From an uncultured Methanomicrobiales archaeon (GTDB lineage Archaea; Halobacteriota; Methanomicrobia; Methanomicrobiales; Methanospirillaceae), in NCBI GenBank assembly GCA_963697895.1, contig OY969100.1, positions 800,001 to 864,000 on the forward strand: a DNA stretch of 64,000 bases. The letters are read 5' to 3'. The notes below the pieces were generated by a model, which was not told where the DNA came from, searched no databases, and saw only the letters and a list, made by a program, of their open reading frames with translations. Positions 1-64,000 of this stretch are shown piece after piece. Numbering within the stretch: position 1 is the stretch's first letter; every line of letters begins with the position of its first letter. A program made the position numbers and the translations under genes.

Positions 1-47
1 ATAGCAACAGCGAGAATTGTCAGAACAACGGTAACCCCTTTCGTCAT
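1..47 (-). CDS. 5' end of a probable secreted/membrane protein (runs off the window)
   Basis: ATG at 47 reads MTKGVTVVLTILAVA..., a basic plus hydrophobic signal-peptide-like start; AT-rich upstream region. Confidence 0.4.
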   Translation of the reverse strand, partial: MTKGVTVVLTILAVA

Positions 48-198
48 CGTAAGATGAAGTTTGAACGACTGGGTTAATGTCTTTTCGTTCTTGACATATC
101 AAACTCTCGGGTAAATGTAAAGATTCTAACCCTAGCCCTGCACTCTGCGGTATTTACGGTACCAGATTCAATAACTCATGTAATTTTAATATTTTTCC

Positions 199-594
199 TT
201 ATTCTGCCGATTCACCCTCTTTCGGAGGTCGTGCAGGTCTTTCCGGTTTCACGTACGTGATAGTGAATTGCTCTATCCCCTCATGTCTCGTCAGGGAAGG
301 GGAATACTGGGTATCCATGATGAGACATTTAACGGGACATATATACACACACTCCTTACAGACGACGCACCTGAGCCGGTCGATCTGCCAGATCTTTTCT
401 TCTTTTAAGACGCAGATCGCCTGTGCAGGACATTTTTTCATGCAAAGCAGGCATGAAATACACCGGGAACCATCTATTTCAACATGGCCCCGGGAGATAT
501 CCGTCTTTTTTGCAGGCCTGGCCGGGTACTGGAGTGTTGCCGGGCTTCCGACAACGGTCCTCAATGCTGTTCTTGCCATTTCAAAGAAAGCCAT
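199..594 (-). CDS. echF: Ech hydrogenase subunit F, 2x[4Fe-4S] ferredoxin-like (NuoI-like)
   Basis: ATLQYP, CISCLLCMKKCP and CVVCKECVYICP motifs; last gene of the operon; start trimmed to MAFFEM. Confidence 0.9.
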   Translation of the reverse strand: MAFFEMARTALRTVVGSPATLQYPARPAKKTDISRGHVEIDGSRCISCLLCMKKCPAQAICVLKEEKIWQIDRLRCVVCKECVYICPVKCLIMDTQYSPSLTRHEGIEQFTITYVKPERPARPPKEGESAE

Positions 595-598
595 GTTT

Positions 599-1678
599 TC
601 ACCGCTCCGCACACCCGATACAAGGATCGATGGAGAGGACGATCACCGGTACGTCCGCAAGTTCACAACCCTGGAGCATCTTTACCAGTGGCGGAATATT
701 GGTAAGGGTTGGGGTCCGGATCCGTGACCTGACGAGAAATTTTGTCCCGTTTCCTTTTACATAATGAACAAGCTCGCCGCGCGGCTGTTCTGCACGGGAA
801 AAATATTCCCCATTCGGCGTTCCCGTCACCTTTACCTCGATCGGCCCATCGGGAATCTTCCGCACCGCCTCCTGGATAAGGTCGATGGAAGTGAACAGTT
901 CCCGTGCGCGGACGGCGCACCGGGCATGGCAATCCCCGGCTTGTTCAATAACCGGTTCCACATGGAGCCTCCCGTAGGCCGCATAACCGGTCTTCCGGAT
1001 ATCAATGGGGACCCCGCTTCCGCGTGCGGTCGGACCCATCGCACCGAGATCGTATGCATCTTTTTTCGTGAGGATCCCAATCCCCTTTGTGCGGGATTGC
1101 ACCGAACTATCAGAGAGGAATACATCGGTCAGTTCCTTTAATCCTTTCTGCATCCCTTCCAGGTTTCCCACCATCTCGTCGAGTTTATCGCCACTGATAT
1201 CTCTCCGGACACCGCCTATTTTGCAGGCACCCTGGATGACGCGGCCGCCAGTGGTCTCCTCCAGGGCGTCCAGAATATATTCACGAAACTTCCATGCACC
1301 CATATACAAATTTTCGAACCCAAACCCATCGGCAAATAAACCGAGCCAGAGAAGATGCGAGTGAAGACGCGAATACTCGGACCATATGGTGCGGAGGAAC
1401 AGCGCCCGTTCCGGAACCTCGATCCCCATCACCTGTTCAATCCCCTGACAATAGGTCATACCGTGGATGAAACTGCAGATTCCGCAGGTTCTTTCGGCGA
1501 TATAGACATATTCGCTAAATTCACGTTTTTCCACCAGCTTTTCGAGCCCGCGGTGCACATACCCGATGGATGGGATAGCATTTATGACCAGTTCGTCTTC
1601 AAGAACAAGGTCCAGATGAATAGGCTCCGGGAGCACCGGGTGCTGGGGACCGAACGGGATGACTATCTGTTTTGACAT
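599..1678 (-). CDS. echE: Ech [NiFe] hydrogenase large subunit
   Basis: PFGPQHP, GYVHRGLEK, L1 motif ERTCGIC, L2 motif DPCIGCAER at the C-terminus. Confidence 0.95.
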   Translation of the reverse strand: MSKQIVIPFGPQHPVLPEPIHLDLVLEDELVINAIPSIGYVHRGLEKLVEKREFSEYVYIAERTCGICSFIHGMTYCQGIEQVMGIEVPERALFLRTIWSEYSRLHSHLLWLGLFADGFGFENLYMGAWKFREYILDALEETTGGRVIQGACKIGGVRRDISGDKLDEMVGNLEGMQKGLKELTDVFLSDSSVQSRTKGIGILTKKDAYDLGAMGPTARGSGVPIDIRKTGYAAYGRLHVEPVIEQAGDCHARCAVRARELFTSIDLIQEAVRKIPDGPIEVKVTGTPNGEYFSRAEQPRGELVHYVKGNGTKFLVRSRIRTPTLTNIPPLVKMLQGCELADVPVIVLSIDPCIGCAER

Positions 1679-2043
1679 GGGTCACTCCCCCCTGATGGGC
1701 CGGCACTGAAGGGATATTTCACGGATGTCCGGATCAGCGTCCCATGGAAATCGATATTCATCCCCTTCACCATTATACCGAAGAGATCATGCATCTCGTT
1801 CTCATAGATGAATGCTCCCCAGTATATACCTGAAATACTGGGCAGTTCTGTATCTGCCGTGATAGCAACCCGGAGATTCTGGAACTGGTAGTCTTTATCG
1901 AACGAATAATTGATCTCAAAAGATTCCGCGAGTTTTGTACAGCCGATCTGGACGAGTCGGTATCCATCGTTATGGAACTGTTCCACCCTGCCGATCAGCT
2001 GTTCGATATTCACCACCGTTGTCGGCTGGTTTTCAATTGTCAT
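1663..2043 (-). CDS. echD: Ech hydrogenase subunit D (NuoC-like)
   Basis: LPSISGIYWGAFIYENEMHDLFGI motif; operon position. Confidence 0.9.
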   Translation of the reverse strand: MTIENQPTTVVNIEQLIGRVEQFHNDGYRLVQIGCTKLAESFEINYSFDKDYQFQNLRVAITADTELPSISGIYWGAFIYENEMHDLFGIMVKGMNIDFHGTLIRTSVKYPFSAGPSGGSDPCQNR

Positions 2044-2510
2044 ACGTGCTCACCTGGACCCGATGCAACCGTATCCGGTATTCTTCCGATCATTTCCAGT
2101 CTTTTTTGTTCAAGAATACCCAGCGCCTTTACAATCCCGTCGATGATCGATTCGGGGCGTGCGGCGCAACCGGGCACATACACGTCGACCGGGATGATCT
2201 TGTCGATGCCACCTACGATGTTGTAACATTCTCTGAATACGCCCGCAGAAGTTGCACATATGCCAACTGCAACCACGACCTTCGGATCCGGAATCTGGTC
2301 ATAGATATTTTTGACTATATCCTTGTTCTGCTCATTGATACCGCCGGTAACCACAAAAATATCAGCATGCTTGGGATTTCCCGTGTTGATGATCCCGAAC
2401 CGCTCCACGTCATACATTGGGGTAAGACAGGCAAGCACTTCGATATCGCATCCATTACAGGATGACGCGTCATAGTGGATGATCCAGGGAGATTTCGCGA
2501 GATAGGTCAT
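2040..2510 (-). CDS. echC: Ech hydrogenase small subunit (NuoB-like)
   Basis: SCNGCDIE, NPKHADIFVVTG, VGICA, VYVPGCAARPE; ATG overlaps the echB stop. Confidence 0.93.
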   Translation of the reverse strand: MTYLAKSPWIIHYDASSCNGCDIEVLACLTPMYDVERFGIINTGNPKHADIFVVTGGINEQNKDIVKNIYDQIPDPKVVVAVGICATSAGVFRECYNIVGGIDKIIPVDVYVPGCAARPESIIDGIVKALGILEQKRLEMIGRIPDTVASGPGEHV

Positions 2511-3373
2511 AGGACGAGCACCCCTTTCAGATAATATAGGACCGCAAGATTTACTAAACCGAGTATCCCTGCAACTAGCCAGGCTGCCTTCAGGGTTGAT
2601 TGCCATTTCAGACGGGAGAACGTATTGTCCACGAGGATCTCCAGGAAATAGACGATAATTATTGCGAGTATCGCAATAAGCGGATTGAACCCGAAGAAAA
2701 GATACACAACACCCAGAAGGAACACCGTCTCGTACCAGTGCGCGATCTCGATCCTTCCCAGTGTCGGCCCTGCGAATTCGGTCATGATCCCCTTCACCAG
2801 TTCCTGATGGGCATGATGGGAAGTAGAGAGATCGAACGGGGATTTCCGGAGCTTGATGGTGATAAGCATCAGGAATCCGATGAACACCCCGGGGAGGAAG
2901 AGGATGATCGGGAGGGCCGACGCGCTAATATCACTCACATAGAAGGAGGAGGTAACAAGGAACATTCCTACAGCGGTAAGGATGATCATCGGCTCGAATG
3001 CGATGATCTGAATCAGTTCCCGCTCTGCGCCGATGAAACTGTAAGGGGAATTCGAAGCATAACCCCCGAGCACCAGGAAAATATGGGCAAGGGTAAACGC
3101 GAATATTACCAGTAGGAGATCCCAGCCAGCGAAGAATAATGCCCCGCTCACCATGATGAATACAAGGTACGAGAGGACATAGAAATTCTGTGACGCTGCC
3201 ACTACCACGCTCTCTTTTTCGAAGAGCTTGCCGACGTCATAAAATGGCTGCAGGAGGGGCGGGCCCATCCTTCCCTGCATCCTGGCTGTCACTTTCCGAT
3301 CAATCCCGGCGATCAGGCCCCCCAGAACAGGGGCGAGGAGGAGAAAGATGATTCCATTAATGACGGATATCAC
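2507..3373 (-). CDS. echB: Ech hydrogenase membrane subunit B (NuoH-like)
   Basis: DRKVTARMQGRMGPPLLQPFYD, KSPFD..HHAHQELVKG; GTG start overlaps the echA TGA. Confidence 0.92.
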   Translation of the reverse strand: MISVINGIIFLLLAPVLGGLIAGIDRKVTARMQGRMGPPLLQPFYDVGKLFEKESVVVAASQNFYVLSYLVFIMVSGALFFAGWDLLLVIFAFTLAHIFLVLGGYASNSPYSFIGAERELIQIIAFEPMIILTAVGMFLVTSSFYVSDISASALPIILFLPGVFIGFLMLITIKLRKSPFDLSTSHHAHQELVKGIMTEFAGPTLGRIEIAHWYETVFLLGVVYLFFGFNPLIAILAIIIVYFLEILVDNTFSRLKWQSTLKAAWLVAGILGLVNLAVLYYLKGVLVL

Positions 3374-5274
3374 AGCATCACCCCCGCGACCGCGACTGCG
3401 GCAAAGAGGAGCAGTCCGAGACAAATGATGTTTCCTGTGGTGCGCAGACGACTTTCTCCGAAGTAGGACTCGAGATAATAGTTTGAGAGTACCGCTTGTT
3501 TATCCACGCCGAGCGACCCTCGAAATACCATCGTTGGTGACGTGGTTCTTCCTCCCATGTAGGGAGCGACATGTCTTCCCCGCTTCTGATAATACAGCAT
3601 GGAGAGGGGCATAATAAGGATCAGGCAGAGCATCAAGAGCATAATCGTGATATTTTCCTGCGAGAGCCGTGCGGTCTGTCCATAGATGGCGAGGATGAAC
3701 GGCTCGATCAGATAACCGGAGATCAAGGGAAAGATCAGCGTTACCAGAATTACCAGACCTGTCGTGATGTAGAGTGGCATCCATTTTTCTTTCCAAAAGG
3801 TAGCCTCCACCCGATCGCGGAATTCTTCCACAGAGATGATCTTTCCCATCCACTTGGCCCAGAAAAACACGGTTATGGATCCTCCGAATGCCAGAATCGC
3901 CACGAATATAAGACCGGCGGGTGCGAGAATAAATGCCTCGATGGCAGCCCATTTGGATATAAGCATACCGAAGGGTGCAAGAAACATCCCGGCAATGCCG
4001 ATGAACATCATTATGGCAATCTTCGGCATCCGCACAATCAAACTGTCCATATCCTCAATATCCTTGCTTCCGATCCGCTGCTCGATGACCCCGACCGACA
4101 TGAAGAGGAGCGATTTCGCGATTGCATGGAATATGATCAGCAGGATCGCCGCCCAAACAAGCATATAGGTTCCGATTCCCGCACACGCCGTGATCAGGCC
4201 AAGATTGGCAATCGTCGAATAAGCAAGCACTTTTTTTCCGTTGCTCTGGGATATCGCAATTCCTGATGCAAGGAGGAATGTTACCCCCCCGACCAGGGCG
4301 ATCGTGTACCCGAGAGGATTTCCGGTAAGTACCGGTGCAAATCGGACAATGATGTATACTCCGGCCTTGACCATGGTACTCGAATGGAGCAGGGCTGAAA
4401 CCGGTGTGGGTGCCACCATGGCCCCAACCAGCCACGATGAGAAGGGCATAAGAGCTGCTTTGGTGATTCCGGCAAAACAGATCAATCCCACAGGGATCAG
4501 GACGAGTACCTGGCCTGAAGAAAGAAGGTTATTGATCTCCAGAAGGGATCCGGATGGGTCAACCTGTGCCAGATAAAGAATCGCCGCTGCAAATGCAATC
4601 CCCCCGATAAGGTTCATGATAAGCGCAAGAAAGGCGCTTTTCGATGCTTCTGCTGTTTGTGCATACCCGATAAGAAGGAATGAACAGATCGTGGTAATCT
4701 CCCAGAAAAAAAAGACCCACAAGAGGTTATTGGAAAATACCAGGCCGAACATTGCGGAGAGGAAGATGAAAATAAGGAAGAAGAACCATGGCCGTCGGTC
4801 CTTCACTTCCGGATGCTGACGGTGATATGTCTCCATGTAAAATAGGGCATACACCCCAATCAACGTGCCAATTATACCGATGATTAACGCCATGATGATG
4901 GAGAACTGGTCAATGAACAGGTTGTTAAGGGGATTCAGGTCCTGGATGAAATATGCCTCAAAAATGATGATGAGGGCTGTCTGAATGACAATTAAAACCC
5001 CCGCGATTAGGTTCCTGAACCTGTACGCGAGATAGAGCAGGAAGAGAGCGAGGCCCATCTCGAGGAAGAACATCACCTGGCTGAGCGGCTCAAAAGATAC
5101 CGGGAAAAAAACCGTTCCGCTGCTGCCATAGACCACCAGCAGGTACAGGGTGGCGGCGGCGATGATCACTGCAGAGGCCTTAACGACAAGGTCTCTAATC
5201 GAGGTCTTCGGGATAAAAGCGACCAAAAGTGCAATAATCAGAGGAAATAGGATCAGGAACAGGACATCGTTCAT
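3370..5274 (-). CDS. echA: Ech hydrogenase antiporter-like subunit A (NuoL/MrpA-like)
   Basis: FFFWEITT, WLVGAMVAPTPVSALLHSSTMVKAGVY, KKVLAYST; many TM helices. Confidence 0.93.
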   Translation of the reverse strand: MNDVLFLILFPLIIALLVAFIPKTSIRDLVVKASAVIIAAATLYLLVVYGSSGTVFFPVSFEPLSQVMFFLEMGLALFLLYLAYRFRNLIAGVLIVIQTALIIIFEAYFIQDLNPLNNLFIDQFSIIMALIIGIIGTLIGVYALFYMETYHRQHPEVKDRRPWFFFLIFIFLSAMFGLVFSNNLLWVFFFWEITTICSFLLIGYAQTAEASKSAFLALIMNLIGGIAFAAAILYLAQVDPSGSLLEINNLLSSGQVLVLIPVGLICFAGITKAALMPFSSWLVGAMVAPTPVSALLHSSTMVKAGVYIIVRFAPVLTGNPLGYTIALVGGVTFLLASGIAISQSNGKKVLAYSTIANLGLITACAGIGTYMLVWAAILLIIFHAIAKSLLFMSVGVIEQRIGSKDIEDMDSLIVRMPKIAIMMFIGIAGMFLAPFGMLISKWAAIEAFILAPAGLIFVAILAFGGSITVFFWAKWMGKIISVEEFRDRVEATFWKEKWMPLYITTGLVILVTLIFPLISGYLIEPFILAIYGQTARLSQENITIMLLMLCLILIMPLSMLYYQKRGRHVAPYMGGRTTSPTMVFRGSLGVDKQAVLSNYYLESYFGESRLRTTGNIICLGLLLFAAVAVAGVML

Positions 5275-5615
5275 CCATCACTCACGATGTTTCTATTGTT
5301 GATCTGTCATTATTAATCATTCCAATTTAATCTGCGAAATTATGTGTATCAACCGGAAAATACTCCTTTTTTCCCATAATCGCACCTGTTTAAGAAGATT
5401 TCCTGTCGGTTAAGTCATCAACTTCACCACTGATAAATAAATGAGGGAAATATCGACAGGATGAATCAACTTTTTCTAGACACAGTACGGTGACTGAATA
5501 CTCCATACAGTCACTGGTTCCCCAAAAGGACCATATTTGTGACAAATTTGAGCGCCGGTATTTTTCGATAGATTGAACATATCCCCGTGACAGTACGATA
5601 GCGGGAGTTGCTTGG

Positions 5616-6212
5616 ATGTACTGCTCAAAATGCGGGCGGGAAACGGACGCTGAGGGGAAATTCTGCCAATGGTGTGGCGCAGATCTGACTGCGATACCTC
5701 CGCGGCCGGTGATACGAAGAAGGCGGGGGATCCTGACCGAAAATTATGCCGGTATCGGACGGCGGTTTGTTGCATTCATCGTCGACCTCCTTTTTATATT
5801 GTTCATCGATCTCGTTCTGACCGGGCTGTTCGGGCTTTCGGAGGGTTTCAGGATGATCAACCAGCGCCTCCATCACCTGCCATATACAGACCAGTCGGGA
5901 CAGGTCGTGAATGCTCTCCTGCCGATTCCTGTGATACTCTCGGTTGGTATCCTTCTGATCCTGGTTCCCTGGTTGTATTATGCAATCCTCGAAAGTTCCA
6001 AAAATCAGGCGACCTTGGGCAAGATTGCTCTTCGGATCGCCGTGACCGATCTCCACGGGGATCGAATTACCTTCTCCCGGGCGACACTGAGGTTTTATGC
6101 AAAAATACTCGTGTTAATCACATTCTTTGTCGGATTTATCATCGTTGCGTTTTCCCGGCAGAAACAGGGAATTCATGATATTGTCGCAGGCTGTCTGATG
6201 TTCATCCAGTAG
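5616..6212 (+). CDS. RDD family membrane protein with N-terminal zinc ribbon
   Basis: MYCSKCG..FCQWCG ribbon; YAGIGRRFVAFIVD, QATLGK, KQGIHDIVAG RDD motifs. Confidence 0.88.
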   Translation: MYCSKCGRETDAEGKFCQWCGADLTAIPPRPVIRRRRGILTENYAGIGRRFVAFIVDLLFILFIDLVLTGLFGLSEGFRMINQRLHHLPYTDQSGQVVNALLPIPVILSVGILLILVPWLYYAILESSKNQATLGKIALRIAVTDLHGDRITFSRATLRFYAKILVLITFFVGFIIVAFSRQKQGIHDIVAGCLMFIQ

Positions 6213-6273
6213 TTTCCCGGCACAAGGCTTGTTTATTCCATGAACGTGCAAGAGAGAGGCAATAACCGGTTCC

Positions 6274-6468
6274 TTAGTCGTACTTGCCTTTCAGCCCTGC
6301 CCATCCGGTAAACCCGCAATAGATGCACCCTTCGCCCTCGCAATGTCGACATTTTACAGCAGGAGAACAAACCAGTACGCACCCTTTTTTATCGCAATAC
6401 ACGCATCCGGCACCCTCGCAATGGGAGCAGGTAACTTCTGAATAGATTTTTGAAGGTTTGGCAGCCAT
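6274..6468 (-). CDS. Small Cys-rich zinc-finger protein (DnaJ-type CxxCxGxG repeats)
   Basis: Two copies of CxHCEGxGCxYC in 64 aa; GGGTGAAG RBS-like sequence upstream. Confidence 0.75.
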   Translation of the reverse strand: MAAKPSKIYSEVTCSHCEGAGCVYCDKKGCVLVCSPAVKCRHCEGEGCIYCGFTGWAGLKGKYD

Positions 6469-6578
6469 TCCACTTCACCCCTTTCTTTCAAGAATAAGAT
6501 AACCGGGAAAGGAGCCTTGCTTCATCTTAAAAATCCCCAAGGGGACGAATGAAGCGTTCTCCTTGATACAATCCAGAT

Positions 6579-8255
6579 TCATCCTTCTCTGGATCTCCCC
6601 GGGTGTTCACATATCTCCAGCACTGCCCCCCGATCCGCCTGGCTTACCAGGGCGGCATACCGGCGAAGCACACCCCCCAAAGGAGCTTTTAGCGGCTTTT
6701 CTGAGGGTTTCCTGTTCTGTACAAACGCCGGGTCGACGAAGAGATCAATCCTCTTTTCGAACAGGTCGATCAGAATGACATCCCCATCCTGAACTACCGA
6801 AATCGGTCCTCCGACAGCCGCTTCGGGCGTAACATGGCCGATGCAGGGCCCCCGCGTCCCTCCGGAAAAGCGTCCGTCGGTTACGAGTGCAACACGGGAA
6901 TAACCAAGTCCCATCAATGCGGAAGTCGGAGAGAGCATCTCCGGCATTCCCGGACCACCCCGTGGTCCCTCGAACCGTATGACCACAACATCGCCTTCGT
7001 GGATCGACCCTGCAAGAATGGCTTCCATTGCGGCATTCTCTCCGTCGAAGACCCGGGCCGGACCCTGATGCATCCACATGGCTTTGGGCACGGCGGCACA
7101 CTTTACCACTGCTCCATCAGGGGCAAGGGTCCCATGAAGTATCTTTAGTCCTCCGGCAGGACTGACCGGGGTGGAGACATCCTTCAGCACCTGATCATCC
7201 CTCACTACGCCGCTTTCGGCGATATCGTGGATGGTCAGGCCCGACACAGTTTGGGAATCGGATAAAAAATGTATGAGTCGTTTCATTACCGCGGGAATGC
7301 CCCCGGCCCGGTATAAGGCAAGCATCGAATGGGGGCCTGATGGCTGCATATGACAGATGTGAGGGATCTTTTCTCCGATGCGATTGAAGTCATCGAGATT
7401 CAGGGGAATACGCGCCTCGCATGCGATCGCCATAAGGTGGAGAACGGTATTGGTCGATCCACCAAGGGCCATATCAACTCGGATTGCATTCTGGAGGCTG
7501 TCGAGGGTGATGATCTCCCGAGGATGAAGATCCTCCCGGACAAGGCGGACGACCTGTTCCCCGCTTTCCCGTGCAATACGAAGTTTTGCTGCGTCCACTG
7601 CGGGGATTGCTGCCATACCGGGGAGAGACATCCCCATTGCTTCCGTCATGCATGCCATGGTGTTTGCGGTATACAGTCCCTGGCAGCTGCCGCATCCCGG
7701 CATCGCACAGCATTCCAGATCCCGGAGCTCCTCCTCACTCATCTTCCCTGCAGCAACCATCCCTACTCCTTCAAAGACATCGATCAGTGAACGCTCCCGT
7801 CCACTCTGATAACCGGGGAGCATCGGGCCTCCGGTTACCATGATCGCCGGAATGTCGCACCGGGCAGCCGCCATAAGCATCCCGGGAACGATTTTGTCAC
7901 AGGTCCCTACACAGGCGAGGCCGTCGAACCGGTGTGCTTCAATCATCAGTTCGATGGAATCGGCAATATTTTCCCGTGAAGGGAGGGAATACCGCATACC
8001 TTCATGCCCCATCGCGATTCCATCGCAGATTCCGATCACCCCGAACTCGAAGGGCACCCCTCCACCCGCGGTGATCCCCTCCCTCACCTTCGTCGAGAGT
8101 TCCCTGAGATGGACATGCCCCGGAACGATTGTATTCCAGGCATTTGCAATCCCGATGAACGGCATCTCCATCTCGCGATCTGTAACCCCGAGTGACCGGA
8201 GAAGAGCGCGATTGGGAGCCCGTTGGTATCCTGACCTGACTTCATCACTTCGCAT
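6579..8255 (-). CDS. ilvD: Dihydroxy-acid dehydratase
   Basis: [52 protein letters not shown]; start trimmed to MRSDEV. Confidence 0.95.
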
Positions 8256-8384
8256 GCAATATACCCGACAGATATGTCGGTTCCACTCCATCATGAAACA
8301 TATTGACTACCTGGCCGAACCGGCCACGCGGATGCAAGAATTCCCATTGAGGATGATTGGATCTGATGGATCGTTTCTCCGGTA

Positions 8385-8745
8385 CTGCTTCGCGGGTGGA
8401 TCGTTCTCCATGATCCAAAATGTATTTCCTTCAGTGACCATGCAGACTGCCCAGTATCCGATACCCGCGATGGGCATCCGTTCATTCAGAATACTTCCCC
8501 CTCCTTTACGGACTTTATCCGCGTATTCAGTCACGGATGGGACCGATATCGTGTTTCGAACACAATTTGCTCCGGATAGCTCCATAATTGCCCCGTCTAT
8601 CCCGTTTCTGATTCCGATCCGGTCTTGAGCAGCCAGTACCTGACATCTCCCTATTTTTCTGCATCCCGGACAAACGTCTGCGGATAGAATGGAACGGCAC
8701 GTTCAGGATCCTCTGCCGTATCTCAAAATGAATACACCGTGGCAT
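8385..8745 (-). pseudogene. Decayed VOC/glyoxalase-family gene
   Basis: MPRCIHFEI / AEDPERAVPFY...K*GDVRYWLLKTG / GIDGAIM...NTISVPSV..Y..KV...GG....MPIAGIGYWA...TEGNTFWIME lie in three frames: two -1 shifts plus an in-frame TAG (8651-8653). Confidence 0.8.
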
Positions 8746-8894
8746 CTTCGTTTGCCTCCGATGGAGGATGAAGGGGCCAGAAATAAGATATTTCCGATAG
8801 GACATAAGGTACAATTTGGATCCGGGAACTCATTCGGGTAGTGAATGCTTTTATACTCCGACATCTATGGCATCGTAAACAGAGGTGAAGCACG

Positions 8895-9116
8895 ATGCCG
8901 TACCGTTGGAAGAAAAAGATTGATGTGGACGAATCGATCGTCGTAATTATGAACTCTTTAGAAAAATCGGATGATCTCCCGAACTGGCTCTTGACGACCG
9001 TTAGGGCAGCCATTTCTGATTCTGATCCCGAGATGGGCCGGTATTTCTATGCAGAACTAAAGAAATACGCGCCAAAAGCGATGAAATATTTCGAAGGTTC
9101 CTGCGGTCCCGATTGA
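8895..9116 (+). CDS. Small hypothetical protein (73 aa)
   Basis: GAGGTGA RBS immediately upstream; protein-like composition. Confidence 0.65.
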   Translation: MPYRWKKKIDVDESIVVIMNSLEKSDDLPNWLLTTVRAAISDSDPEMGRYFYAELKKYAPKAMKYFEGSCGPD

Positions 9117-9196
9117 TCTGACCGGGATTCCATCTTTTTTCCAGATATTCGACAGCGCTTTCCTCATATGGGAACCTGGATTTCGATACCCGAAGC

Positions 9197-10549
9197 TTAT
9201 ACCCTGCTGAACGAAACCGCCGCACACATGAAATTCCGGATAAAATCACGGGAAAAATAGGCATGCATATAGCTCCCGAGCGTGTTCTGTACATAAATCC
9301 CGTCAAATCCGTCCTGAATCCCGCTTCCCCGGTGAAGCTCGATTGCGAATCGGGCATCTTTGTCACACCAGACCCGTGAATAATGAAATTCATGCCCGGT
9401 AATTTTTTCTCCTCCTTTCAGGAATGATACTCCTCCCCTGCTCGTTCCGGTCGCGTACCCGAGACCCTGGATCTGAGAGGTCACCTCGGTCGCGGCGGGA
9501 AGTACGCCTGCCATCCGGTATTCCTTTTGCCCTTCCCCACCGATACGACTGGTCAGGTAGATAAGGCCGCCACACTCTCCGTAGATGGGCATTCCCTTTT
9601 CTGCCTTTTTCCTGATCTGGTCCCGGCATCCTGACCGTTCTATCGCTTCACCGTGAAGTTCCGGATAACCGCCGCCCAGGTATAATGCATCACATGGCGG
9701 AAGTGCATCATGGATGGGGCTGAAAAATCTGATCTCTCCTCCTGATTCCCGAATCAGGTCCAGATTATCCCGGTAATAGAAGCAAAATGCCTCATCCATC
9801 GCCACCCCGATGACCGGATTACCATCGACCGGAGGAATACGATGCGGACGCGGAAGAGGAAGCGGCGGTGCACTCCGGGCGATAGATTCCAGCGTATCCA
9901 GATCGACCGCCTCTTCAAAGACCGGAGCGTTCGATACCGAACTTTCTGACTCAAATCCCATCTTCAGGCCGAGGTACCGGCTCCCGATAGTGATTTCTTT
10001 TCTCCAGGGGAGCCACCCGAACGCCGGGAGATCGAGCGACGCCTCGATCATCCTCCGGTGCTTTTCGCTCCCCACCCGGTTGAAAATTACCCCGGCAAGC
10101 GTGCATCCGGGGTCAAATGATCGGAATCCTTTTATGAGAGCGTTTGCGCTCCGTGACATCCCTTTGGCATCGACGACAAGGATTGCCGGCGCGGAGAGGA
10201 TCTTCATCAGGTGCGCCGTGCTGGATAACTCGGTCCCGTCCAGACCGTCATACATCCCCATCACCCCCTCGATCACCGCGATATCAGCTCCCCTGCTGGC
10301 ACGGTGAACGGTCTCGAGTACGCCTTCCACACCCATCATATAGGGATCCAGGTTCCGGGCAGGGCGACCGCAGATCAGGGAATGATGGGAGGGGTCTATA
10401 AAATCAGGCCCCACCTTGAAGGGCTGAACCACCAGGCCCCGGGCCCGGAATGCTTCCATGATTCCGCGGGTAACCGTAGTTTTTCCGCACCCGCTGTGTG
10501 TCCCTGCGATTACGATTCGCGGAATGTCCGACATGGATTCTGTCGACAT
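9197..10549 (-). CDS. cbiA: Cobyrinate (or Ni-sirohydrochlorin) a,c-diamide synthase, CbiA/CobB/CfbB family
   Basis: GTHSGCGKTT, FKVGPDFIDP, IEGVMGMYDG, GGGYPE, ECGG, GHEFHYS; CbiA and CfbB cannot be told apart by eye. Confidence 0.85.
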   Translation of the reverse strand: MSTESMSDIPRIVIAGTHSGCGKTTVTRGIMEAFRARGLVVQPFKVGPDFIDPSHHSLICGRPARNLDPYMMGVEGVLETVHRASRGADIAVIEGVMGMYDGLDGTELSSTAHLMKILSAPAILVVDAKGMSRSANALIKGFRSFDPGCTLAGVIFNRVGSEKHRRMIEASLDLPAFGWLPWRKEITIGSRYLGLKMGFESESSVSNAPVFEEAVDLDTLESIARSAPPLPLPRPHRIPPVDGNPVIGVAMDEAFCFYYRDNLDLIRESGGEIRFFSPIHDALPPCDALYLGGGYPELHGEAIERSGCRDQIRKKAEKGMPIYGECGGLIYLTSRIGGEGQKEYRMAGVLPAATEVTSQIQGLGYATGTSRGGVSFLKGGEKITGHEFHYSRVWCDKDARFAIELHRGSGIQDGFDGIYVQNTLGSYMHAYFSRDFIRNFMCAAVSFSRV

Positions 10550-10550
10550 G

Positions 10551-13023
10551 CTACCCCAAGCCAAACTGCGCGAGCGTTGTCCGTGAGGGGTCGATGTCAC
10601 TCCAATCCCAGCCGAGCGACTCGATGATCCGGGAGATCGGTTGTTTCAATGTTTTTTCGAGCATCATCTCCCAGTCTATCATAAATTCCGGAGGAACCTG
10701 GTCTCCGTACTCGAAACAGAGCACGTCCGTCCTCGGATATTTGGATGTGACATGTTTTACATAGACCCGTTTTGGTTTGCTTCCCTTGGAAAATTCCATA
10801 CCAAGATGCTCGTTTGCATAACGGGCTCCACGAACATGTGCCTCATCCGTCTGGTAGTCCCCCAGGTGTTTCCCAAAACCTCCGGGTATTCCGATTTCGT
10901 CAAGGGGGTACCGGCCGTTCCGGTAGTTCCTGATCACCTCGCGAAGATACTCCCGGATCGCATCGTAGTTCTCACCACGGAGGATCATCTCGATAATCCG
11001 CTGTTGCACCTGTTTGGTGATCAGAGGATAGTCACTTCTCCGAATTTCAAATCCAACAACATCGATCTCGTCAGCCTCCTTGCCTTCCTTCCAGATGAGA
11101 TGCCCGGCATACCGTTTCTTTTTCCCTGCCTGGAAGAACCGGCCGTACACTTTCTCAAACTTGATCGAGAAGAAATGCCGTTCTGCATTCAGTTCACGGC
11201 GTGCGAAATCTCCGTAACTATCGTTCACGGCCTGTTCGATCCTTCGGGCGATGACGATGACTTCCGACAGGTCCCCCGGTGGGAGAACAACCATGCATGA
11301 ATCGGTATCCCCATAGATGACGTGAAATCCCTGTTCTTCAATAACCCTGCGGGTGTGTTCGATGATTGCCCGCCCTATCGAAGTGATGGCCGAACCAATC
11401 TCCCGGTCATAAAGGCGGAACCGTGCGTACCCGGAAACTCCATAATAAGTGTTCATGATCACCTTCAGCACATTCTGCTGGGTGTCATATATTTGGTAAG
11501 CGGAGGATCCGAATGGGTACTCGATCTCTTTTTTGTTTTCTCCGGTCCCGTTCTTTCAGGAGTTCGCTGATGATGCTCCTCGTCAGTCCATCTGGCGACT
11601 TTCTGAACCGGATACCATTCGGTGCCTTCAATTCACCCAGCGGGTCTTTCACCTCGGGTGACGCATTCACGGTCATCATCGCCATCGGGTAGAGCGATTT
11701 GAGATCCAGCACAACCACATTCTCTTTTACACCCCGGGTCGGATCAAAGACAGTTGCTCCCTCGAATTCTTCGCCGGTGACAAATCCCTTGGAGGGGAGG
11801 ACAAATCTCCCGTGTGCTTTCCGGAGGATATAGATATCGATCACGTTTGATGAATTGAGGGTACGATCGAGCGGGCAGCCGACATAGCGTGCAATTTCCC
11901 GGTAAAACTCGATGATCCTGTTTTTATTGTTTATCCCGACGCAGAGCTCGACATCCTTGAAATTATATTCGACGAGGAGTCCCTTGTCCTCACGCCAGAG
12001 GTCGCTGATGCGGCCCTTGTACCGCACCTTTGTGTCACCCAGCTCCGCATCTGCCACCGCATCGAGGCGATAAGATTCCCGCTGGGTTGCATGCATCTTT
12101 TTGTATGCAGGCAGCAGATCGAAGATCACCCTTCCGCGGATTGCGTTCCGTTCAGTCTGGCCCTCGAGCCGGGAGAGACTGGTTGCAGAGAGCCCGAGGA
12201 CCTCCATCCGCTTCATAATATACGGAATATCAAATTCAAGGATATTCCACCCCGAGAATATATCAGGGTCCTGACTTCGGATGTACCCGGCGAGATCTTT
12301 CAGGAGTACCGTTTCGTTGCAGAATATTCTTACTTTATGGGTGGCGTCGCAAAAACAGCCGTTTTTTAGACCTCCTTCCGCAAACAAAGCTGAAAAATCT
12401 TCTTCATTTTCCTCGCTGTCAAGGAGGAAACTGGTATAGATACCATCAAATGAATCCCAGCAGGTAACACAGATGATTTTATCACGTTCCGGGTCTGGGA
12501 ATCCCCGCTCATCCTCGCACTCTATATCCAGAAAACAGAGGCGTGCGGGTGCATTCACTTCAGCCCCGGCAGACTCGCGGTAATCCGAGGGGTTTCCGTT
12601 TGTAGTCACCCCTCCGGTAAGACCGGTATCTATCATGAAACGGGTTGCGAATGGAATATCTGCCTCATAGTGAGGATTGTACCGATCACGGACATCCCTG
12701 ACATCGGTTGGTCTCCGGGTATACAACCTCCTCAATGGTTCACCCCGAATGGAGCTGTACTCGCGGCTGGTATCCACCGTCACCTGTTCAGGGAGTCCCA
12801 CACCGTCCACCTGACTGACCGGGGCGTAGAAATAAGGCCGAAATCCTGTCACTTCCAGGTGAACCGCCTGGCCCGATTCACGGCGCCCGAATACGTGAAT
12901 AACAGGCCCGAAGGAGGTGTTGGTGTATTCCACCTGAAAGATGCCGATCTTCAGCTCCTGGAAAGATGTTAATGTGCAGATTGTGACAGGTTCCGCAGTT
13001 TGTGGTACTGATTTTTCCATCAT
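10551..13023 (-). CDS. polB: Family B DNA polymerase (replicative/repair type), interrupted by one +1 frameshift near 11520
   Basis: ExoI FLDIEC, ExoII GWN...FD, ExoIII YNFKD and motif A DLKSLYP in ORF 11485-13179; motif B KVIMNTYYG, motif C YGDTDS, KKRY and C-terminal PIP-like TTLAQF in ORF 10551-11471. Confidence 0.9.
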
Positions 13024-13030
13024 AAATCTA

Positions 13031-13897
13031 TCAGATATTGATCTCCTCACAGAGTTGCCGGATAAAGGAACCGGCCTCGGCAAATTTCCTGCTTTCCCAG
13101 GGATCCAAGGACCATTCGGGAATTTCATGGATGCCACCTCTCCCGACTCTGGCTGGTACCCCAACGGAACACTGGTCAAGTCCGTACTGTCCTTCGAGGA
13201 TGCATGAACAGCTGATTAAGGACCGGGAATCCCGGGCAATCATATCGATCAGGCTGGATATATGGAATCCCGGGCCAAATACCGTGCCCCCTTTCCCCCG
13301 GATAACTTCCATGCTCGAACTCCTGAGCCCCTGAAGGATCTCTTCGCGGATTTCTTCGGTCACCGGCACGGGGAGGCGTGAAAAGAGCGGTACCTGGTGT
13401 TCACCATGTTCCCCGATGACGCATGCGTTCCCGTGAATATTTCGTTCCCTGATCGCAAGTCCAAACCGGGCACTATCCAGTTGTCCGCCAAATCCGATAC
13501 ACCGGGAAGGTTCAAGCCCGGCTTTCCGATGAAGGTAATAGTTATTCGGGTCCATAGGATTGGTCACCGTGATGAGTACCCCGCCAAACCCGTGGAGAAG
13601 ACCGCTACATTCGGATGCTACGGGCAGATTTGCATCAAGCAGATCGGCCCGTGTTTTAACGGCAGGATTTCGAGGCAATCCTGCCGAAAAGACGCAGATA
13701 TCGGAATTTTTTACGGAGTGTACATCCGTGCTGATGGGAATATCGATACCGGTGTGCCGGAGGTCGAGCACCTGTGATTTCAGGAGGGGGGAATAGACAT
13801 CATACAGAATGATCTCATCCACGGAGCCCATGAGGGATGAGAGAAATGCTACCTCACCTCCAACTTTCCCCACGCCCAGCACCGAGAGGGTTGTCAT
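13031..13897 (-). CDS. mdh: Malate/lactate dehydrogenase family protein
   Basis: GVGKVG Rossmann motif, SAGLPR...TRADLL..N, VTNPMD, LDSAR, IGEHGE. Confidence 0.85.
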   Translation of the reverse strand: MTTLSVLGVGKVGGEVAFLSSLMGSVDEIILYDVYSPLLKSQVLDLRHTGIDIPISTDVHSVKNSDICVFSAGLPRNPAVKTRADLLDANLPVASECSGLLHGFGGVLITVTNPMDPNNYYLHRKAGLEPSRCIGFGGQLDSARFGLAIRERNIHGNACVIGEHGEHQVPLFSRLPVPVTEEIREEILQGLRSSSMEVIRGKGGTVFGPGFHISSLIDMIARDSRSLISCSCILEGQYGLDQCSVGVPARVGRGGIHEIPEWSLDPWESRKFAEAGSFIRQLCEEINI

Positions 13898-13957
13898 CGG
13901 GTATACTATGGGTCGCCTCAGAATAAATAATTACAATTACGCCCAACCTCACGAGTC

Positions 13958-14845
13958 ATGGTGCACCTGATGCCTGAGCCGGTCAGGGTAGGCGGCATTG
14001 ATCTGCATAATCACCTGTTGCTCGCTGCGGGTATTCTCGGCACAACAGGGGCTTCTCTCGCCCGCATGCTTCGTTCAGGGGCTGGAGGGGTGGTAACCAA
14101 ATCAATCGGACTCGTTCCCCTGGCAGGGCATCCCGGCCCCTGTCTCATCAGTGTTGACGGTGGATTCATCAACGCAATGGGCCTCCCCAATCCTTCGCAT
14201 GCTTTTCTCGAAGAACTTGCGGCAATTCATGGTGGGCCGGTGATAGCGAGCATATTCGGCGGGAGCCCGGAAGAGTTCAGGGAAGTTGCCTCCTGGTTTG
14301 CCGAAAAGGTCGCGGGGATCGAACTCAATTTAAGCTGTCCCCATGCCGCCGGGTACGGAGCAGCTCTCGGCAGTGACCCTGATCTCGTGCGGGAGTGCAC
14401 GAAGGCGGTCCATTCCGTGGGTTTGCCGGTCTGGGTTAAACTGACCCCGAATGTTACCGATATCACGGCGTGCGGGGCGGCGGCAGAGGAAGGGGGTGCA
14501 GATGCCATTGTCGCAATCAATACAGTGAAGGCGATGCGCATCTCGATAGGATTTCGTCGCCCGGTTCTGGGCAACAGATTCGGGGGCCTTTCCGGAAAGG
14601 CAATCTTTCCGATAGCCATCCGGTGTGTTTATGACCTCTACGAAACCTGTTCAATTCCGATAATCGGGTGCGGAGGGATCTCTTCCGCTGAGGATGTCGT
14701 CGAGATGATGATGGCCGGAGCATCAGCAGTGGAGATTGGAAGCGCTGTCTATGAAGATATTCAACTATTCAGTACGATCGCGAAGGCATTGTATCAGGCA
14801 GACGGTCTTGATAGCAGAGAGATCGTGGGATGTGCCCATGAATAG
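13958..14845 (+). CDS. pyrD: Dihydroorotate dehydrogenase, catalytic subunit
   Basis: INAMGLPNP, ELNLSCPH, VKLTPNVTDI, AINT, GGLSG, GGI. Confidence 0.93.
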   Translation: MVHLMPEPVRVGGIDLHNHLLLAAGILGTTGASLARMLRSGAGGVVTKSIGLVPLAGHPGPCLISVDGGFINAMGLPNPSHAFLEELAAIHGGPVIASIFGGSPEEFREVASWFAEKVAGIELNLSCPHAAGYGAALGSDPDLVRECTKAVHSVGLPVWVKLTPNVTDITACGAAAEEGGADAIVAINTVKAMRISIGFRRPVLGNRFGGLSGKAIFPIAIRCVYDLYETCSIPIIGCGGISSAEDVVEMMMAGASAVEIGSAVYEDIQLFSTIAKALYQADGLDSREIVGCAHE

Positions 14846-15605
14846 CCTGATGCCCGTCTGTGCAACAATCCAGGGAATAACAGAGTACTCTCCGTCTATC
14901 CGGGTGTATCACCTTGATCATCGCTTTTCCTTTATTCCCGGACAGTTCATCATGGTGTGGATTCCGGGTGTGGATGAGGTCCCGATGGCGCTCTCTTCCG
15001 AATCCTCTATCACCGTTCAGCGGGTGGGAGACGCCACCGCTGCCCTGTTCGGGTATTCCGCCGGGGACAAGATAGGTTTGCGAGGGCCATTTGGAAACGG
15101 GTTTACTGTTCAGGGGAGGGTTCTGGCGGTTGCGGGAGGGATTGGTGTCGCCCCCCTTTTCCCGCTTGCACGGACCGGTCAGGTAGACACCTTTCTCCTC
15201 GGTGCCCGGTCCTCGGATGAGCTTCTCTTCACCGATGAGCTGTCGGCCTGTACCGACCTGCATATTGCAACCGATGATGGTTCAGCAGGAAGGAGCGGAT
15301 ATGTCGTCCCGCTCATGGACTCTTTCGATATCCCATCGTATGATCATATCTGCGTCTGCGGACCGGAATTGATGATGCGGTCAATACTTCAACTCCTGGA
15401 TGCGAATGGGATCGCTGATCGGGGCCAGTTCAGCCTCCACCGGTACCTGAAATGCGGCATGGGCATCTGCGGTTCCTGTAGTATGGATCCCGATGGCCTC
15501 CGGGTCTGTACGGACGGCCCTGTATTCCGGGGGGATATCCTTCTTGAAAGCGAATTCGGGCATTATACACGAGATGCCAGTGGAAGACGCAAGCCATTTT
15601 CATAG
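14838..15605 (+). CDS. pyrK: Dihydroorotate dehydrogenase electron-transfer subunit
   Basis: PGQFIM, RGPFGNGF, GGIGVAP, TDDGS, CGPELMM, KCGMGICGSC...VCTDGPVF; overlaps the pyrD end. Confidence 0.92.
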   Translation: MNSLMPVCATIQGITEYSPSIRVYHLDHRFSFIPGQFIMVWIPGVDEVPMALSSESSITVQRVGDATAALFGYSAGDKIGLRGPFGNGFTVQGRVLAVAGGIGVAPLFPLARTGQVDTFLLGARSSDELLFTDELSACTDLHIATDDGSAGRSGYVVPLMDSFDIPSYDHICVCGPELMMRSILQLLDANGIADRGQFSLHRYLKCGMGICGSCSMDPDGLRVCTDGPVFRGDILLESEFGHYTRDASGRRKPFS

Positions 15606-15743
15606 CCGTTCAGTTGGTTTGGTAAGTGGCATTCCTCGTTTCAGAGATTCTCATATAACATGTATTTTCCCATTTAACTCATGGTTTTGTCAAAAAATTC
15701 AATTAGAAAATTATTAATAAGACCAAAAAGGATTTCTATTTTG

Positions 15744-15784
15744 AACCTATACGAAATCGGCTTTAATAGGTTAATGGTATAGGT
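15744..15784 (+). promoter_or_regulatory. fdhC promoter: TATA-like CTTTAATA enclosed by inverted repeats
   Basis: ACCTATAC (15745-52)/GTATAGGT (15777-84) and AACCTAT (15744-50)/ATAGGTT (15766-72); RBS GAGAGGTG before ATG 15811. Confidence 0.45.
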
Positions 15785-15810
15785 AGGACATTGAGAGAGG
15801 TGTATTAAAC

Positions 15811-16696
15811 ATGGTATTTCATCCACCAGTGGCAGTTGTTGCCAAAGCTGGCGATGCTGGCAAGTACAAAGTAGGACTGCCGGCATGGAACATGATCCTT
15901 CGTGGATTCATGGCCGGTGCCTACATCGCTATGGGAGGTGCTCTTGCAACGGTCTGTAGCTACCGGGCTTGCCGCTGCCGGTGGCAGCGGTTCTGCAAGC
16001 GCAGGCTTTTCGCAGTTGATCCTGGGTGCGGTCTTCCCTGTAGGGCTTATTATCATCGTCCTGACGGGCGCCGAACTCTTTACCGGTGACGCGATGCTGG
16101 CCCCGATGGCGGCGTTCATTCACAAGATCACCTGGGCACAGGTCGGGAAACTCTGGCTCTGGGTGTACATCGGGAACTTCATCGGTTCGATTGTCTATGC
16201 ATATATCATGGCATACGGACCGTTCGTCTCCGTGAACGCGACCACACAGGCACTCACCGCAACAGCATTCGGGACAAGAGCGATTCAAATCGCAGCAGCA
16301 AAAGTCCAGTATGTCGGGTTCATGGGTATGTGGAGTGCATTCCTGAAGGCGGTCGCTTGTAACTGGCTCGTTAACCTGGCCATACTGCTTGGTATTTGTG
16401 CCGACGACCTGATTGGTAAGTTCTTTGGGATCTGGTTCCCGATCATGGCCTTCGTTTCATCCGGGTTCGAGCACTCGGTCGCGAACATGTACTTCATCTC
16501 CGCGGGTATCTTTACGCAGCCTTTCGCCAACCAGACTGTCGTATCGGCGTATACAGGGTTCCAAAACCTTAATTGGGCCGGATTCTGGCTGAATAACATG
16601 ATCATCGTCACCATCGGAAACATCGTTGGTGGTATGTTCTTCGTCGGTGTCATCTACTGGGTCGCATTCCGGAAGGAGATCGCAGCCCTTAAGTAA
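15811..16696 (+). CDS. fdhC: Formate/nitrite transporter (FNT) family, FdhC-like; one +1 frameshift at about 15960
   Basis: MVFHPP...RGFMAGAYIAMG..ATVCS in frame 1, then TG...GAVFPVGL..LTGAELFTG, GNFIG, CNWLVNLA, GFEHSVANMY, GNIVGG in frame 2. Confidence 0.88.
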
Positions 16697-16717
16697 GGTA
16701 CAGAAGAAGTACTCTGG

Positions 16718-17239
16718 ATGAAGATCGGAAATATCGACGTGAGGATATCAATCGTCGCACTTGCGGTGGTTCTTGTCTTCGCATTTTTTTTATCTTTTGC
16801 ATATCTGCAGTCCCAGGACATAAACATCCTTATATGGGGCATTCCCGCCCTCCTCCTGCTTTTGATAGTACCGATGGCGCTCAACTACATGAGCCAGAAG
16901 GAGTATGCGGATCTGGTACCGCAATATGAGTCCTATGCAAAAAATGTGCGTATCAGAATGATTAACCCCACGATGGAGGGCCAGATCATTCGTATCGAGG
17001 GTGTTGTCGAACGCAAGCATTTTCAGATATTTAACCGGCCCCAGTTTGTCATCGCAGACCGGACCGGTGAGATCTCGGTAAAGATGTTTACCAGCCCGGC
17101 GGAGCGTATCAACAAGGATGATGTGGTCGAGGTCCTTGGCAAAGTTATGAAGAGGTATATTCTGGGAGGGGATCCTACGGTGAATGCGGTGTCTATCCGG
17201 AAGATCCAGAAAAAGCAGGACGTTGGAGGGAAAGATTAG
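16718..17239 (+). CDS. Membrane-anchored OB-fold protein
   Basis: Two N-terminal TM helices, then IEGVVE...FVIADRTGEISVKMF...DDVVEVLGKV OB-fold pattern. Confidence 0.75.
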   Translation: MKIGNIDVRISIVALAVVLVFAFFLSFAYLQSQDINILIWGIPALLLLLIVPMALNYMSQKEYADLVPQYESYAKNVRIRMINPTMEGQIIRIEGVVERKHFQIFNRPQFVIADRTGEISVKMFTSPAERINKDDVVEVLGKVMKRYILGGDPTVNAVSIRKIQKKQDVGGKD

Positions 17240-17592
17240 AGCTTTCTTCCCGAAGCCTCATTCCTGAATATTAGCAACTTTTCTAAATAGTTGATCTGGG
17301 CACGTATAGTCAAAAGCCCATAATTCAAACTTTAATCGGTGGAATGCATATTTTGCTGGTTCTATCTATTCTTCCCGGAAAAACCACATCCGGGTCGATT
17401 TCGGAACAGGGATTCCCATGGTAATGAGCACCGAAACAACCACTTTTCATGCCTTGACACTATTCAATTCCTGATAAAAGACCACGAGTCCTTCCGGATC
17501 GCGATTTGGAGAAACCTTCAAGGCATGTCGAAGGAATCCTCCCGTGCATAACTATTCTTATGAGGTACCTCTCATATTAGTATGGTGAATTT

Positions 17593-17772
17593 ATGTCAAA
17601 ACGGGCCGTGGACACGGTATTTCAGGCAATGTTCGCGCTGACGGACCTCCGGGTGTTGCTCAGGGAGACCGCCCCGTCTCACGAGTTTGACGCCGAGCAA
17701 CGCACCCGGGTGGCGATTCTTCTCATGGATCTGGAAAGCCAGGTGAAAATTCTCCGGGAGGAACTTTTCTGA
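17593..17772 (+). CDS. 59-aa helical protein coupled to pscS (candidate SepCysE-N-domain homolog, SepCysSn-like); absent from the ORF track
   Basis: MSKRAVDTVFQAMFALTDLRVLLRETAPSHEFDAEQRTRVAILLMDLESQVKILREELF*; GGTGA RBS; TGATG stop/start overlap with pscS. Confidence 0.75.
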   Translation: MSKRAVDTVFQAMFALTDLRVLLRETAPSHEFDAEQRTRVAILLMDLESQVKILREELF

Positions 17773-18953
17773 TGAAATGCGCAGGCCCGATTGAGGTCCG
17801 CGATGTAGAGGAGACCTCTATAAATATCGACCCCATTCAGGTCGGCGGTCGGCTCACCGCCGAGGCGATGAAGTCGATCATCGCCTATGGTGATGGGTAC
17901 TCGGTCTGCGATAACTGTCGGAAGCCATTCCGGCTTGATACTATCAGGACCCCCCCGGTCGATGCATTTCACCATGACCTCGCATCATTTGTGAATATGG
18001 ATGTAGCCCGGGTTGTTCCGGGGGCACGAAGGGGATTTCAGGCGGTAGCAGGTACATATGTTCGGAAGGGCGATCCGGTGCTGATCACCGCTCTCTCCCA
18101 CTACACCGAAGTGCTGGCAGTCGAAGCAACAGGCGGCATTCCATTGGAGATCCCTCAGACAGAAGAAAATATTATTACCGCAGAGGCTGCATCGGAAAAG
18201 CTGGAACAAGTCACCAGGGAGTTCGGCCGTCCTCCGGCACTTCTGTTTGTCGATCACATCGACTACCAGTTCGGAAACGAACATGAGGTGAGGGGTATCA
18301 TCAAAGCTGCCCATGAGTACGATGTTCCGGCCCTATACAATGGAGCATACACAATCGGCATTCTTCCTGTAGACGGGAAAGAGATCGGGGCTGATTTTGT
18401 TGTCGGTTCTGGTCATAAAAGTATGGCCTCACCTGCACCATCAGGAGTGCTTGCCGCAACGGCGGAGCGTGCACGGGATCTTTTCCGCACGACGACCACA
18501 AAAACCGATCTGACCGGGAGGACTTTCGGGGTAAAAGAGGTGGAGCTGATGGGATGCACCCTCATGGGGGTTACCCTTATCGGAATGATGGCATCATTCC
18601 CCCGGGTACGTGAACGGGTTCGCTCCTGGGATCGTGAACTCAGCCATGGCATGAAAGTGGTGGACGCCCTTGCGTCCATTGAAGGAACGCTGATAAAATC
18701 AGAATATCCGCGCAGACACACCCTGACCCGCGTTGACACGACCGCTTCTTTCGACCTTATCGCCCAAAAACATAAAAAAAGAGGCTTTTTCCTGCACAGC
18801 GCATTAAAGGAGCACGGTATTACCGGAATCATACCCGGCGCAACAAAAGTATGGAAATTCAATACCTATGGAATGACTGAGCGGCAGGCAGTACATGTCG
18901 CCGGATCCTTTGTAGAGATTGCAGAGGATAACGGTCTTCAGATCGGCCGTTGA
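17772..18953 (+). CDS. pscS: O-phospho-L-seryl-tRNA:Cys-tRNA synthase (SepCysS)
   Basis: INIDPIQVGGRL, GDGYSVCDNC, GARRG, SHYT, NGAY, PLP-lysine motif SGHKSM, LMGCT. Confidence 0.93.
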   Translation: MKCAGPIEVRDVEETSINIDPIQVGGRLTAEAMKSIIAYGDGYSVCDNCRKPFRLDTIRTPPVDAFHHDLASFVNMDVARVVPGARRGFQAVAGTYVRKGDPVLITALSHYTEVLAVEATGGIPLEIPQTEENIITAEAASEKLEQVTREFGRPPALLFVDHIDYQFGNEHEVRGIIKAAHEYDVPALYNGAYTIGILPVDGKEIGADFVVGSGHKSMASPAPSGVLAATAERARDLFRTTTTKTDLTGRTFGVKEVELMGCTLMGVTLIGMMASFPRVRERVRSWDRELSHGMKVVDALASIEGTLIKSEYPRRHTLTRVDTTASFDLIAQKHKKRGFFLHSALKEHGITGIIPGATKVWKFNTYGMTERQAVHVAGSFVEIAEDNGLQIGR

Positions 18954-19477
18954 TCGTGAACCGGCCGATCTTCTTTATCGGCAATCTCTTTCGTGATGAT
19001 CTTCATCTCGCAGTTCTTGTCTCCCATGCACATGCTCCTTACAAAGCGGAGTGTATACGCTGGATTAAGTGACTCAACGGCGCTGATAGAGAATGCGAGA
19101 CATTTATGGAAGAACAAATCATTCGGTTGTCCGGTCTCCAGTTCGCGAAGCAGGAGTGGGCACATTTTGATGAGTATTACCGCCTTTTCATGGTCGATAG
19201 CAATCGTCTCCTCCCGAAATTCAGGCCCGAAAAAGACCGATGAAACAATCCCGAGGGTCCTGGCGACATCCCCGGCAGTGCCGACCGGCAGCTGATGGGA
19301 ATCGGCAACAGAACGAGCCTGCCTCCCGATCGCAATCCATATCCCATGTTCCATCTCGTCATAACGATCCGTCATAGCATGACGAAAAACCAAATCATAA
19401 TGGATTGGAAGTGACGAGGCGAGATGCGCCGCAATTTGCCATTTCATCCGGTCGGGGATGGAATCAAGATCCGGCAT
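18938..19477 (-). CDS. Hypothetical protein with V4R-like C-terminus
   Basis: KMCPLL...HKC...RSMCMGDKNCEMKI pattern. Confidence 0.65.
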   Translation of the reverse strand: MPDLDSIPDRMKWQIAAHLASSLPIHYDLVFRHAMTDRYDEMEHGIWIAIGRQARSVADSHQLPVGTAGDVARTLGIVSSVFFGPEFREETIAIDHEKAVILIKMCPLLLRELETGQPNDLFFHKCLAFSISAVESLNPAYTLRFVRSMCMGDKNCEMKIITKEIADKEDRPVHDQRPI

Positions 19478-19700
19478 CGTTATCAGATTCCCTTTGCACG
19501 CCTGTAGGTAAAAATCCACCCTTTATTGCCAGGCTCCTAAAGAGCAATCTCTTGGGGTATGTCCTGAAGGACTGGAGGCATAGCGGTAAAACAGATCAAG
19601 CTGGTATATTTCCGGGGTGATCGGCATCTCCGCTACTTGCTTGTTTGAAATGCCCGATCATTACATATCAGATACCTTAGCGAGGCAATGAGCCATTCTC

Positions 19701-19714
19701 AACAAGTTTATATG
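19701..19714 (+). promoter_or_regulatory. BRE/TATA promoter of the DUF1059 gene
   Basis: AACAAG-TTTATATG about 40 nt upstream of ATG 19751; GGGTGA RBS. Confidence 0.55.
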
Positions 19715-19750
19715 TAATTGAACCAATCCAACGACGGGTGACACAAACAC

Positions 19751-19921
19751 ATGCCATCATTCAAGTGTAAGGATATCGGATTGGATTGCCCGTTTGAGAC
19801 AACCGCTCCAACAGAAGCCGAATTGATGAAAAAAATTGGCGAGCATGCAGAAAAAGCACACGGGATGAAGACCTTCACCCCGGAATTTCTCGCGAAGGTA
19901 AAAGGAGCCATTAAAAAATAG
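19751..19921 (+). CDS. DUF1059 small metal-binding protein; absent from the ORF track
   Basis: MPSFKCKDIGLDCPFETTAPTEAELMKKIGEHAEKAHGM...VKGAIKK* (C..G..C...H....HG signature); T-rich terminator-like tract follows. Confidence 0.85.
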   Translation: MPSFKCKDIGLDCPFETTAPTEAELMKKIGEHAEKAHGMKTFTPEFLAKVKGAIKK

Positions 19922-20172
19922 AACGTATTTTTATCCTCTCTTTTTAAATGTCTGCCAATGAAAAAACAAACCGGATGAAACGGGAAAGAGATCGAACAGG
20001 AATTACTGCCATCTCGTCTTCGAACATAACAATGGACTGATTCACATCACAACAGTGAAGCGGTGTCAGGCCCGGTAAGAGATTTGTTATCCACCAGGAT
20101 ATTTTATGCATGATGAACGGGAAAGGATCCCCTTTCTGAACTGGTTGAATAAGCCTGATAATGTCATCCAGG

Positions 20173-21355
20173 TCATTGCTCTTTGATGATCGTTCCGTTG
20201 ACAGCAGTGAGAAACCTGACACTTTCTACGGCAAAATCGACCAGCTGACTGGCATTGATCTCTGCTTCAGCCGAAAGGACATCCGGAAGTGCAGCGCTGG
20301 TGGAGGGCATATGCGGAACCGCTTTACAACTAAGGTCTCCGGTGCATTGATTGAATGTGCCGATCTTTCGTGCCAGAGCAATGATTTCGTCCTTGTCATA
20401 CGTGATAAGCGGACGGAGGACAGGAGCAGTTGAAACTGATGAGATAACACCGAGATTCGCGAGCGTCTGTGAAGCTGACCTGACCGAGGTTTTCGCCGGT
20501 GACCACAGCAAGTGCGTCGTTCCTTTCGAGGAGACGGCTTGCTGTCTGTATCATGAACCGCTTGCAGAGGATGCAGCGAAGGCGAGGGGAAACTGCGGCA
20601 ACCATCGCATCGTAGAATGGTTCGGTGTCGACTCGAAGCAGCTGCAGGGGAAACCCACGGCACCATTCAGATAATTTACGATGATTTTCAAATGCTGTCT
20701 CCCTGACATCACAACCCGCCCATCGACCACCTTCCATATGCATATGGAGAACTTCGCAACCTCGCCTCATCATGAGCCAGGAAGCAACCGGAGAATCGAT
20801 ACCTGAAGACAGAAGCGAGATCACCCTTCCCTGAGTACCCCAGGGGAGACCCCCCGGTGCCTCAATCCGGCGATCATATATGATCCCTCCAAATTCACGC
20901 GCTTCGACGAAGATCTCGTATTCGGGCTCTTTCAGGTCAACATGCAGGCCGGGGTGCCGGCTGAGGACGGCAGCTCCGATCATTCCCGCGAGCTCCTGGC
21001 TGGAAAAACCCTCAACCCCCTGCCTCCGGGCCCTTACCGCAAAGCGCATTCCCTGATGAACGTGACCATTGATCGAATCTACAGCCGCTTGCATCATCTC
21101 CTCCGGCCGGTTGGACGTCAGGATACCGACACTCACATCCACTACTCCGAAGATCCGGGATACGACTGCGGAGATCTCTTCCGGTTTATCACCGTGAATA
21201 AGAAGGCGGCCGCGATGGAGTTCAAAACGGTGTGAAAGGCCCATGCTATCGAGTGCACGGGTGATATTCCGGGTGAGCAGCCCGATAAAGTGTCTTTTTA
21301 CCGGCTCGGATTTAAGAAAAAGTTCACCATACCGGATCATCACGATCTTCTTCAC
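20173..21355 (-). CDS. thiI: tRNA 4-thiouridine sulfurtransferase ThiI; one +1 frameshift at about 20476
   Basis: RYGELFLKS, THUMP domain, GGLPWGTQG, LLSSGIDSPVA, CILCKR, TGENLGQV | ASQTLANL, RPLITYDKDEI. Confidence 0.9.
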
Positions 21356-21693
21356 GGACCCTCTCCTGCATCATAACTCCACCGCCGAAAATTTTTCCGT
21401 TTATATCGCATATGGCATCCTTTTGGAACCTCCCGGACACCTGCCCGGATATTTGGGGTACTCTTGGATGCGTCGCGATATAGAAATATGCCCGGCGGTT
21501 TGTTAACAAATTCCGGATGTTATGACAGCCCTCATTTGTTCCTCTGAGGGTAATCATCATGTCCATGGTGTTTTTACTGTTACCCATGCAACCCGGGTAC
21601 CGTTTCCCCCCCATAACAGAGGTTTTCGAAATCTCCCGTCTGTTGCTTCCATAACAGAAAATTCTTTAATTGCATAGCCATAAATTGTACAGA

Positions 21694-22320
21694 ATGGCAA
21701 AGAACTCGGGTAAAAAGGAACAGGAGCCATTGAAGTTATTTTATATCTTCTATAGTCAGGAGCGATGGGATAACTGGTTATGCACACTGAGAGCAGCAAA
21801 TTTTGACATAAATCCTGAAAGCGAAGAGATGCCTGAAGGATTTCGAACCCTCTACAGTTTCGGAATGGACATTACCCTGGAAGTACTGAAGATCATCAAA
21901 CTGTTCCAGAACGGAAGATTTTCGAAAGATGAGGCCCTGGAGAAGCTGAATCAGGTTGAAACGATTATTATGTCCGATGTGCCGGAGGATCTGGGCGATA
22001 TAGTTGAGGCGCTCCAGCTCTCTGTGGTGGTGCTCTTTGCATCCTGCAGGAAGTATCTCGAAGGAGGATATCAGGCAGATATCAAGATACTGGTTAAGGA
22101 GGGTCGTAAGCAGATCGGAGAAGATATGGAACAGGCACTTCAGACAGGTGCCACTATCGGGGCTAACGTAATTAATGGAACCGCCTGTTGCGGAAAATAC
22201 GTGAAGGATGATCTCACGGATCCAACGCTCTTTGATGAATGGCTGATCGAGATCGAGACGATGCACGAGGCGATGGGATCGCTGAAAAACTTTGATGAAG
22301 AAGCCGGAGAAACAACGTGA
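21694..22320 (+). CDS. DUF2150-family protein
   Basis: FYSQERWDNWL N-terminal motif; acidic C-terminus; start trimmed to MAKN. Confidence 0.7.
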   Translation: MAKNSGKKEQEPLKLFYIFYSQERWDNWLCTLRAANFDINPESEEMPEGFRTLYSFGMDITLEVLKIIKLFQNGRFSKDEALEKLNQVETIIMSDVPEDLGDIVEALQLSVVVLFASCRKYLEGGYQADIKILVKEGRKQIGEDMEQALQTGATIGANVINGTACCGKYVKDDLTDPTLFDEWLIEIETMHEAMGSLKNFDEEAGETT

Positions 22321-22769
22321 TCGCGGAAAGGGCCCGGTTCAGGGGGGCCAGAAAACTTGAGCGATTCGTTGGATACCGGTTACCGGATGCCATATTTTCC
22401 GGTCCGGTTCTTGAGGCGCTTTCGGGAAAATTTGACTTTAACTTGTTTGATGAGACCGTCCGTACGCAGATCCTTAATTTTTTCCACGATTTTCTTCGGT
22501 GCGGGTGCAGGGACAATCCTCTGTGCGGGTGTCCGGAACGAAAATTTGCTGTCATGGTTATAGATTTACGCGAAAATGGCCTCGATCACAGACAGATATC
22601 CGCGTATCTCCTTGAGGAATATGGTATCGACATATACCCTGCTGACATTTTGAGCTTCCTCGAAGATGCGGTACATGAACTGGAGGCAATCCGTGACGTA
22701 TCGGGGCTTCAGGGCCGGACTGACCTCTCCACCGATGCGGCTGAGCATATCGCACTCATTTCGCGCTGA
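22317..22769 (+). CDS. DUF5814-like protein (resembles an archaeal helicase C-terminal domain)
   Basis: DFLRCGCRDNPLCGCPERKF...YGIDIYPADILSFLE; GTGA overlap with the upstream gene. Confidence 0.7.
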   Translation: MIAERARFRGARKLERFVGYRLPDAIFSGPVLEALSGKFDFNLFDETVRTQILNFFHDFLRCGCRDNPLCGCPERKFAVMVIDLRENGLDHRQISAYLLEEYGIDIYPADILSFLEDAVHELEAIRDVSGLQGRTDLSTDAAEHIALISR

Positions 22770-22896
22770 CTTCGTTAACTGCTCAATTTTTTTGATTTTT
22801 CATTATACACTCATATTCCTATACGGGGAATTCCAACCGGTGGGGGATGGTCACCTCTATACCTTTAACCTCCAATATTCTTGTGTGAGGCTTGGT

Positions 22897-23304
22897 ATGA
22901 GAAAAGAACTTCTCATCGATTGGAAGCATGGGAGGAGCACCCGGGTGACCTGTATCATATGCTCCGACACCGGAAAAACCCTGCAAACCCTCCTCCAAGA
23001 GATTATCCCGGTATTAGAGCAGGATGGGATCCGCGTCCGGATCGTCGACACGGATCTCCCGGGAGATGATTCAGAAGATACTATTCTCCTGAACGGTACA
23101 CCCCTCGAAGAGCTTATCAATAAAGCCGGGAGTGGCCAGAACTATTGTCGATCTACAAAATGCATGATGATGCAGGAAGAGTATCCCTGTATTTCAGAGA
23201 CTGATCAGGCGATCCGTGAGGAGGCCCCCGAAATCCTCTTCAGGAAAGCGATGCTGCTCGCGCTCGAGGAGGATCAGGAGATTGATGCCCCCTCTTTTCA
23301 TTGA
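22897..23304 (+). CDS. DUF2703-like thioredoxin-fold protein
   Basis: IDWKH....TCIICSDTG, ILLNGTPLEEL, C-rich loop; start trimmed to MRKELL. Confidence 0.65.
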   Translation: MRKELLIDWKHGRSTRVTCIICSDTGKTLQTLLQEIIPVLEQDGIRVRIVDTDLPGDDSEDTILLNGTPLEELINKAGSGQNYCRSTKCMMMQEEYPCISETDQAIREEAPEILFRKAMLLALEEDQEIDAPSFH

Positions 23305-23489
23305 AGGCATTTCCATGAATTAATTCCCCCCATAACCGGATTTCAGACAATTAAGAGAAGGAAAACAATACGGATATTCCGCCTGACACAGATAGATGGC
23401 CCCCGAGAAGGATCCATCACCGCCTGTCAGATTTTACGGACCAATTTTTTTTCCGAAATTTTTATTAAACGGGAGATATTCCTGTAATT

Positions 23490-24047
23490 ATGGAAAAAAA
23501 CAAACAGTATATAATCTTTTTTGTTATTATCGGTTTCCTGCTTATCCTCGCATTTATTCTTGTCACCGCACCATCTTCGTTCGCGCTCAATGCAACACCG
23601 GCGACACCGAAAGAGGCCTGGCAATCGATACCGTTTACAGATGTAAAAACGGGAAATTCGCAAACATTGAAGGATTTGTTGGGAAAACCCGTGATAGTCC
23701 AGGCATTTATCGTGACCTGTCCCATCTGCACCCGGCAGCAGGAAGAGATCAACCGGCTCCAGGAGGAACAGGGCATGAAATCCTTCACGTTCGTCGCACT
23801 GGACATCGACCCTTCCGAACGGGAGGAGGCCATCCGGGCTCACGTAGAGAGAAACGGGTTCACCGGCATATACGCAGCCTCACCCCCGGACCTGACCAGG
23901 GCGCTCTACGATGAATTCGGCCCGGACATCATAACTCCCTCCTCTGCTCCGGTAATACTGCTCTGCCCCGGCGGGCAGAAAACAAAGCTTCCCACGGGGA
24001 TAAAATCGGCCACATTCCTGAAGGAAGCTTTGGAGACGACCTGCTGA
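23490..24047 (+). CDS. Membrane-anchored TlpA/redoxin-family protein
   Basis: N-terminal TM; TLKDLLGKPVIVQAFIVTCPIC; VALDIDPSE. Confidence 0.8.
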   Translation: MEKNKQYIIFFVIIGFLLILAFILVTAPSSFALNATPATPKEAWQSIPFTDVKTGNSQTLKDLLGKPVIVQAFIVTCPICTRQQEEINRLQEEQGMKSFTFVALDIDPSEREEAIRAHVERNGFTGIYAASPPDLTRALYDEFGPDIITPSSAPVILLCPGGQKTKLPTGIKSATFLKEALETTC

Positions 24048-24048
24048 T

Positions 24049-24720
24049 ATGGATGTTGTGACCAGCTGGTGGATCTCTTTCCTTGCAGGAGTGTTCACTC
24101 CTCTGGGGGCGGTATGCGTCCTTCCGCTCTACCCGGGATTTATCGCGCATCTTGCAGGTCAGCTCCAGGGGAACCCTTCGCGAAGAACCATTCTCCTGCT
24201 CGGATGTCTTGTTGCGGTCGGAATGGTCGGGTCGATGCTGCTCACCGGGTTCGTATTCATCTCCATTCTGCAGTTCTCCCTCTCTGATGCGATCCGGATA
24301 CTGTCTCCCATCGTATTCATCCTGCTTGCGGGAATCAGCATTTTTCTTATCGCGGGAAAAGATCCAGGGAAATACGTACCGTCCAACTGCCTTCCTGAGA
24401 TACGTTCACCAATTTTAACCGCGTTCGTATTCGGTTTCTTCTTTGGTATTCTTGCTCTTCCATGTAATCCAGGACCTATAATCGTGCTTTTCGCGCTCAG
24501 TGTAAACAGTTTCAGTTTCATGATAAACCTGGTAAACTTTATCCTGTTCGGGATCGGTATGGCACTACCCCTGATTTTGATTTCGGTCATCACTGCCAGC
24601 CGAAGCGATCAGATAATACGCTTTTTCACGGAGAACCGCAGGATTATACAGAGAATTGCGGGAATCCTCATGCTCGTGATTGCTCTCTACTATCTGGGCT
24701 ACATATTCGGCATTTTTTGA
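24049..24720 (+). CDS. CcdA/DsbD-type transmembrane electron transporter
   Basis: SFLAGVFTPLGAVCVLPLYP and ALPCNPGP cysteine motifs; about 6 TM helices. Confidence 0.85.
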   Translation: MDVVTSWWISFLAGVFTPLGAVCVLPLYPGFIAHLAGQLQGNPSRRTILLLGCLVAVGMVGSMLLTGFVFISILQFSLSDAIRILSPIVFILLAGISIFLIAGKDPGKYVPSNCLPEIRSPILTAFVFGFFFGILALPCNPGPIIVLFALSVNSFSFMINLVNFILFGIGMALPLILISVITASRSDQIIRFFTENRRIIQRIAGILMLVIALYYLGYIFGIF

Positions 24721-24960
24721 GTATGGTAGAAGTGCCGTTTATCGATCGCCTGTTCCCGCATTTTCTTTAGAGAAGTTATCATATCAGATTATATTCCGGG
24801 GGCGGCTTGATATTCGCCCCTATAGCCTCGAAATGAGTGAATTTGCAGGGATATTATGGAAATCCCTCCTAAACTACCTCTCGTCACCCCGAATTCCCGG
24901 CATCGGTATTATTCAAATACTTCCGCCAACAACCCCTCCTATCAAGGAATTTGAGGTACC

Positions 24961-25695
24961 ATGAATAAATTGCTGATCATCTCTACCCTTCTGATAGCCA
25001 TCATATGCTGTACAGGCTGTACAACTCCCATTCCTCCCATCCCGAACCCTTGCATCGATGGTTCCGGAAAGATCGTGACCGAAAACCGATCCATGGGAGA
25101 TTTTACCCGGATTGACATGGCCGTCCCGGCAATACTTACCGTCCGGCAGGGAGCGAGCCCCTCCCTGATAATCGAGGGCGATGACAACCTCCTCCCGCTC
25201 ATTGTCACAAATGTTCAGAATGGAGACCTTATAATCAGCTATTCCCGGCCCTGCATGAGACCGTCATCACCTATTCTGATCCAGGCGACCATGCAGGATA
25301 TCCAGGGTCTGACCCTTCTCGGCAGTGGTGAGATCGACAGCTCCGGGATCCTTTCTGTAGATCATCTAGACACCCAGCTCGTGGGTTCGGGCACGATGGA
25401 CCTTTCGGTGAATGCCACTACGCTGAACTCAACGATTACCGGTTCGGGAAATGAGCAACTCAATGGAAAGGCGGCAACCCATCAGATCCGTATCCCGGGT
25501 TCGGGGAGTGTACATGCCTTTGGACTGAACACGGATTCCACCCGCATCGAGATTATCGGTTCAGGAAATGCGGATGTAAATGCAAATTCTGCACTCATCA
25601 TTCAGATCACCGGATCCGGTTCCGTTCAGTATACGGGCAGTGTATCCGATATCCAGCATAGTATCACTGGATCGGGAAGCGTAAAGAGGGTATAA
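24961..25695 (+). CDS. DUF2807 (GIN/beta-helix) putative lipoprotein/adhesin
   Basis: Signal peptide with TGC lipobox-like motif; GSG repeats about every 19 aa; IEGDDNLLPLI. Confidence 0.8.
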   Translation: MNKLLIISTLLIAIICCTGCTTPIPPIPNPCIDGSGKIVTENRSMGDFTRIDMAVPAILTVRQGASPSLIIEGDDNLLPLIVTNVQNGDLIISYSRPCMRPSSPILIQATMQDIQGLTLLGSGEIDSSGILSVDHLDTQLVGSGTMDLSVNATTLNSTITGSGNEQLNGKAATHQIRIPGSGSVHAFGLNTDSTRIEIIGSGNADVNANSALIIQITGSGSVQYTGSVSDIQHSITGSGSVKRV

Positions 25696-25796
25696 CCGGA
25701 ATTAAGAGGTGAGAACAATATCAGCCTCTTCTTTAAACAAAATCCGGTTCGGGCGGCGTAGGAAAGAGATCAACTTTTTAGAAATGAGATTGACAG

Positions 25797-25881
25797 TGCG
25801 AGGGATGGGATTCGAACCCATGGACACCTTCGTGACTGGATCTTAAGTCCAGCGCCGTTGGCCTGGCTTGGCTACCCTCGC
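25797..25881 (-). tRNA. tRNA-Leu (anticodon TAA), no intron, CCA not encoded
   Basis: GCGAGGG acceptor stem/CCCTCGC-A; CTGGA-CTTAAGA-TCCAG anticodon arm; long variable arm; GGTTCGAATCC T-loop. Confidence 0.95.
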
Positions 25882-26072
25882 TCCTTCACCCATACCAGTT
25901 CTGCCTGATCCCTTAAAAGGTGACCGAGTCGGGGCGTTATCCATGGGCACTGCTTCAGGGCCCGGTTCGTGTACGTATATGAATTCAGATCATGACTGAA
26001 AGAGGCAGGTAAGAAATGGATTGGAAATGCAAAAACGGGCGGAGTGAGAAAATAAGACTAAAGTATGTCCCG

Positions 26073-26543
26073 TTATCCCACCGGCGCAAGGATCTCTGTC
26101 AGTACATCCTCAGGAGGCACCGAGCGTGGATCATTTAGATATAATTCGCGGATAGGTCCAGTGACAGGTATATTATGTTGCGCCAACCAGTCGAAAAGGC
26201 GGTGATAAGTCGGCTCGCAGGCAGTGTACGGCCCCTGATGGACAATGCGGGCCATCCTCCCTCCTGGCAAAATGTAGCGGGAGATATCCCCCGAACCGGG
26301 AACATCGCCGCGAATCGGCCACGCGACCTCAACATCTGCGATGCCGGTGTTTACTGCCCGTTTTGTCTCTTTAGTTCCTTCGTCATGCAATATTAAAAGG
26401 GGAGGCCCACACGGTTCGATCTTCTGATGAATAATATGCGCGATCAATTCGGGGAGCATAACCGCGATCTGATCGTTTGTACCTTTCTTCCGCATCCCCA
26501 AAACAGTCTGAGGCGGCACATCAATGATCGTTATCTCATCCAT
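26073..26543 (-). CDS. GyrI-like small-molecule-binding protein
   Basis: LPGGRMARIVHQGPY...Y..LFDW, GPIRELYLNDP...TEILAP. Confidence 0.85.
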   Translation of the reverse strand: MDEITIIDVPPQTVLGMRKKGTNDQIAVMLPELIAHIIHQKIEPCGPPLLILHDEGTKETKRAVNTGIADVEVAWPIRGDVPGSGDISRYILPGGRMARIVHQGPYTACEPTYHRLFDWLAQHNIPVTGPIRELYLNDPRSVPPEDVLTEILAPVG

Positions 26544-26806
26544 GGTCTTTAGTTCAATCTGTGACCATGTGCTTTTATAGGTTATCTCAAACCATTGCCC
26601 GATGGGATGCATCCATTCCCGGATATTCCGATTTTATTCCGCTTCAGGAAATTAGCCCCCGGAGGCAGAAAATCAGCGCCCCTACAGACAGACCAGCGGT
26701 ATATCCGGAAAACGTATGAGCATGACGAACCCACATTAAGGGGAATTCAGATGCTTATTCCGCTGGACTACCCGATAAGCGTTATTCCTCCAAGGTTTGA
26801 CAATGT

Positions 26807-27868
26807 ATGTTCAAAGGATCTGGCGACGGCGGGTTGCCGAACCAGTTCAGTCAGGGGGTATTGCCGATAGCCTTCCTGGTACATGGCTGGGTTGAACTCG
26901 ACGGCCGTCAGCTTTCCCCGGGAGAGATCTCGGATATCATCAGGTTTCGTCCTTCTGATATCTCACGGTTTGGTGGCGAATTCGCTCTCTCATGGGAGAA
27001 TTGCCATGCGCGGGACTGCTTCGGAATCATGCCGGGAGCGACCCCGAAAGGTTCGGTTGTCTGCGGAGGCACAATCCGCACCGTGATCCATCCCTCTCCC
27101 CCTCATATGACTCTCGAACAGGCGATCGTCGAGTCGGTTCATCTGCGGAGCGATGAAGGTGTGACCGCCCTCTCCGGCGGAATAGACTCCGCGCTGGTAG
27201 CCCACCTTGCCGGCCTGCCCTGCGTCGCGATCGGAACGAAAGATTCCCACGATCTCAAACGGGCAGCATTGGCTGCGGACGCTATGGGCCTGTCATGTGA
27301 TCTCGTGACGCTCACTCCTGGAGTGATAGAAGAGGCGTTAATCTCAGTCCTTGGCGTGATTGCGGATAGAAACCCGGTAGATGCGTCGATTGCAGCCGCG
27401 GAGTACTGCATAGCCGAATGGGCATCCGCACAGGGGCACCGGCGGATTCTCACCGGACAGGGAGCGGATGAACTTTTCGGGGGGTATGCACGATATCTCT
27501 TGAGTCCTGATCTCGGTGCGGAGCTTGAACGCGATTTCCTTGGCCTGGAACGCCAGGCGGTCCGCGACCAGGCGGTTGCTGCGTTGCACAGGGCATATTT
27601 CTCCCTTCCGTACCTCGACATCCGGGTGGTGCGCGCTGCACAGGCGATACCCGCAGAACGGAAAGTGCATGACGGGGTTCGTAAGTGGCCGCTCCGGAGC
27701 ATTGCAGAACGGCATATCCCGCAGGAAATCGCCTGGCATGATAAAAAAGCGATGCAGTACGGGAGCGGGGTCCACAAGACTATCGCGGATCTTGCACGTC
27801 AAAACGGTTATAAAAGGTCGGTACAAGGGTACATAAACGAGATCAGTGGGCGAGAACATGGTAACTGA
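26807..27868 (+). CDS. Asparagine-synthase-like PP-loop protein with truncated N-terminal domain (start uncertain)
   Basis: ALSGGIDS, LTGQGADELFGGY, PYLD, RKWPLR, KKAMQYGSG; no N-terminal MCGI. Confidence 0.8.
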   Translation: MFKGSGDGGLPNQFSQGVLPIAFLVHGWVELDGRQLSPGEISDIIRFRPSDISRFGGEFALSWENCHARDCFGIMPGATPKGSVVCGGTIRTVIHPSPPHMTLEQAIVESVHLRSDEGVTALSGGIDSALVAHLAGLPCVAIGTKDSHDLKRAALAADAMGLSCDLVTLTPGVIEEALISVLGVIADRNPVDASIAAAEYCIAEWASAQGHRRILTGQGADELFGGYARYLLSPDLGAELERDFLGLERQAVRDQAVAALHRAYFSLPYLDIRVVRAAQAIPAERKVHDGVRKWPLRSIAERHIPQEIAWHDKKAMQYGSGVHKTIADLARQNGYKRSVQGYINEISGREHGN

Positions 27869-28127
27869 GCGGGAAATTGAACATATCTCAGAATTGGCCG
27901 ATATCGGTTTGAACAAGGAAGAACTTGGTGCCTTTACTGACCAGTTCAATGTGATTCTCGAATATTTTGATATACTCGACCAGGTGCCTGCATGCCCGGT
28001 GGCCAGCCCTGAAATCCATACAATCCTCCGGGAAGATGAGTTCACTCCTTCACTGGCGGTACCGGAAGTATTATCGAATGCGGCCGAGAATGAGGACGGG
28101 TTCTTCAAGGCGCCCCGGGTGATGTGA
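27858..28127 (+). CDS. gatC: Asp/Glu-tRNA amidotransferase subunit C
   Basis: EHISELADI, LREDE, NAAENEDGFFKAPRVM. Confidence 0.92.
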   Translation: MVTEREIEHISELADIGLNKEELGAFTDQFNVILEYFDILDQVPACPVASPEIHTILREDEFTPSLAVPEVLSNAAENEDGFFKAPRVM

Positions 28128-29432
28128 TGGACGGACAGGTACAGAAATTTCACCAGGACGACCCGTTCAATGCCTTTATCCACATCTGCCGTTCAGACTT
28201 CCTTCGGAGATGGGCCCTTGTCCGGTTTACCGGTCGCGGTGAAGGATAACATTTCGACGTCCGGGATCCAGACGACCTGTGGCTCGCGAATCCTGGAGGG
28301 ATATATCCCACCATACGATGCGCATGTCGTCACCCTTCTGAAAGGGGCCGGGGCAGCGATCATCGGCAAAACCAACATGGATGAGTTCGGAATGGGCTCC
28401 ACTACCGAGAACAGTGGATATGGCACGACGAAAAATCCTCACGATATCGCTCGTGTTCCGGGAGGGTCTTCGGGGGGTAGCGCGGCGGCCATCGCCTCCG
28501 GTATGGTGACGATGGCACTTGGTACAGATACGGGCGGCTCCATCCGGTGTCCGGCAGCATTTTGTGGCATCGTCGGTCTCAAACCCACTTATGGAAGGGT
28601 TTCCCGGTATGGGCTGATTGCTTATGCCAATTCACTCGAACAAATTGGCCCGATGGCAAGAAACGTCACCGATGTCTCCCGGCTCATGATGGTTCTCAGT
28701 GAATACGATCCACGTGACTCCACAAGCTTCAATCGTCCTTACCGCCACGTTCCCCGTGATTCTGTCCGGGGCCTCCGGATCGGGGTTCCGGAAGAATATT
28801 TCGGTGAAGGAGTGGATCCAAAAGTCGCATCAGTCACCTGGGATGCGATCCAGCGGCTCGAAGGGCTCGGTGCAGACGTGATCGCCTGTACGATGCCGAG
28901 TATGGCATATGCGCTCGCCGCGTATTATGTGACCTGTACAAGTGAGGCAAGCTCCAATCTCGCCCGCTTCGACGGGATTAGGTACGGGCCGGGCTTGGAC
29001 ACGCGGAAGACCTGGCATGAGGCGTTCCAGGAACATCGACGGACATACTTTGGGGAAGAGGTCAGGAGAAGGATCCTGCTCGGAACATTCGCACTCTCGT
29101 CAGGATACTACGGAAAGTACTATGCGAAGGCACAGGCAGCACGCCAGATGGTGAAGGAGGACTTCGCACGCCTCTTCCGGGAGGTCGACCTGATTGCAGG
29201 TCCGACCATGCCGAACATCGCCTTCCTGCTTGGGGAGAAGAATGATCCACTTTCAATGTATCTCGCGGATATCCTGACCGTCCCGGCAAATCTTGCAGGG
29301 ATCCCTGCCATTTCTATACCCTGCGGAAGAGTAAACAACATGCCTGTCGGCCTCCAGCTGATGGGGAGGGCGTTTGAAGATGAAACCGTCATAGACGCCG
29401 CCTTCGCGTTCGAGCAGGAGGGTTCTTCATGA
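28127..29432 (+). CDS. gatA: Asp/Glu-tRNA amidotransferase subunit A; +1 frameshift at about 28197
   Basis: ATG overlapping the gatC stop reads MDGQ...DDPFNAFIHICRS; next frame SFGDGPLSGLPVAVKDN, GKTNMDEF, PGGSSGGS, GTDTGGSIR. Confidence 0.92.
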
Positions 29433-30952
29433 ATGAAGCTTCGGATGAGATACGAACAACCGGAGGACCGGATGAAGAGACCTCCATATCCGAAGATGAA
29501 GTTATCATTGGGCTCGAGATACATTGCCAGCTCGATACGAAAACCAAGCTCTTCTGTGGGTGCTCTACTGACTATCGGGATGATGCACCGAATACTCATG
29601 TCTGTCCAATCTGCCTCGGCCTTCCCGGTTCGCTCCCTGTTATCAATAAAAAAGCCGTTGAATTCGCTCTCCGTGTAGTGATGGCGTTCAATGGTGAAAT
29701 CCCTGAAGAATGCGAGTTCGCACGAAAAAATTACTTCTATCCGGACCTGAACAAAGGGTATCAGATCAGCCAGTACGATAAACCGCTCGGAAATGGAGGA
29801 TTCCTTCTTATCGAGGGTGAAGATGGGGAAAAACGGGTGAATCTTACCCGTATTCATCTCGAAGAAGACCCAGGCCGCCTGGTGCATAAGGGAGGCACAG
29901 ACCGGCCGAAATATTCCCTGGTCGATTATAATCGGGCAGGGATCCCGCTCATCGAGATAGTTACGGAGCCAGATCTCCGATCCCCGAAAGAGGCCCGCCG
30001 ATTCCTGAATAAGCTCAGGGCCACCCTCGAGTACTTGGAGGTCTTCGACTCCGAGAAGGAGGGGTCGCTCAGGGTAGATGCAAATATCTCGATTCAGCCG
30101 AAGGGATGGTTTGACCGGGAACGGAAAGGCAAACCGGGAAGGGGAAGAACCGAAGTTAAAAACATTTCTTCCTATAAAGGTGTTGAAAAAGCGCTGACTT
30201 TTGAGATCACCCGGCAGAGAAACCTGATACGGAGAGGCCATCTCCTCGAATCGGCAACACGGCACTTCGTCGAGGCACGTGGCGTAACCACAGCATCCCG
30301 GAGTAAGGAGCAGGAACAGGATTACCGGTACTTCCCGGAGCCTGATCTGCGCCCGCTCCGGATCCGCTCCTGGGTCGGCGACATAGTCCTGCCAGAACTC
30401 CCGGATGCACGCAGGGCGCGTTTCGTCGCTCAGTACCGCTGCTCGCCGATTCATGCGCGGACATTAACCGGCGATCCAAGAACAGCTGATTTTTTTGAGT
30501 GCGTGGCCCGTGTTGACCTGGCCCTTGCTGCCACCTGGGTTGCTGATACGCTCCTTGGTGAACTGAATTACCGTGACATGGGAATCAATCGCGTGCCGCC
30601 GGAACATTTTTCGGAACTGCTTATCCTAGTGAAGCAGGGTACCATCACTGAAATGACGGGTGTTGAAGTTCTTCGGGCAATTCTTGACCAGCTCAGGGAG
30701 ACCGGCACGTGTGAATCCCCGTCGGCATACATACGACGGCATAATCTGTGCAAGGCGACGGAAGGAGGGCTTACAATGGAGGTCAATGAGGTGCTCAGGG
30801 AACATCCCGGGGCGGTGGCGGATTTTCACAGCGGGAAGAAGGAGGCGTTTAATTTCCTGATCGGACAGGTGATGAAGAAAACGAGAGGCCGCGTTGATCC
30901 GGGAGAACTGAACCAGGCACTGCAGGAAGCTCTCTGCCGGCCGGAGCGGTGA
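29429..30952 (+). CDS. gatB: Asp/Glu-tRNA amidotransferase subunit B
   Basis: IGLEIHCQL, RKNYFYPDL, HLEEDPG, DYNRAGIPLIEIVTEP, DYRYFPEPDL, Yqey tail. Confidence 0.96.
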   Translation: MNEASDEIRTTGGPDEETSISEDEVIIGLEIHCQLDTKTKLFCGCSTDYRDDAPNTHVCPICLGLPGSLPVINKKAVEFALRVVMAFNGEIPEECEFARKNYFYPDLNKGYQISQYDKPLGNGGFLLIEGEDGEKRVNLTRIHLEEDPGRLVHKGGTDRPKYSLVDYNRAGIPLIEIVTEPDLRSPKEARRFLNKLRATLEYLEVFDSEKEGSLRVDANISIQPKGWFDRERKGKPGRGRTEVKNISSYKGVEKALTFEITRQRNLIRRGHLLESATRHFVEARGVTTASRSKEQEQDYRYFPEPDLRPLRIRSWVGDIVLPELPDARRARFVAQYRCSPIHARTLTGDPRTADFFECVARVDLALAATWVADTLLGELNYRDMGINRVPPEHFSELLILVKQGTITEMTGVEVLRAILDQLRETGTCESPSAYIRRHNLCKATEGGLTMEVNEVLREHPGAVADFHSGKKEAFNFLIGQVMKKTRGRVDPGELNQALQEALCRPER

Positions 30953-33774
30953 TCTTCATGCATCTGATCGTTACGGAAAAAAACATTTCTGCCCAGCGGA
31001 TAGCACACATACTCGCAGTTAAAGCACGGGTTGCCGAAAAAAAAGATGGAGGCATTCCCTCTTACAGCTATGATGACCAGGTCGTCGTCGGCCTCCGGGG
31101 TCATGTGGTCGAGGTGGACTTCGAACCCGGGTACTCCAACTGGAGAAGTGAGGTAAACACCCCGCGCAGCCTGATCGATGCCCGAACCATCAAGGTACCA
31201 ACAGAAAAGAAGATCGTTTCCCTCCTGCAGAAACTCGCAAAGAAAGCGGAAATGGTCACCATTGCCACCGATTTCGATACAGAAGGTGAATTGATCGGAA
31301 AGGAGGCGTATGAGCTTATCCGTCAGGCAAATCCCCGCGTAACAGTCGACCGGGCACGGTTCAGCGCGATAACCCCGGACGAGATTATCCATGCATTCAG
31401 CCATACCACCGAGATCGACTTCGCCCTCGCAGCGGCCGGGGAGGCACGGCAGGTAATCGATCTCGTCTGGGGTGCCTCCCTGACCCGGTTTATCAGCCTT
31501 GCCGCCCGCCGGGGAGGTGCCAATATCCTCTCTGTGGGTCGTGTGCAAAGTCCGACCCTGGCGATGATCGTGGACCGTGAGCGGGAGATCGAAGCATTTG
31601 TCCCCGAAACGTACTGGCAGCTCCGTCTTATTACCGAGAAGGAACAGGAACAGATCGAAGCCAGGCATATTACCGCAAGGTTTACCGAACGATCGATGGC
31701 AGAGAGTGCCCGGGACAACACCCGGGAGCCTCTGACAGTCTCAGAAGTGAAAGAAGGAAAGAAGATAGATCGCGCTCCCTCGCCATTCGATACCACCACT
31801 TTCATTGTTGCAGCCGCGAGGCTCGGGTTCTCCGCAGCAAATGCGATGAGGATTGCGGAGGACCTGTACATGAACGGGTACATCTCATACCCGAGAACCG
31901 ACAATACGGTATACCCGCCGACCCTTGATCTGAAAGCGATTCTCAGGGATATCCATCCGGGGGGATGCCGGCAGGACGTGGAATGGGTACAGGAGAACCA
32001 GAGGCCGGTCCCTACCCGTGGGAAGAAATCATCAACTGATCATCCACCGATTCACCCAACCGGCCCTGCCACGCGCGCCGGGCTTGGAGAAGATCGGTGG
32101 CGGATATACGAACTGGTGCTCCGCAGGTTTCTGGCGACCTTGAGCCCTGATGCACTCTGGATGACCCAGAAAGTTAATTTCATTGCGGGATCAGAGCCCT
32201 ATACGGTCACCGGTGGAAGGCTGATCGAGCCAGGCTGGCGGACTGTGTACCCCTTCAGCGAGGCGAAGGAGTACGTTCTCCCGCCCTTCATTGCCGGAGA
32301 ACACCTCCCGATCTGTTCGGTGCATCTCGATGAGAAAGAAACGCAACCACCACCACGGTTTACGCAGAGCCGGTTGATCCAGCGGATGGAGGAACTCGGT
32401 CTCGGAACGAAAAGTACCCGTCATGAAGTGATCCAGAAACTGATCGCGCGAAAATACGCGGAGGGAAATCCGCTCCGTCCCACCCTCGTGGGACGAGCGG
32501 TCATTGAATCCCTGGAAAATCATGCGGACACTATCACCCGACCGGCGATGACCCAGACTCTCGAGTCCCACATGCAGCAGATCAAAGAACGGAAACGGAC
32601 GAGCGAGGATGTGGTCACCGAGTCCCGGCAGATGCTGAACCAGGTATTCGATCAGATGGAACCCCATTCTGAAGAGATTGGAAGCGAGATCCGGGAGCAG
32701 ACCGCAGAGGAGCTGACCCTCGGCCCGTGCCCTGCCTGTGGCACAGATATCCGGATACGGCATATGCGAAGTCAGGCTCAGTTCATCGGCTGTAACCGGT
32801 ATCCGGATTGTTCTTTCAATATCAGCCTCCCCATGATGCTCTGGGGGTTTGCGGTGCGGACCGATGAAATCTGTCCCATCCACCGGCTCCATCATGTGCG
32901 GCTGATAAAGAAAGGGGCGCGCCCGTGGGAGATAGGTTGTCCGCTCTGTCACCATATCAGCACGAACCGGGAGACGATGGTCCTGATTCCTTCCATGAAT
33001 CCCGCGATCCTGGACAGCCTGCACGTTCATCACATCTATTCAGTCTATGATCTTGCCAAAAGCAGCCCCGGGAACATCTCGAAGATAACTGGTCTTCCCG
33101 ATGAAAGTGCCGGTTTGCTGGTCCGGGAGGCCGAAGATGTGCTTACGCTTCTCCGAAAACGTTCAGACTGCCGCAAATTCGTCCGACGTCATCTTCCACC
33201 ACGGAGGGGGCGGAGCCATGCAGCGATTGTGAAAAAGTTATTGGATGCCGGGATCGACGACATCCCAACCCTTGGATCTGCGGAAATTAAAAAACTTATA
33301 TCTGCGGGCATTGGCGAAAAAGAAGCTTTATTGCTGCAGGGTGAAGCGAACAGGCTTTCGAGCGAGCGCCGTCTGCGTGAGATTGGGATCCCGCCGGTGA
33401 GTCTGAAGCGATATCAGGCGGCCGGGATTATCACGCCGGAAGAATTGATAAGCTTTCATCCCGCATATACCAGCCAGAAGACCGGGATAAGCCTTGAAAC
33501 TGTCTGTAGGCACGTAGAGCTCGTGGCACAGAAACTCGGGAAGCCGTTCCCTGGGCGATGCTCAAAGGCGCAACTCGAAAAGGGCAGGAAAGAGCTCCTT
33601 TCCATCCATGGACTGGGAGATTCAGCCCTGGAGAAACTGTACCGTGCCGGGATCATCAGCGGAGATGCACTGATCGCTGCAGACCCTGAAGCGGTGTCGG
33701 CAAAAACGGGAATACCAGCCGATAAGATCCGGGAATACCAGGCGCTTTATCGTTCAATCAGAAATAAAACGTGA
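30949..33774 (+). CDS. topA: Type IA DNA topoisomerase with Zn-ribbons and a C-terminal HhH-repeat extension
   Basis: IVTEK, ATDFDTEGE, SVGRVQSP, catalytic YISYPRTD, HPPIHPT, GLGTKSTR. Confidence 0.94.
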   Translation: MIFMHLIVTEKNISAQRIAHILAVKARVAEKKDGGIPSYSYDDQVVVGLRGHVVEVDFEPGYSNWRSEVNTPRSLIDARTIKVPTEKKIVSLLQKLAKKAEMVTIATDFDTEGELIGKEAYELIRQANPRVTVDRARFSAITPDEIIHAFSHTTEIDFALAAAGEARQVIDLVWGASLTRFISLAARRGGANILSVGRVQSPTLAMIVDREREIEAFVPETYWQLRLITEKEQEQIEARHITARFTERSMAESARDNTREPLTVSEVKEGKKIDRAPSPFDTTTFIVAAARLGFSAANAMRIAEDLYMNGYISYPRTDNTVYPPTLDLKAILRDIHPGGCRQDVEWVQENQRPVPTRGKKSSTDHPPIHPTGPATRAGLGEDRWRIYELVLRRFLATLSPDALWMTQKVNFIAGSEPYTVTGGRLIEPGWRTVYPFSEAKEYVLPPFIAGEHLPICSVHLDEKETQPPPRFTQSRLIQRMEELGLGTKSTRHEVIQKLIARKYAEGNPLRPTLVGRAVIESLENHADTITRPAMTQTLESHMQQIKERKRTSEDVVTESRQMLNQVFDQMEPHSEEIGSEIREQTAEELTLGPCPACGTDIRIRHMRSQAQFIGCNRYPDCSFNISLPMMLWGFAVRTDEICPIHRLHHVRLIKKGARPWEIGCPLCHHISTNRETMVLIPSMNPAILDSLHVHHIYSVYDLAKSSPGNISKITGLPDESAGLLVREAEDVLTLLRKRSDCRKFVRRHLPPRRGRSHAAIVKKLLDAGIDDIPTLGSAEIKKLISAGIGEKEALLLQGEANRLSSERRLREIGIPPVSLKRYQAAGIITPEELISFHPAYTSQKTGISLETVCRHVELVAQKLGKPFPGRCSKAQLEKGRKELLSIHGLGDSALEKLYRAGIISGDALIAADPEAVSAKTGIPADKIREYQALYRSIRNKT

Positions 33775-33807
33775 CATCAGGACCAATACACGGCAGGATT
33801 AACCATC

Positions 33808-34494
33808 ATGCACATGAAATGGAAGAACTGGGTCCATGTAACAAAACTCGATCCGGACAAACATCTGACACCCCAGGCAATTGGTGATATCGCAACGAGC
33901 GGAACAGACGCACTTATGCTCTCCGGGACCCTCAATGTAACCCGCGAGAATATAGGGGACCTCCTTGACCAGGTTGCGTCTTACGATCTCCCGGTGATCG
34001 TTGAGCCCTCCGGTCCGGAAGCGGTGATCTTCGAAGGGATTGATCTTCTGTATGTTCCGAGTGTTCTGAATACTTCAGATGTGCAGTGGATCGTCGGAAA
34101 GCACCGCGACTGGGTGCTGCATCAGGAGGTCGAATGGGAAAAGGTCGTCCCGGAGGCGTATATTGTTCTGAATCCCGACTCCTCCGTGGGGAAAGTCACC
34201 CGGGCAGTCTGCACTCTCTCCGGGGCTGATGTTGCTGCTTACACCCGGGTGGCGGATCATTACTTCCATTTTCCGATTGTCTATATCGAATACAGCGGGA
34301 TGTATGGCGACCCGGCGATTGTAAAGTCCGCATCTGAGGCGATCGACGATGCGATCCTCTACTATGGAGGGGGCATCAACTCTGCTGCGCGTGCGGCTGA
34401 GATGGCCCGGTATGCGGATACGATCGTTGTAGGGAACGCAATCTACGACAAGGGAGTCGCCGCTCTTAAGGAGACTGTACGGGCAGTGCAGTAG
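33808..34494 (+). CDS. Geranylgeranylglyceryl-phosphate synthase family (PcrB-type)
   Basis: HVTKLDPDK, EAYIVLNPDS, YIEYSG, YYGGGI, VVGN. Confidence 0.88.
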   Translation: MHMKWKNWVHVTKLDPDKHLTPQAIGDIATSGTDALMLSGTLNVTRENIGDLLDQVASYDLPVIVEPSGPEAVIFEGIDLLYVPSVLNTSDVQWIVGKHRDWVLHQEVEWEKVVPEAYIVLNPDSSVGKVTRAVCTLSGADVAAYTRVADHYFHFPIVYIEYSGMYGDPAIVKSASEAIDDAILYYGGGINSAARAAEMARYADTIVVGNAIYDKGVAALKETVRAVQ

Positions 34495-34514
34495 CACCCG
34501 TACGAAAACGTATC

Positions 34515-35213
34515 ATGCCCCGGGTGGAAATTGTCCTTATCAACCCACTCTACGAAGGGAATGTGGGGTTCTCCGCCCGCGTGATGAAGAACTTCGGGTT
34601 TGAACATCTGGTCCTGGTCGATCCCTGTCCCCTGGGAGAGGAAGCGAAAGCCCGCGCTTCACATGCCCAGGATGTGCTCCGGAATGCATTTCATTCCTCG
34701 CTGGATGACGTTTTCAGGCGAAGTTCTCTCACCATCGCCACCACCGGGGAGGTCAGCAAATCTGTCTGTCATGCAATGCGTATGCCTTTTTATTCTCCGA
34801 GAGAAGTGAGAGAATTGATCTGCGATATCAACGGAACCGTCTCGATTCTTTTTGGGAGGGAGAACTGGGGGTTGAATAACGAAGAGATCAGGAGGAGCGA
34901 TCTGATATGCACGATTCCATCGAACCCCGGATATCCGATCCTCAACCTCTCTCATGCCGTTGGCATCCTCTGCTATGAACTCGCGCACCTTCCGCGGGGG
35001 AGCTATCTTCTCGCTTCCCCAGAGGAGATGGATCATCTCTACCGGCATATCGACCGGTTCCTTACCCGGATCGACCACCCACCCTTCAAGCGGGAGAATA
35101 CAATGCTTCTTATCCACCGGATCCTTGGCAGGGCACATCTGACGGTTCGGGAGGCGAGTACCCTCCACGGTCTCATGCGACGCACCGAATGGCAGATGGA
35201 TAATAAAAAGTAA
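34515..35213 (+). CDS. trmJ: TrmJ-family SPOUT tRNA methyltransferase
   Basis: [43 protein letters not shown]. Confidence 0.85.
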
Positions 35214-35241
35214 ACCATCAGACCGCCATATTATCTCGTAC

Positions 35242-35799
35242 ATGATCCTTGTCGACTGGCAGATCCTCGATCGCATCGGAAGAGGGTTTATCAAAATTGA
35301 ACCGTTTGACCCCGAACTCGTCCAGCCTAATTCACTCGATATCAGGCTTGGCAACCACTTCGTCTGGTATCAGGTAGGAGACGAGGTGATCGACCCCTAT
35401 CATAAGGACACGGTGAGCTCAGGGACCTCCGATCTCCATGCGGATTCGGTAGTGCTCGAACCTGGACAGTTTGTCCTTGCCGAGACTCTAGAAAGAATAG
35501 AGCTGCCGGACAATGTGGTCGCAAGCATTGAGGGGAAGAGCAGTATCGCCCGTCTGGGAATAGAGCTTCACCAGACCGGGGGGTGGATAGATGCGGGCTT
35601 TCGGGGAAGCATCACATTAGAGATGTGTAATGTAAACCAGCGCCCGGTCCGCATGTATGCGGGGATGCCTATCGGGCAGCTGGTCTTCTATACCACCGAA
35701 CGGGCAATGCGCCCTTATAATATGAAAAAAGATGCCAAATACATGGATCAACGCCAGGCAACCCTTTCCCGGTACCATGAAAACCGGAGAAGGAGCTGA
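35242..35799 (+). CDS. dcd: dCTP deaminase
   Basis: [38 protein letters not shown]. Confidence 0.92.
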
Positions 35800-35862
35800 A
35801 TGCTATATACCCCATGAAAACACAATTAATGAGGAATGATTCCATCAATCTGGAGATGAACA

Positions 35863-37689
35863 ATGCGGCTTCTTCTGATACATTCGGATTTTATTGAATA
35901 TGAGGCGAGGAAAAAGACTGCGATGGCCGAAGAAGGCGGAGTTCTGAAGGATTCAGAAAACGAGGCCCTCACTGTTTTTTGTGCTGTGGAATCGGTCGAT
36001 GAGGAAGATATAGGGAGCGTTGTTGAACAGGCGGTTGAAGAGGTGGCGGGAACCGCGACCCAGCTGGCGGTCGAGAATATCGTTATTTATCCCTATGCCC
36101 ATCTGAGCAGCGACCTTGCAAGACCGGATGTGGCCGTTGCCGCTCTCCGGGCACTCGAAGCCGGTCTGCTCGCTTCCGGATACCGGGTAAAGCGGGCCCC
36201 GTTCGGATGGTACAAGGCGTTCAGAATATCGTGCAAAGGTCACCCGCTCTCTGAACTATCAAAGACGATTGTTCCATCCGGGGATATCGCAAAAGAGGGA
36301 AGAACCATCGAACACGAGTTTTTTGTGATGACACCGGATGGCCGGCGTAATGAAGTGGAGGATTACCTGGATGACTCCCCATTCGGGTGCCTCGTTCGAA
36401 AAGAACTGGGCGAGGCAGTTCCCACCGGGGGAGAACCGCTACACGTTGAGCTCATGAGGGCGAAAGAACTGGTCGATTACGAACCGGTGAGCGATGTCGG
36501 TCATCTACGCTGGATGCCCCGCGGGAAACTCATCCGGGATCTGCTCGCCGATTACGTGTTGCAGCTCGTGCTCCCATACGGTGCAACACCAGTGGAGACG
36601 CCGGTTATGTACGACCTTGCCGACCGTGCGATCGCCGAGCATGCCGACAAATTCGGAGAACGTCAGTATCGGTTCAAAAGCGGGAACAGGAATATGATGC
36701 TCCGGTTTGCCGCATGTTTTGGGATGTTCTCGATCATGCGGAACATGCATATTTCACCCAATTATCTCCCGATGAAGATGTATGAACTCTCTACATACTC
36801 CTTCCGGCATGAGCAGAAAGGCGAGGTGATCGGGTTGAAGCGGCTCCGTGCGTTCACGATGCCGGATATGCATACCCTGTGTACCGATATGCCTGAAGCA
36901 CTCCGGTGCTTCGAGGAGCAACTGGCGATGGGCTGGAAGACCGGATCTGATTTCGGAACCAATCTGGTCGGGGTGTTCCGGTGCACGCGGGACTTTTTTG
37001 AGGAGTACCATGAGTGGGTGAAAGAGATGGTTGCCGAATCCGGGGTGCCGATGCTCATCGAGATCCTTTCAGACCGCGTGCACTACTGGATTGCCAAAGT
37101 AGACCTGGCAGCGATTGACGGGCAGGGCAGACCTATAGAGAACCCGACTGTCCAGATCGATGTCGAGAGCTCTGCCCGGTTTGACATAAAATATCACCAG
37201 GACGGGGAGGTTATCCACCCGCCTATCCTCCACTGCTCCCCTACCGGGAGTATAGAGCGGGTGATATGCGCGATTCTCGAGAGCACGGCGACCCAGGCGG
37301 TCCCGCGCCTGCCAACCTGGCTCTCCCCGACACAGGTCCGCGTGGTTCCGGTGGCCGAACGGCACATGGATGCAGCGGCAGAACTCTGCAAGCGGTTTAA
37401 TGCCGCCTGTATCAGGACGGATCTGGATGACCGCGATGAAAGCGTCGGGAAGAAAGTCAGGGAGGCCGGCATGGACTGGATCCCGTATGTCGTGGTGTTC
37501 GGGGACGCAGAACTCCAGTCGGGCCGGCTCACAGTAACGATACGGGAAAAATCAGCGCCGAATAAACCCTTTAAAGAGACGCTCACGACAGAAGAGTTGA
37601 TGAAGAGACTATCCAGAGATATTGCAGGAAAACCGTTCCGACCCCTTTATACCCCCCGGAAACTTTCAATAAAAGCGCGGTACATCTGA
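35863..37689 (+). CDS. thrS: Threonyl-tRNA synthetase (archaeal type)
   Basis: MRLLLIHSD editing domain, [40 protein letters not shown]. Confidence 0.96.
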
Positions 37690-37802
37690 ACTTCCGCTCT
37701 TATTTTTACCTACCCTGTATTCCCGCAGGGAAAAACCCTGGTGAATTATATCCATGCAATCAACCGGTATCCTTTTCTATCCTGACCCGATACCTCCCTT
37801 TT

Positions 37803-38609
37803 ATGAACCAGGATGATCGCTGGGCCCTTCCGGACCTCGCCTCCGCGCTGAACCGGGCCGGTGAGAGGAAACGTCAGCGCATCCGCTGTTCCCTGTCGTT
37901 CCTTGAGGAATACGTAAAAGGGCCGGACGAAGCATTCCGTTCGGCGACCGGGAACATCGCCTGTCTCCGGGGGATAGCGTCCCGTCAGCTCGATTCCGCA
38001 CTCTCGGTGAAGCTCACCGCTATTGGTGCGATATTTGACCGGGACCTGTGCATGGAACATCTTCGCATGATTGCAAAAGAAGCGGCAAAGCTTCATGTCC
38101 CACTTGAACTCGATATGGAAGGGCGGGGTCTCGTCGAGTTTACGATAGAAGCGGCCCGTGCGTGTCGGGAAATACACGACCAGGTCACCATCGCACTCCA
38201 GGCATACCTGGACCGGACCCGTTTGGATCTGAGAGCACTGGATACGCGGAGGATAGGTGTCCGGTTGGTAAAAGGAGCATATGTCGGGGATGTCACGGAT
38301 TTCTTTGAGATCCAGGCCCGTTTCAAAACGTTGGCAGAGGAGGCCCTCGATATCGGATCTCCATTCTCTGCCGGGACACATGATCCCGATCTTGTTGCCT
38401 GGCTGAAGGAACGGATGGCAGAACACAAGAACCTGATCGAGTTCGGGTTTCTGATGGGGCTTGCTAATCGGACAAAGACAGCCCTGGTGGCAGAGGGCTG
38501 GTCCGTCTCCGAATATGTCCCGTACGGACTGAATAATGCGGCTTATACAACGAGGCGGGAGCGGTACCTTGGGGAACTTGCTGAACTCGGCAGAGGGCCG
38601 CTTGTCTGA
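37803..38609 (+). CDS. Proline dehydrogenase family flavoprotein (monofunctional)
   Basis: SVKLTAIG, LDME, LQAYL, RLVKGAY, GTHD, YVPYG...Y..RR. Confidence 0.85.
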   Translation: MNQDDRWALPDLASALNRAGERKRQRIRCSLSFLEEYVKGPDEAFRSATGNIACLRGIASRQLDSALSVKLTAIGAIFDRDLCMEHLRMIAKEAAKLHVPLELDMEGRGLVEFTIEAARACREIHDQVTIALQAYLDRTRLDLRALDTRRIGVRLVKGAYVGDVTDFFEIQARFKTLAEEALDIGSPFSAGTHDPDLVAWLKERMAEHKNLIEFGFLMGLANRTKTALVAEGWSVSEYVPYGLNNAAYTTRRERYLGELAELGRGPLV

Positions 38610-38693
38610 ACATTCATTCGGTCTGCGAATCGCTCATCAGGTGCCCATGACCACATAAATAATCCCTCAGGGGAAGAAAATAGCTGATCACGA

Positions 38694-39503
38694 ATGACCC
38701 GGATATACCCCTTTTTACTCTCCATTCCTCATGCAGGCACTGAGATACCCGAAGAACTGGAGGATTCTGTCCTTCTGGACGATATTGCCCTGCGCTATTA
38801 CAGCGATCCAGGCAGTCTATCCATATTTGATTTTAAAGATCGGGTTGCCGCATATCACGATGTACCAATCTCCCGTATTTTTGTAGACCTGAATCGACCG
38901 CCCTATCATTTACCTCCTCGTTATCCGGACGGTGTCGTGAAGATGCGGACCATCGACGGGAGGCGGGTATACCGGGAAGGGGTGTTCCCTGAAATGCCAC
39001 TTATCCAGCGGTTAATGATGCGCTATTACTTCCCATTTCATGAAGAACTGGATCGGTCGATCGACACCAGGGATGTTCAATTTGCAATCGATTGCCACTC
39101 CATGCTTCCGAAAGGGTTACCCGGCCAGAATGATGCCGGAAAGATCCGGCCGGATATCTGTCTGGGCAATCATGGCGGAAGAGAAGGATACCCAGAACCG
39201 GGAAGACTGACCACCTGCCCTGCAGGATGGATACAGGCGCTGGCAGCGTCATTCCGTGAGATCTTTCCCGACGATATTGCGGTGAGTATTAACGATCCGT
39301 ACGCAGGAGGTTTTATTTCCCTGTCGCATTACTGGCATCGGGGGGTTCCCTGGATTCAACTGGAGATCAACCGATCCTTATTTGAAAAGTCTGATTCAGG
39401 GCCGGATCGGGGAACGATTGTAAACAAAGAGCGCATCCGGGAACTGCACGAAGATGTGTGGATTGCATTAACCGGGTGGTGGGGGACCTTCTCGGATTCA
39501 TGA
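38694..39503 (+). CDS. N-formylglutamate amidohydrolase family protein
   Basis: SIPHAG, SRIFVDLNR, YYFPFH, IDCHSM, RPDICLG, NDPYAGG, IQLEINR. Confidence 0.88.
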   Translation: MTRIYPFLLSIPHAGTEIPEELEDSVLLDDIALRYYSDPGSLSIFDFKDRVAAYHDVPISRIFVDLNRPPYHLPPRYPDGVVKMRTIDGRRVYREGVFPEMPLIQRLMMRYYFPFHEELDRSIDTRDVQFAIDCHSMLPKGLPGQNDAGKIRPDICLGNHGGREGYPEPGRLTTCPAGWIQALAASFREIFPDDIAVSINDPYAGGFISLSHYWHRGVPWIQLEINRSLFEKSDSGPDRGTIVNKERIRELHEDVWIALTGWWGTFSDS

Positions 39504-39559
39504 GGGGTAACCCGGTTACGGCAAACCGGGACCATCCGCTCAACGACCACCTGTTTTTC

Positions 39560-40777
39560 TTAAAGTATTCGCGCGACACCTGAAGACACTGCTGCCTTTT
39601 CGACCGCCCCCGCAATTGCCCGGGTAACGGATCGGTCCATGATATTGGGGAGGACCCGATCCCGGGTCGGTTTTTTAATATACTCAGCAAGGGCATGGGC
39701 GGCCGCCACCTTCATCTCATCGGTGATCCGGATGGCATGTGCATCCAGCGCACCCCGGAAGACCCCGGGATATGCAAAGGCGTTATTTACCTGGTTCGGG
39801 AAGTCGCTCCTCCCGGTACCGACCACCGTCGCCCCGGCATGCCGTGCCCGGTCCGGCATGATCTCCGGGACCGGATTGGCCATTGCAAAAACAATAGGGT
39901 CTGTATTCATAGACCTGACCATCTCCTCCGATATGATACCGGGTGCGGATACGCCGATCACCACATCCGCTCCTTCCATGGCATCTGAAAGGGTTCCGGT
40001 CCTCCGTTCGTGGTTGGTCTCGTCGGCAATGATAAATTTATACTTATTCTCGTACAGTCCGTCCCGCCCCCGATATATGATCCCCTGTGTATCACAGACG
40101 ATGATATCACGGACGCTCTGGCAGACGTCCGGGCTGTACCCGATGCACTTCAGCAGCCGGGCGATCGCATAGCCGGCCGCACCTGAACCCACGATGACAA
40201 TGTTCAACTCTTCGAACGATCTTCCGGTCACCCGGCAGGCATTGAGAAGCGCCGCCAGAACGACGATGGCTGTGCCGTGCTGATCATCGTGCATCACCGG
40301 AATCCCGATATCCTGCAGTGCTTCCTCGACCGCAAAACACTTTGGTGCCGCAATATCCTCGAGATTGATCCCCCCGAAAACGGGAGCGATGTTCCTCACT
40401 TCGTCCACGAAATCCGTATGATAATTCTCAAAACAGATCGGGAACGCATCGATCCCGGCGAACTTCTTGAAGAGCGCGGCCTTCCCCTCCATCACCGGTA
40501 TTGCTGCATAACCGCCGATGTTACCGAGTCCGAGCACCGCTGATCCATCGGTAACGATAGCGATTGTGTTTGCCTTGAGGGTGTATTTATACGCAAGTGT
40601 CTTGTCGCGTTGGATCGCCCTGCAGACCTCGGCGACACCGGGTGTATATGCCCTCGCAAGATCCCGTTTCGTTCTCAAAGGTACTTTGGAGCGTATTTCC
40701 AGTTTTCCGTGATACCGCTCGTGCAATGTGAGTGCTTCCGCATATATCTTCTCCTTATCCTCATCCTTTCCGGTCAT
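39560..40777 (-). CDS. NAD(P)-dependent malic enzyme
   Basis: AYTPGVA, TDGSAVLGLG, PVMEGK, INLEDI, HDDQHGTA, GSGAAG, ANPVPEI, GRSDFPNQVNN. Confidence 0.93.
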   Translation of the reverse strand: MTGKDEDKEKIYAEALTLHERYHGKLEIRSKVPLRTKRDLARAYTPGVAEVCRAIQRDKTLAYKYTLKANTIAIVTDGSAVLGLGNIGGYAAIPVMEGKAALFKKFAGIDAFPICFENYHTDFVDEVRNIAPVFGGINLEDIAAPKCFAVEEALQDIGIPVMHDDQHGTAIVVLAALLNACRVTGRSFEELNIVIVGSGAAGYAIARLLKCIGYSPDVCQSVRDIIVCDTQGIIYRGRDGLYENKYKFIIADETNHERRTGTLSDAMEGADVVIGVSAPGIISEEMVRSMNTDPIVFAMANPVPEIMPDRARHAGATVVGTGRSDFPNQVNNAFAYPGVFRGALDAHAIRITDEMKVAAAHALAEYIKKPTRDRVLPNIMDRSVTRAIAGAVEKAAVSSGVARIL

Positions 40778-40869
40778 GCGTATATTCACTTACCCGTATT
40801 TCCGTGGATAACCGGAGGCAAAGAATTTATGGTCGGCCCTCTCTGTCAGGAATGGTGGGTGATTGAATT

Positions 40870-41334
40870 TTACCTCCTCCGGTATGTCCCCATCAGAAGG
40901 CCGGTCGCAAGTACATGCCCCTTCATTGCCCGCTCGAGGCTTTCCCTGTCTCCAGGAGCTGGAATAAGTTTTAACGAGAGTGCATACAGCCGGAAGTAAT
41001 AACGGTGCGGTTTACCGCGGGGCGGGCAGGGGCCTCCGTACCCTGGTCGCCGGAAGTCGTTCATCCCCTGCACGCCCCCGTCATCCAGCGTCCCCTGCGC
41101 CGGAACCCCATCGGGAAGGGTTGTCCGGTCCGGTGCCATGTTGCAGATGACCCAGTGGGTGAATGTCCCGGTCGGGTCGTCCGGGTCATCCATGATCAAT
41201 GCAAGGCTCTTCGTCCCCGACGGAACTCCCCTCCAGGATAATGCGGGAGAACGGTTTGCACCATCACAGGTGTGCGAGACCGGTATCTCTTCTCCCGGGC
41301 GGAACGCATCAGTTGTAATCATAAGATCTGTCAA
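40870..41334 (-). CDS. YbhB/YbcL (PEBP/Raf-kinase-inhibitor-like) protein
   Basis: TCDGANRSP, ALIMDDPD, FTHWV, GYGGPCPP, HRYYFRLYAL; probable TTG start after GGTGAG. Confidence 0.88.
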   Translation of the reverse strand: MTDLMITTDAFRPGEEIPVSHTCDGANRSPALSWRGVPSGTKSLALIMDDPDDPTGTFTHWVICNMAPDRTTLPDGVPAQGTLDDGGVQGMNDFRRPGYGGPCPPRGKPHRYYFRLYALSLKLIPAPGDRESLERAMKGHVLATGLLMGTYRRR

Positions 41335-41381
41335 TTGCTCACCACCCCATCCGGTACCCTGTTCATGGACTGGATTCCTGT

Positions 41382-43415
41382 TCAGGTCCACAGAATTCCG
41401 GTAACGGTACAGGATAATTCCCTCTCATGCGATAAAAGTTCCCGGGTCGGTTGCCTCTTCCCGGGCAGTGCATCCCCGAACGCAAATAAGATCTCGGCCC
41501 ATGCTTTGTCGAGGAGTGCCCGGTAATAGGCCGGATCAAACCCTGTTGCGTTCCATTCCAGATCCACCTCCCAGCGTCGGGCGTCCCTGACCACGTACCC
41601 GATCTCCATACCCGGGGAGACCTGTATGCCTGCCGCAGCGCATGCCGTTACGGCAGATGCCTCCGCACACCGGTGCGCATAGGTGATCCGGCTGACCTGG
41701 CGATGAATGGCCAACTCACGTGCTTCGGCTTTCGGAAGACCGGCAACTGCTTCCCGGTAGATCGCCTTCACTGCGGATTCCCTGGCGATCAGCGAGTCCC
41801 TGTCCATCGTACCCCGCAACTTTTCCAGCATCGCATGCTGCATCTTCCCGATATAGTCCGGCGTGTCCCGCTTCCGTGCCATGATCCCCCGTACCTTGAT
41901 GGTGTCATCCGCCAGAAGACCGTAGTACCGGTTATATGCACCAAACCCGTCCGGCATCGGGAGAAAGACGATCCAGCGGTAATCTTCAAGCTCGGTGGGG
42001 AGCCCGGTCTCTGCCTCGACTCTTGCCTTCAGCTCCCGGGTGGGACCCCCGCGGACCCAGAGGCAGTCCACGATGCCGTGGATCACTTCAAAACCCATAT
42101 TCTCGGCGATTCCCTTGGTAGTGAGGAGAATGTCCCGTGATTTTCCGGTGATCTGTTCATGGACTTCGATCCTCCCGAATTTGGCATTTTTATACCCCGT
42201 ATACCCGAAACAGGTGACCAGCATCCACTTGAGTATCGAATCCACACCAGCATACTGCGGGTCTGACTTCTTCCGCTGCTTGGTCTCCAGCCGCAGACGG
42301 AGCAGGGGACCAAGCACCGAAGGGAGGAAGCCCTGCCTTCCCAGGCCGCCAAGGGTCTCCGGAGAGAGATTATAACGGACGATGACCGCAGGGTAGAGCG
42401 AGGTGAAGTCGATCTGGCAGACATCCTCATAGAGTCCGGGAACCGGCTGGAACATCATTCCCCCCCGATCTGCCCCCCGTAATTCCGCAAACTGCCGGAT
42501 ACACTCGGGGTCTGCCTTCCGGTACGGGATGGCGATGCCGCAGCGTATCGCCTCGTACACCTCATAGGTGGAGATCAGGGTGCCGGAGGTGAACCGTGCG
42601 GTGAGATTGGGGGAGAGCCCGGTAAGCCGGGACGCAAGGAGCACCCCGGCGAGCCCTCCCTCACGGTAGTTGAAACTCTGGCGGGTATCTATCAGCACCC
42701 GGCCGTCCGGGATCAGGGCTCCCGGGCGGAATTCAGTCCTCCCGTAACTCCAGAAGGAGTGTGCATCGAGCTTCCGGAACACCCCGGTCCGGCTGATGGT
42801 GGATTCGAGCCCGAATTCCTGTGCACGATTCAGGATCCGGGGCAACCAGGTATCAGCCAGCGGGAAGAGGATGATATCAGGGTCATATGAGTCCACGAGA
42901 CCGAAAAGATCAGAGAGAATTGCCTTTTCGGTCCCTTGCAACCGTTCTTTCCGCTCGTGCGTCACGTCGATGCACGAACATGCGGTGCCCGTGTGCGGGT
43001 TGTCGCGGACTGCAACCTCCATGCAGGTCAGGGGGACCTCGAATTGGACGGAAAATCGTGATTCTGATGGTTCGCCGCAGGGGAAAAGGTTCCGCTCGGC
43101 GAAATACCGCTGGTCGAGCCTGACGTCGACGTTGTACAACTGAGCGCGATACCCGGACTGCTTCTCAATCAGGTCAGCCTCCGGTCTTCCAGCCTCTATC
43201 CGGTACCCGTCATGCGTGCCGTATACCGTGCGGAACGTGCATTCCTCCACGCGATACCGTTCCGAAAGCGCTTCCACGAGCTGCCAGTGAGCGTGGGGAT
43301 CGGGAAGGTGCAGATAAAACGATGGCTCATAGGGAATGCGGTGCCGGCTCATCCCATCTGAGCGGTCCCAGTATTCAACGCTGCCCCGGCGGTAGCATGA
43401 ATCAAGGATCCACAC
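41382..43415 (-). CDS. PolB2/Dpo2-group family B DNA polymerase (degenerate exonuclease)
   Basis: MWILD start, SYG, ADRGG, motif A DFTSLYP, motif [13 protein letters not shown], motif C HGIVDC, NRYYG, KVRGI. Confidence 0.9.
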
Positions 43416-43641
43416 GGAGTCGACGCTCCTGCTCCTTCAGCAGCTCAATGAGCACCGAGTAAAAGACCGCCTCGAGCGGGTCGTCAAAGGCAGAGAATGC
43501 CTCGCTCGAATGCCGCTTCGCCATGGAAACGAGGTCGCGGAGATAGAGTTCATCTTCCCGCTTCACGAAATGCGCCTCCCGGAGCCACCGTTCAGTAATT
43601 TCTTTCACTCCCATCCTGACGCTGATGAAGCTTCTTCCCAT
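43402..43641 (-). CDS. Small helical PolB2-associated protein (arCOG07300-like)
   Basis: MGRSF.SVR...D...L..L...AKRHS......DPLE....S.LIEL; overlaps both neighbours. Confidence 0.78.
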   Translation of the reverse strand: MGRSFISVRMGVKEITERWLREAHFVKREDELYLRDLVSMAKRHSSEAFSAFDDPLEAVFYSVLIELLKEQERRLRVDP

Positions 43642-44162
43642 CAGAACCCCTCCAGAGTCGTCTGTTCCCGCGGTCGATCCGAGACGGACAGACGACGGGC
43701 AGGGTGGCGCATGCGCTGAAGGGGTACGGACGGCGGGGCGAAATAAAAGATCCGGTCTGCCCGCCGTGCCAGCGTACGGAAGGAATCGTCTTCATGGGGT
43801 GCATAGAGGATCACAAGGGTGTTCTCCCCTGCATCATGCAGCGCCTCTGCGACTGGATCAAGCACCTCTGTCGCACCTTCGTACAGGGAGGGATCGTGCT
43901 CCACAAAGACGACCGTATGGTGTGAATCCTGAAGGATACTGATGAGCTGATACGCCGTGAATGCCCGCTGAACCTCAAAATTCGTTGATCTGCGGTTGAT
44001 CGCCGGGAGCAGGTGCGAAAAGTTCCCGCAGACGTAGAGGAACAGGAACCGCTGGATCCCCGGGTTGTCGTTCAGACCCGCGGCCGCAAGTGCCTCCGGC
44101 GCGATCAGGGCATTGAACGTCCCGGTCTGCATGGCAATGGACGGGTACAGATCGAACTCCAT
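43641..44162 (-). CDS. PolB2-associated protein, probable inactivated RecA/RadA-fold, with C-terminal PIP-box-like motif
   Basis: FEVQRAFTAYQLISIL (RecA-fold-like), VVFVEHD (degenerate Walker B), no Walker A; ends QTTLEGF; TGATG coupling. Confidence 0.72.
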   Translation of the reverse strand: MEFDLYPSIAMQTGTFNALIAPEALAAAGLNDNPGIQRFLFLYVCGNFSHLLPAINRRSTNFEVQRAFTAYQLISILQDSHHTVVFVEHDPSLYEGATEVLDPVAEALHDAGENTLVILYAPHEDDSFRTLARRADRIFYFAPPSVPLQRMRHPARRLSVSDRPREQTTLEGF

Positions 44163-44456
44163 GTATACCCGTCGCCCCCGGCCACCCATAATGGTCAGGA
44201 ACATGCGGGGTGAAAGTGCGTGCCAGGGACAGAGCGCCGGCACCTCCATTCATCTCGGTAAGCTGGAGATATGTTCCAGGTGCCTTCTATACGGGTTCTG
44301 GGGCCGTTCCTGTTGCGGCAGCTGTTCAGGTTCTTCCGGTGGAACTGGTTCCCCGCGCTCGCGTGCAGGGATTTAGCTGTTTACTCTGATAATTTTCTCC
44401 TTTTTGAGTCAGGCAGGCGTATAGATAGCAGTTCAGATTTGACCAGACATTGAATC

Positions 44457-45935
44457 CTAGGAATATTGCCTGCCATCCAACCACCGGCAACCGGTGATCA
44501 CGGCCAGGTCCTTTGTCAGGCAGACCACGTCGTCGGAGTCCAGGTCCGTTATTCTCTGTTTACCGACGATCCGTGTGAAACCTGCCATTTCTTCTGCCGA
44601 TAACCTGATAAAACGGGATAATCGTTCGGTCCCGTCTTCGATCTTCAATTGCTGCATGAGGACAGGATCCTGTGTGGTGATACCGGTCGGGCAGAGGCCC
44701 GTATGGCAGATCCGGTACTGCTCACAATTCATCGCGATAAGAGCTGCAGTTCCGATATAGACCGAGTCAGCCCCCAAAGCGATACATTTGGCGAAGTCGG
44801 CGGAGCTCCGGAGACCCCCGCCCGCAATGAGTGACACCCGGTCCCGTTCTCCGCTCTCACTCAGGAACCGGTGTGCCCGTGGGAGCGCAGCGATGAGAGG
44901 AAGTCCGACATTTTCTCTGATATAGGCATAGGTTGCGCCGGTACCGCCCCCGAACCCGTCTATTGCGATAAAATCAACTCCTGCCTCGACCAGGATACGG
45001 CAGTCATCTTCGATGCGGCCGCACCCGATCTTGGCACCGATCGGGACCCCCCCCGTGATTTCCCGGAGCCACTCAACCTTCTCCTGTATCTGGGCCGGTG
45101 ATACCATATCCGGGTGATGAGCCGGAGAGTTCGCATCTTCCCCGGGCTCAAGCCCCCGTATAGATGCGACCTCAGGAGTGATCTTTGCGGCAGGTAGGTA
45201 ACTTCCCTTTCCCGGATAAGCACCCTGGCCGAAACGAATTTCGACCGCCGCGGCCCGTTTCAGAATTTCTTCAGAAATACCAAACCTGCCGGTGGAATAC
45301 TGGCAGATGCACCAGGATGCAGCGGTATTGAGTACCTCCGGCAGTACCCCTCCCTCCCCGGTGTTGAATGCGATGCCAAGCATTGCAGCTACCCGGGAGA
45401 TAATCTGATGGACATTCCGGGATGTCGCACCGAAACTCATTCCTGATATCAGTATCGGGGAGGTCACCCGAAGCGGCCTTTTTGAGGAGGGGCCGATTAT
45501 CGCTGCATTATCAACTCCCTCTTCCCTGTTCAACGGTATCCGTTCGACCTGTGCCGGGATGAAATGCAGGTCATCGAACGAGAACGGGATCTTCTTGCAG
45601 GAACCCATCGCAACCACGGTACTCTCGCCCCGCAGCGCCTCCTCCTTCATTCTGACTATTGATCGATAGAATGATTCGTCTTCCCTGTTTTTTTGTTTTC
45701 TCATGACGATGCCGCCAGCTCCGCCAATCTCCATCTTATCGCAAAAATAGAGCTTTTCAAGCCTGTATTCACGATGTACCGGGCACGCAGTGCAGATACA
45801 TCCGCTCGCACTGATATCGCAATGGCTGTGACCGATGGCACAGAATGCAGTGGTGGTTTCGCATCCACGCGCATAGGTCGGGCATTTGGGGCATATGCAT
45901 CGTTCCCGGTTTTCGGGTGAATCATCGACCTTCAT
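44457..45935 (-). CDS. FMN-dependent glutamate-synthase-like protein with N-terminal Cys-rich DUF2769-like domain
   Basis: SGMSFGA, NTGEGG, QYSTGRFG, GQGAYPG, SPAHHPD, IDGFGGGTGA, GGLR, CEQYRICHTGLCPTG. Confidence 0.85.
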   Translation of the reverse strand: MKVDDSPENRERCICPKCPTYARGCETTTAFCAIGHSHCDISASGCICTACPVHREYRLEKLYFCDKMEIGGAGGIVMRKQKNREDESFYRSIVRMKEEALRGESTVVAMGSCKKIPFSFDDLHFIPAQVERIPLNREEGVDNAAIIGPSSKRPLRVTSPILISGMSFGATSRNVHQIISRVAAMLGIAFNTGEGGVLPEVLNTAASWCICQYSTGRFGISEEILKRAAAVEIRFGQGAYPGKGSYLPAAKITPEVASIRGLEPGEDANSPAHHPDMVSPAQIQEKVEWLREITGGVPIGAKIGCGRIEDDCRILVEAGVDFIAIDGFGGGTGATYAYIRENVGLPLIAALPRAHRFLSESGERDRVSLIAGGGLRSSADFAKCIALGADSVYIGTAALIAMNCEQYRICHTGLCPTGITTQDPVLMQQLKIEDGTERLSRFIRLSAEEMAGFTRIVGKQRITDLDSDDVVCLTKDLAVITGCRWLDGRQYS

Positions 45936-46179
45936 CGGGACCCCCCCTGTCTGGGGAAGCCGCGTAACTGCGGGTGTCCGGTTCCAAACCTGCGCTCGCT
46001 CCATATGCCACATGATATTCCATATCCGGTCTTTTAGCCCGCACTTCTATAAGAAAAAGTCGGTTCATGGTAGAATTCCCCGAAGCGATCAGGATACGAC
46101 GGTATGGGAAACAGTTATCTCTGGATTTGCGACTGAGAGCAGAATATCTGCCGATACAAGACAAGGGATAACAGGGCAT

Positions 46180-46725
46180 TCAAACCCGGGTGCATCTGAG
46201 TACGCAGAGCTCTTCCCGATCGAAGATCGGTGCCCGCCGGATGATCTCCGCCTCCCATCCGTGTTTGAGGAAGAGATGACATACCTCAGGAATTCCCGTC
46301 AGCGATGAGATGAGGATCAATACCCTGCCTCCTTTTGAGAGGACCCGGCCGGAATCCCGGGCGAATCGCTCGATAACTACCCGCCCTGTCTCCCCGCCGT
46401 CCAGCGCATATTCAAGCCAGTCGGGAATACGATCTTCTCTCCGCGTCGGCAAATAAGGGGGATTGAATAGGATGAGATCGAACGGACCGCGGATCCCATG
46501 AAGGAGGTCCGCCCTCGCCACCTCGAGGCCCAGGCCATGGGCAGAGCGAACGGCATGCGGATTGATATCTGTTGCCACCACCCGGGCGAACGGCGAGAGT
46601 GCAGCCGCTATGAAGCCGCTTCCGGTTCCTACATCCAGGACAGACTCTCCGGGGCACACCTCGTCCAATGCCGCTTCCCGGAGAAGGTGGGAATCAGCCT
46701 CGATTGGATAAACCTGAGATACCAT
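46180..46725 (-). CDS. HemK2/PrmC-like release-factor glutamine methyltransferase
   Basis: VYP..ADS.LL, LDVGTGSG, DINPHA, FNPPYLP, ALDGG. Confidence 0.88.
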   Translation of the reverse strand: MVSQVYPIEADSHLLREAALDEVCPGESVLDVGTGSGFIAAALSPFARVVATDINPHAVRSAHGLGLEVARADLLHGIRGPFDLILFNPPYLPTRREDRIPDWLEYALDGGETGRVVIERFARDSGRVLSKGGRVLILISSLTGIPEVCHLFLKHGWEAEIIRRAPIFDREELCVLRCTRV

Positions 46726-47488
46726 ATACCTCTTCCGCAAGAGATGCAATATCTTCGAGCGATAGTTCCTCCGGCCTTGCCTGGAGTATCCGATCCGGAA
46801 GCCCGAGGATGAGCTGCCTGATCTGGTCTGCCTTCAGATCCCGGAGGCCGCTTTTCAGGCAATTCCGGACGGTCTTCCGCCGGTGACTGAAAAGAGTCCG
46901 TACCACATCGGCGTAGATGGCCCGGTCGCAAACCGGATAAATCGGTTCTCTCGGAATAATTTTTACCACACTTGACCGAACCTGCGGTTTCGGACGGAAA
47001 CACTGCGGGGGGAGGTCAAAGCACCGTTCGACAGTTGCATAGGTCTGGACCATGATAGAAAGCCGGCCGCAGTCGCTCGTCCCGGCGGGCGCTTCCATTC
47101 GCCGGGCGAATTCAGTCTGGTACATGAGAATTGCAAGATCGAAGCCGATCTCCAGGAGCCGGAAGGTGATCTTTGATGACGCAGAATAGGGCAGGTTGGA
47201 TACCACCACAGAAAATGGAGGCAGTGGGCATTTCACGGCATCACCGCGGGTGAGGGTAAGGCGGCCTGCAGAGATATCAGCATGAAAGAGATCGGAGAGT
47301 TCCTCACAGAGTTCATGGTCGATCTCCACCGCATGAACGGTGGCGCCACGTTCCAGAAGTGCTGCGGTCAGGGCCCCTTCTCCCGGACCGATCTCAAGCA
47401 CTTCGCGTCCGTTCAGATCAACGAGGTCTGCTATCCTTCCGATGGCATGCGCATCGATAAGAAAATGCTGGTCCCGTGGTGTTTTCAT
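46694..47488 (-). CDS. rsmA: 16S rRNA dimethyladenosine transferase
   Basis: DQHFL, LEIGPGEGALT, VEID, SNLPY, FRPKPQVRS, HRRKT. Confidence 0.93.
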   Translation of the reverse strand: MKTPRDQHFLIDAHAIGRIADLVDLNGREVLEIGPGEGALTAALLERGATVHAVEIDHELCEELSDLFHADISAGRLTLTRGDAVKCPLPPFSVVVSNLPYSASSKITFRLLEIGFDLAILMYQTEFARRMEAPAGTSDCGRLSIMVQTYATVERCFDLPPQCFRPKPQVRSSVVKIIPREPIYPVCDRAIYADVVRTLFSHRRKTVRNCLKSGLRDLKADQIRQLILGLPDRILQARPEELSLEDIASLAEEVYGISGLSNRG

Positions 47489-48045
47489 TTTGACGTGAAA
47501 ATGTGATATTTTACGTTGGGGTCCTGAAGCTCCTCCATGATTCGAGCCGCGACCATCTTCTCCGGATGGGGAATTGATTTGATCCGCTGGCTGATCTCGG
47601 CAAAGCTTTCGAACGGTTTCTTCTCCCGTTCTTCCAGGATCTCCCACATGAGTTTCTTCCCGATCCCGGGAAGTAAATGAAGCATGTGCAGTTTCGGGCT
47701 GATTGAGATGGATTTATTAAAGAACTGGACAAACTCGGGCTCTTTTTCCTTCACCAGCGCATCAATTACGAACGGCAGTTCAAGACGTGCAGTCTGCGTA
47801 AGGTCTTCGTAACTGATTCTGCGTTTCACCCGCTCTATCTTGTCCCTTTCTCCATCCCCGATGTATACCCGTTCATGAATCTGGATCTCCACCTTCTTCG
47901 GTACCAGTTCCAGCAACTTGAACTGTGCAATACCGACTGCCTGTACAATCGGTTCCCGCTTGAACACCGGGCGGGGATCATCGGGATGCCCCTTCATGAG
48001 CACATCGAGGACTATCGCGTGGATCTCCTTTTTGTCAACCTTCAT
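47485..48045 (-). CDS. DUF655 putative RNA-binding protein
   Basis: FKLLEL, RVYIG...RDKI, HMLHLLPGIGKK, PFESF; conserved synteny between rpo4 and rsmA. Confidence 0.88.
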   Translation of the reverse strand: MKVDKKEIHAIVLDVLMKGHPDDPRPVFKREPIVQAVGIAQFKLLELVPKKVEIQIHERVYIGDGERDKIERVKRRISYEDLTQTARLELPFVIDALVKEKEPEFVQFFNKSISISPKLHMLHLLPGIGKKLMWEILEEREKKPFESFAEISQRIKSIPHPEKMVAARIMEELQDPNVKYHIFTSK

Positions 48046-48054
48046 GATCCCTCC

Positions 48055-48405
48055 TCAGAAATGGGCCTTCACAAGGTCGATGATCTGATCGAGTTCTTCT
48101 CCTGTCAAAGAGAATTTTTCCTTCGCGTAGATTGCGCGAAGCTCATCCCGGGTTCTCGGCATGATATTGGCGATACGAAAGGCGATATCGGGCTTCATCT
48201 TCTCGAGTCCTGTCAATTCCGAGACGAGTGCCCGTGCCTGTTCGCCAGATGTCTTTGAGAGAAGATTGGCATGTTCGATACTTTTGCGAAGCTCATAAGA
48301 CATCTCCTTCCCTGCTTCGATCCGCGCAGCCTCCACTCCTGCAAGGACTTCGCGCATTTCCGGAAGAGTAATCCTCTCTTCGCTAACAATCCCCTTTACC
48401 TTCAT
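48055..48405 (-). CDS. rpo4: RNA polymerase subunit F (Rpo4)
   Basis: MSYELRKSIEH, IANIMPRTRDELRAI. Confidence 0.9.
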   Translation of the reverse strand: MKVKGIVSEERITLPEMREVLAGVEAARIEAGKEMSYELRKSIEHANLLSKTSGEQARALVSELTGLEKMKPDIAFRIANIMPRTRDELRAIYAKEKFSLTGEELDQIIDLVKAHF

Positions 48406-48428
48406 GCCAGAACACCGTCGTGAGATTG

Positions 48429-48719
48429 TTACCTTTGTGCCTTTAGATGTTGTGGTCTTGCGATGACCACTTTGTCGGAATTGCCATCCCGAATCTCGAG
48501 CATCCATGCCCTGCCCCTCTGGCCGATGACCGTCCCGGTTTTCCCGTGAAATCTCCGGTGAGGCATTCCCTTCTGTACGCTGGGTTCACAGACAACATGC
48601 ACCTTCTGGCCTATCTCGAACTGCTGGATAAGTGCTGTTACTGGTGTGATCCCGCGTTTCCTGAGCGCTTTTTTGAATTTATATCGTGTTTTCTTTCTTG
48701 GTCCGTTGTGATGTGCCAT
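48429..48719 (-). CDS. rpl21e: 50S ribosomal protein L21e
   Basis: KGMPHRRFHGKTG, RPQHLK. Confidence 0.96.
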   Translation of the reverse strand: MAHHNGPRKKTRYKFKKALRKRGITPVTALIQQFEIGQKVHVVCEPSVQKGMPHRRFHGKTGTVIGQRGRAWMLEIRDGNSDKVVIARPQHLKAQR

Positions 48720-49995
48720 GTGAATCCTCCTCTGTTATATCCTCAACCTGCATGACATCGAGACTGGTAACGCGTGCAGATGATCCCAGGATCTCAGCAA
48801 GACTGGGTGTCGTGCGTCCGTTGTCGCCTGAAATGAGCTCTTTGATGTAGAGGCCGGCTTCACCCGTTACCTCGACAACAAACCGGTCCTCTTCGGTGCC
48901 GGCGAACTCAGCCATCAGGACACGACGTTCCCTGCATTTGTCTGATCTGCGATGAACAACTCTCTGCGGCGTGCGCTGGTATATTGTTGCCCCTTCCAGG
49001 GATTTCAGTGCAAACCTGAACTCATCTGCAGAGTATGAACCGTCGACCTCGACCAGGATCCTGTATTTTTTATGCGCTTTGTTCGATTTAATAATTTCTA
49101 CCGCATCTCTTCCGGTCCAGCGTTCCAGGGTGACCGAGACTCTTCCCTCCGCGTCGGAATTGATCCGCTCTTCGAGGTACCGGAGATCGAGAGTCCTTCT
49201 TCTGGGAGCGGTCATCTCCATAATGAATGGCCTGCCGGCTCCCATCATCCGTGCATCGATATCCTCCCGGCCGGCACCGTGCAGCACTGCACCTGCAGCA
49301 TTGAAGAGGCGGATCGCCTCCCGCCCGATGAGTTCCTCAACAGAATCCTGATACTGTTTTCCGGTGAAGTTACATCGTTCACATCCCGCCCCACGGCATG
49401 TTCGGCAGTCCCAGTGTGTCTGAGGGATTCCACGCTCCATTTTGCGGTATCTTCCGTAAAAAAAGACCGACTGAATCTGTACCTCGACCCGGCATTCCGC
49501 CAAGTCGAGTATTGCAATGATATCGGGGTGCCTGAAGTCGACATCTTTTCCTGTCAGGACGCCCACAGCCTTTCCCACCTCGCGGTTCAACTCGGCCTTG
49601 AGCGGCTCAGCATCGGTCAGATGAAGATCGCTCCATACCATCTCCTCATTCTCGGCAATCAGGGGAGGGACCCGGGTGCCGATAAGAAAGGTAGCGAATT
49701 CAATGCCGGTAAGCGATTCAACGACTCTTTCCGCCCAAGCGTCGATTCCGTCAAACAGGTTGCCACAGACCCAGCATCTCCCTTCTGACCTGCGGTACGG
49801 CTCGTTCCGGACCAGCCCCCGCACCACCCGGATCGCATATCCCCGGTCAGCATTTGAAAGTCCGAACGAACGCATGCCAAAGAACCGTCCGAGACAATGA
49901 TCGCAGATTTCTCCGTAGGCGAGTATCGATTCAGCCAGATCTGTCAATCCCGCGTCCCCGGCCGATATATGCTCACATAGATTGTCAGCAGGCAT
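48679..49995 (-). CDS. pus10: tRNA pseudouridine(54/55) synthase
   Basis: CDHCLGR, GRYRK..RGIPQT, HGAGREDIDARM, QRTPQRV, GLYIKELISGD. Confidence 0.93.
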   Translation of the reverse strand: MPADNLCEHISAGDAGLTDLAESILAYGEICDHCLGRFFGMRSFGLSNADRGYAIRVVRGLVRNEPYRRSEGRCWVCGNLFDGIDAWAERVVESLTGIEFATFLIGTRVPPLIAENEEMVWSDLHLTDAEPLKAELNREVGKAVGVLTGKDVDFRHPDIIAILDLAECRVEVQIQSVFFYGRYRKMERGIPQTHWDCRTCRGAGCERCNFTGKQYQDSVEELIGREAIRLFNAAGAVLHGAGREDIDARMMGAGRPFIMEMTAPRRRTLDLRYLEERINSDAEGRVSVTLERWTGRDAVEIIKSNKAHKKYRILVEVDGSYSADEFRFALKSLEGATIYQRTPQRVVHRRSDKCRERRVLMAEFAGTEEDRFVVEVTGEAGLYIKELISGDNGRTTPSLAEILGSSARVTSLDVMQVEDITEEDSHGTSQRTKKENTI

Positions 49996-50560
49996 ACTCT
50001 CTCCGGTCCCGTTCGTTCAGCAGCACGGTGATAGTATGGTCAGCGTGGAGTGAGCGTGGCCCGACCGAATAACGCGGACAGGCCCTGGTCAGGACGCGTT
50101 CCTCTTCGGACAGGTTATGATGATCAGAGAGAAGGAATGCGTTTGGGAGGGAGTTCTCCGTTCGGATATCCCCCCCACTCTCATCGAGTAGGGCGAACGC
50201 GTGATCCGCAAGGAGCTCCTGCAGTCCCCCGCGGCGCACGGATACCCCCGGCGATGATTCGCGAAACATCGTTCCACAGGGTATCGACAGGGCTTTTTTG
50301 ATCAGCGCCCCCGAGCTTCTTTCGTCTGGAGAGAGATATCTGACATCTTTCCCCGAAATGAGGACTGTCTTCGGCGGGCTGGGTTCACCGAGGAGCACCA
50401 GGTAACACTGCACATCCCTCCGGAGGTCATGAGAGAGAAAGAATGCGGAATTCACGCATCGGCAGAGCAGGTCCATGCGGCCTCCGCTTCCGGGCATGTC
50501 ATTGAGGCTGAAATTTCCATCCGTGACCGCGGTGTGTCCTATGGTAGCAAAACAGATCAT
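49985..50560 (-). CDS. trmY: tRNA (pseudouridine54-N1)-methyltransferase
   Basis: FSLND...GRMDLLCRC, FFLSHDLR, PDERS, LSDH, SVGPRSLHA. Confidence 0.9.
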   Translation of the reverse strand: MICFATIGHTAVTDGNFSLNDMPGSGGRMDLLCRCVNSAFFLSHDLRRDVQCYLVLLGEPSPPKTVLISGKDVRYLSPDERSSGALIKKALSIPCGTMFRESSPGVSVRRGGLQELLADHAFALLDESGGDIRTENSLPNAFLLSDHHNLSEEERVLTRACPRYSVGPRSLHADHTITVLLNERDRREYAC

Positions 50561-50564
50561 CCGG

Positions 50565-51884
50565 TTAATTCCCACCGAATTTTTTCATCAGGCGCTGCAT
50601 GTTGAATTTTCCGCCCCCTCCCCTGACTCCCTTCAGGGCTCGCTTCATCATCTTATAGTATTTGAGAAGTTCCCTTACCTCGTCCGGTGTGGCACCTGCA
50701 CCCATCGCTACCCGCTGGATACGGGAGCTGCTGATCAGGGAGGGGTCGTCGAGCTCCTGCGCAGTCATTGAGTCCATGATTACGCGGTACCGGAGCATCT
50801 TGGTGCTGGTGACATCATACACCTCCCCGGAAAGCTCCATGTTTCCCATCGGCAGCATGCTCATGATCTGCTTGAGGGGTCCCATCTTATTGACCGCTTC
50901 CAGCTGTTTATACATGTCCCGGAGCGTAAAACGGCCGCGCATCATCGCATTGATGTCTACGTCCTCCGCTGCAATGGTCTCTTCGGCCCTTTCAACCAGT
51001 GCCCGCAGGTCACCCATGCCCAGAAGCCGGGAAATAAACCCATCCGGGTCAAAGCGCTCAAGATCATCAATCGTCTCGCCACTCCCAATGAACACGATCG
51101 CGCTTTTTGTTTCGGCGACTGCAGAGAGTGCACCACCACCCTTCGCCGTCCCATCCATCTTGGTGATAATTACCCCGTCGATGTCGATCGCGTCATGGAA
51201 CCGCCGTGCCTGTTCACTCGCCTGCTGCCCGAGGGCCGCATCGATAACGAGCCAGCGGTGCGTCGCCTGGGAGATAGCATTTATATCGATAATCTCCTGG
51301 ATCAGGTCTTCCTCCAGCCCGTGTCGCCCCTGAGTGTCGATGATCACCACCTCGGCACGTGAAAGAGCGGCGAGCCCGTCCCGAACCATCGCCCGTGCAT
51401 CGGTCGCTGCCGGATTCCCGAAGCAGGAAATATTCATCCGTGAGCAGAGGGTATTCAACTGGTCAAATGCGCCCGGTCTGAATGTGTCTGCACAGATTAC
51501 TCCTACATTCAACCCCTTTCGCTGGAAGTACCGCGCCAGTTTGGCTGTGGTAGTCGTCTTGCCGCTTCCCTGCAACCCGGCCATCAGGATACGCTGGGGT
51601 CCGAGTTTCACGGTTGACGTCTCCCCCATCAGCCGGACCAGTTCCTGGTAAACAATCCGGAGCACATGCTCCCGGACACTCATTCCCTTTAGGGGCTGCT
51701 CTTCGAGGGAGCGTGTCTTTATCGCCTGGGAGAGCTGCATCACGAGTTTGACGTTTACATCAGACTGGATCAGAGCACGCTGCAGATCACGGACCAGTTC
51801 TTCCACCGCGGCCCGGTCAACAACTGTTTTACCGGCAAGTTTTTTCAGGGCGTCCTTCAGGGAGGACCCGAGGCGGTCCAGCAT
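50565..51884 (-). CDS. srp54: Signal recognition particle protein Srp54
   Basis: [26 protein letters not shown], Met-rich M domain. Confidence 0.96.
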
Positions 51885-52915
51885 CAGGACCCCTCCCTCA
51901 GGAGTTCGGAGACGATCTGTTCCGGCACGAACGGTACAATATCCTCGTATCCCTGTCCGGTGCCGAGGAACATGATTGGTTTTCCGATGGTGTGGGCAAT
52001 GGAGATCGCTGCCCCGCCCCGGGCATCCATATCCGCTTTGGTAAGGATCACCGCATCCGCACCGACGGCCTTTTCAAATTCATGAGCCCGGATAATCGCA
52101 TCATTTCCGGCAACGGCTTCGTCCACATATACGATAAGATCCGGTTTCATCACCCGGCGAATCTTTTCCAGCTGGCTCATCAGGTTTGCGCGGTTATGGA
52201 ACCTCCCGGCCGTGTCGGCAAGCACCGCATCGATTCGATGGGCCTCTGCATATTGCACGGTATCAAAGAGAACCGCCGACGGATCCGCTCCCTGCTGGTG
52301 CTGGATGATCTTAATCCCGACCCGCTGCGCATGGACATCGATCTGTTCCAGCGCTCCGGCGCGGAAAGTGTCACCGGCCCCGATGACGACCGAGAAACCA
52401 TTTTTCTTGAGAAAGTATCCGACTTTTGCGACGGTCGTCGTCTTTCCGGTTCCATTCACGCCGGTAAAAAGGATCCTGACCGGGTGCTCATGATCCCGGA
52501 GATATTTAAGCAGATCAAATCCCTTGCCGAGCACATCGAGGAGCGCCCCGCGAAGCGCCTCGATGACGACACTATCGATCTTTTCCCCGATCTTGCGCCG
52601 ACTCCCGAGGAGGGTGGACCGGACATGCGCGATGATCGCTTCCGCAACGGGAAGGGCGACATCGTTCTCCAGCAGCACGATTTCAAGGTCAGCGAGCGCA
52701 TCACTGATATCTTTCTCGCCGATAACGAGTTCGCGTTCGGTGATGAGTACTTTTACGCGGCTGGCAAGGCCTGCCTGATTCCGCTCACTCGATAGTGCCT
52801 CTCCGCCTCCCGATGAAACGGTTCCGGACCTCTCCGGCGGTGCCGATGCTACTGCAATATCCTCTTCCAGCTTTTTGGATACTCCCTGCAACCGTTTGCG
52901 AAGCCCTTCAAACAT
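51884..52915 (-). CDS. ftsY: SRP receptor FtsY
   Basis: [34 protein letters not shown]. Confidence 0.95.
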
Positions 52916-52933
52916 AACCTAATTCAAGCCCTT

Positions 52934-53389
52934 CTATTCCGTTCTCATCTGTTCCGTCTGGGCACTCATCTGTGCCTGCTGGTACCCGATCTCAATCCTT
53001 CGTGCAATCTCGTTCATTTGCGAGCGGATCCGATCGAGGGTTTCGGCCACCCGTTTTCCTGAAGCCTCCATCTCGGTGATCCGATCACGGAGATACTCGA
53101 TCGCTTCAGTATTTGACCGCTCCACGATCACATCTGCCCCGATATTTACCAGCACGCGGTCCGGTTCGATGACGTTGGCCCGGACACTTGCCCCGCCACC
53201 GATCTGGAGGAGGACGGGCATATGTTCCCCTGCACTGAGTTCTTTCAGCGTTTCTATCGCTGCAGTCGCCTCCATTCGTCCGTCGTCAATCAGCTGGAGC
53301 TGTCGGGTAAATACCTCTGCCTGCTGGCTGTATTCGTTCAGATACTGCTGAAGAGACTGAAGCTCCCGGGCATCGACCTGTTCCGCCAT
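52934..53389 (-). CDS. pfdA: Prefoldin alpha subunit
   Basis: Coiled coils flanking LLQIGGG...VLVNIGADV; synteny. Confidence 0.9.
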   Translation of the reverse strand: MAEQVDARELQSLQQYLNEYSQQAEVFTRQLQLIDDGRMEATAAIETLKELSAGEHMPVLLQIGGGASVRANVIEPDRVLVNIGADVIVERSNTEAIEYLRDRITEMEASGKRVAETLDRIRSQMNEIARRIEIGYQQAQMSAQTEQMRTE

Positions 53390-53391
53390 GG

Positions 53392-53580
53392 TTACCGTTC
53401 GCGTGCCACTACTGAGTTCACCGTGATGTACCGTCTTTTCAGGCGATGCTTGCTTCCTATTACGGTGAATGTTCTTTCTTTTGCCTGTTCCTCATTCGGG
53501 GCCTCAATGATCTTGGCGTAGGGCCGCCATTCATCACTTATTTTAAAGGTCCCTTTTACTTCAAATATTTGGTTCTTCAT
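53392..53580 (-). CDS. rpl18a: 50S ribosomal protein L18Ae/LX
   Basis: [14 protein letters not shown]. Confidence 0.9.
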
Positions 53581-54245
53581 GATCGTTCCAGAAATCCGAA
53601 TACGTCCTCTACGCGACCGAGTTCAAACCCGCTCGTCTGTACTCCGGCTGCGTACCCGCGGCTATTTGCCACGAGCCCGGCCCCGACAAGGCCACTTCCC
53701 AGGTTGATCGACCCAACACCGACCGGAAGACCGCTTATCTCTTCGATGCGGGCGAGTTCGGTCCGTGTCGTTCGTGGGTGGACCAGGATCCCGCGATTAG
53801 TTGCGACCCCCGCCATACCGACTGTTTTAATCCCGGCAAATGTCATTGAATGCACGTCGACACGGAGGTAGGATTTGATCTCATCTCTGATATACGAGGG
53901 CATCTCCGGGTGAACCGCGGCAAAATTGTCATTTGCGAGGATTACGTTCCCCGCCGCATTCATGGTGTCCGCGAGCAGCATCACCTCGCGGTACTCCTTC
54001 AGCCGCGCGACCTCCTCATCACTCGCCAGTCCGCTGACCACCAGGGCATGACTGTTGCCTGCAAGGAGGGATCCGATGATGTGGCTTCCCTGAATCGGAG
54101 TAACGAGGATCTCCACGCCAAGCAACTCCTTCAGTCGTTCACCGAATTCAGGGGTTGACGACGGGGGGATAACCGCGATGTCCTCGAATATACGGGAAAA
54201 GACCCCGATATTCGGGTCTCCTCCAAAAGAGATCGTCCTTTCCAT
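53577..54245 (-). CDS. eif6: Translation initiation factor 6 (aIF6)
   Basis: [39 protein letters not shown]. Confidence 0.94.
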
Positions 54246-54247
54246 CT

Positions 54248-54511
54248 TTATTCCTCGGCGAGTTCCGCCTGGACCTGACCATCCTCGAGTTTCATCGCGC
54301 GAATGCGAATCCGGGACGGCGGTTTCTGACTCCCCCTCTCCCAGACCCGTTCATTAATACTCCGATCGAGTTTTACTTCATCACTCTTCATGTGCTTCTC
54401 GAGGTACCGTCTGATGTCCTTGATGGCGGTATTGGCCCGTTTCCATCGGGGGGTCCGCTTGACGTCCCGGAGGGGAATGACGTAGATATGCTCCTGCAAC
54501 TTCTCAACCAT
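54248..54511 (-). CDS. rpl31e: 50S ribosomal protein L31e
   Basis: [23 protein letters not shown]. Confidence 0.95.
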
Positions 54512-54514
54512 TGC

Positions 54515-54667
54515 TCACACCTTCAGGGTGCTTCGCCGCCAGTTCCGGCGCTTGGGGTGCGACACCACATGACGTTTCGTCCGAACCATCACCCACGAGG
54601 GTACTCTGCGGTTCTGCCCGCATGCCTTTGATAACCGGATTTTTCTCCCTTTCGATAATCTGCTCAT
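54515..54667 (-). CDS. rpl39e: 50S ribosomal protein L39e; absent from the ORF track
   Basis: [50 protein letters not shown]. Confidence 0.95.
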
Positions 54668-54687
54668 ATTCATTCACCATCATCATT

Positions 54688-55275
54688 CTAATGTAATCTT
54701 TCGACAACAAGCGATTGTTCGTGATGTTCCGGAAAATATCGTGAAAGATCCAGTCCTTTCGATCGCATCGCCGACCGGATCCCGCACTCATAATCTCCAT
54801 TATCGATGATCCCCGTTTCGCCGCAGCGGAACGTGAGATAGCGCCCGGCTAGCCGCTCGATCTCGGCTTTCCCAAATCCAAGGAGCGGTCTGATATACGA
54901 ACAGCCGTACGAATCAAAAAAACGCTGCACGTCATTACGGGAGAGCATCGGTACCCGGTCGTTCAAACGGGTCCCATCCGATATCACCGAATATTCGCCG
55001 CAGAGCGTCTGCAACGCATGCCGGTGTAGTTCTGTTATTGCCGTGTTGGGATAACCGCATTTGATGACCATATTAACCACTTCCTCCAGAATTCCCTCTT
55101 CGAATACCCGGATCTTCCAAGGGAACCCGAGTGTTTCTGCCGCTGCTTTAACACCGGTCAGGGTGCTGGAACGGTCGAAGACGAAGGTATTCAGTTCGAT
55201 ATCATAGTCGCGGGAGAGCATAATCGCCGCGAGCGAACTGTCCTTTCCCCCGCTGAACAGCACTCCTGTCTTCAT
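54688..55275 (-). CDS. PP-loop (adenine nucleotide alpha-hydrolase) protein
   Basis: LFSGGKDSSLAA, DGTRLNDR, RPLLGF, DYE. Confidence 0.82.
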   Translation of the reverse strand: MKTGVLFSGGKDSSLAAIMLSRDYDIELNTFVFDRSSTLTGVKAAAETLGFPWKIRVFEEGILEEVVNMVIKCGYPNTAITELHRHALQTLCGEYSVISDGTRLNDRVPMLSRNDVQRFFDSYGCSYIRPLLGFGKAEIERLAGRYLTFRCGETGIIDNGDYECGIRSAMRSKGLDLSRYFPEHHEQSLVVERLH

Positions 55276-55613
55276 CCCTTCCGCGTGATCGTATAATCCC
55301 TTTTCGCGGGGATGAGCTGTTTCAACAGTTCTTTCAGCTGAGCGTCCGTAATCTTCTGTTTAAGTCGACCGGACTGCGCGAGGAGAACCAGCTGCTGTTC
55401 GACCGCACGGGCAAAATCGGGGCGGGTCAGTTTGATCGTATTCAGACGCTCCCTTGCATCCGGCTCGAGAATCTGCTTCAGGATCAACTGGATTTGCGCA
55501 TCAGCCTGCCTTTGACGTTCCATCTCCTCCTGGGTAACCTGCTGGTCGATGGACTGCTGCTGTAACTGTGCCATACGTTTCCGGCGTAATTCAGCCAGCT
55601 CATCATCTCCCAT
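55272..55613 (-). CDS. PDCD5-like DNA-binding protein
   Basis: DELAELRRKRMAQLQ, ILEPDARERL, VEQQLV.LAQSG. Confidence 0.92.
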   Translation of the reverse strand: MGDDELAELRRKRMAQLQQQSIDQQVTQEEMERQRQADAQIQLILKQILEPDARERLNTIKLTRPDFARAVEQQLVLLAQSGRLKQKITDAQLKELLKQLIPAKRDYTITRKG

Positions 55614-55623
55614 CAAATCAACC

Positions 55624-56073
55624 TCAGTACTTTGCAAGTTCCGGTGCTTCCTCAGCCAGACCCTGCCTCAGGGAATATGCGATGCCATCGATGAACGAAG
55701 CCCCGGCAGGAGATATCCGTCTTCCGGTCCGGTCATGAAGAACAAAACCTGCAGATTCCAGTTGCTGGAGTGACTTCCGGAGAATGGAGCCGCTCCCTTT
55801 CCTGAACTGGCTCGGTTTGGACCCGCGATCTTTCTTTCCCCCGTAAAAACTTCTCATACGTTCTACCCCGATCGGTCCGTCCACGTAGACCCTCCTCAAT
55901 ACCGCTGCCACCCGGACAAACCACCAGTCAGGGTCCTCAGGCGGCATCTCCTTGTGAACCCCGGTCTTGGCAAATGCAGCCCAGTCCGGCGGTGTAAATT
56001 CGGGGCGCTTTTTCAGCTCCTCCGCCACCTTCCGGATAAGCATGCCAGCCGGAACATCATATGCCGTTGTCAT
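55624..56073 (-). CDS. rps19e: 30S ribosomal protein S19e
   Basis: PDWAAFAKTG.HKE.PP..PDWW, KGSGSILRK.LQQLE. Confidence 0.96.
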   Translation of the reverse strand: MTTAYDVPAGMLIRKVAEELKKRPEFTPPDWAAFAKTGVHKEMPPEDPDWWFVRVAAVLRRVYVDGPIGVERMRSFYGGKKDRGSKPSQFRKGSGSILRKSLQQLESAGFVLHDRTGRRISPAGASFIDGIAYSLRQGLAEEAPELAKY

Positions 56074-56182
56074 GTTAAAACCTCACTGTCACCAATCGAT
56101 ATAACAGTCTTAATTTATTTGTTCAATACGCTTTTATATATTTCGAGCAAACGCGCTGGTCTTCTCCGGGATCAGCAGATAG

Positions 56183-56452
56183 TTACCTTTTCCGCCGCTC
56201 TGTCAGAACCATCGTCCGGCCGCGCACACCGATGAGTTCTGCACCGGCACGATCTGCAAGTTCACTTGGGTCGATCTCGGTATTCTGCAGCCATTTTACC
56301 TTGATGATCTTCCGCTTCTCCAGTTGGGCGATCACTTCCCTGATGATCGTCTCCGTGCATCCCTGTTTACCTATCCAGATCGTCGGCCTCAGATCCTGCA
56401 TCGGGTCCGGCGGCCGATCACGCCGGGGAGTGTACTCATTCCTCCTGGTCAT
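56183..56452 (-). CDS. YhbY/CRM-domain RNA-binding protein
   Basis: LRPTIWIGKQG, IIKVKWL, VRGRT. Confidence 0.85.
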   Translation of the reverse strand: MTRRNEYTPRRDRPPDPMQDLRPTIWIGKQGCTETIIREVIAQLEKRKIIKVKWLQNTEIDPSELADRAGAELIGVRGRTMVLTERRKR

Positions 56453-56763
56453 CCCTTCCCCCTGATAGGGTACCGCGTTCGTGAGCTGCAGTATTTGCAG
56501 GTGACCACCACGCGCCCCCGGTGAACCCTCACTCGGACATTTACCCCGGGAACCATGAACCGGTAGCACTGGTGGCAGAATCGCCTCCGGTGGTCCCGCT
56601 CCATCCGGATCCTCTGGCGCATAGCAATTCGCCTGGCCAGCGCCACATATCGGTGGGCCTGTTCGGGTTTCTCTGGAAATACCGCTTCTGCTTCTCTGAA
56701 GAGTATGTCGATTCGTTCCCGCGCCAATTTTTTCGCACCCGGATTGAGAGACTTTTGTGCCAT
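56449..56763 (-). CDS. rnp4: Ribonuclease P protein component 4 (Rpp21)
   Basis: ARERI, RYVALARRI, FCHQC...PG, TCKYC...RYP. Confidence 0.92.
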   Translation of the reverse strand: MAQKSLNPGAKKLARERIDILFREAEAVFPEKPEQAHRYVALARRIAMRQRIRMERDHRRRFCHQCYRFMVPGVNVRVRVHRGRVVVTCKYCSSRTRYPIRGKG

Positions 56764-57071
56764 CGGACGACCTGTTACTCTGGAAGTATACGGAATGTGA
56801 TATGAGGTAATATAAAATGTCTGTTCATCCCGCTTTTATGAATTTTTTTCCCGCTTTATCGTGCAGAAATTTGGTTGGTTTTTCCTGTCATCAGAAGGGA
56901 GGATTTTTCAGTATGAATCCACAAAACCCGTTTTGGGGAGGTGCGAGAAGACGAAACAGGAATCATTTGGAGGCCCAGGTATTATCGGATCTCCGGGATT
57001 TCCGATCTCTGATACACCCTATCTACCCGCAGAAAGGGTTGGTTACACACGGAAGTATCGCCGATGGGGCA

Positions 57072-57674
57072 TTAAAGAACTCTCACTCTTCGCCCTTCGA
57101 TGATCAGCCTCTCCTCGCAGAATAACTGGATCGCACGGGCGAGAATCTCGTGTTCCCGTTCCAGAATCCGCTCGGCAAGCGAGTCCTCATCATCATCGTC
57201 GAATACCGGGACACACGCCTGAATAATGATCGGACCGGTGTCCATCCCTTCATCCACGAAGTGTACCGTGCAGCCCGAGGTCTTTACCCCGTAACAGATA
57301 GGCTGACGCTGTGCATGAAGCCCGGGGAAACAAGGGAGGAGCGCAGGATGAATATTTATCATCCTCCTGGGAAACGCCTTCACGATCGCATCTCCCAGGA
57401 TCCGCATGTACCCGGCTAGTACAAACAGATCTGCACCCGTTCCGGTCATCGCATCCAGGAGTCCCTGCTCATAAGCGGCTCTTTCCGGGTAAGCTGCATA
57501 ATCCAGAACTGAGACCGGTATTCCTGCATTTTGAGCACGGGAAATAACAAATGCGGAGGGATTATCGGTTATCAGTCCCACACAGACCCCGCAAATGGTT
57601 CCCCTGGCTATCGCATCAATGATCGCCTGAAAATTGGAACCCCGGCCCGACGCGATTACGGCGATACGTTTCAT
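57072..57674 (-). CDS. purN: Phosphoribosylglycinamide formyltransferase
   Basis: IASGRGSNFQA, LAGYMRIL, INIHPALLP.FPG, GCTVHFV..GMDTGPII, EH. Confidence 0.94.
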   Translation of the reverse strand: MKRIAVIASGRGSNFQAIIDAIARGTICGVCVGLITDNPSAFVISRAQNAGIPVSVLDYAAYPERAAYEQGLLDAMTGTGADLFVLAGYMRILGDAIVKAFPRRMINIHPALLPCFPGLHAQRQPICYGVKTSGCTVHFVDEGMDTGPIIIQACVPVFDDDDEDSLAERILEREHEILARAIQLFCEERLIIEGRRVRVL

Positions 57675-57687
57675 TCGTTCACCCGTT

Positions 57688-58962
57688 TCAGCCGGTTTCC
57701 TGTTCCGCACCATCTTTCACGCTATGAAGGATAAGTTTCACCTTTACCACCCGACGCCCGAGCATCTGTGTCACGACCAGGCTGACATGGCTCTCATGGA
57801 CGAACACGCTCTCCCCGGGGTGGGGAATATGTCCCAGTCGCTCGATCAACAAACCCCCGATCGTTTCGTAGGATTCATGGACAGGGAGACTGAGATCGAG
57901 CTCATCGTTGAGATCCTCCACCCACATCTGTGCATCGACCAGGAAGACATCATCATGGATCTTCTGGATGTCCGGCTCTTCCCGGTCGAATTCATCCAGG
58001 ATATCCCCGACCAGCTCCTCAAGGATATCCTCGACCGTTACGATCCCGACAAAACTGCTGTACTCATCGAGGACGATCGCCATCTGGACTTTCCTGACCT
58101 GCAGTTCTTTCAGAAGCTCGTCGATTTTTTTCGTCTCCGGCACAAAGAAGGGATCGTACATGACATCCTTGATGGCAGTATCTTTTTTCCCCGAAAAGAG
58201 GACCGCAAAGATGTCCTTTACATTGAGAACACCGATGATGTTATCGAGATGCTCGTGGAAGACAGGTATCCGGGAGAATCCCGTCTCGTGAAACATACGC
58301 ACCGCATCATCAAGGGTTGCGGTATCCTCCATCACGGCCACGTCCACCCGGGGGGTCATAATCTCCCGGGCGGTGGTGTCTCCGAATTCGAGCACACTGT
58401 AAAGCATCTCCCGCTCTTCCTGCTCGATAGTCCCTTCTTCTTTTCCGACCTCAATCCATTCCTTGATCTCCTCTTCGGTCACGGTCGGCTCCGCCAATCC
58501 CCGTGGTGTCATGACCCGGTGGCTCACCCGATCGATCCCCAGGATTACCGGGGAAAGAATACGGGAGAGGAAGAGGATTACCGGTGCGGAACTGAGGGCG
58601 ATCGACTCGGTATGCCGGTTGGCATAAATCTTCGGGCCAATCTCCCCGAATACCAGGAACAGGATCACGACGACCACTGTCGCAATACCTACGCCGATAT
58701 CCCCGAATATATTGATTGCAAGCGCCGTCGCGATAGCGGTAGCGGCTATGTTGGCTATGGTATTCCCGATCAGGATGGTGACTATAAACCTGTTCGGAGA
58801 TTCTTTCAGTGTGGCGAGTGCCTGCGAACCCCTCATTCCGTCATTGATGAGAATCCTGACTTTGGCACGGGAAATGGATATCAGGGCGACTTCGGCACTG
58901 GAAAAAAATGCAGACAGCAGCAGGAAGATGATGAAGAGGAAGACCTGCAGATAGTCGATCAT
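57688..58962 (-). CDS. CNNM/DUF21-CBS-CorC (hemolysin-family) membrane protein
   Basis: SAFFSSAE, ILIGN, FGEIGPK, IMTPR, FSRIPV, GIVTVEDILEELVGDI.DE. Confidence 0.9.
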   Translation of the reverse strand: MIDYLQVFLFIIFLLLSAFFSSAEVALISISRAKVRILINDGMRGSQALATLKESPNRFIVTILIGNTIANIAATAIATALAINIFGDIGVGIATVVVVILFLVFGEIGPKIYANRHTESIALSSAPVILFLSRILSPVILGIDRVSHRVMTPRGLAEPTVTEEEIKEWIEVGKEEGTIEQEEREMLYSVLEFGDTTAREIMTPRVDVAVMEDTATLDDAVRMFHETGFSRIPVFHEHLDNIIGVLNVKDIFAVLFSGKKDTAIKDVMYDPFFVPETKKIDELLKELQVRKVQMAIVLDEYSSFVGIVTVEDILEELVGDILDEFDREEPDIQKIHDDVFLVDAQMWVEDLNDELDLSLPVHESYETIGGLLIERLGHIPHPGESVFVHESHVSLVVTQMLGRRVVKVKLILHSVKDGAEQETG

Positions 58963-59053
58963 CGGTTCAACGCCACTCCACGGCACGGTCGGTAGTATAC
59001 TCCATAGCGGTGAGACAATACAATATTGCAATCAGATTTTATAAAACCAGCGA

Positions 59054-59875
59054 TTATCCGAGGTATTCTCTCATGAACTCCAGTTCACGGGACAGGAGGA
59101 GGATCTTCTCCTCCGAGCAGAGGTCATGGGGAAAATTGCGATCTTCTATCTCCAGCGTGAGGGTTTCATCAAACCCGTAGTCTGAAAGAAGCCCAAGAAT
59201 CCGTGCCCCTTCCGGCGTTCGGTTCAGGGGAAGATGCATCTTCCCATCCGAAGCGCGGGATACATGTACATTGGCGAGGCGATCCTGGCAGAGATCGAGG
59301 TACCGGGACACCTCATCTAGAGAGAGAGCCATCGCGTGGGAGATATCGAGCGTGAACGCAAGCCATTGCTCACGATCGAGCAGTTCCCGCATTGCATCCG
59401 GAGTGCAGAGGAGAGAATTAACCTTATTCTCCATGTTTTCCATTGCAATTTTGACTTTTTTTCCGGAGGCAACCGACCTGACCCTCGCGATATATCGTTC
59501 AAACCGTTCATAGTCCGCCCCGCTTGGGGGTCTCTTTGCCGTCCTCCGGCCCGGGTGGAGGGTGATCACCCCCGCACCGATCTGCTCTGCCATCCCAATC
59601 GCAGAAACGGCATACCATACAGAGGCTTCGGCGACCTTGGGATTGATGGAACAGGGGTTCAGATCGAGGATAGGTGCATGAAAATTGACCTTGGACAGGT
59701 CGGGGTGATTCGTTATACAGTCGGCCAGTTCATTGACTGGCGTGTCCCGGAGCCAGAAATGGGGGGTCTCCTCCCAGAATTCGATTGCATCGAGACCGGA
59801 CTCGCTGACAAAATCAAAGACCTCTTCAACGGGATATTCATGAAAGAACATGCTCGAGACCGCAAAATGCACCAT
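59054..59875 (-). CDS. Xylose-isomerase-like TIM-barrel (AP endonuclease 2 family) protein
   Basis: AIE, FHAP..DLN, TLHPG, MENM, TLDISH, NVH, HLP, TLE metal-ligand pattern. Confidence 0.82.
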   Translation of the reverse strand: MVHFAVSSMFFHEYPVEEVFDFVSESGLDAIEFWEETPHFWLRDTPVNELADCITNHPDLSKVNFHAPILDLNPCSINPKVAEASVWYAVSAIGMAEQIGAGVITLHPGRRTAKRPPSGADYERFERYIARVRSVASGKKVKIAMENMENKVNSLLCTPDAMRELLDREQWLAFTLDISHAMALSLDEVSRYLDLCQDRLANVHVSRASDGKMHLPLNRTPEGARILGLLSDYGFDETLTLEIEDRNFPHDLCSEEKILLLSRELEFMREYLG

Positions 59876-59912
59876 GATCGTATTTGATATGGCCTGTCTG
59901 CAATAATAGTTA

Positions 59913-61169
59913 TTGATGAGCTGGCCGGAACGCCCGATAGATGCGGAAATGACCTCACACGGCATCACAATTCTGAGGGTATCGGAAGTGTCCGAAGTAA
60001 TCCGTGAGGCACTCGACGATGCCCGGCTTCAGGAGATCTGGGTCCGGGGTGAGATCACAAACTATAAGCACCATACCCATGGACACCGGTATTTCTCGCT
60101 CTCCGAACAGGGCAGCAGGGGGATTGCAGTAATAAACTGTGTTATGTGGGAATCCTTCGCAAAATCCCTCCGCTTTTCGCCGGAAAATGGGATGGATGTG
60201 ATCGTCTTCGGGTATGTGGGGTTGTATGCGCCGCAGGGCAAATACCAGCTCTATGTGCAGGACATACGCCATGCGGGGGAAGGGGAAAAGCATCTGATGG
60301 TGGAGCGCTGGAAACAGGAACTCACCCGTGAGGGCCTGTTTTCCCCGGATCGGAAGAAACCGCTTCCTCCCTATCCCCAACGAGTGGGGGTGGTCACCTC
60401 AGAGACCGGCGCGGTGTTCCACGACATCGTAAACGTCATCAGCCGTCGTTATCCGGTGGAGATCGTCCTCTCTCCGACGGCAGTACAGGGAGAGACAGCC
60501 TCCACTGAGATCATCCGGGCGATTCAACGGGTCGACGGAAGGGTGGATGTTATAATCATCGGGCGTGGAGGGGGTTCATTTGAAGACCTGTTCCCGTTCA
60601 ATCACCCTGATGTTGTCCGGGCAATCGCAACCTGCAGCCTCCCTGTCGTTTCCGCAATCGGGCATGAGGTCGATGTTACCCTGAGCGATCTCGCGGCCGA
60701 TCTGAGGGCGCCGACACCCTCTGCCGCCGCGGAACTGGTCGTCCCCGACCGGATCCGGCTGATTGAACTCCTTGAAAAGCACCGCCAGCAGATGATAAAA
60801 AGCCTCGTGGCACGGCTCGAACGGGCCTACGAGGAACTGCGCCAGTATCGTGAGCGTCTCCACCCGAAACGGTTTGAGCGAAACATCGCTGATCGGAAGC
60901 AGGAACTAGCCGACATGACTGACCGGCTTGGGAGGTCGGTTGCGACACGGCTTGAACATGAATGCCTCCGAATGAACGGGTTCCGTGCGGAATTGGAAGG
61001 CAGGAACCCGCTCAGGCTCCTCTCCGGGGGATACTGCGTGGCGGAGAAAGATGGACACCTCCTCCGGTCCCTGGCGGGGATCCGTCCAGGAAACCGGATC
61101 AGACTGCGGTTTCTTGATGGGAATGCAGATGTGCAGGTGGAACAGGTGAATTATGGCAAAAAAATATGA
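59913..61169 (+). CDS. xseA: Exodeoxyribonuclease VII large subunit
   Basis: WVRGEITN, GHRYFSL, G.YQL, VVTS.TGA..DI, VQG, RGGGS.EDL..FN, SAIGHEVD, PTPSAAAE. Confidence 0.94.
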   Translation: MMSWPERPIDAEMTSHGITILRVSEVSEVIREALDDARLQEIWVRGEITNYKHHTHGHRYFSLSEQGSRGIAVINCVMWESFAKSLRFSPENGMDVIVFGYVGLYAPQGKYQLYVQDIRHAGEGEKHLMVERWKQELTREGLFSPDRKKPLPPYPQRVGVVTSETGAVFHDIVNVISRRYPVEIVLSPTAVQGETASTEIIRAIQRVDGRVDVIIIGRGGGSFEDLFPFNHPDVVRAIATCSLPVVSAIGHEVDVTLSDLAADLRAPTPSAAAELVVPDRIRLIELLEKHRQQMIKSLVARLERAYEELRQYRERLHPKRFERNIADRKQELADMTDRLGRSVATRLEHECLRMNGFRAELEGRNPLRLLSGGYCVAEKDGHLLRSLAGIRPGNRIRLRFLDGNADVQVEQVNYGKKI

Positions 61170-61335
61170 AGATCTTATGGGTGAATTGAAGGACGTCCTG
61201 ATAAGGATAGAGAGCGGAGAAGCGGGCCTGGATGAGAGTATTCTGCTCTATGAACAGGGTTCACGCCTGATTAAACAATGCGAAGATCTCCTTGCTGAAG
61301 CGGAGCTCAAGATAACCCGGCTTTCTCCGGAATGA
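61153..61335 (+). CDS. xseB: Exodeoxyribonuclease VII small subunit
   Basis: YE.....L..I...IE.G...LDESI.LYEQG..L...C...L..AE.KI; overlaps xseA. Confidence 0.9.
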   Translation: MAKKYEDLMGELKDVLIRIESGEAGLDESILLYEQGSRLIKQCEDLLAEAELKITRLSPE

Positions 61336-61517
61336 CCCCCGTCTCTGATATCATAGATTCCACTGATCGAGGGCAATGCCGGATGAGAAATATCCGAGAT
61401 ACCCGTTAACCGGATCCGAGCGGGGGCCATATTTTTCTCTCCGATATACTTTCCATCTTGCCATCTTCATGAGGATGATCGGTTAGTCTGGCATACTATT
61501 TCGAATAGCCTTCATCC

Positions 61518-61952
61518 TCATTCTTCCTTACCATCGATAGCGGTGAGCTCGATAATCAGATCTGCTCCCCCGCGGAGATATCCGATGAAATCTGCGGGGA
61601 GGTCGCAAGCTGCATGATCAGCCGAAATTCCGATCGTTCTTCCGCAGGTGAAGGTGCTCCGGCGCCAGACCAGGTCTGCCGGGTGGTCGAAAGAGAGTCC
61701 GCCCGAACCATATGAACGCACGACGACGCACAGATCGTTGCACCGGAGCCGGGTGATAAGCTGCGACCCGGGGGAAGAGAGGATCTTCTTCAGGGAAGGC
61801 GAAAGATCTGCTGTACCTTTGTCCGCACCTACCCCTATGATACAGTTTCCTGCCGGAGTCAGTTCCCGGTCTCTGGTGATTGCAAACGTGCTTCGGTGCC
61901 GGCCGCTGACCGCCGGATGTCCATGGCACCGCACCACATCCTCTGCCTGCAT
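61518..61952 (-). CDS. DUF371 protein
   Basis: GHPAV...H.ST..IT....LTPAGNCIIGV.ADK, VWRRS.F...RT...AD.AA.DL. Confidence 0.85.
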   Translation of the reverse strand: MQAEDVVRCHGHPAVSGRHRSTFAITRDRELTPAGNCIIGVGADKGTADLSPSLKKILSSPGSQLITRLRCNDLCVVVRSYGSGGLSFDHPADLVWRRSTFTCGRTIGISADHAACDLPADFIGYLRGGADLIIELTAIDGKEE

Positions 61953-61986
61953 GTTTAAATGGTGTGGGTATCCATTCCTATTAACC

Positions 61987-62562
61987 ATGTATATCGAGGC
62001 GTACTGCCCTGAATGCAAAGAAATAGCAGAACATGAGGTGCTGCACGAATCCCATGATCTGCTTGTCCGCTGCGAGCAGTGCAACCAGGTACATCGTTCC
62101 CCCCGGAGAAATACACCCCCTCAGACCTCCATCAAAACGATTGTAAGCGCTGATCAGGTCTCACGGATCTGTCAGGTCGAGATGGGTGCGGATGAAGATT
62201 GCAGGATCGGTGATCATCTGGTTGCGGAATGTAAAGATGAATGCACTGCAGTGGAGGTGACCGGGATCGAAGCCGGGCCCCGGCGTCTGTCCCACGCGAA
62301 GGCAAGCGAAATATCGGCACTCTGGACACGGGTTATTGAGGCGGTGGTCGTCCGCATCTCGGTCCATGAAGGATGGGAGACAATTCCGCTGATGCTCCAG
62401 TGCCGCGGCGAGGATGTATTCATTGTAGGCGAAACGTACGTGGTCGGGAAGAAAAGGTTTCGAATAACGCATATAAAAATGAGGGATGGCGCGGTGCTCA
62501 GAAAAGAGGGGTGGAAGACCGTGGCACAAAAAATCAAACGAATATACGGGAAGAGTTTATAG
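61987..62562 (+). CDS. HVO_0476-like archaeal zinc-finger protein
   Basis: CPEC...HEVL......VRCEQC..VH; EVTGIE; A..IKRIYG. Confidence 0.8.
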   Translation: MYIEAYCPECKEIAEHEVLHESHDLLVRCEQCNQVHRSPRRNTPPQTSIKTIVSADQVSRICQVEMGADEDCRIGDHLVAECKDECTAVEVTGIEAGPRRLSHAKASEISALWTRVIEAVVVRISVHEGWETIPLMLQCRGEDVFIVGETYVVGKKRFRITHIKMRDGAVLRKEGWKTVAQKIKRIYGKSL

Positions 62563-62817
62563 ATTCCGCTTTATTGCATCATCCAACTGTTCCGGATGCA
62601 CGACCCCTTCAAAGCGCTCCTTAACGCTCCCGTCCCTGATCACCAGGGTGGTCGGTGTCACTTTTAACTGGAATTCCTTGATATAATGGGGATTTTTAAC
62701 CGCATCGATCTCCTCGATTGTAATTCCAAGCTTCTTCTCCACCTCGCGGTTGATCGGTTCCTGTTCCGTGCACGCCATGCATCCTTCCTGGATAAAGCTG
62801 ATAACCCGAACTGGCAT
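62557..62817 (-). CDS. Thioredoxin-family protein
   Basis: CMAC active site, VTPT cis-Pro loop, RFEGV. Confidence 0.85.
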   Translation of the reverse strand: MPVRVISFIQEGCMACTEQEPINREVEKKLGITIEEIDAVKNPHYIKEFQLKVTPTTLVIRDGSVKERFEGVVHPEQLDDAIKRNL

Positions 62818-62865
62818 ACGAAAAAAAAAGGTGGATGGCCTATAAATATTCTCTGGTTTTTTGTA

Positions 62866-63567
62866 TTATTTTGAATTAATCTGTTCGAGGATAATCTCGG
62901 CATTCGAATAACCGAAACTGAGATTTACGCCTTCCGGATCCTTTTCGGTAATAGTGGCGATTCGGGATATATAGAGATCCGGACTGGTGGTATTATCAAA
63001 GTTTACGACCGGATGCTCGACAAATGCAATGAGGAATGGATCCCCGACCTGATCCCGTGAAATATTACCGCCAATTCCCTCGAACTCCTGTACCGTCATG
63101 CGCCGTTCGTAGGATGCATCGGTTGTGAAAGGCACCGTTTTTGCCTCCCCTTTCTTCATGCCCACAAGGCCTGCACTGATCGACTCTAGTTCCGGTGAGA
63201 AGAGGCCGAACTGCACCTGACCCGTCTGGGGATTATATGCCAGTACCTTAACCACATCCTGTGCGGCCGTGCTGTTGACGCCGACACTCATCTGACCGGT
63301 CAGGAATACGACGTTGCCTTGCTGAACGGTATCGTTGAAGAGCTTCTGGCTGGTTGTGATTATTACATGTCCGTTACTGTCCCTGATGGTGTAATCGATA
63401 ACCGCAGTGTCTCCGGCCACCGCAGGCTTCATCCCGGTGATCCACGAGGTCCCCATCCCCGAGAGAATCATGAAGACCACCAGGACCAGGCCCGCCCCAA
63501 CGACGAGGAGTTTCTTCCATCCGAAGGTTCCGGTCTTCTTCGGTATAGATTTTTTCTGTGCTTTCAT
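62866..63567 (-). CDS. Membrane-anchored FKBP-like protein
   Basis: N-terminal TM; GDTAVIDYT and GLVGMKKGE FKBP-fold remnants. Confidence 0.7.
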   Translation of the reverse strand: MKAQKKSIPKKTGTFGWKKLLVVGAGLVLVVFMILSGMGTSWITGMKPAVAGDTAVIDYTIRDSNGHVIITTSQKLFNDTVQQGNVVFLTGQMSVGVNSTAAQDVVKVLAYNPQTGQVQFGLFSPELESISAGLVGMKKGEAKTVPFTTDASYERRMTVQEFEGIGGNISRDQVGDPFLIAFVEHPVVNFDNTTSPDLYISRIATITEKDPEGVNLSFGYSNAEIILEQINSK

Positions 63568-64000
63568 CTGTTAGTATCATCTCCGTTCAATTGAGATAAA
63601 CATTACAATGGTACATCATGCAGAGCCGGCCCCGGCGAGGTCCATCCTCTGCCGAAATGCAGAGATTGTTCTTAGCAGATATTCCAAATATCATTGCGTA
63701 TAGGATTCCGTGAGCCTGCAGTAATTAGGATATTTCTCTGGTTTAAAACCGGAGTCAGCGGTAAAAACCGGTATCGATTCATACAGGTATATCAAGTCGC
63801 CGGGAATTCGATTAACCCATATTTCTCGCAAAAACCCGACATTTACAGAGTCTGAGGTGTTCGGGCACGGTATGTCTTTCCTGATGCGCCGATGGCTTCA
63901 TCTGGTTTCCAATATAAGGTTCTTCTGCAATGGACAAAAAAAAGGTCAGGGATTACATGACCTACGATGTCGTCACGGTCGATGTTCATGGGACGACCAG

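Follow-up and report, generated by a model that had tools for sequence, protein, structure and literature searches.

The operon association of a PolB2-type family B DNA polymerase with two smaller genes was first described by Makarova, Krupovic and Koonin in 2014 (PMC4104785), and the three products, iRadA, PPB2 and PolB2, have now been described computationally as a 'mutasome' by Timinskas, Timinskas and Venclovas in 2025 (PMC11791011). According to this survey, PCNA motifs are commoner on iRadA than on PolB2, it is rare for both proteins to have one, and weak motifs may have been missed. The orc1/cdc6 genes have been reported to be enriched near polB2. Dpo2 of S. islandicus is a family B enzyme that reads I-x-D in motif C and has neither an exonuclease site nor the corresponding activity (PMC8764526, PMC7390963), for which polymerase activity, damage induction and a role as an extender have been shown; it is an accurate inserter and extends mismatched or lesion-paired primer ends (PMC8764526). 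Its gene is located beside those coding for iRadA and PPB2.

The ImuA-ImuB-DnaE2 cassette is a three-gene damage-tolerance system in which clamp binding is ascribed to an accessory subunit rather than to the polymerase, the clamp motif being located not on the RecA-like ImuA but on the Y-family-like ImuB. E. coli Pol V (UmuD'2C-RecA) resembles the PolB2 mutasome in that it couples a translesion polymerase to a RecA-family protein, has a small subunit that reaches the active site with an N-terminal arm and works with the sliding clamp, a parallel drawn in the Discussion of PMC11791011. However, Pol V possesses a Y-family catalytic subunit and an active RecA, and its clamp motif is on UmuC.

Here, a Methanomicrobiales locus with the same three gene families is compared with these systems. 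The operon and the placement of the motif are already published and no new question is opened; what the locus adds is a clean methanogen example for a recently proposed model, in which a recombinase relic, and not the polymerase, would tether an archaeal translesion polymerase to the clamp. A sequence-only reading of this DNA had arrived at the same idea, an archaeal mutasome tethered by iRadA; it gains partial support in silico, but its novelty does not hold, as the model is in print (PMC11791011).

A three-gene unit in a Methanomicrobiales genome

The window, that is, the whole stretch of 64,000 nucleotides that was analysed, contains the following features:

44163..44456, minus strand: intergenic region 5' of iRadA, a 294-nt gap and presumed promoter of the three-gene unit
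43641..44162, minus strand: iRadA, a 173-aa inactivated RadA/Rad51-like protein
43402..43641, minus strand: PPB2, 79 aa, an arCOG07300-type small helical subunit
41382..43415, minus strand: PolB2-type family B DNA polymerase, 677 aa, GTG start

As the sequence-only reading had proposed, the three genes overlap or are coupled: they are co-directional minus-strand ORFs with overlaps of 1 and 14 nt. The iRadA stop and the PPB2 start have one base in common (TGATG), and the GTG of PolB2, a start supported by the alignment to the NCBIfam profile NF004416 from residue 1 onwards, sits 14 nt ahead of the PPB2 stop. The longest ORF of iRadA spans 43641..44249 (202 aa); most homologs begin at the Met at 44162, which gives the 173-aa protein. 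The 294-nt gap before the iRadA start is bordered by the stop of a glutamate-synthase-domain gene (44457..46013), and the relatives that were fetched, with at most 59% protein identity, are too distant for the region upstream of iRadA (44163-44456) to be aligned.

Related loci were collected, and 80 of the 153 found were kept. All three genes were detected in 73 of these, with identical order and strand in 72 of the 73; the order iRadA-PPB2-PolB2 is among those given in PMC11791011 and the sole one given there for bacteria. In a sample of 101 genomes of the class, PolB2 was found above the cut-off in 62 and a match to the iRadA profile in 69. Downstream of the cassette, a malic-enzyme gene is present in 24 of the 80 loci, an indication that the chromosomal site is stable. 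The flanking PEBP and glutamate-synthase-domain genes are conserved neighbours in 0 of the 80 loci each and hence are not counted as part of the unit. The locus differs in two respects from the mutasome as described: it belongs to a Methanomicrobiales lineage, and no methanogen is named in the main text of PMC11791011; and, in contrast to the enrichment reported for orc1/cdc6, no such gene is located within 28-58 kb of the window. No orc1/cdc6, lexA-like, SRAP or DUF72 neighbours were found by Pfam at E<=1e-5 among the 27 ORFs scanned between 27 and 59 kb. Two of these 27 ORFs are without any Pfam match.

The polymerase and its small partner

PolB2 scores 881.8 bits against NF004416 (cut-off 516) with residues 1-654 covered, and it also matches Pfam DNA_pol_B and Pyrococcus PolB structures (E 2e-27). 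The Sulfolobus acidocaldarius control genome matches NF004416 only below the cut-off, so that Dpo2 and the methanogen protein represent distant subfamilies. Four sites of the polymerase are listed here:

42837..42869, minus strand: ExoII remnant, residues 183-193, N-x3-F-D having lost its N and its catalytic D
42390..42413, minus strand: motif A, IDFTSLYP, residues 335-342, with the catalytic Asp336 kept
42204..42230, minus strand: altered motif B, KWMLVTCFG, residues 396-404, aligned to KVIMNTYYG of the window's PolB3
42063..42080, minus strand: altered motif C, HGIVDC, residues 446-451, with the first Asp of D-x-D replaced by Ile448 and D450 kept

In the alignments, motif A falls opposite L-D-F/Y-x-x-L-Y-P-S in Pyrococcus PolB and LDLKSLYP in the window's own PolB3, and it is conserved throughout 61 related PolB2 ORFs that were aligned together with PolB2 of the window. 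Compared with the same two proteins, motif B has changed from K-x3-N-T/S-x-Y-G to K-W-M-L-V-T-C-F-G, a stretch that is at least 90% conserved in a 62-sequence PolB2 alignment. Motif C aligns to Y-I-D-T-D-G of Pyrococcus PolB and YGDTDS of PolB3, and HGiVDCLWV is conserved among the PolB2 relatives in the same 62-sequence alignment. Thus, the alignments agree with the sequence-only reading, in which motif A (DFTSLYP) was kept, motif B altered and YGDTDS replaced by HGIVDC. Motif C of S. islandicus PolB2 is I-I-D, the same pattern as I-V-D here (PMC11791011 section 3.2), and replacement of the first Asp of D-x-D and loss of the exonuclease site are shared with the described mutasome. The conserved D316-R317 is at about the position expected for the D(K/R) motif of PMC11791011 and is a candidate match.

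The ExoII region aligns to YNGDSFDFPY of Pyrococcus PolB and GWNILEFDIPY of PolB3, N..FD being changed to L..W-gap/L. Both ExoI and ExoII had been called absent; for ExoII this is seen in the alignment, and for ExoI we infer it, since the alignments start at about residue 144-161 and the ExoI region was aligned by neither program. A description of the enzyme as a mutagenic, non-proofreading polymerase has to be seen against Dpo2 being an accurate inserter and extender (PMC8764526). The tail of PolB2 is unconserved beyond approximately residue 645 and has no PIP-like motif, and among the last 30 residues of 62 complete related PolB2 ORFs an aromatic PIP is found in 0 and a relaxed pattern in 2, in agreement with the earlier claim that PolB2 has no evident C-terminal PIP. 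The gene that had been set against it, 'polB at 10551' with a TTLAQF tail, is correctly described as to its end, RTTLAQFGLG, but is not a whole gene: the ORF (10551..11471) is the C-terminal part of a frameshifted PolB3.

Pfam and NCBIfam scans assigned no family to PPB2. Many of its homologs carry the precomputed tag PF26485, and a local Pfam scan gave no significant match for three of the tagged homologs or for the window's PPB2. The protein begins MGRSFISVR. Among the 74 homologs found, MGRS is present in 68, at residue 1 in 64, and is accompanied by Arg at position 9 in all 68; in an alignment of 36 sequences, M1, G2, R3, S4 and R9 do not vary. PPB2 has been described as having an 'MGRT' arm with Arg3 and Arg9 (PMC11791011 section 3.3.1), so that an MGR[ST] arm with Arg9 is common to both. 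The protein is modelled as three helices (pLDDT 87.7). A fold search gave only unspecific helical matches (best Z 5.9), with an ECF sigma factor at rank 42 (Z 4.8), and speaks neither for nor against the sigma-factor likeness of PPB2 reported in PMC11791011.

The fold of iRadA and its C-terminal tail

Pfam and NCBIfam likewise gave no match for iRadA. Its homologs (245 at E<=0.001 among 480 candidates) are mostly 172-176 aa long and mostly from Methanomicrobiales. A search of PDB chains with the iRadA profile, by sequence only, gave nothing significant, the best match being a designed repeat protein (E 0.011), and the fold is therefore argued from structure. Weak ABC ATPase matches came after the designed repeat protein in this search. 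The AlphaFold2 model (pLDDT 83.3, confident core at residues 1-148) matches RecA best (3cmu, Z 12.3, rmsd 3.7, 150 aligned), followed by DMC1 and a RAD51 paralog at Z 12.1 each and by Rad51 at Z 11.8; the matches to RecA, DMC1 and Rad51 extend over residues 1-152. Likewise, chains of RAD51 paralogs and RecA lead the Foldseek matches (E 1e-5 to 6e-4), interspersed with thymidine kinases. The protein contains no G-x4-G-K-[ST] (Walker A) and zero Lys, Walker A is found in 0 of the 120 listed homologs, and the 173 residues correspond to the RadA/Rad51 core only; the N-terminal domain and the ATPase residues are also missing from iRadA of the described mutasome. The sequence-only reading had assigned a RecA fold to the first gene, had found no Walker A in it and had it ending in QTTLEGF; the last two points are correct, and the fold is borne out in silico. 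iRadA thus appears to be a RecA/Rad51-fold protein without ATPase residues, as supported by the structure models.

The confident core is followed by two short segments:

43665..43718, minus strand: Arg/Pro-rich disordered linker of iRadA, residues 149-166
43644..43664, minus strand: PIP-box-like motif QTTLEGF at the iRadA C-terminus, residues 167-173

Residues 149-171 have a pLDDT below 50, and the linker columns are variable and gapped in a 62-sequence alignment. In this alignment, Q167 and L170 do not vary, and E171 is kept in at least 90% of the sequences. iRadA thus carries Q-x-x-[LIMV]-x-x-[FWY] at its C-terminus on a flexible segment, much like the PIP-box clients Fen1, RFC large subunit, Nre, PolD DP2 and RNase HII, in which Q-x-x-L-x-x-F follows a flexible linker. 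In contrast to these clients, iRadA is a recombinase homolog, a class for which a clamp motif was first reported in 2025 (PMC11791011). As in the described mutasome, it is iRadA, at its C-terminus, that bears the motif, and PolB2 does not.

In the ORF set of the genome (606,531 residues), the strict pattern Q-x-T-[LI]-[DE]-x-[FWY] has four matches, all in the last 10 residues, where about 0.05 would be expected by position. The proteins are an RFC-large-like AAA+ protein, Fen1, Nre and iRadA, and QTTLEGF of iRadA compares with QATLDGF, QKTLDAWF and QMTLDRF elsewhere in the genome. A looser pattern also finds PolD DP2, RNase HII, a Hel308-like helicase and a Y-family polymerase. With the strict motif present only on three known types of PCNA client and iRadA, the organism, or cultured relatives in its family, would be convenient for testing the model.

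Conservation of the tail is uneven. All 120 of the 120 listed homologs possess the core Q-x-x-[LIMV]-[EDG], and motif position 7 is aromatic in 53 of them, Ser in 38 and Ile in 13, the protein ending earlier in 9. A Q-x-T-L-E-like tail is found in 72 of the 76 loci in which the iRadA frame was located by regex (80 loci searched, missed in L027, L039, L051 and L065); the four other tails are those of L007, L021, L067 and L074. The L021 tail resembles the PPB2 C-terminus, suggesting a fusion or frameshift. In one well-sampled genus, the tails are QRTLEVL, QKTLEVS, QKTLEVT and QKTLEV (4 of 5 genomes); all 5 retain [WF]F in Fen1 and GF in the RFC-large-like protein. Since the aromatic is found in 53 of 120 homologs and is absent from the 4 tails read in this genus, what is conserved family-wide is Q-x-T-L-E and not a canonical PIP; the frequent absence of the aromatic part within Methanomicrobiales is a further difference from the described mutasome.

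When PCNA was modelled together with iRadA residues 139-173, the median score was 0.67 compared with 0.02 for the best of three controls (0.00-0.02). The mark used for docking is attained by 58 of 80 solved complexes, compared with 2 of 110 mismatched pairs. At least 78% of the contacts are shared between runs, with a pLDDT of the partner of at least 45, and below 50 in at least one run. The predicted interface is formed by iRadA 163-173 and PCNA residues 39, 42-46, 120-125, 221-222 and 239-246, and the tail is predicted to occupy the hydrophobic pocket under the interdomain connecting loop. The tether to PCNA proposed in the sequence-only reading is supported in silico by this model, with the tail in the usual pocket. 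PIP box and PCNA are a textbook pair with many solved structures, and the docking pass may reflect likeness to these rather than the behaviour of this particular pair. Confident PCNA-iRadA models have also been reported for other species (PMC11791011). In silico, the iRadA tail is supported as behaving like a PCNA-binding motif.

A putative translesion complex and its alternatives

From homology and the published model, iRadA, PPB2 and PolB2 would assemble into one translesion-synthesis polymerase complex, with a predicted make-up of PolB2-iRadA-(PPB2)3, in which PolB2 would be the catalytic subunit, lacking proofreading and having the I-V-D variant of the active site. By analogy to S. islandicus Dpo2, it probably extends mismatched or lesion-paired primer ends. 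One N-terminal arm of PPB2 (MGRS...R9) is predicted by the published model to insert between PolB2 and iRadA, the latter acting as a putative ATPase-dead RecA-fold adaptor. With its flexible Arg/Pro-rich linker and QTTLEGF, iRadA would also be the clamp handle of the complex, as the docking in silico suggests, and since PolB2 has no clamp motif, iRadA would bring it to PCNA where primer ends have stalled. Taken as a whole, the reading of the locus as a conserved archaeal PolB2 operon of the order iRadA-PPB2-PolB2, encoding a three-protein translesion complex with iRadA as its clamp handle, is in our view probable.

The three proteins could form the PolB2 complex while the tail is not a working PCNA handle and Q-x-T-L-E binds another partner, which might be RPA, another protein of the replisome or a groove on PolB2 or PPB2; the resemblance to a PIP box in this species would then be incidental or vestigial. 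Such a partner would account for the family-wide conservation of Q, T, L and E, including a Glu that the PIP box does not require, with the aromatic anchor of a canonical PIP kept in fewer than half of the listed homologs and gone in a whole genus that keeps it in Fen1 and the RFC-large-like protein. We nevertheless consider it unlikely, as the strict motif is limited to the C-termini of the RFC-large-like protein, Fen1, Nre and iRadA, residues 163-173 dock in the canonical pocket with controls near zero, and the models for other species point the same way. Doubt may also concern catalysis, since motif C has its first Asp changed and motif B is changed for the most part, so that the activity of PolB2 rests on the analogy to Dpo2. 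A catalytically dead PolB2, in a complex acting at stalled forks or origins other than by synthesis, for example in regulation or in protecting the fork, would fit the Ile in motif C, a motif B without its N and Y and the missing exonuclease motifs, and inactivation with a regulatory or repair role has been proposed (PMC4104785). However, S. islandicus Dpo2, with the same I-x-D (PMC11791011 section 3.2), is a robust polymerase (PMC8764526), the Asp of motif A and the second Asp of motif C are kept, and the altered motifs B and C are conserved over the 62 PolB2 sequences as expected for a working site. A dead enzyme is therefore quite unlikely.

The cassette had also been called 'ImuABC-like', and both systems do consist of three genes, with a RecA-fold protein lacking ATPase motifs, a non-proofreading polymerase and a clamp motif on an accessory subunit. 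As homology to bacterial ImuA-ImuB-DnaE2, this is hardly credible and is ruled out by the family assignments: the polymerase is of family B and not the C-family DnaE2, the middle gene encodes a 79-aa three-helix protein without a Pfam match and not the Y-family fold of ImuB, the genome's Y-family polymerase is encoded elsewhere and the clamp-type motif is on the RecA-like protein. Apart from the RecA fold that ImuA and iRadA have in common, there is no relationship between the protein families, and the terms ImuA and ImuB are absent from PMC11791011, which draws the parallel to Pol V instead. What remains is an analogy of roles.

Within the clamp-handle reading, the state of the tail across Methanomicrobiales, with Q-x-T-L-E fixed and the aromatic kept in some lineages (QTTLEGF here) and dropped throughout others (QxTLEV[S/T/L]) in which Fen1 and the RFC-large-like protein retain full PIP boxes, may be that of a deliberately weakened handle or of a Q-x-T-L-E core with a second partner, a tentative idea that we would sooner doubt than adopt. 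If true, a weakened handle would amount to lineage-specific tuning of how an error-prone polymerase competes for PCNA; neither variant is addressed in sections 3.1-3.3 and the Discussion of PMC11791011. The genome also encodes the Y-family polymerase with a PIP-like tail of its own, which provides a second translesion route.

Organization and conservation of the PolB2 cassette

The cassette consists of three tightly packed ORFs, and the overlaps between them that the sequence-only reading had reported can be read directly in the sequence:

43641..44249 (longest ORF), minus strand: gene 1, iRadA, an inactivated RadA-like protein
43402..43641, minus strand: gene 2, PPB2, a small protein of 79 aa
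41382..43415, minus strand: gene 3, PolB2, a polymerase of 677 aa with a GTG start

As iRadA homologs are mostly 172–176 aa long and begin with MEFDL or MRIEL, translation of gene 1 most likely begins at the Met at 44162, for a protein of 173 aa. One base is common to the stop of gene 1 and the start of gene 2 (TGATG), and the GTG of gene 3, which is favored by an NCBIfam profile match beginning at residue 1, lies 14 nt ahead of the gene 2 stop. The G+C content is flat (0.57–0.61 in 500-base windows, 41000–44499). We regard it as highly probable that the three genes form a PolB2 operon. The neighboring genes have housekeeping functions and code for a PEBP-family protein, malic enzyme, a glutamate-synthase-domain protein and rRNA methyltransferases. 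The longest start of the PEBP gene (40870–41391, minus strand) lies 10 nt inside the PolB2 end, with the Pfam match beginning only at residue 36; in none of 80 related loci did tblastn place PEBP beside the cassette, and the gene is probably unrelated to the operon.

These 80 loci were kept out of 153 relatives that the iRadA alignment retrieved from species-representative genomes, and derive from Methanomicrobiales-type MAGs except for two labelled Methanobacteriota and one Methanosarcinales. By tblastn, iRadA is found in 80/80, PPB2 in 76/80 and PolB2 in 74/80 loci, some contigs being cut; all three genes are present in 73/80, with the order and strand of the window in 72 of the 73. A malic-enzyme gene follows the cassette in 24/80 loci, and a glutamate-synthase-domain gene was detected next to it in none of the 80 by tblastn. 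Of 101 sampled genomes of the class, 62 have a PolB2 above the NF004416 cut-off and 69 have a match to the iRadA profile. Hence, the cassette is a common and chromosomally stable trait of this lineage. At one related locus (L021, 5001–5471 and onward) the iRadA frame continues and ends PPB2-like (...LKAREGRHVDH), and in one genome (G038:C1:2212480–2214696) the iRadA match lies in a 764-aa frame, open across the whole fetched stretch, with a PolB2 match directly downstream, likewise in a 764-aa open frame. These frames are either gene fusions, as described in PMC11791011, or frameshift artefacts.

The three subunits

No Pfam or NCBIfam family was found for iRadA, and its profile gave no significant match among PDB sequences. 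The AlphaFold2 model, built on an alignment of the window protein with 61 of 120 listed homologs, has a pLDDT of 83.3, with a confident alpha/beta core (residues 1–148) and a tail below 50 (149–171). The RecA-like fold expected for gene 1 is recovered by exhaustive structural comparison, in which the top matches, all over residues 1–152, are RecA (3cmu; Z 12.3, rmsd 3.7, 150 aligned residues), DMC1 (Z 12.1, rmsd 2.9, 141 aligned residues), a RAD51 paralog (Z 12.1), yeast Rad51 (Z 11.8), Psy3–Csm2 (Z 10.7) and RadB (Z 9.9). Foldseek likewise matched the model chiefly to chains of RAD51 paralogs, RecA and Rad51 (E 1e-5 to 6e-4), although thymidine kinases also appear in its list. The reported lack of a Walker A motif holds for the window protein, in which G-x4-G-K-[ST] is absent and which contains no lysine at all, and for all 120 listed homologs. 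Gene 1 is the 'iRadA' of the literature.

The N-terminus of PPB2 is MGRSFISVR. MGRS is present in 68/74 homologs, at residue 1 in 64, and is accompanied by Arg at position 9 in 68/68; M1, G2, R3, S4 and R9 do not vary among 36 aligned sequences. The PPB2 model consists of three helices (pLDDT 87.7), and a fold search with it returned unspecific matches only. Both features match the published description of PPB2, with an 'MGRT' arm containing Arg3 and Arg9 (PMC11791011, section 3.3.1) and a three-helix fold (section 3.2).

PolB2 matches NCBIfam NF004416 ('type B DNA-directed DNA polymerase') over residues 1–654 with 881.8 bits (cut-off 516). Alignments to Pyrococcus PolB structures (E 2e-27) and to the pieces of PolB3, the window's replicative-type family B polymerase, bear out a retained motif A and altered motifs B and C. 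The Asp of motif A is kept (IDFTSLYP), motif B reads KWMLVTCFG versus KVIMNTYYG in PolB3, and motif C reads HGIVDC versus YGDTDS, the first Asp being replaced by Ile448 and the second retained as D450. Of the exonuclease motifs described as missing, ExoII is reduced to an 11-residue remnant without the N and the catalytic D, whereas for ExoI, in a region that neither program could align, we only infer the loss. Across the window protein and 61 related PolB2 ORFs, motifs B and C are conserved to at least 90% in their altered form, and the same I-x-D variant of motif C (I-I-D) is present in Sulfolobus islandicus PolB2 (PMC11791011, section 3.2). For the latter enzyme, robust polymerase activity, a lack of exonuclease activity and the extension of primer ends that are mismatched or paired with a lesion have been reported (PMC8764526).

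PolB3 itself (10551–13179, minus strand) is split into ORFs of 564 and 306 aa by a frameshift near 11520–11530, and motif B is precisely where the second ORF begins. The original frame is lost within an A-rich run (AAAACAAAAAAG, coding strand), and the expected ...YDTQQNVLKVIMNTYYG follows in the +1 frame. In all four public metagenome runs covering the site, the contigs are one letter shorter at 11520–11524, which would restore one frame, and relatives have single open frames of about 800–930 aa. Most likely, the split reflects either a homopolymer error of the assembly or a frameshift that arose very recently in this genome; further homopolymer indels may be present, as completeness is 93.85% for a single-contig genome.

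The iRadA tail as a candidate PCNA-binding motif

The C-terminal QTTLEGF of iRadA (residues 167–173) had been proposed as a PIP box, and similar tails occur in other proteins of this genome. Among 1957 non-overlapping ORFs of at least 100 aa (606,531 residues), 28 carry Q..[LIMV]..[FWY] within the last 14 residues. Eight of these, picked by eye, were annotated, and seven are replication or repair proteins: an RFC-large-like AAA+ protein (RFC1-type lid domain 34.1 bits, just below the 34.9 cut-off), Fen1, Nre, a Hel308-like helicase, PolD DP2, RNase HII and a Y-family polymerase. The remaining one is a glutamine amidotransferase/phosphoribosyltransferase-type enzyme. There are only four matches to the strict pattern Q-x-T-[LI]-[DE]-x-[FWY], all of them in the last 10 residues (about 0.05 expected by position): those of the RFC-large-like protein (QATLDGF), Fen1 (QKTLDAWF), Nre (QMTLDRF) and iRadA. 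The Nre protein (Pfam Nre_N and Nre_C) is encoded at 1577648–1578808 (minus strand) of contig C1 of the same genome. In the loose scan, a dCTP deaminase in the window (Pfam DCD; 35242–35799, plus strand) has Q-x-T-L-x-x-Y 9 residues from its C-terminus, which may be fortuitous or may connect a dNTP-pool enzyme with the clamp.

In docking models of PCNA (30-row alignment) with iRadA 139–173, the tail docks with a median score of 0.67 versus 0.02 for the best of three controls; the docking mark is reached by 58/80 solved complexes and 2/110 mismatched pairs. At least 78% of contacts are shared between runs, and the pLDDT of the partner is at least 45. iRadA residues 163–173 are predicted to contact PCNA residues 39, 42–46, 120–125, 221–222 and 239–246, which we take to be the canonical PIP pocket, interdomain loop and C-terminal strand. 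Because many PIP–PCNA structures have already been solved, this pass shows likeness to them and is not proof of binding.

Conservation of the full QxxLxxF among orthologs is borne out for its first half only. Among 62 iRadA sequences, Q167 and L170 never vary and E171 is retained in at least 90%, behind a variable, gapped, Arg/Pro-rich linker, an arrangement typical of short linear motifs. Q-x-x-[LIMV]-[EDG] is found near the C-terminus of 120/120 listed homologs, the protein ending 6–7 residues past the Q in 87, and the motif is present in 72/76 loci whose frame was located by script. However, an aromatic anchor is present in only 53/120; 38 homologs have Ser and 13 have Ile at position 7, and nine end before reaching it. 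In five complete or near-complete genomes of one genus, the iRadA tails are QRTLEVL, QKTLEVS, QKTLEVT and QKTLEV (the fifth has no stop in the fetched stretch); Fen1 ends in QKTLES[WF]F and the RFC-large-like protein in QSTLFDGF. Since the anchor is this infrequent and absent from these four tails, the family-wide constraint is on Q-x-T-L-E, and either a weak, tuned affinity for the clamp or an additional binding partner may be at work; the window's organism belongs to the full-motif subset. As noted before, PolB2 lacks such a motif at its C-terminus: its last ~30 residues are unconserved, and an aromatic PIP was found in the last 30 residues of 0/62 complete related PolB2 ORFs (relaxed pattern, 2/62). 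We consider it likely that in this organism the tail of iRadA functions as a PCNA handle, and the combined statement, a PolB2 operon with this handle, still reasonably likely.

Relation to known systems

That PolB2 is associated with an arCOG07300 protein and inactivated RadA genes has been known since 2014 (PMC4104785), and a PolB2–iRadA–(PPB2)3 'mutasome' has been modelled by Timinskas, Timinskas and Venclovas in 2025 (PMC11791011). There, PCNA motifs are described as commoner in iRadA than in PolB2 and rarely present in both, iRadA–PCNA contacts are modelled, and the motif is called the first clamp motif in a recombinase homolog. Hence, the central inference of the sequence-only reading, a clamp motif borne by the accessory protein, has already been published as a computational proposal; the observation is confirmed, and its interpretation is supported in silico and not novel. 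No methanogen is named in the main text of PMC11791011, nor are ImuA or ImuB mentioned there. Among titles and abstract openings, no later experimental test or methanogen study of iRadA–PPB2–PolB2 was found.

The term 'ImuABC-like' expresses an analogy of roles. ImuABC has a C-family polymerase and a Y-family-like middle subunit, whereas the window's cassette has a B-family polymerase and a three-helix protein, and the subunit carrying the clamp motif also differs.

Elsewhere in the genome (contig C1, 370935–372026, plus strand) lies the gene for a Y-family polymerase (Pfam IMS, IMS_C and IMS_HHH) that carries a PIP-like QKTISEF close to the C-terminus, and PolB2 is therefore not the sole candidate translesion polymerase. 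By analogy with Sulfolobus Dpo4 and Dpo2, for which this has been discussed, the two could act as inserter and extender.
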